This document shows, one piece after another, positions 1-64,000 of a DNA stretch of 64,000 nt. The position numbers and the translations under genes were made by a program. A model generated the notes under the pieces. That model ran no database searches, was not told where the DNA came from, and saw nothing but the letters and a program-made list of their open reading frames with translations. The number at the start of each line of letters is the position of its first letter. Position 1 is the stretch's first letter. The DNA lies in the NCBI RefSeq assembly GCF_000380165.1, contig NZ_KB904735.1, positions 116,721-180,720 of the forward strand, given 5' to 3'. This stretch comes from Wenjunlia vitaminophila DSM 41686 (GTDB lineage: Bacteria > Actinomycetota > Actinomycetes > Streptomycetales > Streptomycetaceae).

Positions 1-1296
1 CTCGGTGGCCCGCTGCCCGAGGACGGGGAGGGCACCCTGGCCACCGTCGGCCGCCTGATCGACGTCGGGACGGCCACGGCCACCCACTCCCTGGGCCCCC
101 GGTTCTTCCACTACGTCACCGGTGGCGCGACCCCCGCGGCCCAGGCCGGGGACTGGTTGACCTCCCTGCTGGACCAGGTCAGCGGACTGTGGGCGGCCTC
201 CGCCTTCGCCACCGAGGCGGAGACCGTCGCGCTGCGCTGGCTCAAGGAACTGTTCCACCTCCCGGAGAGCCACGGCGCGGTGCTCACCCCGAGCGCCACG
301 TTCGCCAACCTCACCGGACTCGCCTGTGCCCGCCAGTGGTGGGGCGAGCGACACGGCGTGGACATCGCCGCCGAGGGACTCGCCGGACTGCCCCGGATGC
401 CCGTCCTGGCCAGCGGGTACGTCCACGTCAGCACCCGCAAGGCGTTGCAGATCCTGGGCTGCGGCCGGGACACCGTCCAGGTCCACGCCCGGGACGACGC
501 GGGGCGGATCGACCTCGCCGCGATGGACCGGGCACTGAGCAGGACCCAGGGCCCGGCGGTGATCGTCGGGACGGCCGGTGAGGTCGACACCGGCGACTTC
601 GACCCCCTGGCGGATCTCGCCGACCTGGCCGAGGCGCACGGCGCCTGGCTCCACGTGGACGGGGCGTTCGGCCTGTTCGCCGCGGTGACACCCCGGCTCG
701 CCCACCTGGTGGACGGGGTGGAACGCGCCGACTCGGTCGCCTCCGACGGACACAAGTGGCTCAACGTCCCCTACGAGAGCGGATTCGCCTTCGTCCGGGA
801 ACGGGAGTGGATGCGGAAGGCGTTCGGTGCCTGGAACGCCGCCTACCTGCGCTCCGGGGACGGCGAGGAACGGATCGACTACAACAACCTGGGGCCGGAG
901 TCCTCGCGCCGCGCCCGGGCACTGCCGGTCTGGGCCACCCTGCGCGCGTACGGCAGGCAGGGGTACCGGGACATGGTGGAGCGCCACCACGACCTGGCGC
1001 TGCGCCTGGGCGACCTGGTCCAACGCGCCCCCGACCTGGAACTGCTGGCCCCGGTGCGGCTGTGCGTGGTCTGCTTCCGCTACCGGCCGCCGGGCGTGGA
1101 CGGAGCCGAGCTGGACGCGCTCAACCAGCGGCTCGGTGCCGAGCTCCTCGCCGACGGAAGGGTCCTGGCCGGGACCACGGTCCACCGCGGGATGACCGCC
1201 CTGCGGCCGGCGATCGTCAACTGGCGCACCGGCGAACGGGAGATCGACCTGTTGGTCGAGGTGGTCCGGACGATCGGTGCCCGGCTCTCCGGCTGA
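1..1296 (+). CDS. pyridoxal-dependent (group II) amino-acid decarboxylase, 5' end outside window
   Basis: Frame 1 is open from base 1. PLP-lysine motif SVASDGHKWLNVPYESGF and overall similarity to DABA/tyrosine decarboxylase-type enzymes. Stop at 1294-1296. Confidence 0.8.
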   Translation, partial: LGGPLPEDGEGTLATVGRLIDVGTATATHSLGPRFFHYVTGGATPAAQAGDWLTSLLDQVSGLWAASAFATEAETVALRWLKELFHLPESHGAVLTPSATFANLTGLACARQWWGERHGVDIAAEGLAGLPRMPVLASGYVHVSTRKALQILGCGRDTVQVHARDDAGRIDLAAMDRALSRTQGPAVIVGTAGEVDTGDFDPLADLADLAEAHGAWLHVDGAFGLFAAVTPRLAHLVDGVERADSVASDGHKWLNVPYESGFAFVREREWMRKAFGAWNAAYLRSGDGEERIDYNNLGPESSRRARALPVWATLRAYGRQGYRDMVERHHDLALRLGDLVQRAPDLELLAPVRLCVVCFRYRPPGVDGAELDALNQRLGAELLADGRVLAGTTVHRGMTALRPAIVNWRTGEREIDLLVEVVRTIGARLSG

Positions 1297-1322
1297 CGCC
1301 ACCGCCCGGGGCCGGCCCCCGG

Positions 1323-2072
1323 TCAGAGCCCCCCGGCGACCCGCAGCACCGCGCCCGTGGCGTACGACGCCTCCGGGGACATCAGCCAGGCGACCGCCGC
1401 GGCGATCTCGTCCGGTTCCCCGGCCCGTCGCATCGGCACGGCCGGGGCCTTCCGCTCCGGTCGGTCCGGGTCGCCCATGGCACGGTGGATGTCGGTGTGG
1501 ACGAGACCGGGCTGGACGGAGTTGACCCGGATGCCCTCCGTCGCCAGCTCCTTGGAGAGCCCCACCGTCATCGCGTCCACCGCCGCCTTGCTCGCCGCGT
1601 AGTGCACGTACTCCCCGGGGCTGCCCAGCGTGGCCGCCCCGGAGGAGACGTTCACGATGGCGCCGCCCCGGCCGCCCCGCCGGGTGCTCATCTCCCGGGC
1701 GGCCCGGCGCGCGCACAGCAGCGCGCCGACGACGTTGACCTGCACCACGTTGCGCATGGTCCCCGGGGCGGTCTCGGTGAACCGGCCCAGGGGACCGGTG
1801 ATCCCCGCGTTGTTCACCAGGCCGGTCACCGGGCCGAGCTCGGCGACCACCACGTCGAAGAGGTGGTCCACATCCGCCTCGACGGCCACGTCGGCGCGGA
1901 CCGTGACGCACCGCCCGCCGTTCGCCCGCACCTCCCGGGCCACCGCCTCGGCGGCCTGACGGTCGTCGCGGTAACCGATGCCCACCGCGTGCCCGGCCGC
2001 GGCCAGCCGGCGGGTGACCGCCGCCCCGATGCCGCGGCTGCCACCGGTGACCACTGTGATCTCGTTGTCCAC
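1323..2072 (-). CDS. short-chain dehydrogenase/reductase (SDR) family oxidoreductase
   Basis: N-terminal TGGSRGIG Rossmann motif and NNAG and YxxxK-like SDR motifs. Start placed at GTG 2070-2072 because the ORF-track ATG at 2222 adds an Arg-rich 47-aa extension with no homology. Start uncertain. Confidence 0.75.
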   Translation of the reverse strand: MDNEITVVTGGSRGIGAAVTRRLAAAGHAVGIGYRDDRQAAEAVAREVRANGGRCVTVRADVAVEADVDHLFDVVVAELGPVTGLVNNAGITGPLGRFTETAPGTMRNVVQVNVVGALLCARRAAREMSTRRGGRGGAIVNVSSGAATLGSPGEYVHYAASKAAVDAMTVGLSKELATEGIRVNSVQPGLVHTDIHRAMGDPDRPERKAPAVPMRRAGEPDEIAAAVAWLMSPEASYATGAVLRVAGGL

Positions 2073-2254
2073 CAGCCTGACGGTAGCCCATCGCCCGTGT
2101 CCGTCGGACGCCTGGCGTTCGCCGAGGTCAGGGCGGGGTCGACGCCCCCGGGGGCATTGGTCTTGACCAACGACCGCGCGCGCCCTACTGTCCCCCATAG
2201 TGCAGGGTCCTTTAATAAACAAGGCACGAAAACCGAGGCGTAGCAGGGGGACAG

Positions 2255-3010
2255 GTGGCGAGGACGCGGCCGGCGGCGGCGCAGGAGCCCAAGTACTGGC
2301 ATCTGAAGACCGTCCTCAACGACGCCCTGGAGACCGACTTCGCCGTCGGTGAGGTACTGCCCAACGAGCGGGAGCTCGCCGCTCGCTTCGGAGTGGCCCG
2401 GGCGACCCTGCGCCAGGCCCTGGACCAGCTCGAGCTCGAGGGCCGGTTGCAGCGGCGCCGCGGAGTGGGCACCACTGTCGCCGGCCCCCGCGTCGGCGTC
2501 CCGGTGGCCCGCCAGCACCACGGCTGGCCGGGCTCCGCGCACGACTCCTGGCGCACCACGGACTGCGCGGAGGAGCCGGCGCCGCCCGCCGTGGCCACGA
2601 TGCTCGCCGTCCCGGCGAACGAGACGGTGTACACCCTGCGCCGGCTCCGCATGATGGGCGAGCAGACCGTCGGCACCGAGGAGCTCTACATCCCCAGGAG
2701 GACCGTCCCCGGGATCTCCGGGTTCCTCGCCGCCGGGGGCAGGGCCCGGGTGGTGCTGCGCGAGCTCCAGGGCCTGCGACTCCAGGGTGAGCCCCGCTCG
2801 GTGGAGCTGGGGGTGGCCGGGGCCGAGGACGCCAGGCAGCTCGACCGACTCCCCGGTTCCCCGGTGCTCGTCGTCACCACCCGCTACGTCAGCGAGGAAC
2901 GCGTCGCGGCGGTGGCCATCTCCACCTACCGGGCCGACACCTGCCGGCTGACCTTCGACGGGTCCGGCGAGGTCGAGGTCACGCCGTACGACACCCGTCA
3001 GGCGTCCTGA
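2255..3010 (+). CDS. GntR-family transcriptional regulator (HTH plus UTRA-like effector domain)
   Basis: N-terminal GntR winged HTH (ERELAARFGVARATLRQALDQLELEGRL). Length is typical at 251 aa. Confidence 0.85.
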   Translation: MARTRPAAAQEPKYWHLKTVLNDALETDFAVGEVLPNERELAARFGVARATLRQALDQLELEGRLQRRRGVGTTVAGPRVGVPVARQHHGWPGSAHDSWRTTDCAEEPAPPAVATMLAVPANETVYTLRRLRMMGEQTVGTEELYIPRRTVPGISGFLAAGGRARVVLRELQGLRLQGEPRSVELGVAGAEDARQLDRLPGSPVLVVTTRYVSEERVAAVAISTYRADTCRLTFDGSGEVEVTPYDTRQAS

Positions 3011-3063
3011 CCCGAGCCCCGCCGGAACACCCTCCGCCCTTCCCGGTGGGACCGCCGGGGTGC

Positions 3064-4212
3064 TCAGGGAGCGGCCGCGCCGACCGCGGAGAACCGCTCC
3101 TCCACGTGGTCAAGCGCGAGGCGCAACGCCCCGGTGGTGATCGCCGCGTCCCCCAGCGCCGACAGCTCCACCCGGGGCGGACGCAGACAGCAGCGGGCGA
3201 GTCGGGTGCGCAGTGGCTCCAGCACGTCGTCCAGGCCCGCCGCCCAGCCGCCGACCACCACCACCTCCGGATCGAGGGCGACGACCAGCGCGCCCACGTC
3301 CTGCACCAGGCGGCCCACGAACCGGTCCACGGCGCTCCCGGCCACCGGATCGCCCTCCCGGGCCAGCCGGAACACCTCGGTCACGGCGTTCTCGTCCAGC
3401 GGGTGCAGGGGCTGGCCGGTGGTGGACAGCAGCCGCTCCGGGGTCGCCCCGAGCCCCAGCAGGTGCAGGGCGCCGATCTCCCCGGCGGCGCCGCCGTGGC
3501 CGCGGTGGATCCTCCCGTTGATCAGGGAGCCGGCCCCGGGGCTCAGCCCGGCCAGCACGAACACCAGGTCGTCCGAGCCGGCCGCGGCGCCCTTCCAGCG
3601 CTCGGCGACCGCGGCCAGGTTGGCGTCGTTCTCCACCAGCACAGGACAGGGGAAGGCCCCGCGCAGTCGCTCGCCCAACGGCAGCTCCGTCCAGCCGGGG
3701 AGCGCCGTGCACAGCCGCACCGTCCCGTTCGCCTCGACGATCCCCGGCGTGCCCACCCCCACCGCGCGGAGGGTGTCCCGGGCCACCCCGGCCCGCTGGA
3801 GCAGCTCGGTCACCACCTGGTCGAGCAGGCCCAGCCGGTCCTCCGCGGAGGCCGACTCGGCCACCTGCCTGGTGTGCGAGCCCAGCAGGCGTCCACTGAG
3901 GTCGGACAGCAGGGTGTGGACCCGGTGCACACCGACCTCGACACCGAGCAGGTGCCCGGACTCGGCGTGGAAGCGGTAGCGGCGAGCGGGGCGCCCCTGC
4001 CGGCGGTTGTCCTGCGGCTCCGGCTCGACCTCCACGACCAGGCCGGCCTCGACGAGACCGTCCACCGCGCCCTCCACCGTGGGGCGGGACAGGCCGGTCA
4101 TGCCGACCAGCTCGGTCAGGCTGGAGTGCCGCGTCCCGCGCAGCGCACGCAGGACAACCGCGGAGTTGATCCGCCGCAGCAGGGACGGATCTCCGCCGGT
4201 GAGCTGTCCCAA
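3064..4212 (-). CDS. ROK-family transcriptional regulator (NagC/XylR type)
   Basis: N-terminal HTH (LTELVGMTGLSRPTVEGAVDGL) followed by the ROK sugar-kinase-like fold (GVGTPGIV, ENDANLAAVAE, zinc-motif His and Cys). The ORF-track start at 4377 gives an Arg-rich extension that overlaps the decayed mug remnant. TTG at 4212 is preferred but uncertain. Confidence 0.7.
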   Translation of the reverse strand: MGQLTGGDPSLLRRINSAVVLRALRGTRHSSLTELVGMTGLSRPTVEGAVDGLVEAGLVVEVEPEPQDNRRQGRPARRYRFHAESGHLLGVEVGVHRVHTLLSDLSGRLLGSHTRQVAESASAEDRLGLLDQVVTELLQRAGVARDTLRAVGVGTPGIVEANGTVRLCTALPGWTELPLGERLRGAFPCPVLVENDANLAAVAERWKGAAAGSDDLVFVLAGLSPGAGSLINGRIHRGHGGAAGEIGALHLLGLGATPERLLSTTGQPLHPLDENAVTEVFRLAREGDPVAGSAVDRFVGRLVQDVGALVVALDPEVVVVGGWAAGLDDVLEPLRTRLARCCLRPPRVELSALGDAAITTGALRLALDHVEERFSAVGAAAP

Positions 4213-4289
4213 CGTCCGACCCTCCCAGCGTTGGCTGGTGACATGTCCCAATGGTGTTCGGTGCGCGGTGCCCGTGCGGAGCCTACCGC

Positions 4290-4554
4290 CGCGTGCGGGG
4301 CGCGGCGAGATGACCGGACCCCTCCGGGACCCACCGCGGGCACGCCCCGGGGCCGCGCCCCGGCGAGCGCGAGCCACGTCGGGCGCAGCCGAAGCACCTT
4401 CTCGGTGAGCGCCCTGCCCCCCTCGATGAACTCCTCGGGTGAGAGCTCGTCGGCCCGCGGTCGCCCGGCGCAGACGTTGGTCAGGCCCAGGCCCAGGCCG
4501 AGACCGACCAGTTCGCCCTGCTCGTCCGATCGCATCAGCAGGGGGTGAAGCCAG
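4290..4554 (-). pseudogene. mug: C-terminal remnant of G/U-mismatch DNA glycosylase (mug), multiply frameshifted
   Basis: The translation (P)LLMRSDEQGELVGLGLGLGLTNVCAGRPRADELSPEEFIEGGRALTEKVLRLRPTWLALAG aligns with the E. coli Mug middle region ([51 protein letters not shown]). The expected VLPNPSG-like C-terminus is only recoverable in another frame (RWVPEGSG). Confidence 0.55.
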
Positions 4555-4565
4555 AGCGGTGCATA
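4543..4565. repeat. left junction motif GGGTGAAG-N9-TGCATA of the low-GC insertion
   Basis: The same GGGTGAAG and TGCATA words recur at 6653-6666. Both flank the two mug fragments. Confidence 0.4.
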
Positions 4566-4660
4566 TGTACCCGACCTTCTGTCCACGAACTCAAGCCCAC
4601 TCACGGGGTGGATCTGGAAGACTCCTGCGCGGTACCTAGCTGACATCAGTCCAGGGACGC

Positions 4661-6238
4661 TTGAGGGGGCAGGGAGCCGCTGTGGAATGGATCTCCATCG
4701 TTTTGATCATTCTGGTGGTGCTGGTCCTCATCACCTTGGTCAAGGCGATCCATGTCATTCCGCAGGGCAGCGCCGCCATCGTGGAACGTTTCGGCCGCTA
4801 CACCCGCACCCTCAACGCTGGCCTGAGCATCGTTGTCCCGTTCATCGACAAGGTCGGCGACCGCATCGACCTCCGTGAGCAGGTCGTCCCCTTCCCATCG
4901 CAGCTCGCGATCATCCAGGACAACCTGGTCGTTGATATCGACACCGTCGTCTACTACCAGGTGACCGATGTCCGCGCTGCGACCTACGAAGTCGCCAGCT
5001 ACATCCAGGCGATCGAGCAGCTCACTGTCACCACGCTACGCAGCGTCGTCGGTGGCATGAACCTCGAACGAACCCTCACCTCGCGGGAGGAAATCAACGC
5101 GACCCTGCGCGGCGTCCTCGACGAGGCCACCGGCAAGTGGGGCATCCGCGTCAACCGCGTCGAACTCAAGGGCATCTTGCCGCCCACTTCCATCCAGGAC
5201 TCGATGGAGAAGCAGATGCGCGCCGATCGTGACAAGCGCACCGCGATCCTCACCGCCGAAGGCGAGAGGCATGCCGCGCTGTTGAAAGCGGAAACCGAAC
5301 GCGACGTGGCCACCATCCTCGCTGGAGGGAGCGGAGCGATGCGCGGGATACCGCAGTCGCCCGTCCAGGCCGGTCCCACACCTGGACATCAGCCGTTGCT
5401 GCAGGACGATCCTCGCCGCGTCGGCCGTTACCACCTGACGGCTCGGCTGGGCCAAGGGGGGATGGGGACGGTCTATCTCGGCCAGTCCCCCGGGCAGCGC
5501 CTGGTCGCGGTCAAAGTCATCCGGTCGGAGTTCGCTACGGACCCAACATTCCGAAAGCGGTTCGCCCGCGAGATCGAAGCCGTACGCCGTGTCGGCGGCT
5601 TCCACACCGCGCCAGTGGTTGATGCCGACCCCCACGGCGACCCGCCCTGGCTGGCGACCGAGTACATCCCCGGCCCGTCACTGCACGACGTCCTCGGGCA
5701 GCAGGGTGCCCTTCCCCCAAGGACCCTGCAGACCCTCGCTGTCGGTATCGCCGAAACGCTCGAAGGCATCCACGCCCGCGACATCATCCACCGCGACCTC
5801 AAACCCAGCAACATCATCATCTCTAGCTCAGGTCCTCGCATCATCGACTTCGGCGTCGCCCGAGCCCTCGACGGCACCGCACTTACCCGTACCAACTACG
5901 TCATCGGCACACAGGGGTTCCTCGCTCCGGAACAGCTCACCGGTGCGTCGATCACGCCTGCCGCGGATCTCTACGCCTTCGGCATGGTGCTGTGCCATGC
6001 CGCGGGAGCCACGCCGCTCACCGGCAGTGAATCCCTTGAGTCCGCCCTCAGTCTGTTGCCCTCTCGGTTCGTCGGCGTTATCACCCGGTGCCTCGATCAT
6101 GACCCGAGCCACCGTCCGACGCCCACCGAGGTGCTCGAACTGCTCTCCCAGAACGATGCATCATCCGAAGACTGGCTGCCGATTCCGGTACGCACGATGG
6201 TCGACCTGTACAACGCCCCTACTGTCTCGGCACCTTGA
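4661..6238 (+). CDS. SPFH/band-7 (stomatin or flotillin-like) domain fused to a Hanks-type Ser/Thr protein kinase domain; N-terminal TM anchor
   Basis: Residues 1-230 contain a TM helix WISIVLIILVVLVLITLV and an SPFH core (IVERFGRY..., EAETERDVAT). From about 250: Gly loop LGQGGMGTVY, VAVKVI, HRDLKPSNI, DFGVA, GTQGFLAPE. All catalytic kinase motifs are intact. Local GC is about 60 % against about 72 % in the flanks. Confidence 0.8.
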   Translation: MRGQGAAVEWISIVLIILVVLVLITLVKAIHVIPQGSAAIVERFGRYTRTLNAGLSIVVPFIDKVGDRIDLREQVVPFPSQLAIIQDNLVVDIDTVVYYQVTDVRAATYEVASYIQAIEQLTVTTLRSVVGGMNLERTLTSREEINATLRGVLDEATGKWGIRVNRVELKGILPPTSIQDSMEKQMRADRDKRTAILTAEGERHAALLKAETERDVATILAGGSGAMRGIPQSPVQAGPTPGHQPLLQDDPRRVGRYHLTARLGQGGMGTVYLGQSPGQRLVAVKVIRSEFATDPTFRKRFAREIEAVRRVGGFHTAPVVDADPHGDPPWLATEYIPGPSLHDVLGQQGALPPRTLQTLAVGIAETLEGIHARDIIHRDLKPSNIIISSSGPRIIDFGVARALDGTALTRTNYVIGTQGFLAPEQLTGASITPAADLYAFGMVLCHAAGATPLTGSESLESALSLLPSRFVGVITRCLDHDPSHRPTPTEVLELLSQNDASSEDWLPIPVRTMVDLYNAPTVSAP

Positions 6239-6632
6239 GCCAAGTATGTGCTCGACACCTCCAGTTCAGAGAAGCCTGCATCGCCCGATGCTTCAGATCA
6301 ATCCGAAAATGCTCGCGTGTCCGGATGAATTGGAGGAAGATCTTCAGGCCAGGTGAAAGAGGGCGGAGAGCGAGAAGTGGCTCGGTGAGTCGACGGCATC
6401 ACCTGACATTGACGTTCCTGCGCGCCAAGCGTGACGAAGCCCAACGGTTCCACCGCCGTGGCCCTGTCGATCTTGGCTTGCCGCACCCACGGCCTCCGGA
6501 GGCATGATGACCACCTCAACCAACCTGCCAACACCCCAGCCGTGCAGACGCTACCCGGGCACCGGACTCGTGATGCCTACTGTCGACCAAGCTCGTTGAG
6601 CAGGCCCACAGCTCAACTCATTCTGGAACGAT

Positions 6633-6828
6633 CAGTAAGTCGTCACTCGTCCGGGTGAAGTGCATAGGTGCAGGGTCGGCCAGAACCGGTTGCCCCGCCG
6701 GGCGAAGTGGTGGCCGGTGGCCGCGGACCACAGACCGGTGTTGATCCCGCAGAACAGCACCCGGAGCCCGGGGCCAGGACGTCGGGGATGACCTGGTCAC
6801 GGGCCGCGGCCAGCACCTCGGGGCCCAT
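6633..6828 (-). pseudogene. mug: N-terminal remnant of mug (G/U-mismatch DNA glycosylase) with a frameshift
   Basis: [23 protein letters not shown] then a -1 shift gives [32 protein letters not shown], matching the E. coli Mug N-terminus (DILAPGLRVVFCGINPGL...NRFW). The remnant ends at a stop right at the insertion junction. Confidence 0.6.
6653..6666. repeat. right junction motif GGGTGAAG-TGCATA of the low-GC insertion
   Basis: Direct repeat of the words at 4543-4565. Original mug sequence resumes immediately after it (ggtgcagggtcggccag = ...LHL codons). Confidence 0.4.
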
Positions 6829-6911
6829 CCGCCGGCGCGTCCCGACCCGCGAGGACGTCCGGGGGCGACCGGCAGGGCCGGACCCGGAGGTGGCATCGCT
6901 GACCGCGTCGG

Positions 6912-8345
6912 TCACAAGATGGCCCCCGGCACGTACCTGGAGGCCTCCGGGTGGCTGGCGGTGACCTGCTCGATCCGCTCCAGCACGGCCGCGACCTGCG
7001 CCGCCGCGGCACCGGTGAACGACAGTCGGTCCGCCATCAGCGCGCCCAGGGCGGACCGGTCCAGCGGGATGCGGTCGTCCTCGGCGAGCCGGTCCAACAG
7101 CTCGTTGTGCTGGACGCCCTTCTCCCGCATCGCCAGCGCGGAGGCCACCGCGTGCTCCTTGATCACCTCGTGGGCCTCCTCCCGGCCCACCCCGGCCCGC
7201 ACCGCGGCCATGAGGACCTTGGTGGTGGCCAGGAACGGCAGGTACCGGTCGAGCTCCCTGGCGATCACGGCCGGGAACGCCCCGAACTCGTCGAGGACCG
7301 TCAGGAACGTCTCCAGCAGGCCGTCCAGCGCGAAGAAGGCGTCCGGGAGCGCGACCCGGCGCACCACGGAGCAGGAGACGTCACCCTCGTTCCACTGGTC
7401 CCCGGCGAGCTCCCCGGCCATCGAGGCGTAGCCCCGCAGCACCACGGCGAGGCCGTTGACCCGTTCGCAGGAGCGGGTGTTCATCTTGTGCGGCATCGCC
7501 GAAGAACCCACCTGGCCCGGCTGGAAACCCTCGGTGACCAGCTCGTGCCCGGCCATCAGCCGGATCGTCCTGGCGATCCCGGACGGGGCGGCGGCGAGCT
7601 GCACCAGGGCGCTCAACACGTCGAAGTCCAGGGAACGCGGATAGACCTGGCCCACCGAGGTCAGGGTCCGGGCGAAGCCGAGGTGCTCGGCCACCCTGCG
7701 CTCGAGCTCGGCGAGCCGCCCCAGGTCCCCGTCGAGGAGGTCCAGCATGTCCTGGGCGGTGCCGACCGGACCCTTGACGCCGCGCAGCGGATAGCGGTCG
7801 ATCAGCTCGGTGAGCCGTTCGAACGCCACGAGCAGCTCGTCGGCGCCGGTCGCGAACCGCTTGCCCAGGGTGGTCGCCTGCGCCGCCACGTTGTGCGACC
7901 GGCCCGCCATCACCACCTCGGCGTGCTCGGCGGCGAGGCACCCGAGCCGGGCGAGGACCGCCACCACCCGGTCCCGCACGTGCTCCAGGGACAGCTTGAC
8001 CTGCAACTGCTCGACGTTCTCGGTCAGGTCCCGGGAGGTCATGCCCTTGTGCACCTGCTCGTGGCCGGCCAGGGCGTTGAACTCCTCGATGCGGGCCTTG
8101 ACGTCGTGGCGGGTGACCCTCTCCCGCTCCGCGATCGAGTCCAGGTCGACGGCCTCGACGACGCGTTCGTAGTCGGCGACCGCACCGTCCGGCACCGTCA
8201 CCCCGAGGTCCGCCTGTGCGCGCAGGACGGCCAGCCACAGGCGGCGCTCGAGGACCACCTTGTGCTCGGGGGACCACAGGGTGATGAGCTCGGCCGAGGC
8301 GTAACGGCTGGCCAGGACGTTCGGGATGCGGGGCTTTGAGGTCAC
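6912..8345 (-). CDS. purB: adenylosuccinate lyase
   Basis: Fumarate-lyase superfamily signature GSSAMPHKMN, 477 aa, typical PurB N-terminus MTSKPRIPNVLASRYAS. Confidence 0.9.
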   Translation of the reverse strand: MTSKPRIPNVLASRYASAELITLWSPEHKVVLERRLWLAVLRAQADLGVTVPDGAVADYERVVEAVDLDSIAERERVTRHDVKARIEEFNALAGHEQVHKGMTSRDLTENVEQLQVKLSLEHVRDRVVAVLARLGCLAAEHAEVVMAGRSHNVAAQATTLGKRFATGADELLVAFERLTELIDRYPLRGVKGPVGTAQDMLDLLDGDLGRLAELERRVAEHLGFARTLTSVGQVYPRSLDFDVLSALVQLAAAPSGIARTIRLMAGHELVTEGFQPGQVGSSAMPHKMNTRSCERVNGLAVVLRGYASMAGELAGDQWNEGDVSCSVVRRVALPDAFFALDGLLETFLTVLDEFGAFPAVIARELDRYLPFLATTKVLMAAVRAGVGREEAHEVIKEHAVASALAMREKGVQHNELLDRLAEDDRIPLDRSALGALMADRLSFTGAAAAQVAAVLERIEQVTASHPEASRYVPGAIL

Positions 8346-8391
8346 GGGCGTCCAGTGTAGTGCCGCTCCGACGCAGGTCAGGGCAGGGTGG

Positions 8392-9183
8392 TCAGACCGA
8401 GGCCGGTCCGCTGGTCCACGGCTCGAGGTCGGCGCGCTTGGCGGCCCGCCCGTCCCCGGAGGAGCGACCGGTGAGCCGGCGGCCGATCCACGGCCCGAGG
8501 TAGACCCGTGCCCAGCGCAGGTCGGCCCGCCGCTGGTCGGCCCACGAGGCGGACCCCGCGGGCGGCAGCGGCGCCGTCCAGTCGAACGACGGCGGGTAGC
8601 CCAGGGCCCGCAGGGTGGCCTCGGCCACCCTGCGGTGGCCCTCGGTGTTCAGGTGCAGCCGGTCCTCCGCCCAGAGCCGGGGGTCGTCGAAGACACGGAC
8701 CCCGAACAGGTCGACCACCACCGCGTCGTGCCGTCGGGCGAGGTCGTCGAGGAGCGCGTGCAGCCGCTCCACCCGGGGGAGCAGCCGCGCGCTGCCCCGC
8801 ATCCGACGGGTGGGGTCCGTGCTGCGGAAGAGCACCAGTTGCCGGGTGGTGGGGGCGAGCGTCTCCGCCGCCTCCTCCAGCCGGGCACACACCAGGCCCA
8901 CGTCGCACTTGGGCCGCAACACGTCGTTGATCCCACCGACCAGGGAGACCAGGTCGGCGTTCATCGCCGCGGCGACGGGGACCTGCTCGGCCGCGATCTG
9001 GCCGATCAGCTTGCCCCGCACGGCGAGGTTCGCGTAGCGGAAACCGGGGGCCCGCCCGGCCAGCCGGGCGGCGACGAGATCGGCCCAGCCGCGGTACGAG
9101 CCGTCGGGACCCTGGTCCGACATGCCCTCGGTGAACGAGTCCCCGAGTGCGACGAAACTGGTGAACGGGGTTGCCTTCTCCAT
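8392..9183 (-). CDS. SGNH/GDSL-family hydrolase (lipase or acylhydrolase-like)
   Basis: N-terminal GDSFTEG block with catalytic Ser, later GGINDV and DxxH-type blocks. No signal peptide is apparent. Confidence 0.75.
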   Translation of the reverse strand: MEKATPFTSFVALGDSFTEGMSDQGPDGSYRGWADLVAARLAGRAPGFRYANLAVRGKLIGQIAAEQVPVAAAMNADLVSLVGGINDVLRPKCDVGLVCARLEEAAETLAPTTRQLVLFRSTDPTRRMRGSARLLPRVERLHALLDDLARRHDAVVVDLFGVRVFDDPRLWAEDRLHLNTEGHRRVAEATLRALGYPPSFDWTAPLPPAGSASWADQRRADLRWARVYLGPWIGRRLTGRSSGDGRAAKRADLEPWTSGPASV

Positions 9184-9227
9184 GACCTGCCGATCTTACG
9201 ACGCGGGCCGGCGCCCGTGCAGCGGGT

Positions 9228-10010
9228 TCAGCTTCCCCTGACCCGGTCGAACCGCTTCATCCGGTCCAGCACCGCCGCCGCGGTGGGCCGGGGCATCTCG
9301 TCCACGATCCGTCCGTCGGCGAGGAACAGCACCAGGTCGGCGTGGGCCGCCGCGGCCGGGTCGTGGGTGACCATCACCACCGTCTGCCGCAGCTCGTCCA
9401 CCGCGCCGCGCAGGAACGCCAGCACCTCGGCGCTGGACCGCGAGTCGAGGTTCCCGGTGGGCTCGTCGGCGAAGACCAGCTCCGGGCGGGACGCCAACGC
9501 CCGGGCGCACGCCACCCGTTGCTGCTGGCCGCCGGAGAGCTGACCGGGGCGGTGGCGCAGCCGGTCGCGCAGGCCCAGGGTGTCGATGACCTGGTCCAGC
9601 CATCCCTGGTCGGGCCTGCGGCCCGCGATGTCCATGGGCAGGGTGATGTTCTCCGCCGCGGTCAGCGTCGGCAGCAGGTTGAACGACTGGAACACGAAAC
9701 CGATCCGGTCCCGCCGCAGCCGGGTGAGGCGTCGCTCGTTGAGCGCGGTGATCTCGGTGTCACCGACCCAGACCCGGCCGCTGGTGACCGAGTCAAGGCC
9801 GGCCAGGCAGTGCATCAGGGTGGACTTGCCCGACCCGGACGGCCCCATGATGGCGGTGAACCGGCCCCGGGCCAGGCCCACGTCCACCGAGTCCAGCGCC
9901 ACCACCCGCGTCTCGCCCTGACCGTAGGACTTGGTCAGGGCCTCCGCCCGGGCCGCCGCCGGCGCGTCGGGGACGAGGCCGAAGGTACGGCTGTGCGCGG
10001 GTGTCGCCAC
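9228..10010 (-). CDS. ABC transporter ATP-binding protein (MacB/LolD/FtsE-like); no adjacent permease
   Basis: Walker A GPSGSGKST, Q-loop, signature LSGGQQQRVACARAL, Walker B LVFADEPT, H-loop VTHD. Confidence 0.85.
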   Translation of the reverse strand: MATPAHSRTFGLVPDAPAAARAEALTKSYGQGETRVVALDSVDVGLARGRFTAIMGPSGSGKSTLMHCLAGLDSVTSGRVWVGDTEITALNERRLTRLRRDRIGFVFQSFNLLPTLTAAENITLPMDIAGRRPDQGWLDQVIDTLGLRDRLRHRPGQLSGGQQQRVACARALASRPELVFADEPTGNLDSRSSAEVLAFLRGAVDELRQTVVMVTHDPAAAAHADLVLFLADGRIVDEMPRPTAAAVLDRMKRFDRVRGS

Positions 10011-10141
10011 GGTTCCTCCCAGGGTCGGGCTGGCTGACCGGTGCCGCTCCGAGGATAGGGGGGTGTGACGTGGGGAACATCAGCCCGGGGGACCAGGGTG
10101 TCCCGGGCGGGTCGTACTCAGGAACGACACGGACCGGAGGC

Positions 10142-10885
10142 TCACCCGCGCCGCGGCGCGGGACCGGGCGGCGGGCCGTGCTCGCCGAGGAACGCCTCCC
10201 CGTCCCACGTCCCGAACAACTCCCCGGCCAGCCACCCCGGGGCCGCGCTCCGGAAGGCCTCCGGGGCCAGGGCCCCCGCACCCGCCGGCACGGAGCCCAG
10301 CAGCGGGGCACGCCCGACCACCGGCAGGTCGGCCAGGTTGCAGCGGCAGGCCAGGTCCGGGTGGGCCGGCCAACTCCCGATCACCGTGCCCAGGGGGGAC
10401 ACCCCGCGCCCGCGCAGCACCTCGGTGGTCAACGCCACCGCGTTCAGGGTGCCCAGGCCCGCCGCGGCCACCACGAGCACCGGGGCGCCCAGTTCGGCGG
10501 CGACGTCGGCCAGTGTCCCCGCGTCGTCGTCGAGGTGGACCAGCAGCCCGCCCGCGCCCTCCACCAGCACCAGGTCGTGCTCGACGGCCAGCTTCCGCAC
10601 GGCGACCGCCACGTCCCCGGGCCGTACCGCGGCGAGCCCCGCCCGGCGGGCGGCGGTGTTCGGCGCCAGCGGCTCCGGGAAGCGCGCCAACTCCCCCGTG
10701 GTGACGCCCCCGGCGAGCCGGGCCACCTCCTCGGCGTCCCCGGGCTCGCCGCCGAGCACCCCGGTCTGCGCCGCCTTCAGCACCGCCACCCGCCGGCCGG
10801 CCGCCGCCGCGGCCGCGGCCACCGCGGCGGTCACCACCGTCTTCCCCATCTCCGTGCCGGTGCCCGACACCACCAGGACGTCCAT
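10142..10885 (-). CDS. bioD: dethiobiotin synthetase
   Basis: MDVLVVSGTGTEMGKTVVTAA P-loop start, preceded by an AGGGAGG Shine-Dalgarno. An upstream in-frame TTG at 10915 would overlap the bioA stop in ATGA style, so the alternative start is 10915. Confidence 0.8.
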   Translation of the reverse strand: MDVLVVSGTGTEMGKTVVTAAVAAAAAAAGRRVAVLKAAQTGVLGGEPGDAEEVARLAGGVTTGELARFPEPLAPNTAARRAGLAAVRPGDVAVAVRKLAVEHDLVLVEGAGGLLVHLDDDAGTLADVAAELGAPVLVVAAAGLGTLNAVALTTEVLRGRGVSPLGTVIGSWPAHPDLACRCNLADLPVVGRAPLLGSVPAGAGALAPEAFRSAAPGWLAGELFGTWDGEAFLGEHGPPPGPAPRRG

Positions 10886-10911
10886 GCCGTTGATCGCCTC
10901 CCTCGCTGATC

Positions 10912-12294
10912 TCAACCCTGCTCGGCGCCCGCCACGACCGCCCGGCAGAGCACGGCGAGGTCCTCGTCACCGGTCACGTAGGGCGGCATCGTGTAGACGA
11001 GGTCCCGGAACGGCCGCAGCCACGCCCCGTGCCGGGCCGCCGCGGCGGTGGCCGCCGGGAGGTCCACCTCGTGGTCGAGCTGTACCACCCCGATCCCGCC
11101 GAGCACCCGCACCTCGCGCACCCCCGGCAGGTCCCTGGCCGGCGCGAGCCCGGCCTCGAGCCCCGCCTGGAGCCGCCGCACCTCGGCCCGCCAGTCCCGG
11201 GTGAGCAGCAGCTCCACCGACGCGTTGGCCACCGCGCAGGCCAGGGGGTTCCCCATGAACGTCGGTCCGTGGGCCAGCACCGGCACGGCACCCCGGGAGA
11301 TCCCCCGGGCCACCCGCGAGGTGCACAGCGTCGCGGCCAGGCTCAGGTATCCGCCCGTCAGCGCCTTCCCCAGGCACAGCACGTCGGGGCTGACCCCGGC
11401 GTGGTCGGCGGCGAACAGCTCCCCGGTGCGCCCGAAACCCGTGGCGATCTCGTCGAAGACCAGCAGGACCCCGTGCCGGTCGCACAGTTCCCGAAGTGCC
11501 CGCAGGTAGTGCGGGGAGTGGAAGCGCATCCCGCCCGCGCCCTGCACCACCGGCTCCACCACCACCGCGGCCAGCTCCGGCGCGTGCCGCTCCAGCAACG
11601 CGTCCAGGTGCGCGACGTAGTCGGGGTCGGGGTCGGCGGCGAAGCCGGCCGGGGGGCGGTCCGCGAAGACCTGCCGGGGAAGCACCCCCGTCCACAGGTG
11701 GTGCATCCCCCCGTCCGGGTCGCACACCGCCATGGGCTGCCAGGTGTCCCCGTGGTAGCCCCCGCGCCAGGTCAGCAACCTGGTCTTGTCCGGCCGCCCC
11801 ACCGAGCGCCAGTACTGCAGGCACATCTTCACCGCGACCTCGACGGACACCGAACCGGAGTCGGCGAGGAACACGTGCCGCAGCGGCTCCGGTGTCAGCT
11901 CCACCAGCGTCGTGGCCAGGCGCACCGCCGGCTCGTGGGTCAGCCCGCCGAACATCACGTGGCTCATCCGGTCGAGCTGGTCACTGACCGCGGCGTCCAG
12001 CACCGGGTGCCGGTACCCGTGGATCGCCGCCCACCAGGACGACATGCCGTCGATCAGCTCCCGCTGCCCGGCGAAGGGGGCGCCGAGGCGCAGGCGCACG
12101 CCGGAGGCGGACTCGACCAGGAGCGACTGCCGGCCGGGCATCGGACCGTAGGGGTGCCACACGTGCTCCCGGTCAAGCTCCAGGACCTGGTCGGGGGTGA
12201 GCGGTCGCCCGGTCCCGGGCGACCGCGGGGGCGCGGTCGCGAGCGGGGACGACCGGCGGGGGTGCGGGAGAGCGGGCGTCGGGGTCTCAGGCAT
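10912..12294 (-). CDS. bioA: adenosylmethionine-8-amino-7-oxononanoate aminotransferase
   Basis: Class-III aminotransferase. Conserved WHPY..., GYHGDT, PLP-lysine region [12 protein letters not shown]...[10 protein letters not shown]. Start placed at ATG 12292-12294 ([11 protein letters not shown]), after trimming an Arg-rich upstream extension. Confidence 0.85.
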
Positions 12295-13462
12295 TGGGTG
12301 CCAGGTCCGTCCCGGCTCCCCGGCGGCGCACCGCGACCAGGTCGGGACGGGCGACACCGGTCGCACCCGGCGCCGCTGCCGGCGCGTCCCCTTCGGCCGT
12401 GCCCGCGGCAACCTGCGTGTCCCCGTCCTGCCGGGGCGGGGACACCTGGTGCGGGGACACCCGGTGCGGGGGCAGGGTGACCTCGTCGCTGCCCTCCACG
12501 GTGAACCCGGCATCGGCGATCATGTCCAGGTCCGCCCGCCCGGCCTGTCCCTCACTCGTCAGGTAGTCACCCAGGAAGATCGAGTTCGCCAGGTGCAGGG
12601 CCAGTGGCTGGAGGGACCGCAGGTGCAGCTCCCGGCCGCCGGCGAGGCGCACCTCGACGTCCGGGAAGACGAACCGGGTCATGGCCAGGATGCGCAGGCA
12701 CCGTTGCGGGGTCAGGTTCCACTCGCTGCCTAGCGGGGTGCCCTCGAACGGGATCAGGAAGTTCACCGGCACCGAGTCGGGGTCGAGCTCGCGCAGGGCG
12801 AACACCACGTCCACCAGGTCCTCGTCGGACTCGCCCATGCCGGCGATCAACCCCGAGCACGCCGAGAGCCCGGCTGCCCGGGCCTGCTGGACGGTGCTCA
12901 CCCGGTCGCCGAAGTCGTGGGTGGTGCAGATGTCGCCGTAGGTGGCCTCGGAGGTGTTCAGGTTGTGGTTGTAGGCGTCCGCGCCGGCCTCCCGCAGCTT
13001 CCCGGCCTGTCCCTCGGAGAGCAGGCCAAGACAGGCGCACACCTCCACGCCCTCGTTCTGCTCCTTGATGGCGGCGATCGTCTTCGACACCCGCTCCACG
13101 TCCCGGTCGGTGGGGCCGCGGCCGGACGCCACCAGGCACACGCGCTTCGCTCCGCCGGCCACCCCGGCGCAGGCCACCGCCGCGGCCTCCTCGGGCTTCA
13201 ACCAGCTGTACTTCAGGATCCCCGTGCTGGACCCCAACCGCTGTGAGCAGTACGAACAGTCCTCGGGGCACAACCCGGACTTGAGGTTGACCAGGTAGTT
13301 CAGCTTCACCCGGCGGCCGAACCAGTGGTTCCGCACCCTGCCGGCGGCGGCCACCACGTCCAGCGTCTCCGCGTCGGACGCGCCGAGCACCGCCAGCGCC
13401 TCCTCACGGGTCGGCGGCTGCCGGCGCAGTCCCTTGTCCACGAGCGTGTTCAACAGGTCCAT
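12287..13462 (-). CDS. bioB: biotin synthase (radical SAM)
   Basis: CPEDCSYC radical-SAM motif plus the second cluster Cys set. Overlaps the bioA start by 8 nt. The C-terminal Ala/Pro-rich tail is unusually long. Confidence 0.85.
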
Positions 13463-13478
13463 GGCCTCAGATCCTACG

Positions 13479-13494
13479 GACCGGACAACCGGTC
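13479..13494. promoter_or_regulatory. inverted repeat GACCGG-acaa-CCGGTC in the bioB/bioF divergent intergenic region
   Basis: Perfect 6-4-6 palindrome 17 nt upstream of the bioB start. A CAAGATCGCTTG near-palindrome and a TGTGTACA word lie further into the 150 nt intergenic region. Confidence 0.25.
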
Positions 13495-13613
13495 ACCAGT
13501 GACGGAAAGAACAAGATCGCTTGATGGGCATGTGTACATCACGACAGTCCCAAGGTGGCTCGAGCCGCGCTACGTTGCCTGACGCAACCCCTGACGACCT
13601 CGAGGAACGAACC

Positions 13614-14759
13614 ATGGCTGAGGGCCCCTTCGACTGGCTCGACGAGCACGCCTGGCGTCGCGGCCGAGCAGGTCTGACCAGGACCCTGCGACCGAGGGCC
13701 GCCGACTCCCCGGTGCTCGACCTGGCGAGCAACGACTACCTCGGACTCACCCGCCACCCGCGGGTCACCCAGGGGGCGGCCTCGGCCGCGCTGCGGTGGG
13801 GCGCCGGGGCCACCGGCTCCCGACTGGTCACCGGCACGACCGCGCTGCACGCCGAGCTCGAGGCGGACCTCGCCGCCTGGTGCGGGGCCGAGGCCGCGCT
13901 CGTCTTCTCCTCCGGGTACGCCGCCAACATGGCCGCCGTCACCACGCTGACCGGTCCCGGCGCCCTGCTGGTCTCCGACGCCGCCAACCACGCCTCGCTG
14001 ATAGACGGCTGCCGACTGTCCCGGGCGACCACCGCCGTGGTGCCGCACGCCGACCCGGAGGCCGTGCGCAAGGAGTTGGCGGCGCACCCGGGACGGGCCG
14101 TGGTGGTCACCGACGGGGTGTTCTCCGTCAACGGTGACCTGGCGCCGCTGCGCGACCTGGCCGGGGTGTGCCGGCGGGCCGGGGCCGGGCTGCTGGTGGA
14201 CGACGCCCACGGCCTCGGGGTGGTCGGGGAACGCGGCACCGGCGCGGTGGCCGCCGCCGGGCTCGCCGGGGCCCCGGACGTGGTGACCACCGCGGTGCTG
14301 TCCAAGGCCCTGGGCAGCCAGGGCGGAGTGGTGCTCGGCCCCGCCCGGGTGATCAGGCACCTGGTGGACAACGCCAGGACGTTCATCTTCGACACCGCCC
14401 TGGCGCCGGCCGCGGTCGGCGCCGCGCTGGCGGCGCTGCGCCTGCTCCGGGAGGAGCCGGAACGACCGGCCAGGGCGCGCGAGGTCGCCCGGGACCTGTC
14501 CGACCGGCTCGCCGCGGCCGGACTGCGGACCACGGTGCCGGCGGCGGCCGTGGTGTCGGTGCTCGCGCCGTCCCCGCAGTCCGCGGTGGAGTGGGCCGCC
14601 GACTGCCGGGCCCGCGGGGTGGCGGTGGGGTGTTTCCGGCCCCCTTCCGTGCCCGACGGCCTCTCCCGGCTGCGCCTGACCGCCCGCGCCGACCTGACGG
14701 ATGATCAGATCGATCGTGCGGTGGCGGTGATCACCACCACCGCGCCGACGGCTCCCTGA
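13614..14759 (+). CDS. bioF: 8-amino-7-oxononanoate synthase
   Basis: Class-II aminotransferase fold, substrate motif LASNDYLGL, PLP-lysine region TAVLSKALGSQGG. Start chosen at MAEGPFDWLDEHAW because the ORF-track start at 13521 is a non-homologous extension. Confidence 0.8.
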   Translation: MAEGPFDWLDEHAWRRGRAGLTRTLRPRAADSPVLDLASNDYLGLTRHPRVTQGAASAALRWGAGATGSRLVTGTTALHAELEADLAAWCGAEAALVFSSGYAANMAAVTTLTGPGALLVSDAANHASLIDGCRLSRATTAVVPHADPEAVRKELAAHPGRAVVVTDGVFSVNGDLAPLRDLAGVCRRAGAGLLVDDAHGLGVVGERGTGAVAAAGLAGAPDVVTTAVLSKALGSQGGVVLGPARVIRHLVDNARTFIFDTALAPAAVGAALAALRLLREEPERPARAREVARDLSDRLAAAGLRTTVPAAAVVSVLAPSPQSAVEWAADCRARGVAVGCFRPPSVPDGLSRLRLTARADLTDDQIDRAVAVITTTAPTAP

Positions 14760-14914
14760 AAGGCACCCGTTGGCCGGCCCCCCCGGCACGGCCGCTCGGG
14801 CCGACACCGCGCGAGCGGATGCGCCGAACCCCTCCACCGCCACCACGCCGGGTGGCAAGGTGAACGACCCGACCGTCAGTTCGACCGAACGCACACGGGT
14901 GGGAAGGGTGACGC

Positions 14915-15082
14915 ATGGCAGTTCCGGAGGAGGCGTCCCTCACCCTGCCCACGGCCCCCGCGTCCGTCGCGCCCGCCGGACGCCACGTGCGGCAGACCCT
15001 CGAGGAGTGGGGGATGACCGGGGACACGGCGCCGCTCGACGCGGTGCGGCTGGTTGCCGCGCGTCGTCCTGCCCCGGACTGA
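14915..15082 (+). pseudogene. possible truncated N-terminal fragment of an RsbW-like anti-sigma factor/HATPase (55 codons)
   Basis: MAVPEEASLTLPTAPASVAPAGRHVRQTLEEWGMTGDTAPLDAVRLVAARRPAPD* resembles the N-terminus of anti-sigma HATPase proteins (SLxLPAxPASVAxARRxVRxxLxEWG...AELVVSELVTNA) but stops where the ATPase core should begin. Low confidence. Confidence 0.2.
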
Positions 15083-15210
15083 CCGCCCCTCCCGCCGTCC
15101 CGCGGGGCGCCACCCGTTCGTTGCTCCGCCAGCGGTCAGTGACGCGCCGATCAGCTCGCCCTCGGCGCGGGTGGGCGCCGGCAGCCGCGGAAGCCCGGGC
15201 ACCACCGTGG

Positions 15211-15843
15211 TCACCCCAGTGGGTGGGTGGTCAGGCCCTTGCGGGAACGGGTCACCAGGTCCACCAACCCGAACTCGACGGCCTGCTCGGCGGTGAGGAA
15301 CGTCTCCCGCTCGACGGCCTGGCTGATCTGCTCCGTGCTGCGCCCGGTGTGCCGGGCGAGCAGCTCCTCGAGCAGCCTCCGGGAGCGCTCGACCTCCCTG
15401 GCCTGGACCTCCAGGTCGCTGGCCTGCCCCTGGATCGGCTCCAGCAGTGCGGGCTGGTGGATGAGCATCCGGGAGCCGGGCAGGGCGAGCCGTTTGCCCG
15501 GGGTGCCCGCGGCCAGCAGCACGGCAGCGGCGGAGGCCGCCTGCCCCAGGCAGACCGTCTCGGTGTCGCAGGCGACGAACCGCATCGTGTCGTAGATGGA
15601 CGTCATCGCTGTAAGTGAGCCCCCGGGCGAGTTGATATAGAGCGAGATGTCCTGGTCCGGGTCGTTGTGCTCCAGGTACATCAACTGGGCGATCACGTCG
15701 TTCGCGGCGGTGTCGTCGATCTGCGTGCCCAGGAAGATCACCCGTTCGGAGAGCAGCTTGGAGTACGGGTCCATCGTCCGGAACCCGCTGCTGGTGCGCT
15801 CGTGGAACTCGGGTAGGACGTATCGGGCGGTCGGTCGGATCAT
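15211..15843 (-). CDS. clpP: ATP-dependent Clp protease proteolytic subunit (lone ClpP paralogue)
   Basis: Canonical N-terminus [29 protein letters not shown], catalytic Ser in GQAAS and His in MLIHQP. The position of the catalytic Asp appears to carry Glu ([10 protein letters not shown]). No clpX or second clpP is adjacent. Confidence 0.85.
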
Positions 15844-15964
15844 CGCTGCGCCTCAACTTCCGGTGGAAACCAGTAGGTCAGAACGCCCACGGGGTCGCAA
15901 CTCGACGGCTGCGGCCCCGCCGCCCGTGGCAGCGCCCGGAGGATCGCGTACGGACGATGAAGAA

Positions 15965-15979
15965 TGTGCAGAATGTACA
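15965..15979. promoter_or_regulatory. paired palindromic hexamers TGTGCA-gaa-TGTACA upstream of the antitoxin start, putative autoregulatory operator or promoter
   Basis: Seen in an AT-rich stretch (gaatgtgcagaatgtacagaaagctagga) immediately 5' of the AGGA Shine-Dalgarno and the ATG at 15999. Confidence 0.3.
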
Positions 15980-15998
15980 GAAAGCTAGGATGGTGAGC

Positions 15999-16295
15999 AT
16001 GACCTACGAGATCCCGGTGACGCAGGCCCGGGCCGAGTTCGCGGACCTGATCAACCGCGTCGTCTACGGCGGGGAACGGGTGGTGGTCACCCGCCACGGC
16101 AAGCCGATCGTCGCCCTGGTCGCCCCCGCGGAGCTGGAGCGGCTCGACGGGTCGGCGGAGTCGGTGGTCGGCACGGTGCCCGCCGGGGAACCGGGCGGAC
16201 CCGCGTCCGGGGAGCGGCGCCGGTTCGGCATCGCCGCACACCACGACGGCCCGGACGCCGGTGGTGGGCGTCCGGGCCGTCAGGGGGCCGGCTGA
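15999..16295 (+). CDS. Phd/YefM-family type II antitoxin, apparently orphan (no toxin gene)
   Basis: MTYEIPVTQARAEFADLINRVVYGGERVVVTRHGKPIVALVAP is a canonical Phd/YefM N-terminal domain. AGGA lies 8 nt upstream. The ORF-track start at 15957 would read through the operator-like palindromes. The C-terminal 30 aa are low complexity. Confidence 0.7.
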   Translation: MTYEIPVTQARAEFADLINRVVYGGERVVVTRHGKPIVALVAPAELERLDGSAESVVGTVPAGEPGGPASGERRRFGIAAHHDGPDAGGGRPGRQGAG

Positions 16296-16301
16296 GCGCG
16301 G

Positions 16302-17648
<1,347 letters not shown>

Positions 17649-18725
17649 TCAGCCGACCGGCTGGGTGTGCGGGTTGCCGGGAGCCGTCGGGGTCTGCTGG
17701 TCGGCCGTGGCGACCTGGGTGGCCCGGGTGGGAGGCGTTCGCGTGGTGGGCGTGGGGGCGGGCGTGGCCGCGGCGCGCCGGGCGTGCGGGCGCAGCGCGC
17801 CCAGGACGATCGCGGCGAGGCCGAGCACCGACCAGGCGGTCAGGACGAGGCTGGGGCCGAGGGCCGCGTTGCCGTCGAAGAAGGACACGCTGCGCAGCAG
17901 GCTGCCGCCCGCCCCCGGGGGGAGGAGCTGACCGATCAGCCCGGCCGGCCGGGGGAGGAGCTCCGGCGCCGAGGGCACCCCGGAGAAGGGGTTGCCGAGC
18001 AGTACCACCAGCACCGCGCCCAGGCCCAGACCGGGGTGGCCGAGCAGGGCCGCGCACCCCGCCACCAGGGCGGCGCCGGCCAGCACGGTCAGGGACACCG
18101 AGCCGGCCACCGCCCACCAGTTGCCGGGCAGGATCTCCAGCCAACTGCTGGTCATGGCGGCGCTCACCGCGCCGATCAGCGCGGACGCGGCGAACAGGGC
18201 GGCGACGGAGCGACGGGCGCCCAGTCGTCCCATCGCGACCAGGAGCCCGGTGGCGACGGCGGCCAGGGCCAACGGCAGGACGCTGGCGCTCAACGCGCTG
18301 CCCCTGGGGTCGGAAGCCGGGGCCGGCACCACGTCCTCGACCTGCGGCGGGGCGTTCGGCGGCGTCTGGGAGGCGACGGCGTCGCGGAGCAACTGGGCGA
18401 CCGCCGGGCTCGCCGCTGACGCGGTCAGCAGCCGGGGGCCGCGCGGGGTGGTGACGACGGCGCCGTAGACATCGCGGTGCACGATCGCCCTCCGGGCGGC
18501 GGCCTCGTCAGCGAAACGGTGGACGTCGAAGGCGTCCCCGTGCTGCTCGAGCTGCTGCTGGACGGGGGCGGCGGCCTCGGCGGGGCCGGCCACCCCGACC
18601 GGCAGGTCCCGCGGTGCGGTGCGTGCGGCGGGCCAGGCGAACGCCCACAGGGCGAACGCGACCAGCACCGGCACCATCACCACGACGGCCACGGCGCGCC
18701 GGGTGGAGCTTGGGGGAGGGGGCAT
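17649..18725 (-). CDS. polytopic membrane protein, ABC-2/YhgE-Pip-like transporter permease family (TetR-controlled)
   Basis: One N-terminal TM, an extracytoplasmic domain of about 130 aa, then 5-6 TM helices. Divergent from a TetR gene. Family assignment from architecture only. Confidence 0.5.
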   Translation of the reverse strand: MPPPPSSTRRAVAVVVMVPVLVAFALWAFAWPAARTAPRDLPVGVAGPAEAAAPVQQQLEQHGDAFDVHRFADEAAARRAIVHRDVYGAVVTTPRGPRLLTASAASPAVAQLLRDAVASQTPPNAPPQVEDVVPAPASDPRGSALSASVLPLALAAVATGLLVAMGRLGARRSVAALFAASALIGAVSAAMTSSWLEILPGNWWAVAGSVSLTVLAGAALVAGCAALLGHPGLGLGAVLVVLLGNPFSGVPSAPELLPRPAGLIGQLLPPGAGGSLLRSVSFFDGNAALGPSLVLTAWSVLGLAAIVLGALRPHARRAAATPAPTPTTRTPPTRATQVATADQQTPTAPGNPHTQPVG

Positions 18726-18745
18726 GGCGTTCTCTCTCATAAAGC

Positions 18746-18813
18746 GAATGCTCGTTCTTTTTGGTGGGATCACTGTGGTGTCGGGTCCCCACCCTTGTCA
18801 AGAATGAACATTC
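18746..18813. promoter_or_regulatory. AT-rich divergent promoter region with related palindromes GAATGctCGTTC and GAATGaaCATTC (candidate TetR operators)
   Basis: Both motifs sit in the 80 nt between the membrane-protein start and the TetR start. The second overlaps a candidate TetR start codon. Confidence 0.3.
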
Positions 18814-18818
18814 GTTTT

Positions 18819-19448
18819 ATGATTAACGACATGGCTCGTACCTCCCAGGCCCACCTCGACGCGCGTCGCCGCCAGATCCTCGACGGGGCCCGGCGCGCCT
18901 TCACCCTCAACGGCTTCCACGCCACATCGATGCAGGACGTGCTCCGGGAGGTCGACCTGTCCGCGGGGGCCGTCTACCGCTACTTCCGGGGGAAGGAAGA
19001 GATCATCGCTGCCATCGCCATGGAGACCCTGGGCGACGTCAGGACCGCCTTCGACGCCGTCCTGGCCGCGGACCCCACCCCGCCGCTGGACGAGATCCTC
19101 GGCCGGGTGCTGTGGCAGGTCGGGTCCACGGGGGAGCCGGGGGAGGCGCGCGCCAGGGCCCGGCTGATCCTCCAGGTGTGGAGCGAGACCCTGCGCAACG
19201 CCGAGCTCGCCGCCGCCCTGGAGCGGGGGTTCACCGAGATGGCCGGCGCCTGGCAGGGGCTGGTGGAGAGCTACCAGCGGTCAGGGAGGATACGGGCCGA
19301 CATCCCCGCCGAGCAGGTGGCGCGCACCCTGCTCGGGCTGGTCCAGGGCTACCTGTCCCAGCAGGCGCTGTTCGACGAGGTCACCCCGGAGGTGTTCCAG
19401 AACGGCCTACGGGCCCTGATGTCCGCGGGCGCGGCGAACGTACAGTGA
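18819..19448 (+). CDS. TetR/AcrR-family transcriptional regulator
   Basis: N-terminal TetR HTH ([41 protein letters not shown]). Three in-frame ATGs (18804, 18819, 18831), none with a clear SD. Start uncertain. Confidence 0.8.
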
Positions 19449-19453
19449 ACGCC

Positions 19454-19756
19454 ATGGACTTGACCCCGCGCGAGCAGGAGCTCTTACTCGTCCACGTCGC
19501 GGCCGACGTCGCGCTGCGCCGCCGGGCCAGGGGCCTGCGGCTCAACCACCCGGAAGCGGTCGCCGTGCTCACCGCCCACCTGCTGGAGGGGGTCAGGGAC
19601 GGCCGGACCGCCGCGGAGCTCGCGGAGTCCGGCCGCGCCGTGCTCACCCGTGACGACGTGCTGGAGGGAGTGCCCGAGATGATCCCCGAGGTGCGGGTGG
19701 AGGCCACCTTCCCCGACGGCGCCCACCTGGTCACCGTCCACCGGCCGATCGGCTGA
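19454..19756 (+). CDS. ureA: urease gamma subunit
   Basis: 100 aa, [12 protein letters not shown]...[29 protein letters not shown], near-identical in pattern to Klebsiella UreA. Confidence 0.85.
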
Positions 19757-19761
19757 CCGCC

Positions 19762-20058
19762 GTGGTCCCCGGGGAGGTCCTGGCCGGCACCGAGCCCGTG
19801 CCGCTGAACGCCGGGCGCGAGCCCGTGCGGCTCACCGTGCGCAACACCGCGCGGCATCCCGTGCTGGTCGGTTCCCACCATCCCTTCGCCGAGGTCAACG
19901 CCGAGCTGGAGTTCGACCGCGGCTCCGCGCGGGGGCTGCGGTTGCACGTCCCGGCCGGCACCACCGTCCGGTTCGACCCCGGGGTCGAGCTCGAGGTGGA
20001 CCTGGTGCCCTTCGGCGGGTTACGGCCACCGCGGGGGACCGGGGGTGTGTCCTCATGA
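19762..20058 (+). CDS. ureB: urease beta subunit
   Basis: GTG start 6 nt after the ureA stop. LNAGRE...VGSHHPFAEVNAELEFDR...VPAGTTVRFDPG matches UreB. Confidence 0.85.
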   Translation: MVPGEVLAGTEPVPLNAGREPVRLTVRNTARHPVLVGSHHPFAEVNAELEFDRGSARGLRLHVPAGTTVRFDPGVELEVDLVPFGGLRPPRGTGGVSS

Positions 20059-28972: not shown

Positions 28973-29270
28973 GCCGTGGCCTCTTTCGTGAGTCTGCCGA
29001 TGGGACGGCGACGGCCCTGTTCCGAGTGGTCGGACGGCGGAGCGGTCCTGCGCCGCACCCGGCCGTCCGCCGGCGTCGCCGGGCGACCGCTTCGCGGCGT
29101 TCGTCCTGCTTGCCGTGCCCCCACCACAGTAGTCCTGGCGCGCCGCGCCCCCGCACCCGCCCCCGCCGGTCAACGGCGGCGGGGCCCGGCGTCCGACCAG
29201 GCGGACGACGGGCCCCGCGACCCGGCGATGCACGCGCCGGGCGGACCGGACGGCGTGCGTCCGGCTCAGC

Positions 29271-30296
29271 TCACAGCACGCACTCCGCCTCCACGTAGCG
29301 GGCCGGCGGCACCGTCTTCAGGTGTTCCACCGCCTCGGCCAGCGGCACCAGGGTGATGTCCGTGCCGCGCAGCGTCGTCATCATGCCGAACGCGCCGTCG
29401 TGCACCGCCTCCACCGCGTGCCAGCCGAACCGGGTGGCCAGCACCCGGTCGTAGGCGGTGGGGGTGCCACCCCGCTGCACGTGGCCGAGGATGACCGGCC
29501 GGGCCTCCTTGCCCAGGCGCTGCTCCAGTTCCACGGCGAGCTGGCGGGCGACCCCGGCGAACCGCTCGTGCCCGTAGACGTCCTTGCCGCCCTCGTCGAA
29601 CTCCATCGTCCCCGGTCGCGGCTTGGCCCCCTCGGCGACCACCACGATGGCGAACCGCTTGCCCGCGGCGAACCGCTTGCCGACCAGTTCGGCCAGCTCG
29701 GTGACGTCGAAGGGCCGCTCGGGCACCACGATGGCGTGCGCACCGGCCGCCATGCCGGAGTGGAGGGCGATCCAGCCGGTGTGCCGCCCCATGACCTCGA
29801 CGATCAGTACCCGTTGGTGGGACTCCGCCGTGGTCTTGAGCCGGTCCAGCGCCTCCGTGGCGACGCCGACGGCCGTGTCGAAGCCGAAGGTCACATCGGT
29901 GGCGGAGATGTCGTTGTCGATGGTCTTGGGAACACCGACGATCGGCAGTCCGGCGTCGGAGAGCATCCGGGCGGCCTTGAGGGTGCCCTCGCCACCGATC
30001 GGGATGACCGCGTCAAGGCCCAGGTCGGCGAGGTGCTGCCGGGCGCGCTGCACCCCGTCCCGCAGGTGCGCGGGCTGTACCCGGGACGAGCCGAGGATGG
30101 TGCCGCCACGGGCCAGGATGCCCGACACCGCGTCCAGGTCGAGCTCCCGGTAGTCGCACTCCAGCAGGCCCTTCCAGCCGTCCCGGAACCCGATGACCTC
30201 GTCGCCGTGGTCGACCACACCACGGTGCACCACGGACCGGATCACCGCGTTCAGGCCCGGGCAGTCGCCACCACTGGTCAACACTCCGATACGCAT
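29271..30296 (-). CDS. pfkA: 6-phosphofructokinase
   Basis: MRIGVLTSGGDCPGLNAVIR, GGEGT, PKTIDND, MGRHTG blocks. Confidence 0.9.
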   Translation of the reverse strand: MRIGVLTSGGDCPGLNAVIRSVVHRGVVDHGDEVIGFRDGWKGLLECDYRELDLDAVSGILARGGTILGSSRVQPAHLRDGVQRARQHLADLGLDAVIPIGGEGTLKAARMLSDAGLPIVGVPKTIDNDISATDVTFGFDTAVGVATEALDRLKTTAESHQRVLIVEVMGRHTGWIALHSGMAAGAHAIVVPERPFDVTELAELVGKRFAAGKRFAIVVVAEGAKPRPGTMEFDEGGKDVYGHERFAGVARQLAVELEQRLGKEARPVILGHVQRGGTPTAYDRVLATRFGWHAVEAVHDGAFGMMTTLRGTDITLVPLAEAVEHLKTVPPARYVEAECVL

Positions 30297-30664
30297 ATCT
30301 TCCAACTACTCCTGAACTCAACCGGTGCGCGGCCGGACGCCATCGTCCGGTGGGGCTTGGGCACGTGGTGCAACGGGGCCCGGTGGGGCGCTGGGCACGG
30401 GACGGCGGCCGTGACCCGAGCGGCCCGCGGGCCGCTGCCCGCGGGGCTCGTGACCGGTGGGTCCGTGGCCGCGGGGCTGGCGCCCCGGCCGAGGTTCGGG
30501 GCCGGGACCCAGGGCTGGTTCCTCGGGCCGGCCGCATCGGGTCCGTGCGAGCCGTGGGCACCGGGGTGCCGGAGCCCGGGCGTCCTCCTTGACGACACAC
30601 CCGGGATAACCCTACAAGAGCACAGGGGCGGTGATGGGCGCTCGGACGAGGGCGGTCCGCCCCG

Positions 30665-31393
30665 TCAGGCCGGCCGCTCCGCCGCGGCGATCCGCTCGGC
30701 GCGCAGGGCCTCGTACCAGGTCTCCTCCACCGGCGGCAGGGCGTTCACGTCCAGCGCCAGCTTGATCAGGAGATCGGCGATCGCCGGGTTCCTGGCCATC
30801 ACCGGGCCGTGCATGTAGGTGCCGAACACCGTTTCGTTGTAGGCGCCCTCGGTGCCGTCGCCGGTGCCGTTGCCCTTGCCGATCCGCACCCGGGCGAACG
30901 GCTTGGCGCTCGGGCCGATCCGGGTGACGCCCTGGTGGTTCTCGAACCCGGTCAGCTCGGGGAGCCCCAGCCGCGGGTCGATGTCGGCCAGCACGTCACC
31001 GACGCACCGCTCCCCGGTGCCCCGCTCGCTGACCACGTCGAGGAGGCCGAGGCCAGGCTCCCGCCGGCCGAGGTCGTTGACGAACTCGTGCCCGAGGATC
31101 TGGTAGCCCGCGCACACCGAGAAGATGATCGCGCCGTTGCCCGCGGCCCTGGACAGGCCCCCGTCGCGGCGCAGCCGCTCCGCTGCGAGCCGCTGTGGCC
31201 GGTCCTCGCCACCGCCCACCAGGTAGATGTCCCCCGAGGTGGGGATCTGCTGGTCCGAGCGGACGTCGACGCGTGCCACGTTCAGGCCCCGCTGGCGGGC
31301 GCGGCGCTCCACCACCAGGACGTTCCCCTGGTCGCCGTAGGTGGACAGCAGGTCCGGGTAGACCCACACCAGGCGCAGGACGGACTCGCTCAC
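30665..31393 (-). CDS. gatD: lipid II isoglutaminyl synthase glutaminase subunit (CobQ-type glutamine amidotransferase)
   Basis: LRLVWVYPDLLSTYGDQGN start, catalytic Cys in SVCAGYQILG, and His in HQGVTR/MHGP. GTG start at 31393 with a GGGAG SD, 35 nt after the murT stop. Confidence 0.8.
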   Translation of the reverse strand: MSESVLRLVWVYPDLLSTYGDQGNVLVVERRARQRGLNVARVDVRSDQQIPTSGDIYLVGGGEDRPQRLAAERLRRDGGLSRAAGNGAIIFSVCAGYQILGHEFVNDLGRREPGLGLLDVVSERGTGERCVGDVLADIDPRLGLPELTGFENHQGVTRIGPSAKPFARVRIGKGNGTGDGTEGAYNETVFGTYMHGPVMARNPAIADLLIKLALDVNALPPVEETWYEALRAERIAAAERPA

Positions 31394-31428
31394 GGATCTG
31401 CTCACTCCCTGTCGTCGTGTCACCTGAC

Positions 31429-32685
31429 TCAACCGCCGACCTGGCGGCGAAGCTGCTGGAACGCCGTGTAGTTCGCGATGCACTCCATCCGTCCCGGGGG
31501 CGCGAGGCGCACCGCCTCGGAGACGTCCTCGCACACCCGGAAGTCCAGTCCCGCGACGTCGAGGCGCACCGCCAGGTCCAGCTTGCGCTGGCCGATCACG
31601 AAGATCGGGTGCCCGGCCAGCCGTGGGTAGTCCACGTCCCACAGCCAGGAGGTGTCGGTGCCGTCGGCGCCCAGGGCGTTGACCGAGAGGAGCACCGGGG
31701 TCGGGGGCGGATCGATCAGGGAGAACGTCTCCAACCAACCGGCCGGGTTCTTCGCCAGCAGGAGCCGCAGGTCGCGCCCCTGGTAGTTGACCACGTCATA
31801 GCGGCCGGCCACCGCGGCGACCGACTTCATCCGCTCCAACGCCGTCTCGGGGGGCACTCCGAACACCCAGGCCACCGCGGCGGACGTCGCCGCGTTGGCC
31901 TTGTTGGCGCGGCCGGGGAGCTGGAGCGACATCGGCCAGGCGGTGCCGTTCGGGTCCAGGACGTAGTCACCGGACAGGGCCCAGGTCGGCGGGGGCCGGC
32001 GGAAACCGCACTCCGCGCAGAGCCAGTCGTCGCCGGGCCGTTGGAGGACCCCACCGCAGGACGGGCAGGACCAGGCGTCGTCCTTCCAGCTCTGGCCAGC
32101 GGCCACCCAGACCACGTGCGGGCAGGAAGACGCGGCCCAGGCCACCAGCGGGTCGTCGGCGTTGGCCACCACCCAGGCGTCGGTTCCGGACAGGCCCTCG
32201 CGCCAGCGTTCGGCCAGCATCCGGGTCTCCGCGGCCCGGTCCAGTTGGTCCCGGGAGAGGTTGAGCAGCGCGATGGCCTTGGGCCGAACGTCCCGGGCGA
32301 CCGTCGCCAGGTACTTCTCGTCCACCTCGATCACGCCGTACTTCGCCGCGGAACCACCGGCCAGGGCGGAGGTGATCCCGGCCGGCATGTTGGCGCCGAG
32401 GGCGTTGGAGACCACCGGGCCGTGCGCGCGCAGCGCCTCGGCGATCAGCCGGGTGGTGGTCGTCTTGCCGTTGGTCGCGGACACCAGCACCACGTCGAGG
32501 TGGGTCGCCAGCCGGGCCAGCAGGTCGGGGTCCACGCGCAGCGCGACCTTGCCGCCGATCACCGAGCCGCTGCCCCGGCCGGCGGAACGGGACACCGCCG
32601 CCACGACCTTGCCCGCGGTGACCGCGAGCTTGGCACGCGGCGTCAACGGCTCCGAGCTGCCCTGCTGTGGCGAGGCATCCTGCAT
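31429..32685 (-). CDS. murT: Mur-ligase-family lipid II isoglutaminyl synthase
   Basis: Mur ligase P-loop SATNGKTTTT, C4 zinc ribbon CPSCGG...CAECG, C-terminal DUF1727-like region. Start at MQDASPQQ. Confidence 0.85.
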   Translation of the reverse strand: MQDASPQQGSSEPLTPRAKLAVTAGKVVAAVSRSAGRGSGSVIGGKVALRVDPDLLARLATHLDVVLVSATNGKTTTTRLIAEALRAHGPVVSNALGANMPAGITSALAGGSAAKYGVIEVDEKYLATVARDVRPKAIALLNLSRDQLDRAAETRMLAERWREGLSGTDAWVVANADDPLVAWAASSCPHVVWVAAGQSWKDDAWSCPSCGGVLQRPGDDWLCAECGFRRPPPTWALSGDYVLDPNGTAWPMSLQLPGRANKANAATSAAVAWVFGVPPETALERMKSVAAVAGRYDVVNYQGRDLRLLLAKNPAGWLETFSLIDPPPTPVLLSVNALGADGTDTSWLWDVDYPRLAGHPIFVIGQRKLDLAVRLDVAGLDFRVCEDVSEAVRLAPPGRMECIANYTAFQQLRRQVGG

Positions 32686-32878
32686 CGTTGGTGCTCCTCC
32701 TCGAGTCGCGGCCGGGCCGCCGGTCACCTGCCATCCCCCGTGGGCCGTAGCCGGGACGAGCGGCGCAGGCCAACGGTCGCGAGGGAAGCCTACCGACTCC
32801 GGACAGCGGATCAGGACCCGACGGCACCCCCGTGCGGCCACATGCCCAGGTCACGTGGGCCCATCCGGTGCCAGGGCG

Positions 32879-32905
32879 TTGACATCGCTTACTGACCGGT
32901 AAAAG
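32879..32905 (+). promoter_or_regulatory. candidate sigma-70-like promoter (TTGACA, 15 nt spacer, TAAAAG) upstream of the acyl-CoA dehydrogenase gene
   Basis: A perfect TTGACA hexamer is rare in this GC context. The spacer is short, so confidence is low. Confidence 0.25.
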
Positions 32906-32988
32906 ACTTCGGCCACCGCAGGTGACACCGCGGGTCCGGTGCCCGGGTGACCCGCCGGGCACCACCGATCCGCGCACCCGGAGGGAAC

Positions 32989-34212
32989 ATGGGCGATTCC
33001 ACGCTCGAACTCAACGACGACCAGGTCCAGCTCCGCGACTGGGTCCACGGCTTCGCCGCCGACGTGATGCGACCAGCCGCCGCCGAGTGGGACGAGCGCG
33101 AGGAGACGCCCTGGCCGGTGCTGCGCGAGGCAGCCCGGATCGGTCTGTACTCCATGGACTTCTACGCCCAGTGCTACTTCGACCCGACCGGTCTCGGGGT
33201 CCCGGTGGTCATGGAGGAGCTGTTCTGGGGTGACGCCGGGATCGGCCTGTCCGTGGTCGGCACCACCCTGGCCGCGGTGGGCGTGCTGGCCAACGGCACC
33301 GAGGAACAGATAGGGGAGTGGGTGCCGCAGATGTTCGGCACCCCGGACGACATCAAGCTCGCCGCGTTCTGCTCCTCCGAGCCGGACGCCGGGTCCGACG
33401 TCTCGGCGATGCGCACCAGGGCGCGCTACGACGGGGCCACCGACGAGTGGGTGCTCAACGGCACCAAGACCTGGGCCACCAACGGCGGCCTCGCCGACGT
33501 CCACGTGGTGGTCGCCTCGGTCGAACCCGAGCTCGGCGCCCGCGGGCAGGCTTCGTTCGTCGTCCCACCCGGTACCCGGGGACTGTCGCAGGGGCAGAAG
33601 TTCAAGAAGCACGGCATCCGTGCCTCCCACACCGCCGAGGTCGTCCTCGACGACGTCCGGGTGCCCGGGCGCTGCCTGCTCGGCGGGAAGGAGAATCTCG
33701 ACGCGCGGTTGGCCAGGGCCCGCGAGCGTTCCGCCACGGGGGAGCGGAGCCGCAACGCCGCCATGGCGACGTTCGAGGCGTCCCGTCCCGCGGTCGGCGC
33801 CCAGGCCGTCGGGATCGCCCGCGCCGCCTACGAGGTGGCCCTGGACTACGCCAGGACCCGGGTCCAGTTCGGCCGGCCGATCATCGAGAACCAGGGGATC
33901 GCGTTCCAGCTCGCCGACATGCGCACCCGGATCGACGCCGCCAGGCTGCTGGTGTGGCGGGCCTCGTGGATGGCCGTGGCCGGCAAGCCGTTCACCGCGG
34001 CCGAGGGCTCCATGTCCAAGCTGTACGCCGGGGAGACCGCCCGGTGGGTCACCGCGCAGGCCATGCAGATCCTGGGCGGGAACGGCTTCACCCGGGAGTA
34101 CCCCGTGGAGCGGATGCACCGGGACGCCGCCGTCTACACCATCTTCGAGGGCACCAGCGAGATCCAACGGCTGGTGATCGCGCGAGCCCTCTCCGGGATG
34201 CCGATCCGCTGA
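32989..34212 (+). CDS. acyl-CoA dehydrogenase
   Basis: ACAD N-terminal, middle (GSDVSAMRTRA, WVLNGTKTWATNG) and C-terminal (catalytic YTIFEGTSEIQRLVIAR) domains. Confidence 0.85.
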   Translation: MGDSTLELNDDQVQLRDWVHGFAADVMRPAAAEWDEREETPWPVLREAARIGLYSMDFYAQCYFDPTGLGVPVVMEELFWGDAGIGLSVVGTTLAAVGVLANGTEEQIGEWVPQMFGTPDDIKLAAFCSSEPDAGSDVSAMRTRARYDGATDEWVLNGTKTWATNGGLADVHVVVASVEPELGARGQASFVVPPGTRGLSQGQKFKKHGIRASHTAEVVLDDVRVPGRCLLGGKENLDARLARARERSATGERSRNAAMATFEASRPAVGAQAVGIARAAYEVALDYARTRVQFGRPIIENQGIAFQLADMRTRIDAARLLVWRASWMAVAGKPFTAAEGSMSKLYAGETARWVTAQAMQILGGNGFTREYPVERMHRDAAVYTIFEGTSEIQRLVIARALSGMPIR

Positions 34213-34307
34213 CCGGCCCCGCACCCGGCACCCGCACCCGGCACCCGGCCCCGTGCCGGGTCCGTTCGGGGGCGGGACTGGGGCCGGGGCCGGTGGGCGA
34301 CGCGCGC

Positions 34308-36449
<2,142 letters not shown>

Positions 36450-36570
36450 GGGGTCCTCCGGATGCCGTCGCTGATCGGACGATCTCGGTTACCCGTCGAT
36501 CCCCGGGACAAACTCCGCTTCGGCCACCAGGCCCACCCTTTCGACCCACCCGTGCGGCCGGCCCGCGTCG

Positions 36571-37674
36571 CTAGACCGACCTGGCCGGCCAGTCCAGCAG
36601 CCGCGCGCCGATCACCGCCGTCTGCAGGGTGTAGCGGTGCAGTGGATCGGCCGGGTTGGAGCCGGTGAGCCGGTGGATCCTGGCCAGACGGTAGGTCAGC
36701 GCGCGCACGCTCAACGAGAGCCGACGCGCCGCCTCGGCGGAGACACAGCCGGCGCCGAAGTACACGTCCAGGGTCTCCAGTAGGGGCTCGGCCCCGCCCC
36801 GGGCCCCCTGGAGCGGACCGAGCACGGTGCGGACCAGGTCGGCCATCGCCTCCCGGTCCCGGGTGAGCACGGGGAACACCAGCAGCTCCGCGGCGCGCAG
36901 CACCGGCGTCTCCAACAGCATCCGGTCGCCGAGCTCGAGGGCGCTCAGCGCCTCCTCGTACGACTGCACCACCCCTCCCGGGCCGGTGTGTGGCCGCCCC
37001 ACCGCCACCCGGTTGGCGCTGCCCCCGCCGAGCGCGGCCCTGGCCTGGGCGGCGAAGTACTCGACCACCTCGTCGTGGGTGCCGGGCGCGATGCACACCA
37101 GGAGACCGTCCTTGGTGGTCAGCAGCACCCGCCGTTCCCCGAACCGGCTGTTCACCGCGTCCTCGACGCTCCGGGTCACCGGATGGGTGTCGTCGAAGAC
37201 CTCGGCGCCGCGAGCCACCACGACGACGTGGGAGTGCGCCAGGCGCAGACCGAAGCGCTCGGCGCGGGCGGAGAGCCGGCCCAGGTCGCTGCGGCCGTAC
37301 AGCAGGTCGTCGACGAACTCCCGGCGCGCGGCCTCCTCCTGGCGCACCGCGAGGAGCTGGGCCCGCTCGTAGCCCTCGGCCATCGCGTCGATGGCCTGCT
37401 CCGCCGCCGCCAACACGCTCTGCGCCACCTGGCGCAGTTCCCGGGACCCGGACGCGCCGACCGCTCCGGGGAGCTCGGGCCACACCGCGCGGGTCCTGGC
37501 CAGGTGCCGGCCGACGAGCTGACGCAGTCCGTAGCCCTCCCCGGCCGCCCGCTCCCCGAAGGCGCGTCGGGCCTGGAGCTCGTCCCGGGTCAGTCGACGA
37601 CCGGTGATCGACACCTGGGCCAGGATGTCGGCGTAGTCGTCGAAGAGGTGTTCCGGTATCGACCGCTGTACCAC
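36571..37674 (-). CDS. PucR/CdaR-family transcriptional regulator
   Basis: C-terminal PucR-type HTH (AEAARRLSLSVRALTYRLARIHRLTGSNPADP). The N-terminal domain is of unclear ligand type. Confidence 0.7.
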   Translation of the reverse strand: MVQRSIPEHLFDDYADILAQVSITGRRLTRDELQARRAFGERAAGEGYGLRQLVGRHLARTRAVWPELPGAVGASGSRELRQVAQSVLAAAEQAIDAMAEGYERAQLLAVRQEEAARREFVDDLLYGRSDLGRLSARAERFGLRLAHSHVVVVARGAEVFDDTHPVTRSVEDAVNSRFGERRVLLTTKDGLLVCIAPGTHDEVVEYFAAQARAALGGGSANRVAVGRPHTGPGGVVQSYEEALSALELGDRMLLETPVLRAAELLVFPVLTRDREAMADLVRTVLGPLQGARGGAEPLLETLDVYFGAGCVSAEAARRLSLSVRALTYRLARIHRLTGSNPADPLHRYTLQTAVIGARLLDWPARSV

Positions 37675-37897
37675 TGCTCCCCCATGTGTGTGCTCGAGTG
37701 CCCGATGAGCGGATCAAGAGTGGCACACCAGCGGGACGCCCCGGCGGGGTGCACACGTGGCACCCCTGGGCCGGCACGACCGGTTAGGGCCGCCCCGCCC
37801 GGGCCTGCCGGGCGGGCGGAGGGGGGCGGGGCGTACCGGACGGTGGGCTTCCGCCGGCCGGGGCGACGCGTGCGGGCCACCGGTGTGGCGGACGCGA

Positions 37898-39127
37898 TCA
37901 GTCCCTGGCGGGCAACACCCGGCCGGTGACCTCGCCGAATCCGATCCTGCTCGAGCCGGGTCCCGGGGCCCAGGCGGTGACCGTCAGCTCGTCACCGTCC
38001 TCGAGGAAGGCCCGTTCCGTCCCGTCCGGCAGGACCAGCGGCTCCCGCCCCGACCAGGACAGCTCCAGCATGGAGCCGCGCTGCTCCCGATCGGGGCCGC
38101 TGACCGTCCCGGAGGCGAACAGGTCCCCGGTGCGCAGCCGGGCGCCGTTGACCGTCATGTGGGTGAGCTGCTGCGCCGGGGTGTAGTACATGTCGGCGAA
38201 CCTGGGACGGGAGATCGGGTGGCCGTTGAGGCTGACGGTGAGCCGCAGGTCGAGGCCCCACGGCTGTTCCCCGGAGTCGTCCAGGTAGGGCAGCAGCTCC
38301 ACGTCCCGCGCCGGGGGAGCGGTGCGGGCGGCCTGGAGCGCGTCCAGCGGCACGATCCACGGGGAGACGGAGGTGGCGAAGGACTTGCCCAGGAACGGGC
38401 CCAGGGGGACGTACTCCCACGACTGGATGTCCCGCGCCGACCAGTCGTTGACCAGGCACACCCCGAAGACGTGCTCGGCGAGGGCGGACAGCGGCACCCG
38501 CTCGCCCAGCGCGGTGGGAGTTCCCACCACGAAACCCACCTCCGCCTCGAAGTCCAGGCGCAGGCAGGCGCCGTAGGACGGCCCCGCGCTGCCCGGCGCC
38601 CGTCGCTGTCCCATCGGGCGGACCACCGGCGTGCCGGAGACCACCACGGTCCCGGCCCGGCCGTGGTAGCCGATCGGCAGGTGCTTCCAGTTCGCCGGCA
38701 GCGGGTCGCTGTCCGGACGGAACATCCGGCCCACGTTGGTGGCGTGGTGCTCGCTGGAGTAGAAGTCCACGTAGTCGGCCACCTCGAACGGCAGGTGCAG
38801 GCGTACCCGGTCCAGCGGCACCAGGCAGGGCTGCACCACCGGACGCAGCCCCGGGTCGGTGACCCATGTGGTGACGGCCGCGCGCACCGCCCGCCAGGCC
38901 GCGGGCCCCGCGGCGAGCAGCGGGTTCAGGGTGGGGTGGTCCAGCAGCTCGACGTGGGGGTCGCCCACCGCACGGGCGCACGCCGCGGCGTCCAGCACCC
39001 GGTCCCCGATCCGGATGCCGACGCGCGGGCTCGTCGGTGCGTCGTCGGTGGTGAAGCAGCCGTACGGCAGGTTGTCCGGGCCGAACGGGGAGTCCTCGGG
39101 GAGGTCTTCTAGCCAGGTCGCGGGCAT
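37898..39127 (-). CDS. fahA: fumarylacetoacetase
   Basis: N-terminus FGPDNLPYGCF and a C-terminal FAH fold (GDLFASGTVSG). Confidence 0.85.
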   Translation of the reverse strand: MPATWLEDLPEDSPFGPDNLPYGCFTTDDAPTSPRVGIRIGDRVLDAAACARAVGDPHVELLDHPTLNPLLAAGPAAWRAVRAAVTTWVTDPGLRPVVQPCLVPLDRVRLHLPFEVADYVDFYSSEHHATNVGRMFRPDSDPLPANWKHLPIGYHGRAGTVVVSGTPVVRPMGQRRAPGSAGPSYGACLRLDFEAEVGFVVGTPTALGERVPLSALAEHVFGVCLVNDWSARDIQSWEYVPLGPFLGKSFATSVSPWIVPLDALQAARTAPPARDVELLPYLDDSGEQPWGLDLRLTVSLNGHPISRPRFADMYYTPAQQLTHMTVNGARLRTGDLFASGTVSGPDREQRGSMLELSWSGREPLVLPDGTERAFLEDGDELTVTAWAPGPGSSRIGFGEVTGRVLPARD

Positions 39128-39370
39128 GGGTGTCGGGTCTCCAGTCAGTGCGGTAGGCCGGGGCCCGGGGTTGCCGGGCGGCTCCGGGACGGGTTGGCCT
39201 CACCGGCTGGTGCGGTTGCCAGGCCGGCGGACGGTGACGATACCCGCCGGGCCCCGACGGCGCCGTAGTGCCTGGCCACACCGGTGGCTAGGCTGATCGC
39301 TGAGCTGGGGCGACCACCGCCAGCAGGGCCGCCCGCCGACAACGGGCGGGGCAGAGTCGAAGGGGCCAAC

Positions 39371-40456
39371 ATGCCGCACGAGGTCAGGGGCGTCGTCGCC
39401 CGCGCGAAGGGGGAGCCGGTACGGCTCGAGACGATCCTGGTCCCGGACCCGGGGCCGGGCGAGGCCGTGGTCAGCGTCGCCGCGTGCGGGGTGTGCCACA
39501 CCGACCTGCACTACCGCGAGGGCGGCATCAACGACGACTTCCCGTTCCTGCTCGGCCACGAGGCGGCGGGCACGGTGGAGCAGGTCGGGGAGGGTGTGAC
39601 CGACCTCGTGCCCGGGGACTACGTGATCCTGAACTGGCGGGCCGTGTGCGGCCAGTGCCGGGCCTGCCGCCGGGGTCGACCCTGGTACTGCTTCGCCACG
39701 CACAACGCCACCCAGAAGATGACCCTGGCTGACGGCACCGAGCTCTCGCCGGCCCTGGGGATCGGCGCGTTCGCGGACAAGACGCTGGTGGCGGCGGGGC
39801 AGTGCACCAAGGTGGACCCCGCGGCGGCGCCCGCGGCGGCCGGGCTGCTCGGCTGCGGGGTGATGGCGGGCCTCGGCGCCGCCATCAACACCGGCGCGGT
39901 GGGCCGGGGTGACACGGTCGCGGTGATCGGCTGCGGTGGCGTGGGCGCCGCCGCCGTGGCGGGGGCCCGGCTCGCGGGTGCCGCCCGGATCATCGCCGTG
40001 GACATCGACGACCGCAAGCTCACCTCGGCGGAGAAGCTCGGCGCCACGCACACGGTCAACTCCCGCACCGCGGACGCCGTCGAGGCGATCCGCGACCTGA
40101 CCGGGGGCTTCGGGGCGGACGTGGTGATCGACGCGGTGGGCCGGCCGGAGACCTACCGCCAGGCGTTCTACGCGCGCGACCTGGCCGGCACCGTGGTGCT
40201 CGTCGGTGTGCCCACCCCGGAGATGACGCTGGAGCTGCCGCTGATCGACGTGTTCGGCCGCGGTGGTGCGCTGAAGTCGTCGTGGTACGGCGACTGCCTT
40301 CCGTCCCGGGACTTCCCCATGCTCATCGACCTGTACCTGCAGGGCCGGCTCGACCTCGACGCCTTCGTCAGCGAGACCATCGCCCTGGACGGCGTCGAGG
40401 ACGCGTTCGCCCGGATGCACCGGGGCGACGTGCTGCGCTCGGTGGTGGTGCTGTGA
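39371..40456 (+). CDS. class-III zinc alcohol dehydrogenase, probable mycothiol-dependent formaldehyde dehydrogenase
   Basis: [14 protein letters not shown], the structural-zinc Cys cluster [10 protein letters not shown], and GCGGVG Rossmann. Start at MPHEVRGVV. Confidence 0.8.
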
Positions 40457-41082
40457 CCGCCCGCGTCGAGCACCTGGTCACCTCCGGCACGTTCGCCCTG
40501 GACGGCGGGGTGTGGGAGGTGGACAACAACGTCTGGCTGCTCGGCGACGACGCGGAGGTGCTGGTCGTGGACGCCGCCCACGACGCCGACGCCATCGCCG
40601 CCGCGGTCGGCGGCCGACGGGTGACCGCGATCGTGTGCACCCACGCCCACAACGACCACGTCGACGCCGCTCCCGCGCTGGCCCGGCTGACCGGGGCGCC
40701 GGTCCTGTTGCACGCCGAGGACCTGCCGCTGTGGCGCATGGCGCACCCGGACGTCGAGCCGGACGGCACCCTGACCGACGGGCAGCGCCTCACCGTCGCC
40801 GGGACCGAGCTGAGCGTGATCCACACGCCCGGCCACACCCCCGGCGGGATCTGCCTGTACGCGCCGTCGCTGGGGACGGTCCTCACCGGTGACACGCTCT
40901 TCCAGGGCGGCCCCGGGGCCACCGGCCGTTCGTTCTCGGACTTCCCGACCATCATCGACTCGATCCGGGAAAGGCTGCTGACCCTGCCCGCGTCCACCGT
41001 GGTGCGCACCGGGCACGGGGACAGCACCACCGTCGGAGCCGAGGCGCCCCATCTGGAGGAGTGGATCGACCGGGGTCACTGA
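40453..41082 (+). CDS. MBL-fold metallo-hydrolase (S-formylmycothiol hydrolase-like)
   Basis: THAHNDH motif, HTPGHTPGG, and a C-terminal His. GTG start overlapping the ADH stop (GTGA). Confidence 0.75.
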
Positions 41083-41125
41083 TCGGGCGTGCTCGTGCAC
41101 CCCTGGCCGCCGCTCCGCGCGTCTT

Positions 41126-42553
41126 TCACCCGGCGTCGGGGAGGGTGGCGGCGGGGCGTTCGGCCGCGCGGCGTTCGGAGCCGGTCCGGGCCGCGCCGGC
41201 CAGCGCCCTGAGCCGGTCCTCTGACAGGTCGTACCTGGTCAGCAGCGGGAGGCTGATCAGCATCAGCAGCGCGGGCAGCGCGCCGAAGCCGATCACCACG
41301 CCGGTCAGCGCGGAGTCCGGCTGGGACACCCGGTGCTCCGCGTCGGAGGAGACGAACCCACTGACCGCGAGGACGAGGCCGAACAGGGCCGGCCCCAGGG
41401 CCAGCCCCATGGTCTCGCCCGCGGTCCAGAGCCCGGTGAACACCCCGGCCCTGCGCCGTCCGCTGGTGAACGTGTCCGCGGCGATGGCGTCGCCCAGCAT
41501 GGACAGTTGCAGCATCTGCATCCCCGCGTAGCCGATGCCGGCGAGGCCCACGGCGGCGAACGCCGCCGCCTCCGGGAGCTGCCGGCACAGGGCGGCGACC
41601 GCCGCCCCCGCCAGGAAGCAGCCGGACGCGGCGAAGGCGGCGTTGCGCTTGCCCACCCGCCGACCCGCGGCCAGCCAGAGCGGCATGGCCAGCAGGGACG
41701 GGACGATCAGGCAGGCGAACAGCGCCGTGACGGCGTCGGGTTCGTCCAGGACGTAGGTGGCGAAGTACTGGGCGCCGGCGAGCATCAGCCCCGCCGCGGC
41801 GGACTGCACCACGTACACCGTCAGCAGCCAGACGAACGGGCGGTTCCCCCGGGCGGCCCGCAACTGCGCCGGGAGGGAGGGCTCGCTGACCGTGGCCGGC
41901 AGGGCGCTGGGGGCGCCGGCGGTGGCCAGGATGGAACCGAAGGCGCCCGCACAGACCAGCGCCCCGATGACCACGCCCATCAGCCGGTAGCCGGCGAGCG
42001 TGCCGTGGTCGTCCCCCGAGGAGCCGGCGAGCACCGGGGCGACGGACCCGGACAGCAGGATGGCGCCGCCGAGGAAGGCCACCCGCCAGGACATCAGGCG
42101 GGCCCGCTCGTCGGGGTCCGCGGTCAGCTCGGCGGGCAGGGCGACGAACGGGACCTGGAAGCACGCGAACCCCGTCGCGGTCAGCAGGAACAGCACGGCG
42201 ACGTAGGCGGTGGCCCACCCCAGGCCCAGGGGCGGGCCGGCGAACATCGCCGCGAAGCCCAGCGGCAGGGCGACGGCACCACCGACCATCCACGGCCGAC
42301 GCGGACCCCACCGGTGCGCCGTGCGGTCCGAACGGCTGCCCACCCAGGGGTTGAGCAGCACGTCCCACGCCTTGGGCAGGAAGACCAGGAACCCCGCGAG
42401 ACCCGCGGCTACGCCGAGGACGTCGGTGAGGTAGTAGAGGAGCAGCAGTCCCGGCACGGTGTTGAAGGTGCCGGTGGCGAAGGACCCGAGTCCGTAGCCG
42501 ACACGGACGCGCGTGCTCAGCGGGCCGTTGGGCGCCGCGTCTGTAGCGGACAT
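41126..42553 (-). CDS. MFS transporter, glycoside-pentoside-hexuronide (GPH) cation symporter family
   Basis: 12 TM, N-terminus MSATDAAPNGPLSTRVRVGYGLGSF (LSxRxKxxYGxG-type). The overlapping 41076..42821 ORF is judged an artefact. Confidence 0.75.
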   Translation of the reverse strand: MSATDAAPNGPLSTRVRVGYGLGSFATGTFNTVPGLLLLYYLTDVLGVAAGLAGFLVFLPKAWDVLLNPWVGSRSDRTAHRWGPRRPWMVGGAVALPLGFAAMFAGPPLGLGWATAYVAVLFLLTATGFACFQVPFVALPAELTADPDERARLMSWRVAFLGGAILLSGSVAPVLAGSSGDDHGTLAGYRLMGVVIGALVCAGAFGSILATAGAPSALPATVSEPSLPAQLRAARGNRPFVWLLTVYVVQSAAAGLMLAGAQYFATYVLDEPDAVTALFACLIVPSLLAMPLWLAAGRRVGKRNAAFAASGCFLAGAAVAALCRQLPEAAAFAAVGLAGIGYAGMQMLQLSMLGDAIAADTFTSGRRRAGVFTGLWTAGETMGLALGPALFGLVLAVSGFVSSDAEHRVSQPDSALTGVVIGFGALPALLMLISLPLLTRYDLSEDRLRALAGAARTGSERRAAERPAATLPDAG

Positions 42554-42940
42554 GCGCGGAAGGTAGGGGACGGTCATCCAGCGGTGATAGCTCTCGGCTC
42601 GAGAGCGGTGTGTCAGGTGGTTCCCGCCGGCGCCCGCCCCGGGCCGCACCGTCAGAGTCTCCCCGTGCGCCGTGGCCCTCCCTCGTTCTGCCCTCACCGC
42701 TGGAACGTCGGAACGCCGACCGCCGTGCGGTTGGCCCTCGTGGGCCCGCGGTCCGGTTGGGCAAACGGGGTGCAATCCGGAGGAACGGAAGTCGATCGTC
42801 CGGCGCTTTTGACAAGTACAAGTCAGAATCAAGATGGTAGTCGCATCATCCGACACGTTGTTCCGCCCCCGTCTCCCGGCGAGGGCTGTTCGCCCGTGCG
42901 CGCGACCTCAAGAGGGTCGTTCGGAGAACTGGAGGAACGG

Positions 42941-43393
42941 ATGCGTCGGCTCACCACCAGCCTCGCCACCACCGCCGTGGCGGCCCTCGTCGGCGTCGGC
43001 CTGGCCAGCACCCCCGCCCAGGCCGTGCCCGCGGACAAGGCACAGGTCCTCGCCAGTTGGACCCAGACCAGCGCCAGCAGCTACAACGCCTGGTACTCGG
43101 CGCGGCTGAACCAGTCGGCCTGGTCGGCCTACGCCTTCGACTGGTCCACGGACTACTGCAGCAGCTCGCCGGACAACCCCTGGGGCTTCCCGTTCAAGAA
43201 CGCCTGTGCGCGTCATGACTTCGGGTACCGCAACTACAAGGCCATGGGGACCTTCTCGGCCAACAAGTCACGTCTGGACTCCGCCTTCTACGAGGACCTG
43301 AAGCGGGTCTGCAACAACTACAGCGGCGCGACCAAGACGGCCTGCGACAGCACGGCGTGGACCTACTACCAGGCGGTCAAGCTCCTCGGCTGA
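42941..43393 (+). CDS. secreted prokaryotic phospholipase A2 (Streptomyces violaceoruber type)
   Basis: Signal peptide MRRLTTSLATTAVAALVGVGLASTPAQA. Mature region is near-identical in pattern to the S. violaceoruber PLA2 (CARHDFGYRNY His-Asp dyad, 4 Cys). GGAGGAA SD. Confidence 0.85.
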   Translation: MRRLTTSLATTAVAALVGVGLASTPAQAVPADKAQVLASWTQTSASSYNAWYSARLNQSAWSAYAFDWSTDYCSSSPDNPWGFPFKNACARHDFGYRNYKAMGTFSANKSRLDSAFYEDLKRVCNNYSGATKTACDSTAWTYYQAVKLLG

Positions 43394-43619
43394 TCCGGCA
43401 CGCACGGGCGCGGAACCCGTAGCCGCCCCCGGCACGCAGGGTCGCTACCCACCGTAGTCGCCGGGAATACGCCGTTGTGCGCAGGATGCGACGTAGGTTC
43501 TCTCCTCGGTCGCGCCACCGCGCCCGCCGGGGGCGACACTGGTCGTGGGCGCACCACTGCCAGGGGCGGTGACCTGAGCACACGTCACCCATCCCGGTAT
43601 TACCGAACGCTTGCCTGAA

Positions 43620-43675
43620 GCGCGCAGCCGCGTCTGCTCCCCCTCACCCGCGGCTGCGCGCATGCGTGCGCGCAG
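43620..43675 (+). other. two mutually exclusive GC-rich hairpins (13-bp stem GCGCGCAGCCGCG/CGCGGCTGCGCGC; 8-bp stem CTGCGCGC/GCGCGCAG)
   Basis: Perfect stems. The 3' arm of the first stem supplies the 5' arm of the second. Located between the PLA2 stop and the pentapeptide-repeat gene. Confidence 0.3.
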
Positions 43676-43720
43676 CGTGTTCGGCTCCGGGCTGAGAAAA
43701 TGTGATGAACGGGCTGCGAG

Positions 43721-45532
43721 GTGGCACCCGGCGGCGCTACACAACGAGGTGTGACTGATCACCAGCCGCCGAACTGGTCGCACTGCGGCGAGGGCACCAC
43801 CTCCACCGACCCCGTCGGCTGCCGGGGGATACGCGTCGCCGGCACCGGCCGCTGCCTGGCCCACCTTCCGCCGGACGGGCGGGCCGCCCACCTCGCGGCC
43901 CTTGAGCCGGGGGCGGACGTGGACTACCGGGGGGTGACCCTCGGCTCCGGGCTGCTGGGGGAGGTCCTCGGGGCGGTGCAGGACGACACCGGTTGCGCAC
44001 GGTTCGGCGACGCCAGGTTCGACGGGGCCGTCTTCACCGCCCGCGCCTGGTTCGACCAGGCGGTGTTCACCGGCGACGCGGTGTTCCACCGTGCGGAGTT
44101 CCAGTGGGGGGCGACGTTCGAGCGGGTGGCCTTCCGCGGCGCCGCCACCTTCGAGGGCGCCCGTTTCGCCAACACCGCGCGGTTCATGGACGCGGTGTTC
44201 TGTGCCGAGGCCGAGTTCCGCGGTGCGCGGTTCACCGACCGCACGGAGTTCACCGGGGCCACGTTCCACGGCGAGGCACGGTTCCAGGACGCGTGCTTCA
44301 CCGCCGACGCCTGGTTCAACCGGGCCGACTTCCAGCACGGTGCCGCCTTCACCCGGGCGTCGTTCGCCGGTGACGCGGGGTTCGCCGGGGCCAGGTGCCT
44401 GGGCCCCTTCCACCTCGACGAGGCGTCCCTGCCCGAGGTCCAACGGCTGGGGCCGCTGACCGGTGTGCTGGACGTCCACCTGGACGGCTCGGAGTTCGGT
44501 GCCCCGGTGGTGGCGGAGCTCGCCGCCCAGCGGGTGTCGTTGGCCGGCACCCGGTTCGCCGCGCCGGCCGTGCTCCACGTGCGCTACGCCGAGGTCGATC
44601 TGACCGGGGTGGCCATCGAGTCGCTGCTGACCGTCGCGGGCGACGCGGACCCCGAGCCGCGGTTCGGCGAGGTGCTGCTGGCGTTCGGCCGCGACAGCCC
44701 GCGCCCCCGCGTGACCTCACTGCGCCGGGTCGACGCCGCCTGTCTGGTACTGGCCGACGTGGACCTCACCACCTGCGTGTTCAGCGGGGTGCACCACCTG
44801 GACCAGATCCGCCTCGAAGGCCACTGCGGCTTCGCCCGGCCCCCGCGCCGGCGGTTCCCCTTCGCCTGGGTGGACCGGCAACTGCTCGGCGAGGAGCACC
44901 ACTGGCGGGCCCTGCCCGTCCACCGGCCCTACGCCAGGGAGGGCTGGACGAGGGGGCCCGGTCGCCCGCACGCCTCGGCCACCGCGGGCCCGGCCACCCT
45001 CGCCGTGCTCTACCGCCAGCTCCGCAAGGCCTTCGAGGACGCGAAGGACGAGCCGGGCGCCGCCGACTTCTACTACGGCGAGATGGAGATGCGCCGACAC
45101 CACGCCGGCAACCCGTGGGGCGAACGCGTCCTGCTGCACCTGTACTGGGCGCTCTCCGGTTACGGGCTGCGTGCCTCCAGGGCCCTGGGGTGGCTGGCGG
45201 CCTGCGCGGCGCTGTTCATGACGCTGCTGATGGGCCTCGGCCTCCCCGACTCCAGCCCGACCCAGACGGCGACGGGCCCGATCCGCGACGACCGGGTCAG
45301 TCTGGTGATCGACGGCCAGGAACCGGAACTCACCCTGGGCCACCGCCAGCGCTACACCCCGGAGCGGGCCGAGAAGTCGCTGCGGCTGGTGCTCAACTCC
45401 GTGGTCTTCCGCTCCAGCGGGCAGAACCTCACGACGGCCGGCACCTACATCGAGATGGCCTGCCGGTTCACCGGGCCAGTGCTGCTCGGCCTGGCCGCGC
45501 TCGCGGTCCGCGGGCGGGTGAAACGGAGCTGA
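43721..45532 (+). CDS. pentapeptide-repeat protein with Cys-rich N-terminus and C-terminal TM helices
   Basis: About 30 consecutive A(D/N)(L/F)xx-type pentapeptides (ARFGD ARFDG AVFTA ...). N-terminus CGEG...CRG...CLAH. C-terminal hydrophobic helices. Start codon uncertain (GTG). Confidence 0.75.
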   Translation: MAPGGATQRGVTDHQPPNWSHCGEGTTSTDPVGCRGIRVAGTGRCLAHLPPDGRAAHLAALEPGADVDYRGVTLGSGLLGEVLGAVQDDTGCARFGDARFDGAVFTARAWFDQAVFTGDAVFHRAEFQWGATFERVAFRGAATFEGARFANTARFMDAVFCAEAEFRGARFTDRTEFTGATFHGEARFQDACFTADAWFNRADFQHGAAFTRASFAGDAGFAGARCLGPFHLDEASLPEVQRLGPLTGVLDVHLDGSEFGAPVVAELAAQRVSLAGTRFAAPAVLHVRYAEVDLTGVAIESLLTVAGDADPEPRFGEVLLAFGRDSPRPRVTSLRRVDAACLVLADVDLTTCVFSGVHHLDQIRLEGHCGFARPPRRRFPFAWVDRQLLGEEHHWRALPVHRPYAREGWTRGPGRPHASATAGPATLAVLYRQLRKAFEDAKDEPGAADFYYGEMEMRRHHAGNPWGERVLLHLYWALSGYGLRASRALGWLAACAALFMTLLMGLGLPDSSPTQTATGPIRDDRVSLVIDGQEPELTLGHRQRYTPERAEKSLRLVLNSVVFRSSGQNLTTAGTYIEMACRFTGPVLLGLAALAVRGRVKRS

Positions 45533-45606
45533 GCCGGACCGGCCCCGCCCGACGGGGCGCCCCGGTCCCCGGGCGGTTCCGCCGTGCCGGCACCGGAAGC
45601 CGTCGC

Positions 45607-46698
45607 CTACGCGGCGGTCCTGGCCACCGCCGTGGCCACCACCCCCGCCAGCCCACCGCCACCGCGCAACGCCTCGTGCTGCGCGGCGGCGCCGTTCCCG
45701 CGGCGCAGCACGGCATGGACGCGCTCCTGGACCAGGGCCAGGTCACCCGCTGAGATCAGCGCGGCGGCACAGTGCTCGACCAGCGTCCGCAGCACCTGCT
45801 CCGCCGGGACGGGGGTGTGCCCCACCGGGTGCAGGAGCTGCCCGTCGAGGCCGGAGCGACCGGCCCGCCAGGAGGCGAGCCGCAGCAGGGGCACGCTCAT
45901 CGGATCGGGTGGCTCGCCCTGCAACCACTCCCGCGCCGCGGTCTCCACCAGGGCCCTGATCAGCGCGGCGATCAGCACGGTGTCGTCCGCGTCCAGGCAC
46001 ACGTCGGCCACCCTGATCTCCACCGTCGGGTAGTTCGCGGAGAGCCGGGCGTCGAAGTAGACCATGCCCCGGTCCAGCAGCGTTCCGGAGTCCACCATGG
46101 CCTGCACCGCGGCGTGGTAGCGCTTGGCCGAGCCGAAGAGCTCGACCGGTCCGGACGACGGCCAGCGGCTCCACACCTGCGACCGGTAACTGGTGTACCC
46201 GGTGTCCCGCCCCTGCCAGAACGGGGAGTTCCCACTGAGGGCGATCAGCGGGGCGAGCCAGGGCCGGACCCGGTCCAGCACCGCGACTCCCTCCTCGTCC
46301 GACTCGACCCCCACGTGGACGTGGCAGCCGCAGGTGAGCTGCTCCTGGGCGGTGAGCCCGTACTCCTCACAGATCCGGCGGTAGCGGGCCATGGGGCTCA
46401 CCGAGGGGTCCACCGGCAGCGGCGAGGTGGCCAGCGCCGCCACCTCGACATCGGCCTGCCTGGCCCGTTCGGACGCCTCCCGGCGCCAGCGACGCACCTC
46501 GTCGGACAGCTCGTCCATGGTCAGGCACGGACGGGTACCGGTCTCGAGCTGCTCGCGTTGGAGCTCCGCCACCAGGGGGTCGTTGTCCCCGGGGGACCTG
46601 AGCACCGCACCGGCGACCGCCCGTGGATGGCCCGTGGCGGGGTCCACGAGGAGCAGTTCTTCCTCGACTCCGACGCTTCGGACGGTGGTGGTGTCCAC
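45607..46698 (-). CDS. ybdK: carboxylate-amine ligase (glutamate-cysteine ligase family 2)
   Basis: GVEEELLLVD start and the conserved GCS2 blocks (TCGCHVHVGV, NSPFWQG). Confidence 0.85.
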   Translation of the reverse strand: MDTTTVRSVGVEEELLLVDPATGHPRAVAGAVLRSPGDNDPLVAELQREQLETGTRPCLTMDELSDEVRRWRREASERARQADVEVAALATSPLPVDPSVSPMARYRRICEEYGLTAQEQLTCGCHVHVGVESDEEGVAVLDRVRPWLAPLIALSGNSPFWQGRDTGYTSYRSQVWSRWPSSGPVELFGSAKRYHAAVQAMVDSGTLLDRGMVYFDARLSANYPTVEIRVADVCLDADDTVLIAALIRALVETAAREWLQGEPPDPMSVPLLRLASWRAGRSGLDGQLLHPVGHTPVPAEQVLRTLVEHCAAALISAGDLALVQERVHAVLRRGNGAAAQHEALRGGGGLAGVVATAVARTAA

Positions 46699-46895
46699 AC
46701 CGTTGGACTTGCCGCTAACCCCCGCCCGAAAACTCGTGTGGTGCCCTCGTCTCCGTTGGGCCTGGTCACCAGGCGTCCCCGGTCGGGGGTGGGAGTCGGC
46801 TCCGGCCCCGCCGGCGACAGCCGTGCGTCACGGGCGGTGGACACAGCGCTTGTGTTCGCTCTCGCCTCCGGCCGCTTGGGGTGCCCCTGCCTGCG

Positions 46896-46935
46896 TTCCT
46901 CAGCCTGCTCCCTCGTTCCTCAGCCTGCTCCCTCG
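46896..46935. repeat. perfect tandem duplication of a 20-bp unit TTCCTCAGCCTGCTCCCTCG
   Basis: Read directly from the sequence. Located in the 680 nt non-coding gap between the rpf stop and the ybdK start. Confidence 0.6.
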
Positions 46936-47375
46936 TTCTTCGGTCGCCGGGCTTCGTCTCTTGGCAGGGGCGCGGCCTGTGTGCGCGGGAAGGTCGCTCG
47001 TCCGGGTGACAGGAGGCGTCGATCACGGGTGGGTTGCGATCCGACAGCGATCCGGAGCGCCGTTCCGCGGGGCCCCGGTACGGCGCGTCCCTCGTGCGTG
47101 GCGCGGGGACCGGCAGGAACGCACGCCCTGGAGTCCCGCTTGAGTGAACCGAGGAATCCCATCGGTTGATGAATTTGTTCCCTGCGGATGCTGCGGAACG
47201 GGCACCGGGTACGGTACAAAGGAACCAGGCCCGTCCGGTGTGCATCCCCCGTCGCACCGGCCGGGCCCTTTCCCTTTCCCGGGACGGTCCGGCCGCGCGC
47301 CGCGCGAACGGCGCGGCGGCCCCGCGGACGATGTCCGCGAGGCCGCCGTGGACCGCTGGCGCCGGTGCTACGGGG

Positions 47376-48765
<1,390 letters not shown>

Positions 48766-48851
48766 TCCGGCTCGGACAAGCATCGGAATTTCCCTAGATC
48801 AATTGACTTGCACCCACCGTGAAGCCGGATGACTCTGTGTGGAGGACTTCT

Positions 48852-48864
48852 GGCGTGAAATCCG
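48852..48864. repeat. 13-mer GGCGTGAAATCCG (copy 1) in the low-GC region far upstream of rpf
   Basis: An exact second copy lies at 49057-49069. GGAATTTCCC/GGAATTCCCG words also recur (48784, 49003). Confidence 0.35.
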
Positions 48865-49056
48865 TTTCGAGGCGAGTGAGCCCATTGATGCACCTGGAGA
48901 TTTGTCCGAATAGATCAGTCATAGCGAAGAATGCGGCGTGAGTTGTGTCACGGAACCGCCGGCATCCCTCCGGCGTCCGGAGATCATTTGTTGTTGCCGC
49001 TCTCGGAATTCCCGCTGTTCCACCAGGTATTTGACGGGATGCCAAGGGAGTCGGCC

Positions 49057-49069
49057 GGCGTGAAATCCG
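49057..49069. repeat. 13-mer GGCGTGAAATCCG (copy 2)
   Basis: Exact direct repeat of 48852-48864, 205 bp apart. Confidence 0.35.
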
Positions 49070-49202
49070 AGGGGAGATGGAATGCCGACGTGACTTCGGA
49101 CACAACTCCTTCTCCGGGAAATGACCTCACGCGCTCGCCGGAGCCCGCGGCGCGGCGAGGAGTCGGGGCCGCCGCCCGTGTGACGGCCCCGGGGCGCGGC
49201 GC

Positions 49203-49875
49203 TCAGCGGCGACCGCGGGACGGGCTCCGCCGGCGGGGGCTGACCAGGAGGAAGGCGGCACCGGAACGGTCCGTGTGGCGGGTGGGTTGCCAGCCGCGGG
49301 CGGACAGCGCCGCGGCACAGTCGTTGAGACGGTCCCCGGGGCCGGACCAGGACACCCGGACCGCGTCCGGCTGCGGGGACGCGGCCACCCGGTAGCCCCC
49401 GCCCCGGGCCGACGGGGCGGGGGGCAGGCCCGCGGCCTCGAGGGCGAGTGCCGCGGCGTGCACCGGACGGGACCGTTCCCACTCGGCCGGGCAGTCGGTG
49501 CCGCCCTGGAGCAGGCCACGGATCTGGAGCAGCGCCGCCCAGGCGGCGGCGACCTCCCGCTGCCGGCCGGGACCGGTGGGGACGCCGCCCTCCTGGCCCG
49601 TCGCCGCGGCGAAACCGGACGGGTCGGCGGCCACCGCGGGTGTCCCGGCTCCCGGCTCCTCCACCGGAGCCAGCAGCCGGCTCCGCAGCGCTCGTCCCGC
49701 CTCGGTGAGGTAGTGCGCCGGGCTGCGCGCGTGCCGGTACGCCAGCCCCCTGGTACGGAGGGCTGCGCAGGTCACGGCCGCGGCCGACAGACGGCCGGTA
49801 TCCGGGTCCGCCGCGAGGACGGCGCGTCGCTGGGCATCGCTGAGCCCGCTCGATGGGTGCGGCATGGCCCTCATC
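49203..49875 (-). CDS. hypothetical protein (about 224 aa), no recognisable motif
   Basis: Open frame starting MRAMPHPSSGLSDAQRRAVLAADPDTG immediately downstream of the molybdopterin-subunit stop. Could be a chance ORF in GC-rich DNA. Confidence 0.3.
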
Positions 49876-49909
49876 CTGCCGCGGGTGCGCCGCGGCGGGG
49901 GCCCGAGCG

Positions 49910-52027
49910 TCAGATCCGCCCCTGAGCGATCATGGCCTCGAGCAGCGCGTCCGGTTGCGCGGGGAGGTCCCGGACCCGGACGCCGGTGGCATGGTGGATC
50001 GCGTTGGTCACCGCCGCCGCGGTGCCGACGATGCCCAGTTCGCCGATCCCCTTGGAGCCCATCGGATTGAGCCGGGAATCCTCCTCGGCGAGCCAGTGCA
50101 CGTCGATCTCCCGCACGTCGGCGCAGCTCGCCACGTGGTAGGAGGCCAGGTCCCGCTCGGGGTGGTCCCCGAACGCCAGGTCCAGCGTGCTCGTCTCGGT
50201 CAGCGCCATGGACAGGCCCATGATCATGCCGCCGAGGAGCTGGGACCTGGCGGTGCGGGGGTTGAGGATGCGGCCGGCGGCGAACACGCCGAGCAGCCTG
50301 CGCACCCGGGCCTCGCCGGTGTCCACGTCCACGGCCACCTCGGCGAACTGCGCCCCGAACGAACGGCGGGTGTACTGGTCGTCGGTCGCCAGGTCCTCGG
50401 TGGTGTCCACGGTCACCGTCAGGCCCCCTGCGGGCACCGCGCCCTGGTGCTCGTCGATCCGCCGGCTCAGCTCCCCGCAGGCCTTGTGCACGGCCCAGCC
50501 CCAGGAGGCGGTGCCGCACGAACCGCCGGCCAGGGGGGCCCGGGGCAGGTCGGTGCGCCCGATGTCGATCTCCAGCTCGTCCACCCCGATGCCCAGGGTG
50601 CTCGCGGCGATCTGGGCGAGCACGGTCCTGGCCCCGGTGCCGATGTCGGTGGCGTTGATCTCGACCAGGAAACCGCCGCCCGGGTTGGCGTGCGCCCGGG
50701 CCGAGGAGGGGATGACCTCCGCGGGGTAGGTGCTCGCGGCGACCCCGCTGCCGATCAGCAACCGGCCCTGCCGCCGCATCGCCGGGGCCGGGTCGCGGTC
50801 CGCCCAGCCGAAGCGGTCGGCGCCCGCGCGGAGGCACTCCACCAGGTGGCGGCTGCTGAAGGGTCTGCCGGTGTGCGGGTCCACGTCCGGCTCGTTGCGC
50901 GCCCGCAGCTCGATCGGGTCCATGGCGCAGGCCACGGCCAGCTCGTCCATCGCCGACTCCACCGCGAACATCCCCGAGCACTCCCCGGGGGCGCGCATCC
51001 ACGACGGGCTGGGAACGTCGAGCGGCGCCACCCGCTCCCGGGTCAGCCGGTGCGGGGCCGCGTAGAGGGAACGGGTGGGCTGGGTGGCCCTCTCCCGCCA
51101 GTCGGGACTCAGCGGGGAGGTGTAGGTGTCCACCTCGTGGGCGATGGCGCGGACCCTGCCCTCGGTGTCGGCTCCTAGCCTGACCCGCTGCAGGGTGCTC
51201 GCGCGGTAGCCGGTCAACGCGGGCAGCAGCCCCCTGGGCAGGGCGAGTTTGACCGGCCGGTTGACCGCCATGGCCGCCATCGCGGCCAGCACCACGTGCG
51301 GTCGCGGCGTGCCCTTGGCGCCGAAGCCGCCGCCGACGTGCTCGGAAACCACGCTGACCTGGTCGGGCTCGAGTTCGAACAGGGCGGCCAGGGCGTCCCG
51401 CACCGCGTTGCTGCCCTGGCTGGAGTCGAACACGACGAGCCGGCCGCCGAGCCACTGCGCGGTGGCGGCGTGCGGCTCCATGGGGTGGTTGTGCAGCGGG
51501 GGGATGCTGTAGACGGCGTCGATCCGCACCTGCGCGCCGTGGAAGGCGGCGGGGAAGTCCCCCTGGGCGCTTTCCGCCCCCTCGGGCGTGACCAGCCTGG
51601 GGTGTTCGGGGGTCAGCTCCAGGTCGGGCGGCACGGGGGCGCACTCGATCCGCACCGCCGCGGCCATCGCCCGGGCGGCGGGCAGGGTCTCGGCGACGGC
51701 GAGCGCCACCACCTGGCCCCGGTGGGCGATCCGGGGTGACTGCAGCACGGCCAGGGTGCGGTCGTCCGCGTCGCCGAGGCGGGGGGCGTCGTCGTGGGCG
51801 AGCACGGACAGGGCGCCGGGCTCGGCCATGGCCGCGGCGCGGTGCACCGCGGTGACCGTCCCCTTGGCGACGGGCGCCGGCACCGGCCACGCGTGGGCGC
51901 AGCCCGCCGGGGTGTGATCGGCGGCGTACCTGGCCGAACCGGTCACCTTGGCCCGGCCGTCCAGCCGGGGGACCGGTTCGCCCAGCGGGGGACCCCAGGG
52001 AACGGCGCCGAACGTGGTGCCGGTCAT
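49910..52027 (-). CDS. xanthine dehydrogenase / aldehyde oxidase family molybdopterin-binding large subunit
   Basis: MoCo-binding large-subunit blocks (GGGFGAKG, catalytic Glu region). 705 aa. ATGA overlap with the FAD subunit. Confidence 0.85.
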   Translation of the reverse strand: MTGTTFGAVPWGPPLGEPVPRLDGRAKVTGSARYAADHTPAGCAHAWPVPAPVAKGTVTAVHRAAAMAEPGALSVLAHDDAPRLGDADDRTLAVLQSPRIAHRGQVVALAVAETLPAARAMAAAVRIECAPVPPDLELTPEHPRLVTPEGAESAQGDFPAAFHGAQVRIDAVYSIPPLHNHPMEPHAATAQWLGGRLVVFDSSQGSNAVRDALAALFELEPDQVSVVSEHVGGGFGAKGTPRPHVVLAAMAAMAVNRPVKLALPRGLLPALTGYRASTLQRVRLGADTEGRVRAIAHEVDTYTSPLSPDWRERATQPTRSLYAAPHRLTRERVAPLDVPSPSWMRAPGECSGMFAVESAMDELAVACAMDPIELRARNEPDVDPHTGRPFSSRHLVECLRAGADRFGWADRDPAPAMRRQGRLLIGSGVAASTYPAEVIPSSARAHANPGGGFLVEINATDIGTGARTVLAQIAASTLGIGVDELEIDIGRTDLPRAPLAGGSCGTASWGWAVHKACGELSRRIDEHQGAVPAGGLTVTVDTTEDLATDDQYTRRSFGAQFAEVAVDVDTGEARVRRLLGVFAAGRILNPRTARSQLLGGMIMGLSMALTETSTLDLAFGDHPERDLASYHVASCADVREIDVHWLAEEDSRLNPMGSKGIGELGIVGTAAAVTNAIHHATGVRVRDLPAQPDALLEAMIAQGRI

Positions 52028-53022
52028 CGTGGGCCCCCGGCCCGACCGGCGAGGTCGCACAGCACCCGGACGGCCAGGTGCCGGGTGAGCGGCACCTTGA
52101 ACGCGTTGTCCCGCAGGGGTTCGGCGACGGAGAGTTCGGCCTCCACCGCCCGGGTGAACGCCTCGGGGGTGGCCGGCGCCCCGCGCAGCCGTTCCTCGGC
52201 GGCGCGGGCCCGCCAGGGCTTGGGCGCCACCCCGCCGAGCGCCAGCCGCACCCGGTGCACCAGCCCGTCCCGCACCTCGAGGGCCGCGCCCACCGAGGAC
52301 AGGGCGAACGCGAACGAGGCCCGGTCGCGGGCCTTGCGGTAGGCGGAGTTCACCGCCTCGGGGGCCGCAGGGAGCCGCACATGGGTGATCAGGTCACCGT
52401 GTTCCAGCACGGTGTCCCGTTCCGGCCGGTCGCCGGGGAGCCGGTGCAACTCGGTCAGCGGGATCTCCCGCGGGCCCGTCCCTCCCTCCACCAGCACCTG
52501 GGCGTCCAGGGCGGCCAGGGCCACGGCGAGGTCGGAGGGGTGGGTCGCCACGCAGTGCGGGGAGGCGCCGAGGATCGCGAGGTTGCGGTGGACCCCCTCG
52601 ATCGCGGGGCAGCCGGTGCCGGGGGCGCGCTTGTTGCACGGCTTGCCGGCGTCCTGGAAGTACAGGCAGCGGGTGCGTTGGAGTAGGTTGCCGCCGACGG
52701 TGGCCACGTTGCGCAACTGGTCCGAGGCCCCGGCGAGGAGCGCCTGGGACACCACCGGGTAGCGGGTGCGGACCAGCGGGTCGGCGGCCAGGTCGCTGTT
52801 GCGCACGGCGGCGCCGATCCGCACCCCGCCGCCGGGCAGTTCCTCGATGTCGTGGTGCGGCAGCCCGCTGACGTCCACCAGCAGGTCGGGGGTCTCCACT
52901 CCCAGCTTCATCAGGTCCACCAGATTGGTGCCCCCACCCAGATAACGGGCCCCAGGTGTGGCGTTGACCGCGGACACCGCCGCCTCGACCCCCTCGGGGC
53001 GCTGGTAGCGCAGCGTCCTCAT
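52024..53022 (-). CDS. xanthine dehydrogenase family FAD-binding (medium) subunit
   Basis: FAD_binding_5 pattern (YLGGGTNLVDLMK, CO-dehydrogenase flavoprotein C-terminal domain). Start at MRTLRYQRP. Overlaps the 2Fe-2S subunit stop. Confidence 0.8.
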   Translation of the reverse strand: MRTLRYQRPEGVEAAVSAVNATPGARYLGGGTNLVDLMKLGVETPDLLVDVSGLPHHDIEELPGGGVRIGAAVRNSDLAADPLVRTRYPVVSQALLAGASDQLRNVATVGGNLLQRTRCLYFQDAGKPCNKRAPGTGCPAIEGVHRNLAILGASPHCVATHPSDLAVALAALDAQVLVEGGTGPREIPLTELHRLPGDRPERDTVLEHGDLITHVRLPAAPEAVNSAYRKARDRASFAFALSSVGAALEVRDGLVHRVRLALGGVAPKPWRARAAEERLRGAPATPEAFTRAVEAELSVAEPLRDNAFKVPLTRHLAVRVLCDLAGRAGGPR

Positions 53023-53561
53023 GGCGTCCGCTCCCACCACTCCGCGGCCCGCTCGGCGGCGTCCCCCACCGCCCGCACGATGTTCGGGTAGGCGGCGCAG
53101 CGACACAGGTTCCCACTCATCCGTTCCCGGATCTCCGCGGCACCCGAGGGTGGTTCCGTGCCCACGGTGACCGCGCTGGGCCGGCCCTCGGCCATCTCCC
53201 GCAGCGCGCCCACGGCCGAACAGACCTGCCCCGGGGTGCAGTAACCGCACTGGAAGGCGTCCCGTGCCAGGAACGCCTCCTGCACCGGGTGCAGCGACCA
53301 GCCGTCGGACAGCCCCTCCACGGTGGTGATCTCCGACCCGTCGCAGGCCACGGTGAGCAGCAGGCAGCAGTTCACCCGCCGGCCGTCCACCAGCACGGTG
53401 CAGGAGCCGCACTGGCCGTGGTCGCAGCCCTTCTTGGCGCCGGTCAGGTCCAGGTCCTCGCGCAGCGTGTCGAGCAGGGTGCTGCGGTTGTCCAGGGTCA
53501 GCCGATGGACGGTGCCGTTCACCCGGAGGGTGACCGCCGACGTGAGGAGCCGAGAGTCCAT
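53019..53561 (-). CDS. (2Fe-2S)-binding small subunit of the xanthine dehydrogenase family enzyme
   Basis: Plant-type ferredoxin Cys set CDHGQCGSC...C and the second 2Fe-2S motif CGYCTPG...CRC. Confidence 0.85.
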   Translation of the reverse strand: MDSRLLTSAVTLRVNGTVHRLTLDNRSTLLDTLREDLDLTGAKKGCDHGQCGSCTVLVDGRRVNCCLLLTVACDGSEITTVEGLSDGWSLHPVQEAFLARDAFQCGYCTPGQVCSAVGALREMAEGRPSAVTVGTEPPSGAAEIRERMSGNLCRCAAYPNIVRAVGDAAERAAEWWERTP

Positions 53562-53712
53562 CGTTCGCCCCCTTCCGTTCCGGGCTCGTTTGCGGATAAC
53601 CGGCGGTCAGCCGGTTGAAACGTGGCCCTGCGCCGAATGCCCCGCCCGAGGGACCGGCCTCCGGACGCCCACGCGCCCGGAGGCCCGGACGGCGCTACGT
53701 GTCGGACAGCCG

Positions 53713-54807
53713 CTAGCGGCAGGAGCGGTGGACTCGTTCCGCGGCCGGCTCCGGCCGCTGGTCGTGGGCCCAGGTCCCCAGGGACATCTCCGCGGTGATC
53801 CCGGGCCCGAACCCGGCGATCATGCCGCGGTCACCGGGCCGCAGACCCCCCTCGGCGCAGCAGCGGGCCAGGGCGTCGAGGACGACGGCGCTGGCGATGT
53901 TCCCGTACTCGGTGAGCGTGGCCCGGCTGTGCCGGAACATCTCGGGTGACACCCCCAGGAAGCGGCTGAGGTCGTCCAGGATTCGCGGTCCTCCGGCGTG
54001 GATGACGTAGAAGTCCAGTGTGGAGGCGTCCCAGTGGAGTCGCCCGGCCAGCTCGGCCAGGACCGGGGCCAACGGCTCCATGGTCCGCGGGACGCGCTTG
54101 TCCAGCAGGAAGTGGAAGCCGGTGTCGCGGACCGCGTAGGAGATCCAGTCCACGGTGTCAGGGATCAGGTACGAGCCGTTGTGCTCCAGGCTGACCCCGG
54201 TCCCGCCGTGGCCGCGGACCACCGCCGCGGCCACGGCGTCACCGAACAGTCCGTTGGACAGGAGCGAGCCGACGCCCAGGTCGGTCGGCTGGTAGCACAG
54301 GGAGCAGAACTCGCAGGCGACGATCAGCGCGTTGGCCCGCGGGTAGGCCGTGCAGAAGTCGTGGGCCCGGTTGATGGCCGCTCCTCCCGCGGCGCAGCCG
54401 AGCTGGGCGATGGGGATCTGGCGGGTGTCGCTGCGGAAGCCCATGGTGTTGATCAACCAGGCGGTCAGCGACGGCATCGTGAAGCCGGTGCAGGAGACGT
54501 AGACGATCAGGTCGATGTCGGTGGGCTCCAGCTCCGCGTTGGCCAACGCGGAGCGGGTCACCTCGGGGACCCTGGCTCTGGCCTCGCGCTGGTAGACCTC
54601 GTTGCGTGCGGTGAACCCGGGGTGGCGCAACGTCTGTGCGATGGGTCGGATGAGGTGGCGCTTGCGCACCCCGGTGTTGCCGATCAGCCGGAGGACCAAC
54701 TCGAGCTGGGGATGGTCCGGGTGCAGGCGTCGGGCGAGGTCCAGGGTCTCCTCCATCGTGATGGTGTGTTCCGGCACGGCGATGGCGGGACGGCAAAGGA
54801 CGGCCAT
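53713..54807 (-). CDS. rppA: type III polyketide synthase, 1,3,6,8-tetrahydroxynaphthalene synthase-like
   Basis: Very close in pattern to S. griseus RppA (MAxLCRPxxxVPEHxITMEETLxLARRxH, catalytic Cys in YVSCTGFxMPSL, HAGGPRILDD, GFGPGITAEM). Confidence 0.85.
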   Translation of the reverse strand: MAVLCRPAIAVPEHTITMEETLDLARRLHPDHPQLELVLRLIGNTGVRKRHLIRPIAQTLRHPGFTARNEVYQREARARVPEVTRSALANAELEPTDIDLIVYVSCTGFTMPSLTAWLINTMGFRSDTRQIPIAQLGCAAGGAAINRAHDFCTAYPRANALIVACEFCSLCYQPTDLGVGSLLSNGLFGDAVAAAVVRGHGGTGVSLEHNGSYLIPDTVDWISYAVRDTGFHFLLDKRVPRTMEPLAPVLAELAGRLHWDASTLDFYVIHAGGPRILDDLSRFLGVSPEMFRHSRATLTEYGNIASAVVLDALARCCAEGGLRPGDRGMIAGFGPGITAEMSLGTWAHDQRPEPAAERVHRSCR

Positions 54808-55086
54808 GGGACGCTCCCTGGAGAACGGTGGAGCCGCCCCCGCCGGACGACCGGCAGGGGCGGCACCGCGGGGCACTCGGACTGCGATTCCGCGGTGCGG
54901 TTTCCTCCGATTTTCTCCTCACTGGCCAGAAAAACCCTATATAACCACTAAAGGTGACATCTGCTGACCTTTACCGCGGAACGGGAGACACGGGAGTGCC
55001 GAGCGGCGGCACCGGGTGGCCCCTGGACCGGGGGATGGTGACACGGGTGGTGCTCGAGGGCGACGGGCGGCGACGGAGGAGGAGCG

Positions 55087-57009
55087 TCAGGTGACCTGGA
55101 TCCAGGCGGCCTCGGAGGGTGTCCCGGCCCTGTCCACGGCGAACAGCATGTACCAGCCGCGGGGCACCAGGGAGGGGTCCGCGGGGACGGTCACCCGGGC
55201 CCCCTTCCTGGTCCGCACGAAGTCCAGTTCGACGGAGCGCTGCTCCACGTCGGTGGTGTGGGTCACCGCGGAGGGCCGCACCAGGCGGAACCGGTCCAGG
55301 CCGCGGGTCCCGGTGACGCCGAACTCCGCGGAGCCGCCACGCCGTACCCGCTCCGGGCCCCCGGAGATCACCGGGCGGCGGTCACGGTGGAGGTAGGGCG
55401 GGGAGTACACCTCGATGCGCTGCTCGAAGGTTCCCGGCTCACTGTTCCGACTGTCGCCGAACAGGGGGTCGGAGCCGAACGTGGCGACCCGTCCGTCGGG
55501 CAGCAGGAGAGCCGCGGAGTGGTGGTTCCGCCCCACGGTGGGGTCGGCCGCGGGAACGAAGGTGTTGGTCCTGGGGTCGTAGAACTGCGCCTTGTGCAGG
55601 TCGGAGCCGTTCCGGCCGCGGTACCGCACCGAGCCGCCGGTGGTCAGTACCCGGTCGTCCGGCAGGATCACCGACGACAGGTAGCGCACCCCGGGCAGCG
55701 GCAGGTCGGGCCCGTCGACGAACCGGGGGTGGCGGGCCCGCAGGTCCGCCACCGCGGTCCGGGCGGTGGCCCGGTCGGACTCCCCGACGCCACCGCCGCC
55801 GAGCAGCATCACCTTCTGGTCCTGAGCGGGGGGCAGCAGGACCGAGGCGGAGGTCTCGGTGAGCCGGGGAGCGGCCAGGCCCGGCACCGGCGTGAAGCGG
55901 TTGTGCCTTAGGTCCCAGACCCCGGGGGTGCGCCCCTCGGTGGTCGATCCGTAACCGGAGTTGGCGCCGGAGTAGAACAGTTTCCCGCCCCGGATGAGGA
56001 AGAGGGCCGGATAAGTGGGGAAGCTCCGGTCGGGAGCCGCCGACCACCGGCGGGTGGCGGGGTCGTAGGTCTCGTTGTGGCCGGCGACGAGCTGGCCCGC
56101 GTCGTTGAGCCCCGAGGTGGCGAGCACCCGGCCGTCGCGCAGCGGCACCAGGGTGGGGTTCCAGCGGGCCTCGGACATCGGGCGCACCGGCACGTACCGC
56201 TCGGCCACCGGGTCGAACTCGTAGGCCGACCTGAGGCCCTGGTACTCCTGCTTGGCCATGGTGATCCGCCCGCCGAGCCCCTCGACGCTCCCGTCGGCCC
56301 CGCCCCCGGGGCCGACGACGCGGTACCTGGCGGGCGCGCCGACGGCCTGGCCCCGGCCCGCGCGCACCGCCTCCACGAAGGTGCGTCCCTCGCCGGGGGA
56401 CACCGCCGTCCGGCCCCGGCGGTGCTGCTCGGTCGCGGCGGGCACGGTGAAGGCGCGCACCGAGCGGTAGCGGCGTCCGTCCCCGCCGACGAAGACGGTG
56501 CCCCTGCGGAACGTGCGGGCCCGGTCCGGATCGTCGTTCCGCACCAGCATGGGGCCGGCGGCGCGCCGGACGTCCCCGCCGGGGACCTCGTAGCGGGCGG
56601 TGCCGCCGGCCACCAGCAGCCTCCCGTTGGGGAGTTGGGCGTGGCCGGAACCGAAAAGGTCCTGGGGGGTGGGGACGAACCTGAACGAGTCGTTCGACGG
56701 GTCCCACAACAGCGTGGTGAACCCGCCCGCGTCGAACTGTTCCCTGCGGCTGCCGGAGCCGGCGATGAGCAGCACCTTCCCGGTGTGCAGCAGCGCGGCG
56801 TGGACGGTGTTGGACCGGTACCTCTCCGGCACCTCGACCACGTCCCAGTGGCCCTTGGCCGCTCGGTAGTCGGGCTGGTCGATCCGGTACTCGTGGTACC
56901 TGTAGGTGAGGAAGTCGGCGGCCGCGGGGGCGTTCAGGGTGGCCACCGCGGCCAGGGCGGTGGCACCGAGCGCGGTCTTACGGAACCTTGGGCTGCGGCG
57001 GTACTTCAA
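55087..57009 (-). CDS. glxA: copper radical oxidase, glyoxal/galactose oxidase-like (GlxA-like), secreted
   Basis: Signal peptide, kelch-repeat beta-propeller, C-terminal DUF1929/E-set domain. Sits downstream of and overlapping a cslA-like gene, as in the Streptomyces cslA-glxA operon. Confidence 0.8.
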   Translation of the reverse strand: MKYRRSPRFRKTALGATALAAVATLNAPAAADFLTYRYHEYRIDQPDYRAAKGHWDVVEVPERYRSNTVHAALLHTGKVLLIAGSGSRREQFDAGGFTTLLWDPSNDSFRFVPTPQDLFGSGHAQLPNGRLLVAGGTARYEVPGGDVRRAAGPMLVRNDDPDRARTFRRGTVFVGGDGRRYRSVRAFTVPAATEQHRRGRTAVSPGEGRTFVEAVRAGRGQAVGAPARYRVVGPGGGADGSVEGLGGRITMAKQEYQGLRSAYEFDPVAERYVPVRPMSEARWNPTLVPLRDGRVLATSGLNDAGQLVAGHNETYDPATRRWSAAPDRSFPTYPALFLIRGGKLFYSGANSGYGSTTEGRTPGVWDLRHNRFTPVPGLAAPRLTETSASVLLPPAQDQKVMLLGGGGVGESDRATARTAVADLRARHPRFVDGPDLPLPGVRYLSSVILPDDRVLTTGGSVRYRGRNGSDLHKAQFYDPRTNTFVPAADPTVGRNHHSAALLLPDGRVATFGSDPLFGDSRNSEPGTFEQRIEVYSPPYLHRDRRPVISGGPERVRRGGSAEFGVTGTRGLDRFRLVRPSAVTHTTDVEQRSVELDFVRTRKGARVTVPADPSLVPRGWYMLFAVDRAGTPSEAAWIQVT

Positions 57010-58843
57010 GGATGCGTTCTCCCTGGCGGATCAGTGACGGGGCGGCGGGGGACCGGTCGCCGCGGCGCCGGTCGGCGAGCAGCGAGCCCCACCACAGGAA
57101 CAGCGGGACGAGGGTGATCACCAGGGCGAGTCCGGCCCAGGTGAGCATGGCGGCGTGGGTGTGGTCGAGGACGAACGCGGCGGTGATCGCGGAGCTGAAC
57201 ACCACGGTCCAGAACAGGTGGATCCGGAACGTGGACAGTCGGTCCGGGCTGGCCGAGTCCCCCTTGGGGGTGACCACGAAGCGGCTGGGGCGGCGGAGCA
57301 GGGCGGCGCTCAACGACTTGGCGTAGATCGGCGCGGACAGGGCGGACATCACCATGCCGGCCGCTCCCGTGGAGCCCTGGGGTTCGTGCGGGCTGACGTT
57401 GTACCTGCGGTTCCACATGTACAGCCCGATCTGGAGGGCCGCCGCGTCGCCGTAGAGCATCATCCAGATCTCCGAGGGGATGTGCACCCCGGAAGCGCCC
57501 AGACCCAGGAACAGCACGCAGGACAGGCCGCCGAGCAGCCAGTTCAGGGCGGACATCGGGTAGTAGACGACCAGCAGCGAGTAGTTGAGCAGCTTGCCGG
57601 GCGGCAGGGTGAGGGCCGCGCGCCAGAACTGCCACAGCAACGTCTCGAAGGTGCCCCGGCTCCACCGCAGTTGCTGGGTGAAGAAGTCGGTCCAGGCCGA
57701 GGGGCCCTCCCCGACGGCGAGGACGTCCGGGGTGTAGACGGAGCGCCAGTGGCGGCCGGTGGCCGGGTTGCGGTGGCGGTGGATCTCGATGCCCGTGGCC
57801 ATGTCCTCGGTGATGGAGTCGTAGAGGCCACCCACGTCCTTCAGGGCGCGCACCCGCACGCAGTTGTTGGTGCCGACGAACATCGCGCCGCCGTAGGCGT
57901 TGCCGGCCCGCTGGATCAGCCCGTGGAACAGGAACTGCTGGCTCTCCGCGCCCTTGGTGACGGCCCGGTCGTAGTTCCCGTACACCTGTGGCCCGACCAC
58001 GAAGGCCACGTCCGGGTCGCGGAAGTAACCCAGCATCCGCTCCAGGTACTCCGGCAGTGGAACGTGGTCGGTGTCCACACAGGCGATGAACTCGTAGTCG
58101 TCACCGTGCGCGTCCAGCCAGGAGTTGTAGTTGCCGTGCTTGGTCCGCGCGCGGAACCGGCCCGCGGGCTGGTTCCACTTGGCCACCCCCTTGCGGGTGA
58201 AGTGGTGCACCCCGAGCCTGGCGCAGAGCTTCTTGGCCTCCGGGTCGTCACCCTCGTCCAACAGCCAGACGTCCAACGGGCCGCGGTGCCGGATCCTGAC
58301 CGCTCCCTCGAGGGTGGCCCGGAGCATCTCGATGGGCTCCTTCCCGGGCACGAACGAGGTGAGGAAGGCCACTCTGGTGCCGGTCTTGGGGACCACGGGA
58401 ACGGGGTCGCGGGCCATCAGGGTGGCGTGCGCGTTGGAGATCACATTGATGAGACGAAACGTTTCGATCAGACCGATCGACACGAGCATCACGTAGTCGC
58501 AGCAGACCATCCAGGTCGGGGCGTACTCCCGGTGCACCCAGTGTCCGGGCAACATCAACCACACCAGCAGGAGCAGGGAGAACACCGGCGCCGCGACCAA
58601 CAGCACCACCGCGCGGACGCCGTGCCGCCGACGGGACAGCAGCCGCCGGTGACGGACCCGGTAAGGAACGTCCGGATCGGGTTCGGTCAGCGGACCGGCG
58701 AGCCTGGCGTAACGCTCGTAGTCGTAGGCCGGCCCCGAGGTGGACGCGGGTGCCGGCTCCTGGCGGTGCTTGCCCGCCAGGCGAACAAGGCCTCCTCGGT
58801 CCTCCTCCGCCTGGTGCTTGACGCTGTTCGGTGAGGTTGCCAC
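56978..58843 (-). CDS. cslA: cellulose-synthase-like family-2 glycosyltransferase (CslA-like), membrane bound
   Basis: GT2 motifs (DxD region DTDHV, QxxRW as QQLRWSRG) with N- and C-terminal TM helices. Confidence 0.8.
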   Translation of the reverse strand: MATSPNSVKHQAEEDRGGLVRLAGKHRQEPAPASTSGPAYDYERYARLAGPLTEPDPDVPYRVRHRRLLSRRRHGVRAVVLLVAAPVFSLLLLVWLMLPGHWVHREYAPTWMVCCDYVMLVSIGLIETFRLINVISNAHATLMARDPVPVVPKTGTRVAFLTSFVPGKEPIEMLRATLEGAVRIRHRGPLDVWLLDEGDDPEAKKLCARLGVHHFTRKGVAKWNQPAGRFRARTKHGNYNSWLDAHGDDYEFIACVDTDHVPLPEYLERMLGYFRDPDVAFVVGPQVYGNYDRAVTKGAESQQFLFHGLIQRAGNAYGGAMFVGTNNCVRVRALKDVGGLYDSITEDMATGIEIHRHRNPATGRHWRSVYTPDVLAVGEGPSAWTDFFTQQLRWSRGTFETLLWQFWRAALTLPPGKLLNYSLLVVYYPMSALNWLLGGLSCVLFLGLGASGVHIPSEIWMMLYGDAAALQIGLYMWNRRYNVSPHEPQGSTGAAGMVMSALSAPIYAKSLSAALLRRPSRFVVTPKGDSASPDRLSTFRIHLFWTVVFSSAITAAFVLDHTHAAMLTWAGLALVITLVPLFLWWGSLLADRRRGDRSPAAPSLIRQGERILEVPPQPKVP

Positions 58844-58916
58844 AGGGCCTCCGCAGCCAACGGAAACGTACAGTCAGTCGAGCTCTCGGCGACCCATCTG
58901 AAGGAGAATGAGAAGG

Positions 58917-58929
58917 TCACGTAGCGTGA
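58917..58929. promoter_or_regulatory. TCAC-N5-GTGA palindrome (BldD-box-like) in the AT-rich cslA upstream region
   Basis: TCACgtagcGTGA lies 75-87 nt upstream of the cslA start and fits the loose TNAC-N5-GTNA pattern. Inference only. Confidence 0.2.
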
Positions 58930-59163
58930 AATGTCGCATTTGCCCGATTGGTAGGTAAAACTAGCAGAGCGGGCAATTGAACTGACGGTCCAACTGCCGG
59001 CGTGGCGTGCCGCCGAACTCCGGCACCGGACCGGCCCGACGGGCGGCACGGGTGCTCGGGTCCGGCGCGAAGTGGGTGCCCGCCCGCGGTCACTGCCGGG
59101 TCGCGGGTGCCGCCGCGACGACCGGGCCCCGGTCCTGGGGACCGGGGGCCACCGCACGGGGGT

Positions 59164-59421
59164 TCAGCGGTGCAGTGCCGGGCCCTGGCCGAACAGTGCG
59201 GCGGCTCCGGAGCCGTGCGCGCCCCCGACGTTTCCGAGAACCGGTCCCAGCAGGGCGGAGCCGTCGGCCGCGAACCGTGCGGAGCGGCCGGGGAACAGAC
59301 CAGGGGTGGAGCCGGCTACCGCGGCGTCGGCGTCGGTGGCCGCCAGGGTTGGCGCGGCCGCACCGGCGAGGACGAGGCCGGTCGTGGTGGTCACGAAGGC
59401 GGCCTTGGCAAAGCGCGACAT
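59164..59421 (-). CDS. small secreted Gly/Ala-rich protein (85 aa)
   Basis: Signal peptide MSRFAKAAFVTTTTGLVLAGAAAPTLA. GAGAGGA SD. Not a chaplin or rodlin by motif. Confidence 0.45.
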   Translation of the reverse strand: MSRFAKAAFVTTTTGLVLAGAAAPTLAATDADAAVAGSTPGLFPGRSARFAADGSALLGPVLGNVGGAHGSGAAALFGQGPALHR

Positions 59422-59652
59422 GGTGTCGGATCCTCTCGGAACGGTGGTCGGGCCCCAGGGCCCCCCTCCGACCCGTCAGCGGGTGGAGGCACTGACCAAC
59501 GCGTCCGACGCCGGAGGGTTTCGGAGACCACGGCTGGACGGGTGAATCCCCCTGCGGTGGCCGTCCTCAGGCAGGCCCCAGTGCGCCGCTGCACCGGGAC
59601 GGCCCTGGTCAGGCCGGGTCGGCCAACGGGGAACCGCCCGCCGGGCCGCGGT

Positions 59653-60897
59653 TCAGCGGGCCAGCGACGCGACCGCCCGGGCCACCTCGCCGGCCCCGTC
59701 CTCCCCGGCCAGGAGGGTCGCCACGGCGCGGGCACGGCGCTGGTGCGCGGGGTCGTTGACCGCCCGGGAGACCAGGGACACCAGCCGGGGCGCGGAGAAG
59801 CGCGGGTACGGCAGGACGTCGGGCCCCACCCCGAGCCGCACCAACCGCGACGCCCACCAGGGCTGGTCGGCCAGGACGGGAACGGGGACCACCGGGACCC
59901 CGGCCCGCAGACCGGCCCCGGTGGTCCCCGCCCCGGCGTGGTGCACCAGCGCCGCCATCTGCGGGAACAGCCAGTGGTGCGGGACGTCCCCCACGGTCAG
60001 CACGTCGTCGTTGACCACCCGAAGGCCCGCACGCCCCTGCTGCACCACCCCGCGCATCCCGGCCCGGCGCAGCGCGGTGGCGGCGGTCCGGCTCACCTCC
60101 TCGGGATCGCGGGGGAGCACGCTGCCGAAGCCGACGAACACCGGGGCGGGGCCGGCCTGGAGGAAGTCGACGAGCAGGGGGTCCGGCCGCCACCGGGGGC
60201 ACTCGTGCGGCCACCAGTACCCGGCCACCCGAAGGCCCGGGTGCCAGTCCGGTGGACGGGGCACGACGCTCGGGCTGTAGCCGTGCCACACCGGCCACCG
60301 GGTGCGGCTGCGGGTGCGGCGCAGCGCGCGGGTGCCGCGGCGGGGCAGTCCGAGCAGGGCGTGCAGCCGGCGGTTGGCCGCGGCGTACAGGCCGTCCCAC
60401 ACGGTGTTCACCACGCGGCCGGCGAGGCGGTTCGCGGGTCCGCAGGGACCCCGGTGCAGTGCGTACGGCGGGAACGCGGCCGTGGGCTCCTCGGGACGGA
60501 GGAACACCCCCATGCTGGGGATGCCGTGGTACTCCGCCACCACCGCCCCGATCGGTGCCGTGAGCGCGGAGAGCAGCAGCAGTTCCGTCTTGTCGTGCAC
60601 CGCGGTGACGATCCCGTCCACCAGGGCGACCGCCGCCCGCTGGGTGGCCCGGGCCAGTGCGTAGGCAGCACCGGGGGAGCGCGGGGCGCGGCGGGCCCGG
60701 AGGTGGGTCCGCAACCACCGGTCGAACGGGTCCGCGGACAGGCCGCGGATGCCCATGCCGCAGCAGGTGACCGCGTCGCCGAACCCGGCGTGCGTGACGA
60801 CCTCCACCTCGTGGCCCTCGGCGCGCAGGCGGTGCCCGAGCCCGGTGTACGGGGCGACGGAGCCGAACGTGCCCGCGGTGATGATCTGGATGTGCAT
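59653..60897 (-). CDS. GT1-family UDP-glycosyltransferase (macrolide or antibiotic glycosyltransferase-like)
   Basis: N-terminus MHIQIITAGTFGSVAPY and the C-terminal UDP-sugar PSPG-like block (HHAGAGTTGAGLRAGVPVVPVPVLADQPWWA). Confidence 0.8.
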   Translation of the reverse strand: MHIQIITAGTFGSVAPYTGLGHRLRAEGHEVEVVTHAGFGDAVTCCGMGIRGLSADPFDRWLRTHLRARRAPRSPGAAYALARATQRAAVALVDGIVTAVHDKTELLLLSALTAPIGAVVAEYHGIPSMGVFLRPEEPTAAFPPYALHRGPCGPANRLAGRVVNTVWDGLYAAANRRLHALLGLPRRGTRALRRTRSRTRWPVWHGYSPSVVPRPPDWHPGLRVAGYWWPHECPRWRPDPLLVDFLQAGPAPVFVGFGSVLPRDPEEVSRTAATALRRAGMRGVVQQGRAGLRVVNDDVLTVGDVPHHWLFPQMAALVHHAGAGTTGAGLRAGVPVVPVPVLADQPWWASRLVRLGVGPDVLPYPRFSAPRLVSLVSRAVNDPAHQRRARAVATLLAGEDGAGEVARAVASLAR

Positions 60898-61115
60898 GCC
60901 GGGCCTCCACTGGTCTCGACCCGGTCCGGCCGCCCCGGGGAGCACCCGACGCGTCGAGTCGGTGGGACGCGCCGCTCCCGCCGGTTCGGGCGCCCGGCCG
61001 GGCCCTGGTCAACGCCGGGGCACCGAGATGGTTGCGCCAGCGGCGCGCCGCGGACCCTAACGGGTGGAGGCCGTCCCCCGGTCCGCCCTGGCGCGGACCG
61101 GGGGAAGCGGGAGCG

Positions 61116-62378
61116 CTACAGCGCGGCGTCGAGCGCCGCCGACCACACCCCGAGTGCCTCGTCCACCTGCTCGGCGGTGACCACGAGCGGCGGGATCATG
61201 CGCACCACGTTGCCCATGGGACCGCAGGTGAGCAGCAGCAGCCCGCGGGAGACCGCCTCCTGCTGCACCCGTCCGGCCGCGGCCTGGTCCGGGCGGCCGT
61301 CCGCGTCGACGAACTCCGAGGCCACCATCAGGCCGAGCCCCCGGACGTCACCGATCTCCAGGCGGCCGGCCGCGGCCTCGCGGAGCCCGGCGATCAGCCT
61401 CGCCCCCTGCTCCGCGGCGTTGTCCACCAGTTTCTCCTCGCGGATCACGTCCAGGGTGGCGATCGCCGCCGCACAGGCCACCGCGTTGCCCCCGTAGGTG
61501 CCGCCCTGGGAACCCGGCCACGCCTTCTCCATCACCGACCGGGGCGCGGCGATGGCCGACAGGGGGAAGCCGCTGGCCAGCCCCTTGGCGCTGATGAGGA
61601 TGTCGGGGAGCACCCGGTCGTCGCCGGTGAAGTGCTGGTGGCCCCAGAACCGCCCGGTTCGGCCCACGCCGGTCTGCACCTCGTCCACGATGAGCAGCGC
61701 CCCGTGCCGGTCGGCGCGTTCCCTGAGGCCCGCGAGGAAACGTTCGTTGGCGGGCACGTAACCGCCCTCGCCGAGCACCGGTTCGATCAGGAAGGCGGCG
61801 GTGTCGGCCGGCGCGCAGGCCGTGGCGAGCAGGTGGTCCAGCTCCCGCAGGGCGAAGTCGGTGGCGGTCTGCTCGTCCCAGCCGTAGTGGAAGGCGGCGG
61901 GGAACGGGGCGATGGACACCCCCGGCATCAGCGGCCCGAGCCCGGCGCGGAACTTCACCGACGAGGTGGTCAGCGCGGCGGCCCCCATGGTGCGTCCGTG
62001 GAACGACCCCTGGAAGACCACGATGTTCTGCCGGCCCGTGGCGTGCCGGGCCAGCCGGACCGCGGCCTCGACGGCCTCGCTGCCGGAGTTGGAGTAGAAG
62101 AGGGAGTCCAGCCCGTGCGGCAGCACCTCCCCGAGCCGTTCGGTGAGGGTCAGCAGCGGTCGGTGCAGCACCGTCGTGTACTGACCGTGGATCAGCGAGC
62201 CCGCCTGCTCCTGGGCGGCCCGCACGACCGCCGGGTGGCAGTGGCCGGTACTCGTCACGCCGATCCCCGCGGTGAAGTCCAGATACCTGCGCCCCTCCTC
62301 GTCGTACAGGTGGACGCCTTCTCCGCGCGCGGCCAGCACCGGGGTGGCCTGCTTGAGCATGGGGGAGAGCTCGGGCAT
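61116..62378 (-). CDS. gabT: 4-aminobutyrate aminotransferase (class-III PLP aminotransferase)
   Basis: SNSGSEAVEAA, DEVQTGVGRTG, PLP-Lys in SAKGLASG. Confidence 0.85.
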   Translation of the reverse strand: MPELSPMLKQATPVLAARGEGVHLYDEEGRRYLDFTAGIGVTSTGHCHPAVVRAAQEQAGSLIHGQYTTVLHRPLLTLTERLGEVLPHGLDSLFYSNSGSEAVEAAVRLARHATGRQNIVVFQGSFHGRTMGAAALTTSSVKFRAGLGPLMPGVSIAPFPAAFHYGWDEQTATDFALRELDHLLATACAPADTAAFLIEPVLGEGGYVPANERFLAGLRERADRHGALLIVDEVQTGVGRTGRFWGHQHFTGDDRVLPDILISAKGLASGFPLSAIAAPRSVMEKAWPGSQGGTYGGNAVACAAAIATLDVIREEKLVDNAAEQGARLIAGLREAAAGRLEIGDVRGLGLMVASEFVDADGRPDQAAAGRVQQEAVSRGLLLLTCGPMGNVVRMIPPLVVTAEQVDEALGVWSAALDAAL

Positions 62379-62519
62379 GCCCGCTCCAACTTCGTAGGAT
62401 TGTCAACAACCTTCCGTCATGGAAGCATGGCTGCCGGCCAATGTCCATGAAAGGGGCCGTTCGACGCGCCCCGTACCCGCCGGCAGCGACCGGCGGGACG
62501 AGAGGGAGGCTGGGCGAAC

Positions 62520-63998
62520 GTGGAGAGCGTGACCGGCGACACGCGCGAGAAGCTGGTGGTCGAACGGGTCCCCAAGGGGTTGTTCATCGGCGGACGGTGG
62601 CGCGGCGCCGCCGACGGCGCCACCTTCGAGGTCGAGGACCCCTCGGTGGCCACGCCGCTGTGCTCGGTCCCGGACGGCGGGCCCCTCGACGCCCTGGACG
62701 CGCTCGAGGCGGCGGTGGCCGCCCAGGAGGCGTGGGCGGCGACCGCCCCCCGGGAGCGCGGTGAGATCCTGCGCCGCGCCTTCCACCTGCTGCTCGAGCG
62801 GCAGGAGGACCTGGCGCTGCTGATGACGCTGGAGATGGGCAAGCCACTCGCCGAGTCCCGGGGGGAGGTCGCCTACGCCGCCGAGTTCTTCCGTTGGTTC
62901 GCCGAGGAGGCGGTGCGGATCAGCGGGGAGTGGCACGCCCCGCCGGACGGCAACGGACGCATCCTGATCATGCGGCAGCCGGTCGGGCCCACCGTCCTGG
63001 TGACGCCGTGGAACTTCCCCATGGCGATGGGCACGAGGAAGATCGGTCCCGCGGTCGCCGCCGGCTGCACCATGGTCGTCAAGCCCGCGCCCCAGACGCC
63101 GCTGAGCATGCTGGCCCTCGGGGAGGTCATGGCGGAGGCCGGGCTCCCCGACGGGGTGCTGAACATCGTCACCACCACCCGGGCCGGCGAGGTCGTCGAA
63201 CCTCTCCTGCGCGACGGCCGCGTCCGCAAGCTGTCGTTCACCGGCTCCACCGCCGTGGGCCGTAAACTCATCGAGCAGAGCGCGGAACAGGTGCTGCGCA
63301 CCTCGATGGAGCTCGGCGGGAACGCCCCGTTCATCGTCTGCCGCGACGCCGACCTGGACCGGGCCGTCGAGGGCGCCCTCCAGGCCAAGATGCGCAACAT
63401 CGGTGAGGCCTGCACCGCGGCCAACCGCCTCTACGCCCACCGTTCGGTCGCCGCGGAGTTCACCGAGCGGCTCGCCGCCCGGCTCGGTGGGATGAGGGTC
63501 GGTCGGGGCACAGAACCGGGCGTGCAGGTCGGTCCGCTCATCGACGCCGCGGCCCGGGACAAGGTGGGCCGGCTGGTGGACCAGGCGCTGGCGGCCGGCG
63601 CCCAGCCGGTGCTCGAGGGCGGTCCGGTGGCCGGGAAGGCCGGGTACTACTACGCGCCCACCGTGCTCGCCGAGGTGCCGGCGGACGCCGAGGTGTGCCG
63701 GGAGGAGATCTTCGGCCCGGTCGCCCCCGTCATCACCTTCGACACCGACGAGGAGGTGCTCGCCCTCGCCAACGACACCGTGCACGGCCTGGTGAGTTAC
63801 GTGTTCACCGAGAACCTGCGCCGGGCGGTGTGGTTCGCCGAACGCCTGGAGTCGGGCATGGTCGGCCTCAACAAGGGGATCGTCTCCACCCCTGCGGCCC
63901 CCTTCGGCGGCGTCAAGCAGTCCGGGCTCGGCCGTGAGGGTGGCAGGGTCGGCATCGATGAGTACCTGGAGACCAAGTACGTCGCCCTGGACATGTGA
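62520..63998 (+). CDS. gabD: succinate-semialdehyde dehydrogenase (NAD(P)-dependent aldehyde dehydrogenase)
   Basis: ALDH catalytic Glu (MELGGNAPF) and Cys (EACTAANR). GTG start with a GGGAGG SD 12 nt upstream. Complete within the window. Confidence 0.85.
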   Translation: MESVTGDTREKLVVERVPKGLFIGGRWRGAADGATFEVEDPSVATPLCSVPDGGPLDALDALEAAVAAQEAWAATAPRERGEILRRAFHLLLERQEDLALLMTLEMGKPLAESRGEVAYAAEFFRWFAEEAVRISGEWHAPPDGNGRILIMRQPVGPTVLVTPWNFPMAMGTRKIGPAVAAGCTMVVKPAPQTPLSMLALGEVMAEAGLPDGVLNIVTTTRAGEVVEPLLRDGRVRKLSFTGSTAVGRKLIEQSAEQVLRTSMELGGNAPFIVCRDADLDRAVEGALQAKMRNIGEACTAANRLYAHRSVAAEFTERLAARLGGMRVGRGTEPGVQVGPLIDAAARDKVGRLVDQALAAGAQPVLEGGPVAGKAGYYYAPTVLAEVPADAEVCREEIFGPVAPVITFDTDEEVLALANDTVHGLVSYVFTENLRRAVWFAERLESGMVGLNKGIVSTPAAPFGGVKQSGLGREGGRVGIDEYLETKYVALDM

Positions 63999-64000
63999 CG

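Follow-up and report, generated by a model that had tools for sequence, protein, structure and literature searches.

Tn554 has as its hallmark the lack of terminal inverted repeats and of a target duplication; that it inserts with no duplication is reportedly a result of Murphy's work. Repair or competence genes are interrupted by Tn554 itself (radC region), by SpyCIM1 (mutL of Streptococcus pyogenes) and by the comK prophage of Listeria. CIME-type elements of the ICESt1/ICESt3 family are non-autonomous remnants of integrative elements that keep their att sites. Adjacent genes for a short and an abnormally long tyrosine recombinase define the "actinobacterial transposons related to Tn554" (Van Houdt et al. 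2012, PMC3414803), for which that paper gives no target. Kinship to TnpA/TnpB of Tn554 is here assigned by architecture and from PMC3414803, and an element is counted in the class if it carries adjacent, co-directional short (~350–420 aa) and long (611–842 aa) recombinase genes.

Here we describe a mug gene of Wenjunlia vitaminophila, located in a window of 64,000 nucleotides, which is cut in two by a foreign insert. The insert very probably derives from a site-specific integrative element, one of the Tn554-related class of actinobacteria, that has decayed to a remnant with one gene still intact. Comparison with other genomes reveals an attachment site in mug, not described before, for this known class of elements.

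The split mug gene

The mug gene lies on the minus strand between purB and a gene for a ROK regulator (Table 1). Alignment with intact mug loci delimits the insert to positions 4564–6666, i.e. 2,103 bp. Its GC content is 0.632 as compared to 0.744 and 0.742 in the flanks, and GC3 amounts to 0.80 in the inserted gene and 0.94–0.96 in host genes; the composition of the insert is foreign. The preliminary description had proposed a lower-GC insertion of 2.1 kb between two minus-strand fragments of a further decayed mug, with an SPFH-kinase gene inside it and Mug recognised by its likeness to the E. coli protein. All of this is borne out, with fragment borders close to those first given. Conversely, its estimate of about 10 missing codons does not hold. 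In silico removal of 4564–6666 together with one GGTGCA yields CTG CAC CGC TCT GGC TTC ACC, equal in length and frame to CTG CAC CTC TCC GGC TTC ACC of intact relatives. The restored protein (...WPTLH-RSGFTP...) is colinear with E. coli MUG with zero codons missing, and no mug base was lost or gained at the junction except for the 6-bp repeat.

The stitched Mug aligns with residues 2–108 of E. coli MUG (1MUG), gap-free at the junction (E 5.5e-21), and with Pfam UDG (E 1e-12). Against intact Streptomyces Mug it shows 64–69% identity over residues 1–123. The match to NCBIfam NF007570 (E 3e-26) scores 92 bits, below the cut-off of 144 bits, because the C-terminal third is missing. Judged by homology over the fold, the stitched product belongs to the MUG/TDG group (family 2 uracil-DNA glycosylase). 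Motif A (G-I-N-P-G) reads FCGINTGL (minus strand, ~6750–6730), retaining the catalytic Asn with Pro replaced by Thr. Neither of two further marks of the family, the C-terminal LPNPSG region and an intact single ORF, is found in W. vitaminophila; borderline Mug traces (VGP..ER) extend to ~4320, beyond the end of the 3' part at 4359. The 5' part carries a 1-nt deletion in the G-run 6770–6773. In the 3' part we found a 1-nt deletion at the G5 run 4541–4545, a 6-nt GLGL expansion and a local −1/−2 double shift; in-frame indels occur as well. With two frameshifts, a 2.1 kb insert and a lost 3' end, mug is a pseudogene. The 6770–6773 deletion is absent from the sister contig L097, which is 99.4% identical and shares the insert; this frameshift therefore arose after insertion. 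The data thus support that the decay of mug, including the other frameshift, the small indels and the 3' deletion, followed the insertion.

Table 1. Features in and around the split mug gene (positions of the window)
Feature	Position	Strand	Evidence and remarks
ROK-family regulator, conserved downstream neighbour of mug	3064..4212	-	Pfam ROK; gene call; synteny
Residue of mug 3' end and intergenic DNA	4213..4358	-	without significant Mug homology; LPNPSG motif region gone
mug 3' part	4359..4563	-	RSGFTP/LLMRSDEQ...RLRPTWLALAG; Mug homology
Left direct-repeat copy GGTGCA	4558..4563	.	sequence reading; removal test
Left end of insert and conserved upstream region of SPFH-kinase gene	4564..4681	+	S. 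bingchenggensis homology
Intact SPFH(Band_7)-Ser/Thr protein kinase fusion gene	4682..6238	+	Pfam Band_7 E 2e-38, Pkinase E 8e-39
Decayed C-terminus of long tyrosine recombinase, last ~85–90 codons	6240..6507	+	tblastn; alignment to S. albidoflavus
First ~15 codons (frameshifted) of homologue of S. albidoflavus 346-aa cargo ORF	6507..6552	+	alignment
Right end of element, conserved	6578..6666	+	homologous to S. albidoflavus insert end (L091 12347–12432)
Right direct-repeat copy GGTGCA (mug sense TGCACC)	6667..6672	.	sequence reading; putative crossover/overlap region
mug 5' part, codons 1 to ~54	6667..6828	-	homology to intact mug; frame runs into element-encoded tail
purB (adenylosuccinate lyase), conserved upstream neighbour of mug	6912..8345	-	Pfam Lyase_1, ADSL_C; 80–83% identity to purB adjoining intact mug in Streptomyces loci

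Recombinase remnant and recurrent insertion site

The DNA at 6240–6660 had been described as ORF-less, and the insert as free of integrase or transposase. Both statements have to be revised, as the remnant of an integrase and the conserved end of the element lie in this interval. In tblastn, annotated integrases of plasmids are 60–69% identical to the remnant (lowest E 2e-22); it matches residues 693–794 of an 803-aa integrase and is 89% identical to a 73-aa ORF of S. albidoflavus. Its full-length relatives are tyrosine recombinases of 692–842 aa (Pfam Phage_integrase), each adjoined by a recombinase of 398–418 aa in the same direction. The plasmids that encode such recombinases reside in Streptomyces, Rhodococcus, Mycobacterium, Arthrobacter, Gordonia and Nocardioides, which matches the host range in PMC3414803. 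The remnant has a CGA to TGA change at ~6353, 1-nt deletions at ~6389 and ~6401, and a 4-bp deletion at ~6285. The catalytic domain is absent from it, and the short recombinase gene is absent from the insert. The insert is thus a derivative rather than a complete member of the Tn554-related class; the recombinase pair is present in the mug-site elements of Streptomyces sp. NPDC018693 and S. albidoflavus. The last 40 bp of the right end are nearly identical between W. vitaminophila and S. albidoflavus and include the terminal 12-mer GGGTGAAGTGCA (6653–6664). The preliminary description had left the mechanism between a decayed island, an att-like core and microhomology, with this word as one of the shared junction words. 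It is instead the conserved element end, and the right end and junction recur in at least four other genomes of Streptomycetaceae, which supports a decayed island with an att-like core and not microhomology.

The loci examined, besides that of W. vitaminophila, belong to S. albidoflavus (L091), S. lunaelactis (L095), Streptomyces sp. NPDC018693 (L096) and Actinacidiphila soli (L099). The 13-bp sequence TGCACTTCACCCG directly follows the same mug codon in all five loci, W. vitaminophila included, representing three genera. Insertion is thus site- and orientation-specific, with the same nucleotide position and the same orientation relative to mug in each case. The 19-mer CTTCTCTGCACTTCACCCG was found at those mug junctions only, among 99 loci, and at none with an intact mug. 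Moreover, truncated Mug ORFs of at least eight sequence clusters run on, from one and the same residue, into an element-encoded tail, LLCTSPxRV, and the chimeric Mug tail of W. vitaminophila recurs in these ORFs. In metagenomes, the right-end 35-mer found nothing and a 20-mer matched once, by chance, within an ORF of another kind; viral contigs scanned for the junction 19-mer likewise gave no match. A literature search for mug as an integration site found no report.

The element in NPDC018693 is 4.4 kb in length, has an intact recombinase pair and is flanked by both mug halves, in the order purB, mug 5', ORF156, long recombinase, short recombinase, mug 3' (136 aa). In L096 the long recombinase gene spans 10940–13018 and the short one 13380–14576. 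Both are antisense to mug, and the W. vitaminophila remnant, located 160 bp from the right end of the element, has the same orientation. TGC(A/T)TCT is present at both NPDC018693 junctions in the same register. The reconstructed attP reads ...GTAGTGCAGATAACTG-TGCTTCT-CTGCACTTCACCCGATCGG..., and the attB of intact mug is ...TTCTGGCCGGTGCTGCATCTGTCCGGGTTCACCCC... The TGC(A/T)TCT motif and the 6-bp repeat of W. vitaminophila are better accounted for by a common overlap region than by duplication at staggered cuts. Where W. vitaminophila has CAC CTA at the junction, the four other genomes have CTT CTC; the overlap sequence consequently differs between insertions, and the exact cuts are uncertain.

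Inserts at the mug site are wholly unlike in content between genomes. The S. albidoflavus element carries a Septu-like defence cargo (PDC-M01), and its long recombinase gene is split by a nested recombinase-pair element between ...HACIRC and PML..., the very spot of the 4-bp deletion in the W. vitaminophila remnant. The S. albidoflavus DNA covered, which stops short of the left mug junction, is free of repeated att-like sites. About 4.1 kb of the S. albidoflavus element is missing between 6552 and 6578 in W. vitaminophila. The remnant DNA is 87.5% identical between the two species at the same locus, whereas the flanking mug/purB DNA is 73% identical. The element thus seems to have spread horizontally and inserted independently in the two, rather than to descend from a common ancestor.

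Origin of the insert and its intact gene

The assignment to a decayed site-specific element builds on direct observations: the junction is precise, a recombinase remnant and a conserved right end are present, insertion recurs at the same nucleotide, and the composition is foreign. The poorly conserved left arm, the 6-bp repeat of the W. vitaminophila insert and the overlap sequence that varies between insertions are points against it. We propose that an element with two tyrosine recombinases, one short and one unusually long, inserted into mug at the Leu-His codons of the conserved motif NRFWP-x-LH-x-SGFTP, the recombinase pair presumably acting as catalyst. The att site of the element would resemble mug, as the element end TGCAC-TTCACCC mimics CTGCAC...TTCACCC of the gene. 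Strand exchange within ~6–7 bp (TGCACC) would leave the hexamer at both junctions. Insertion cut Mug off after codon ~54 and gave it an element-encoded tail. The element then decayed: it lost the gene for the short recombinase and the bulk of that for the long one, and ~4 kb of cargo beside the right end was deleted, probably in this order. The outcome is a 2.1 kb non-autonomous remnant with the SPFH-Ser/Thr kinase fusion and its own conserved upstream region, while mug, already dead, would have collected two frameshifts, small indels and the 3' deletion. Recombinase activity, an excision product or an empty site in the same species was not seen.

The fusion gene encodes 518 aa from GTG 4682, where the public gene call begins, or 525 aa from TTG 4661. 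The protein carries a TM helix at the N-terminus and complete kinase motifs; the "299-aa kinase" of one public annotation is really this 518-aa fusion. Only 3 substitutions in 1042 bp separate it from the sister strain. About 20 homologues of the same architecture, 60–83% identical, were found in Streptomycetaceae, and the SPFH half is ~80% identical to a common Streptomyces SPFH protein. An exact look-up of the protein gave no match, and a plasmid search for the fusion gene gave one degraded copy only. SPFH/stomatin proteins are membrane scaffolds, and Hanks-type Ser/Thr kinases (PADLOC PD-T4-6, MADS Mad6, BREX PglW) are listed among defence genes. The matches of the fusion to PADLOC PD-T4-6 models (E 2e-56) and mad6 (E 2e-49) cover residues ~250–500 only, i.e. 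the generic Hanks kinase domain, and partner genes are absent. The PADLOC matches were thus not taken as a sign of membership in a defence family. No PADLOC model covers the fusion, NCBIfam gave AfsK- and PknB-like partial hits far under their cut-offs, and a literature search linking SPFH-kinase fusions to defence found none.

Homology to S. bingchenggensis begins at 4569, 5 bp from the left junction, so that almost nothing of the original left arm is recognisable. The left arms of W. vitaminophila and NPDC018693 are weakly similar over ~13 bp and not clearly conserved. Likeness of the left junction to sequences across the insert was scored against 300 shuffles. A candidate second left-end copy, TATGTGCTCGACACC at 6247–6261, was rejected as being at chance level (77 of 300 shuffles reach the best observed score). 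No convincing terminal inverted repeat, promoter, terminator or Rfam family was found in 4200–6900.

As to how the SPFH-kinase gene came to lie this close to the left junction, a two-step origin is a serious contender, albeit somewhat short of an even chance: the recombinase-pair element would have inserted first, and the SPFH-kinase cassette later, by nested insertion or recombination that replaced the short and the 5' part of the long recombinase gene. That the SPFH-kinase gene was not cargo of the original element is accordingly possible to the same, tentative degree. The cassette (4569–6238) is sharply bounded, 5 bp from the left junction and on the right at the recombinase remnant, and its homologues occur elsewhere in unrelated contexts. 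In Kitasatospora (L007) it lies immediately downstream of another long-recombinase C-terminal fragment, and the nested S. albidoflavus element coincides with the W. vitaminophila 4-bp deletion, as noted above. Conversely, the cassette is not bordered by further element ends or att-like repeats of its own, a genome with the cassette inside an intact element was not found, and one internal deletion of an element with the gene beside its left end gives the same structure. An attP-like junction between recombinase remnant and SPFH-kinase gene was considered for Kitasatospora L007 and S. bingchenggensis and discarded, as neither is similar to the right end. The peptide upstream of the gene in S. 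bingchenggensis has weak, suggestive integrase matches (E ~0.01).

Capture of a random foreign 2.1 kb fragment, joined into a double-strand break of mug by end-joining or microhomology, is very improbable. The insert holds no intact recombinase, the repeats GGTGCA and TGCATA could pass for microhomology, and the left-junction likenesses at chance level are compatible with it. However, ~90 bp of the right end are conserved with an independent S. albidoflavus insertion, the terminal 13 bp stand at the exact same codon in five loci of three genera, the recombinase remnant lies 160 bp from that end in the orientation of the NPDC018693 element, and mug is unchanged at the junction save for the repeat. 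Least credible of all is that the split mug and the intervening gene are old and vertically inherited: the identical arrangement in L097 comes from essentially the same species, mug is unbroken in all 16 Streptomyces loci examined in detail (most with the order purB-mug-ROK; purB-mug-ROK-GntR in relatives), and the differing insert content, the foreign composition and the closer identity of element than of flanking DNA between genera all speak against it.

Relation to known elements and implications

Similar to Tn554, the decayed element in mug is site- and orientation-specific; a 6-bp repeat flanks it, where Tn554 reportedly makes no duplication, and no TnpC-like gene was seen. With the actinobacterial Tn554-related elements it shares the C-terminus of the long recombinase, but the W. 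vitaminophila copy is recombinase-less and cannot move by itself, and the target is a defined position inside mug. Its retention of both junctions and the repeat, with the recombinase genes lost, would make it CIME-like, mobilisation in trans being putative; the accretion and nesting at one site in S. albidoflavus is a further parallel. Conversely, its left arm is barely recognisable, and excision would not restore a working mug. As for Tn554 in radC, SpyCIM1 in mutL and the comK prophage, a conserved housekeeping or repair gene serves as attachment site and is inactivated by insertion. Where those cases are reversible switches or leave a functional gene, there is no sign of excision here and mug of W. 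vitaminophila is irreversibly decayed.

A farther-reaching scenario, which we regard as rather unlikely, is that the NRFWPxLHxSGFTP stretch is a dedicated Streptomycetaceae att site for Tn554-related pair elements that act as small carriers of defence genes. These would include the Septu-like PDC-M01 and the SPFH-kinase, the latter forming a new module of one gene, anchored in the membrane, for defence or abortive infection; a uracil/mismatch glycosylase would be knocked out by every insertion.

In summary, the locus is to be annotated as a mug pseudogene with a defective integrative element instead of three unrelated features. For the poorly characterised actinobacterial Tn554-related elements there is now a defined attB, an attP that can be reconstructed and, in NPDC018693, an intact copy of 4.4 kb for reference, which makes their recombination testable. 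The loss of Mug in these strains is element-caused, and the purB-mug-ROK interval is a place to seek accessory and defence genes in Streptomycetaceae.

Splitting of mug by foreign DNA

The order on the minus strand is purB, the 5′ part of mug, an insert, the 3′ part of mug and a ROK regulator gene, with positions 4200–7000 being 100% identical to the W. vitaminophila record GCA_001445835.1 (LLZU01000010). Translation of the minus strand recovered both Mug fragments of the preliminary description. The stitched protein (121–123 aa) aligned to residues 2–108 of E. coli MUG (1MUG) at E = 5.5e-21, free of gaps across the junction WPTLHRSGFTP, matched the NCBIfam family “G/U mismatch-specific DNA glycosylase” at E = 3e-26, and over residues 1–123 showed 64–69% identity to intact Streptomyces Mug proteins. 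A single uninterrupted mug ORF lies directly 3′ of purB in all 16 Streptomyces loci examined in detail, followed in most by ROK and GntR genes. The GC content of the insert is 0.632 versus 0.744 and 0.742 in the two flanks, and GC3 of its gene is 0.80 versus 0.94–0.96 for purB, ROK, GDSL and GntR. Together, the Mug matches, the uninterrupted relatives and the contrast in composition establish that the proposed split by a low-GC, 2.1 kb insertion is real, and that the insert is foreign. The purB stop and the mug start are separated by a spacer (6830–6911) that exceeds its counterpart in Streptomyces relatives, in which these genes almost touch, by about 70 bp.

DNA alignment with intact mug loci fixed the boundaries of the insert, which is bordered by direct copies of GGTGCA (see table). 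Once the insert and one GGTGCA are taken out, the mug strand has the sequence CTG CAC CGC TCT GGC TTC ACC, as compared to CTG CAC CTC TCC GGC TTC ACC in intact relatives, and length and frame are equal. No codon is missing; the earlier estimate of about ten arose because element-encoded sequence was read as a gap.

The further decay of mug could be traced in both parts. The 5′ part has a 1-nt deletion in the G-run at 6770–6773. As a sister-strain contig from a separate sequencing run (2,050 bp, 99.4% identical) carries the same insert without this deletion, the frameshift postdates the insertion. The 3′ part has a second 1-nt deletion at a G5 run (4541–4545) and, besides a 6-nt expansion (GLGL), a compensated −1/−2 shift in ...TNVCAGRPRADEL.... 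No significant Mug homology was found beyond 4359, with a borderline VGP..ER trace to ~4320 in one of six comparisons. The region of the LPNPSG motif is gone, as is the usual 0.5 kb spacer before ROK.

Coordinates of features in the window and in related loci
Feature	Sequence	Position	Strand	Remark
ROK regulator gene	window	3064–4212	minus	
GGTGCA copies	window	4558–4563, 6667–6672		
Insert	window	4564–6666		2,103 bp
SPFH-kinase upstream motif	window	4601–4630		
SPFH-kinase upstream motif	L004	~5925–5955		
SPFH-kinase upstream motif	L007	~5925–5950		
SPFH-kinase ORF	window	4682–6238		intact, 518 aa from GTG
Recombinase remnant	window	6240–6507	plus	three frames
Start of 346-aa ORF homologue	window	6507–6552		first ~15 codons
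Right end	window	6578–6666		last 89 bp of element
purB	window	6912–8345	minus	
Recombinase fragment	L007	5361–5860		150 codons
SPFH-kinase gene	L007	6001–7488		
Long recombinase gene split by nested element	L091	1154–8222		
Septu-like system	L091	9754–12125		
Occupied mug site	L095	10286–13625		
Occupied mug site	L099	5227–7185		
mug 5′ part	L096			108 aa
Long recombinase	L096			692 aa
Short recombinase	L096			398 aa
mug 3′ part	L096			136 aa, intact to stop

A recombinase remnant and a recurrent site in mug

About 430 bp of the insert had been described as ORF-less, with no integrase present. A search for degraded integrases recovered a broken tyrosine recombinase C-terminus instead, with three joined frames reading ...PMLQINPKMLACPDELEEDLQAR*KRAESEKWLGE/VDGIT/LTLTFLRAKRDEAQRFHRRGPVDLGLPHPRPPEA. 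This peptide matches “site-specific integrase” or “recombinase” genes on 63 actinobacterial plasmids (60–69% identity, E down to 2e-22). One full-length plasmid relative has 803 aa, with a Phage_integrase domain at residues 470–662, and is preceded by the gene of a 404-aa tyrosine recombinase; the window retains only residues ~715–803 of the long protein, C-terminal to the catalytic domain. In comparison with an intact 73-aa ORF of S. albidoflavus CP170353, the remnant has lost one nucleotide at each of two positions and 4 bp at another, and a CGA codon has become a TGA stop. Actinobacterial pairs in which one tyrosine recombinase is of normal size and the other abnormally long have been described as a transposon class related to Tn554 (PMC3414803), and the plasmid host range of the remnant's relatives matches that report. 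The window's element belongs with this class. As the class is defined by two recombinase genes, which the window's copy does not have, the most fitting name for this copy is a defective derivative with a CIME-like form.

An intact reference is found in Streptomyces sp. NPDC018693 (L096), where the order is purB, mug 5′ part, ORF156, long recombinase, short recombinase and mug 3′ part. Both recombinase genes run antisense to mug, and the long gene has its 3′ end towards the mug 5′ fragment; the remnant in the window is oriented likewise. TGC(A/T)TCT is common to both junctions, in the register of the window's TGCACC. The right arm of the element (the side facing the mug 5′ part), TCT-GCA-CTTCACCCG, resembles the mug sequence that it replaced, TCTCCGGCTTCACCCC, which explains the words GGGTGAAG and TGCATA previously noticed at the junctions. 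The words reflect an attP/attB resemblance and not microhomology: one copy of GGGTGAAG consists of the mug Gly-Phe-Thr-Pro codons and the other is the conserved element terminus. Of the mechanisms left unclear before, the decayed island and the att-like core both stand.

The closest relative of the remnant, the 73-aa S. albidoflavus ORF (89% identical), lies no more than 4 kb away from purB. In that genome, an 83-aa Mug fragment comes after purB and ends in the element-encoded tail also seen in the window, and the final ~90 bp of the insert are homologous to the window's right end, the last 40 bp being almost identical. A profile of the two chimeric Mug N-termini retrieved at least eight sequence clusters of truncated Mug ORFs, including S. 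lunaelactis, Streptomyces sp. NPDC018693 and Actinacidiphila soli; in all of them, the sequence changes to LLCTSPxRV at one and the same residue. TGCACTTCACCCG directly follows the same mug codon in 5/5 readable loci, and the 19-mer CTTCTCTGCACTTCACCCG is confined to these junctions among 99 fetched loci, intact-mug loci included. DNA identity between Wenjunlia and S. albidoflavus is 87.5% in the remnant versus 73% in the adjacent mug and purB, which argues for horizontal spread and independent insertions. The occupied sites of S. lunaelactis (L095) and A. soli (L099) have no recombinase left, and their cargo differs: DUF899, a 140-aa ORF and an AAA/acetyltransferase protein in the former, whose downstream mug is reduced to the last 40 codons, and four small unannotated ORFs in the latter.

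Reduction of the element and its SPFH-kinase gene

In S. albidoflavus (L091), the remnant homologue is followed by a 346-aa ORF, stop and start overlapping, then by a PtuA/PtuB-like pair and the right end. The pair is a Septu-like two-gene system with full-length PADLOC matches (PDC-M01A/PtuA, E = 2e-155; PDC-M01B, E = 2e-69). In the window, the first codons of the 346-aa ORF homologue are followed by the last 89 bp of the element; by this comparison, ~4.1 kb has been deleted in between. In L091, a nested, inverted recombinase-pair element that includes a HAD-like gene interrupts the long recombinase gene of the mug-resident element at ...HACIRC|PML...; the 73-aa ORF consists of the displaced last 73 codons of the interrupted gene. 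The 4-bp deletion in the window (~6285) lies at precisely this position. As the sequence here, CCTGCATCCGCT, is similar to the mug site CCTGCACCGCT, a secondary attachment site may exist within the recombinase gene.

The SPFH-kinase gene and the region upstream of it occupy the place of the short recombinase gene and ~700 long-recombinase codons. Their homology to S. bingchenggensis (4569–6230; 84% DNA and 83% protein identity) extends from 5 bp off the left junction to the SPFH-kinase stop codon. The gene may be a later replacement, at somewhat below even chances; alternatively, it would be original cargo beside the left end, with a single internal deletion thereafter. In Kitasatospora sp. 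NPDC057904 (L007), an SPFH-kinase gene lies directly downstream of a long-recombinase C-terminal fragment (71% identical to plasmid integrases, one frameshift), which suggests a recurrent association with recombinase-pair elements. The order of the two is the reverse of the window's, and no recognisable recombinase was found near the homologue in three other genomes.

The SPFH-kinase protein combines a TM helix and a Band_7 domain (residues 32–202 of the 525-aa form) with a complete Hanks kinase domain, in which the motifs GxGxxG, VAVK, HRDLKPSN, DFG and APE are present. About 20 proteins of this architecture (60–83% identity) occur in Streptomyces, Kitasatospora and Yinghuangia; their gene neighbourhoods are unrelated and often accessory. 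The SPFH half is ~80% identical to an ordinary Streptomyces SPFH protein, and free-standing kinases up to 84% identical also exist. One public annotation has only a 299-aa “serine/threonine-protein kinase” here, which covers 57% of the ORF at 100% identity. The reading frame stays open across both the SPFH domain and the kinase, and a different gene call has 518 aa. Differences from the sister strain amount to 3 substitutions in 1042 bp of the gene (two synonymous) and 5 in 428 bp of the remnant, small numbers that fit continued constraint on the gene. The motif TCAyGGGGTrGATCTGGAAGAmTCCTGC, containing AGATCT, precedes SPFH-kinase genes in three genera; it has no Rfam match and may be an operator or 5′ leader. 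In two Streptomyces genomes (L005/L006, 1667–5736), a homologue lies beside a WhiJ-type trio (HATPase_c_2, HTH_31-DUF5753, DUF397), with Vsr, HNH and DUF6551 genes or a helicase-MZB pair nearby, a setting that looks like a defence island. A defence role may be read from the company in sister elements and from generic kinase hits.

In summary, the insertion is confirmed and its mechanism largely resolved; the object itself is of an ordinary kind, a decayed integrative element in a pseudogene. Our literature search found no paper naming mug as an attachment site or describing the SPFH-kinase fusion. What the locus exposes is a recurrent, precisely defined insertion site in the DNA-repair gene mug, and the intact reference element of Streptomyces sp. 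NPDC018693 makes the recombination system testable.

What the first reader, a model, noticed from the sequence alone, without database searches (positions are those of the whole stretch)
4661..6238. Membrane-anchored SPFH(band-7)-Ser/Thr kinase fusion protein
A single 525-aa ORF joins an N-terminal TM helix and stomatin/flotillin-type SPFH domain (through ...KAETERDVATILAGG) to a complete Hanks-type kinase domain with all catalytic motifs (GQGGMGTVY, VAVK, HRDLKPSN, DFG, APE). The SPFH C-terminal coiled-coil/EA region is missing and there is no extra sensor domain. I am not aware of this architecture being described. It suggests a kinase targeted to membrane microdomains. The gene lies on lower-GC DNA (about 60 % against about 72 % in the flanks), so it is probably horizontally acquired.
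Basis: seen in the sequence. Interest (0 to 1): 0.75.

Follow-up and report, generated by a model that had tools for sequence, protein, structure and literature searches.

The report
Horizontally acquired SPFH–kinase fusion gene
This is a real, conserved but unstudied gene of Streptomyces-family bacteria that joins a membrane-scaffold (stomatin/SPFH) module to a Ser/Thr protein kinase; here it sits on a scrap of mobile DNA that split a DNA-repair gene, and current RefSeq annotation often hides the fusion by calling only the kinase half.

Summary
One uninterrupted ORF encodes a TM helix, a QmcA-type SPFH domain, a 46-residue coiled-coil stub, a disordered linker, a complete Hanks kinase and a conserved C-terminal helix. 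The likely start is GTG 4682, giving 518 aa, identical to GenBank KRV49791.1 of Wenjunlia vitaminophila.

It is not an assembly chimera. About 30 clusters in Streptomyces, Kitasatospora, Yinghuangia and Wenjunlia share the architecture, including complete genomes. Both halves are under purifying selection (dN/dS 0.16-0.45).

It is foreign DNA. The gene lies in a 2,104-bp, 63% GC insert (flanks 73-74%; GC3 0.80 vs 0.92) that splits a Mug glycosylase pseudogene and also carries an integrase remnant and an IS5-family end fragment.

The fusion lacks the CC2/cap region that closes SPFH cages, and it lacks the NfeD partner. So "microdomain targeting" is plausible but unproven.

My best reading is a cytoplasmic kinase tethered and clustered at the membrane by a p-stomatin-derived module, possibly by co-assembling with the resident p-stomatin.

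I found no paper describing the architecture. RefSeq truncates several members to "kinase only". It is a new variant of known kinds, of moderate interest.

The parts
4682..6238 (+). SPFH-kinase fusion gene (518 aa; GTG start, TGA stop).
   Evidence: ORF. 100% identical to KRV49791.1. Start aligns with the MEP... start of homologues; SD AGGGAG at 4671-4676.
4688..4747 (+). N-terminal transmembrane anchor (aa 3-22).
   Evidence: Hydrophobic run WISIVLIILVVLVLITLV; helix 3-22 in the AlphaFold model with pLDDT about 90. Aligns with the QmcA TM.
4754..5266 (+). SPFH/Band 7 domain, QmcA (p-stomatin) type (aa 25-195).
   Evidence: Pfam PF01145 E 2e-38. PDB 8z5g QmcA E 4.5e-54, query 8-214 vs QmcA 5-211 of 305. 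86.7% identical to the housekeeping Streptomyces p-stomatin core.
5186..5323 (+). Single long helix (aa 169-214): the retained first part of coiled-coil CC1, ending ...KAETERDVATILAG.
   Evidence: AlphaFold helix 169-214. Aligns with the first EA repeats of the housekeeping protein, then diverges.
5324..5428 (+). Disordered Pro-rich linker plus the conserved pre-kinase motif HQPLLQDDPRRVGRY (aa 236-250).
   Evidence: pLDDT below 50 for aa 215-233. The motif is conserved in SPFH-fused, TM-only and DivIVA-fused relatives.
5429..6139 (+). Hanks-type Ser/Thr kinase domain (aa 250-486): K278, E297, D372, N377, D389, activation-loop T402/T404, APE 415-417.
   Evidence: Pfam PF00069 E 8e-39. PknB structures E about 3e-35. 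Catalytic residues invariant in 23 relatives. Confident fold.
6167..6208 (+). Conserved C-terminal tail EDWLPIPVRTMVDL (aa 496-509); function unknown.
   Evidence: Conserved across the whole kinase clade. Predicted helix 501-514. dN/dS about 0.2-0.3.
4568..4681 (+). Conserved 5' leader, with the box GGGGTGGATCTGGAAGACTCCTGCGCGG at 4605-4632; candidate promoter or operator.
   Evidence: Conserved in window, L081/L001, L085 and partly L086. No RNA-structure support: z +1.76, covariation term 0. No Rfam hit.
4564..6667 (.). 2,104-bp low-GC (63.3%) mosaic insert carrying the gene, flanked by GTGCA at 4559-4563 and 6668-6672.
   Evidence: Mug orthologue maps contiguously across the gap. UDG profile positions 2-93 are restored when the flanks are joined. 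GC. Homology to L001 begins at 4569.
6228..6501 (+). Decayed 3' remnant (last ~100 codons; in-frame stop plus frameshift) of a large tyrosine recombinase/integrase gene.
   Evidence: blastn hits to plasmid integrase/recombinase genes. tblastn with the L094 820-aa integrase and the L092 recombinase fragment, E 6e-13 and 2e-12.
6578..6642 (+). Solo terminal fragment of an IS5-family insertion sequence.
   Evidence: More than 20 Streptomyces plasmid copies at 80-87% identity. Conservation stops at the same base in 6 sequences and, in the plasmid copies, continues into a transposase N-terminus. An annotated IS5 transposase starts 10 nt away in L096.
6668..6828 (-). N-terminal part of the interrupted G/U mismatch DNA glycosylase (mug) pseudogene (aa 1-54; frameshift near 6772).
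   Evidence: tblastn with the intact orthologue P0121: 94% identity over aa 20-54. Pfam UDG.
4359..4564 (-). Middle part of the mug pseudogene (aa 53-120; frameshift in the C-run 4541-4546). The last ~70 residues are undetectable.
   Evidence: tblastn; translations; Pfam UDG profile positions 48-93.

Best explanation
The gene encodes a cytoplasm-facing Hanks-type Ser/Thr kinase whose membrane anchor is a truncated p-stomatin (QmcA-type SPFH) module.

Proposed mechanism:
1. The N-terminal TM helix inserts N-out/C-in, as in QmcA. This places the SPFH domain, linker and kinase on the cytoplasmic face, where ATP is available.
2. The SPFH domain and its CC1 stub make lateral SPFH-SPFH contacts, either with each other or, more likely, with the resident full-length p-stomatin, to which the core is 87% identical. 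This concentrates kinase domains at one membrane site.
3. Crowding on a flexible ~35-residue linker promotes trans-autophosphorylation of the activation-loop threonines (T402/T404). SPFH-driven clustering would thus replace the ligand-driven dimerisation of receptor-type kinases such as PknB.
4. Because CC2 and the C-terminal cap are missing, the protein cannot close a cage by itself.
5. Substrates are unknown.

The gene is an accessory, horizontally mobile single-gene module of Kitasatosporales. In this genome it arrived on a mosaic of mobile-element debris that inserted into a mug gene.

Shown: gene integrity, domain content, catalytic-residue conservation, purifying selection, foreign origin, restricted patchy distribution, and absence of a conserved partner gene.
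Inferred: topology, oligomerisation or co-assembly, and activation by clustering.
For: - Intact ORF with both domains. It is identical to a deposited 518-aa protein.
- About 30 homologue clusters, all in Streptomycetaceae and relatives.
- dN/dS is 0.23-0.45 for the SPFH half, 0.24-0.67 for CC+linker and 0.13-0.32 for the kinase. So the SPFH half is maintained, not a decaying spacer.
- The closest solved homologue is QmcA, a 26-chain entry, E 4.5e-54. QmcA's soluble part faces the cytoplasm (PMC10434171).
- The SPFH core is 87% (window) to 95% (P0001) identical to the housekeeping p-stomatin, whose gene sits in an nfeD-SPFH operon. That level of identity is compatible with mixed assemblies.
- All catalytic residues and an activation-loop threonine (T402, 518-aa numbering) are invariant in 23 relatives.
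- The AlphaFold model gives TM, SPFH, long helix, disordered linker and a confident kinase.
- The same kinase clade is also found fused to a DivIVA domain or to a bare TM helix, so its N-terminus is a swappable membrane-association module.
- Foreign origin.
Against: - No experiment or multimer model supports oligomerisation or co-assembly.
- CC2 and the C-terminal cap, the parts most important for SPFH cage assembly (PMC12624060), are absent.
- TM-SPFH-GFP of QmcA loses its punctate localisation (PMC10434171).
- Some lineages have deleted the CC stub (Kitasatospora type), carry a very divergent SPFH (36% to the housekeeping protein), or have no SPFH at all (TM-only). This suggests simple tethering may be enough.
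- No NfeD partner or any other conserved neighbour was found.
- I could not check whether this organism has a resident p-stomatin, because only 64 kb is available (one search shows none in the window).
- Expression and the translation start are not shown.
Confidence: 0.5

Rival explanations
1. Simple tether. The SPFH part is only a leftover membrane anchor and spacer. The protein acts as a monomeric (or kinase-dimer) membrane-tethered cytoplasmic kinase, with no link to SPFH assemblies or microdomains.
For: - There is a deletion series within the family: two EA repeats, one repeat (this gene), none (Kitasatospora type), and TM-only relatives whose TM helix (MEPLLLVVVAF...) resembles the SPFH anchor (MEPVIIVLVIL...).
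- CC2 and the cap are missing.
- The QmcA TM-SPFH truncation loses its foci (PMC10434171).
- The SPFH half evolves faster than the kinase half.
Against: - The SPFH core is still under purifying selection (dN/dS 0.23-0.45) in all pairs compared.
- It remains 87-95% identical to the housekeeping protein in several lineages.
- A 170-residue folded domain is costly if only a spacer is needed.
- TM-only relatives are a more distant kinase subclade (54-61% identity), so the direction of change is uncertain.
Confidence: 0.3
2. Conflict or defence module. It is a single-gene, horizontally mobile abortive-infection or inter-bacterial conflict kinase. The SPFH module senses membrane perturbation (for example phage entry or lysis proteins) and the kinase then phosphorylates host or phage targets.
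For: - Patchy accessory distribution, foreign GC and association with mobile-element scars.
- In one lineage it lies beside Vsr/HNH/DUF6551 or UvrD-helicase/MZB genes and an Imm10 immunity gene. Relatives sit near transposases and recombinases.
- PADLOC PD-T4-6 and mad6 kinase models hit at E 1e-49 to 1e-56.
Against: - The PADLOC hits cover only the generic kinase domain (aa ~245-455) and have no curated cut-off, so any Hanks kinase would hit.
- Most contexts are not defence-like: GNAT, LysR, PucR, transglutaminase.
- No phage or plasmid record carries the fusion.
- dN/dS shows ordinary purifying selection, not diversifying selection.
Confidence: 0.12
3. Artefact or dead gene. The junction would be an assembly or sequencing error, or the ORF would be a decaying chimera in which only the 299-aa kinase annotated by RefSeq is real.
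For: - RefSeq annotates only a 299-aa kinase for this organism (WP_322888008.1).
- The neighbouring mug gene shows frameshifts, so the region contains decayed sequence or homopolymer errors.
Against: - The same junction sequence (...ETERDVAAILAGG...HQPLRxDDPRR...) occurs in many independent assemblies, including complete genomes.
- The frame is open throughout here and in L085, L086 and L091.
- The SPFH half and the linker are under purifying selection.
- The original GenBank record calls the 518-aa protein.
Confidence: 0.02

Closest known systems
E. coli QmcA / prokaryotic p-stomatins (SPFH1 subfamily; PDB 8z5g QmcA-YbbJ 26-mer)
   Same: Single N-terminal TM helix followed by an SPFH domain and the start of CC1. 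E 4.5e-54 over QmcA residues 5-211. The direct parent is the conserved Streptomyces ~320-aa p-stomatin, 87% identical in the core.
   Different: It lacks QmcA residues ~212-305 (the rest of CC1, CC2 and the C-terminal cap). It has no adjacent nfeD gene, whereas the parent has one. It carries a kinase instead.
PknB-type bacterial Hanks (eukaryote-like) Ser/Thr kinases; AfsK is the best NCBIfam model
   Same: Complete catalytic core with invariant K, E, HRD, N, DFG, APE and an activation-loop threonine (T402). The AfsK model matches the kinase domain at E 1e-71.
   Different: - The order is reversed: the membrane anchor is N-terminal and the kinase C-terminal.
- There is no extracellular sensor (PASTA, PQQ propeller).
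- The AfsK score of 243 bits is far below the 1300-bit cut-off.
- It has clade-specific pre-kinase and C-tail motifs.
Flotillin-dependent signalling platforms (B. subtilis FloT/FloA microdomains harbouring the sensor kinase KinC). This comparison rests on my own knowledge, not on a test here.
   Same: Concept: an SPFH scaffold and a signalling kinase acting together at one membrane site.
   Different: There the scaffold and kinase are separate proteins, the kinase is a histidine kinase, and the scaffold is a full flotillin. Here the link is covalent, the kinase is Hanks-type, and the scaffold is truncated.
StlP (SCO2834), the stomatin-like organiser of hyphal-tip microdomains in Streptomyces (PMC11920096)
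   Same: A cytoplasm-facing SPFH protein of filamentous actinobacteria.
   Different: StlP has a 100-aa disordered N-terminus, a two-helix hairpin and its SPFH domain at aa 209-311. It is a different paralogue from the single-TM p-stomatin parent of this fusion, and it has no kinase.
DivIVA-kinase fusion of the same kinase clade (WP_084719133.1, Streptacidiphilus carbonis)
   Same: Kinase about 67% identical over the kinase half, with the same pre-kinase motif and C-tail; the N-terminus is again a membrane-associating scaffold module.
   Different: The N-terminal module is a DivIVA N-domain (PF05103, E 3.8e-10) rather than TM+SPFH.

Membership tests
SPFH / Band 7 superfamily, p-stomatin (QmcA, SPFH1) type | SPFH (Band_7) domain detectable by profile | tested here: met
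   PF01145 E 2e-38, 132.6 bits vs cut-off 23.6. QmcA 8z5g E 4.5e-54.
SPFH / Band 7 superfamily, p-stomatin (QmcA, SPFH1) type | N-terminal membrane anchor directly before the SPFH domain | tested here: met
   Hydrophobic aa 3-22, helix in the model. Aligns with the QmcA N-terminus.
SPFH / Band 7 superfamily, p-stomatin (QmcA, SPFH1) type | Full CC1-CC2-C-terminal region that builds the closed oligomeric cage | tested here: not met
   Only a 46-residue helix (aa 169-214) remains. The match to QmcA stops at residue 211 of 305, and the alignment with the housekeeping protein diverges after the first EA repeats.
SPFH / Band 7 superfamily, p-stomatin (QmcA, SPFH1) type | Operon partner NfeD | tested here: not met
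   No NfeD gene next to the fusion in the window or in L081-L086. The housekeeping parent has NfeD immediately upstream.
SPFH / Band 7 superfamily, p-stomatin (QmcA, SPFH1) type | Forms high-order oligomers or membrane foci | not testable with these tools
   No multimer prediction or experiment is available. The literature on a truncated QmcA argues against autonomous foci (PMC10434171).
Hanks-type (eukaryote-like) Ser/Thr protein kinases | Protein kinase domain with the catalytic residues (VAVK Lys, alpha-C Glu, HRD Asp, Asn, DFG Asp, APE) | tested here: met
   PF00069 E 8e-39. K278, E297, D372, N377, D389 and APE 415-417 are present and invariant in 23 relatives.
Hanks-type (eukaryote-like) Ser/Thr protein kinases | Phosphorylatable activation-loop Thr residues | tested here: met
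   T402 and T404 lie in ...ALTRTNYVIGT...; T402 is invariant (T197 numbering). Their alignment with PknB T171/T173 is from my own knowledge.
Hanks-type (eukaryote-like) Ser/Thr protein kinases | Catalytic activity | not testable with these tools
   Needs an in vitro autophosphorylation assay.
Receptor-type bacterial STKs (PknB/Stk1: N-terminal kinase, TM, extracellular sensor) | Kinase-TM-sensor order with an extracytoplasmic ligand-binding domain | tested here: not met
   The order is TM-SPFH-kinase. No PASTA or other sensor domain was found. NF033483 scores 189 bits vs a cut-off of 450.
AfsK | Reaches the NCBIfam equivalog cut-off; C-terminal PQQ propeller | tested here: not met
   NF053615 scores 242.7 bits vs a cut-off of 1300, covering the kinase domain only. 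PQQ-bearing relatives are separate proteins.
Single-gene defence kinases (PD-T4-6, MADS Mad6, BREX PglW) | Specific match beyond the generic kinase core, and consistent defence-island context | tested here: inconclusive
   PADLOC hits are restricted to aa ~245-455. NCBIfam MAD6 scores 93 bits vs 460 and PglW 35 bits vs 990. Context is defence-like in one lineage only.
Autonomous mobile element (IS / integrative element) | Intact transposase or integrase plus defined, conserved ends | tested here: not met
   Only a ~100-codon integrase remnant and a ~65-nt IS5-family end are present. The insert termini are not conserved in other genomes. The GTGCA duplication may be a target-site duplication or microhomology.

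The most novel reading that the evidence does not exclude
The fusion may be a natural 'Rosetta stone' linking p-stomatin cages to Ser/Thr phosphosignalling. On this reading, the truncated SPFH module is an adaptor that slots into the host's resident QmcA-like/NfeD assembly as a hitch-hiking subunit and delivers a kinase that switches on when clustered there. The same kinase clade swaps this adaptor for a DivIVA domain (cell-pole scaffold) or a bare TM helix. It would therefore be a horizontally mobile family of scaffold-hitch-hiking kinases that plug into whichever conserved membrane scaffold the new host already has.
Probability: 0.2. Interest if true: 0.72.

Novelty: new variant of a known kind. 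Interest (0 to 1): 0.5.

Why it matters
What bacterial SPFH/stomatin assemblies do is still largely open, and whether they act as signalling platforms is debated. A covalent SPFH-kinase fusion that is maintained by selection gives a direct, testable link between a p-stomatin scaffold and Hanks-type phosphosignalling in antibiotic-producing actinomycetes. It is also a compact system for asking whether scaffold-driven clustering can replace ligand-driven dimerisation in kinase activation.

There is a practical point as well. Current RefSeq annotation truncates several members, including this organism's, to 'serine/threonine-protein kinase' of about 300 aa. Domain-architecture surveys will therefore under-count the family.

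The locus is also a clean example of cargo-gene acquisition: one gene with mobile-element scars inserted into, and inactivating, a DNA-repair gene (mug).

Tried and rejected
- Assembly chimera or two-gene origin: rejected.
- Equating the SPFH half with StlP (SCO2834): rejected after reading PMC11920096; the topology and domain position differ.
- Structured 5' leader RNA or riboswitch: no Rfam hit, fold less stable than shuffles (z +1.76), covariation term 0.
- Defined transposon with conserved ends: the 7-bp imperfect inverted repeat (TATGTAC/TATGCAC) at the insert ends is not present at the homology boundary in other genomes.
- Carriage on phages or plasmids: no full-length hit. The best is a fragmentary, unannotated match on a 2.8-Mb Streptomyces replicon.
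- Conserved partner gene (NfeD, FHA, phosphatase): none in six contexts.
- Defence assignment through PADLOC: the hits are generic kinase-domain hits.
- Recent gene conversion of the SPFH half from the resident paralogue: dS is equal in both halves between the window and L081 (0.41 vs 0.42). The pattern that every fusion is closer to the housekeeping protein than to other fusions fits a slowly evolving parent plus independent divergence.
- The genome-contig scan returned mostly generic kinases; only L001-L003 were useful.
- Exact look-ups of P0020 and of the 525-aa translation found nothing.
- In the tree, L085full was mistranslated and P0054 was wrongly included. Both were ignored.
- ORFs in 6235-6658 have no Pfam hit.
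Full report
**1. The observation**

The window holds an open frame at 4661-6238 (+), 525 codons from the first in-frame TTG. Pfam finds Band_7/SPFH at aa 32-202 (E 2e-38) and Pkinase at aa 257-493 (E 8e-39), both far above the curated cut-offs. With E-values like these the match is not a chance ORF in GC-rich DNA.

The likely start is GTG 4682, preceded by AGGGAG at 4671-4676. This gives MEWISIVLIIL..., which aligns with the MEP... start of homologues. The resulting 518-aa product is 100% identical to GenBank KRV49791.1, 'hypothetical protein AQ490_19040' of Wenjunlia vitaminophila (Streptomycetaceae).

**2. Anatomy**

An AlphaFold2 model built on a 50-sequence alignment has mean pLDDT 84.6. 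Its parts, in 518-aa numbering, are:
- TM helix, aa 3-22
- SPFH fold, aa 23-166
- one long helix, aa 169-214
- disordered linker, aa 215-233 (pLDDT below 50)
- kinase fold, aa 250-490, with a low-confidence activation loop at 397-405
- C-terminal helix, aa 501-514

The SPFH half is closest to E. coli QmcA (PDB 8z5g, 26 chains) at E 4.5e-54. The match covers QmcA residues 5-211 of 305, so the rest of CC1, CC2 and the C-terminal cap are absent. The kinase half matches PknB structures at about E 3e-35. The NCBIfam AfsK model matches the kinase domain only, at 243 bits against a 1300-bit cut-off. K278, E297, D372, N377, D389, APE and the activation-loop threonine T402 are invariant in 23 relatives.

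A 46-residue stub with about 1.5 EA repeats is retained.

**3. It is a real, conserved fusion**

A search of 5.8 billion proteins found about 25 full-length clusters with both Pfam domains, at 45-83% identity, in Streptomyces, Kitasatospora and Yinghuangia. These include complete genomes such as S. bingchenggensis BCW-1 (contexts). An exhaustive HMMER scan of 1.84 billion representatives added only a few more 50%-identity clusters with the same order of domains. All named members are Streptomycetaceae. The long multi-stretch hits in that scan are tandem-kinase or PQQ-propeller proteins, not SPFH fusions.

The junction sequence is conserved...AEGExxAALLKAETERDVAAILAGG...HQPLRxDDPRRIGRY....

Nei-Gojobori dN/dS between the window gene and seven orthologues is 0.23-0.45 for the SPFH core, 0.24-0.53 for CC+linker, 0.16-0.27 for the kinase and 0.19-0.33 for the tail. 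Both halves are therefore maintained as coding sequence.

**4. Annotation problem**

RefSeq lists this organism's gene as a 299-aa kinase (WP_322888008.1) starting at Met220 of the 518-aa protein, while the original GenBank record has 518 aa. S. milbemycinicus shows the same pair, 520 vs 312 aa. I checked three other 'kinase-only' entries at the DNA level: P0023/L085, P0024/L086 and P0032/L091. All three are uninterrupted SPFH-kinase ORFs with GTG or TTG starts and good Shine-Dalgarno sequences. The family is therefore under-counted in protein databases.

**5. Origin of the two halves**

*SPFH half.* The parent of the SPFH half is the near-universal ~320-aa Streptomyces p-stomatin, whose gene lies directly downstream of nfeD. 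The window's SPFH core is 86.7% identical to it, P0001's is 95% and P0017's is 93%, falling to 49% in P0021. Every fusion is closer to the housekeeping protein than to other fusions. The housekeeping proteins form a tight, short-branched cluster. This fits a slowly evolving parent and faster, independent divergence of the fusion copies. Equal dS in both halves (0.41 vs 0.42, window vs L081) argues against recent gene conversion.

*Junction variants*:
- one or two EA repeats retained (this gene has one)
- a Kitasatospora type cut right after ...ADR
- a divergent type (L003, P0036, P0039) whose SPFH is only about 36% identical to the housekeeping protein

*Kinase clade.* The clade has its own signature: the pre-kinase motif HQPLRxDDPRRIGRY and the C-tail EDWLPPPVRTMVDLH. 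It also occurs with a bare TM helix plus an Arg-rich stretch (Kitasatospora; L089 is genuinely TM-only). It occurs once fused to a DivIVA N-domain (PF05103, E 3.8e-10), next to a serine recombinase and a transposase. The N-terminus thus behaves as a swappable membrane-association module.

**6. Genomic setting: foreign DNA**

The gene has GC 64.6% and GC3 0.80. Thirty-six host-like ORFs in the window have GC3 0.919 +/- 0.025, with a minimum of 0.858.

The flanks on the minus strand are two parts of a G/U mismatch-specific DNA glycosylase (Mug), 70-75% identical to intact ~180-aa orthologues. An intact orthologue maps as follows:
- aa 1-20 at 6828-6770
- a frameshift
- aa 20-54 at 6772-6668 (94% identity)
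- a 2,104-bp gap
- aa 53-60 ('MHRSGFTP') at 4564-4541
- a second frameshift
- aa 60-120 at 4544-4359
- the last ~70 residues are undetectable

The insert (4564-6667, GC 63.3%) is flanked by GTGCA on both sides. It contains:
- a 115-nt leader conserved in four genomes, whose homology to L001/L081 begins at 4569, within 5 nt of the junction
- the coding sequence
- a decayed copy of the last ~100 codons of a large tyrosine recombinase/integrase at 6228-6501, starting exactly where homology to other SPFH-kinase loci ends
- a ~65-nt solo end of an IS5-family element at 6578-6642

Gene context differs in every genome, and there is no NfeD, phosphatase or FHA partner. In S. bingchenggensis the gene lies 78 kb from the chromosome end. 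No phage or plasmid record carries the full fusion. Horizontal acquisition is thus well supported. The insertion mechanism, target duplication or microhomology, is not resolved, and the insert ends are not conserved elsewhere.

**7. How it probably works**

*Shown:* a membrane anchor, a folded SPFH domain, a flexible linker and a catalytically complete kinase, all in one selected ORF.

*Inferred:*
- Topology is N-out/C-in, as for QmcA, whose soluble part faces the cytoplasm (PMC10434171). A kinase needs cytoplasmic ATP.
- SPFH cages are built from SPFH1/2, CC1, CC2 and a C-terminal cap. QmcA forms a 26-mer, and CC2 mutations are the most damaging to assembly (PMC12624060). The fusion lacks CC2 and the cap, so it cannot close a cage alone.
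- A TM-SPFH-GFP truncation of QmcA stays in the inner membrane but loses its foci (PMC10434171).

My best reading (confidence about 0.5) is that the SPFH module tethers and clusters the kinase at the membrane through lateral SPFH contacts, most plausibly by joining the resident p-stomatin assembly. Clustering would then drive trans-autophosphorylation of T402/T404.

The main rival (0.3) is that the SPFH part is only a tether. The erosion series and the TM-only relatives favour that view; continued purifying selection on the SPFH core argues against it. A conflict or defence role (0.12) fits the mobility and one defence-like neighbourhood, but the PADLOC hits are generic kinase hits. An artefact or dead gene (0.02) is essentially excluded.

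**8. Comparison with what is known, and novelty**

It works partly like a p-stomatin and partly like a PknB-type kinase, but it is a full member of neither architecture:
- Against p-stomatins: no CC2 or cap, and no NfeD partner.
- Against PknB-type kinases: reversed domain order and no sensor.
- It is not AfsK.
- It is not StlP, which has a hairpin anchor and its SPFH domain at aa 209-311 (PMC11920096).

Full-text searches for SPFH combined with kinase terms found no description of this architecture. The 2009 survey of prokaryotic SPFH families never mentions kinases. The sequences are in public databases with generic names.

Verdict: a new variant of known kinds, real, conserved, horizontally mobile and uncharacterised. 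Interest is moderate (0.5). It would be higher if co-assembly with the resident stomatin cage were shown.

Noticed in passing
window 4359-4564 and 6668-6828 (minus strand): A G/U mismatch-specific DNA glycosylase (mug) gene is inactivated by the 2.1-kb insert, two frameshifts (near 6772 and in the C-run 4541-4546) and loss of its C-terminal ~70 codons. This strain probably lacks Mug activity, unless the frameshifts are homopolymer sequencing errors.
   Followed up: yes
window 6228-6501 (+): A decayed 3' remnant of a large (~820 aa) tyrosine recombinase/integrase of a type found on Streptomyces linear and circular plasmids. It abuts the stop codon of the kinase gene.
   Followed up: yes
window 6578-6642; L093, L096-L099: A ~65-nt block is conserved (80-87%) in more than 20 Streptomyces plasmids and ends abruptly at ...GATCAGTAA. 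It is the terminal segment of an IS5-family element, present here as a solo fragment.
   Followed up: partly
window 4605-4632; L081 ~7925-7952; L085 ~5280-5310: A strongly conserved box, GGGGTnGATCTGGAAGAnTCCTGCRCGG, lies 50-77 nt upstream of the start codon in four genomes. It shows no RNA-structure signal and is a candidate promoter or operator that travels with the gene.
   Followed up: partly
RefSeq WP_322888008.1, WP_319637773.1; L085 5347-6981, L086 5410-6954, L091 ~4300-5918: RefSeq/PGAP calls only the ~300-aa kinase half of several intact SPFH-kinase ORFs that have GTG or TTG starts. Older GenBank records have the full ~520-aa proteins.
   Followed up: yes
L090 2146-3276 (P0037, Streptacidiphilus carbonis-like contig): A member of the same kinase clade is fused to a DivIVA N-terminal domain instead of SPFH. 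It lies next to a large serine recombinase and a DDE transposase.
   Followed up: partly
L082/L083 1-7800: Upstream of the P0005 fusion gene there is a conserved XRE(HTH_31+DUF5753)-DUF397-HATPase_c_2 (WhiJ-like) trio. Beyond it lie alternative cargo blocks: Vsr/HNH/DUF6551 in one strain and UvrD-helicase/Helicase_C/MZB in another. An Imm10 gene lies downstream. This looks like a variable defence or conflict island.
   Followed up: no
window ~35001-36000, ~48001-49000, ~58001-59000: Three further 1-kb stretches have GC below 0.67 in an otherwise ~73% GC window. They may be other foreign or non-coding segments.
   Followed up: no
plasmid NZ_CP081497.1 2518503-2519344 (hit H1): A fragmentary, unannotated match to the fusion (aa 48-518 in three pieces within 842 nt, 74% identity) lies on a 2.8-Mb Streptomyces replicon. 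It is probably a deleted pseudogene copy.
   Followed up: no
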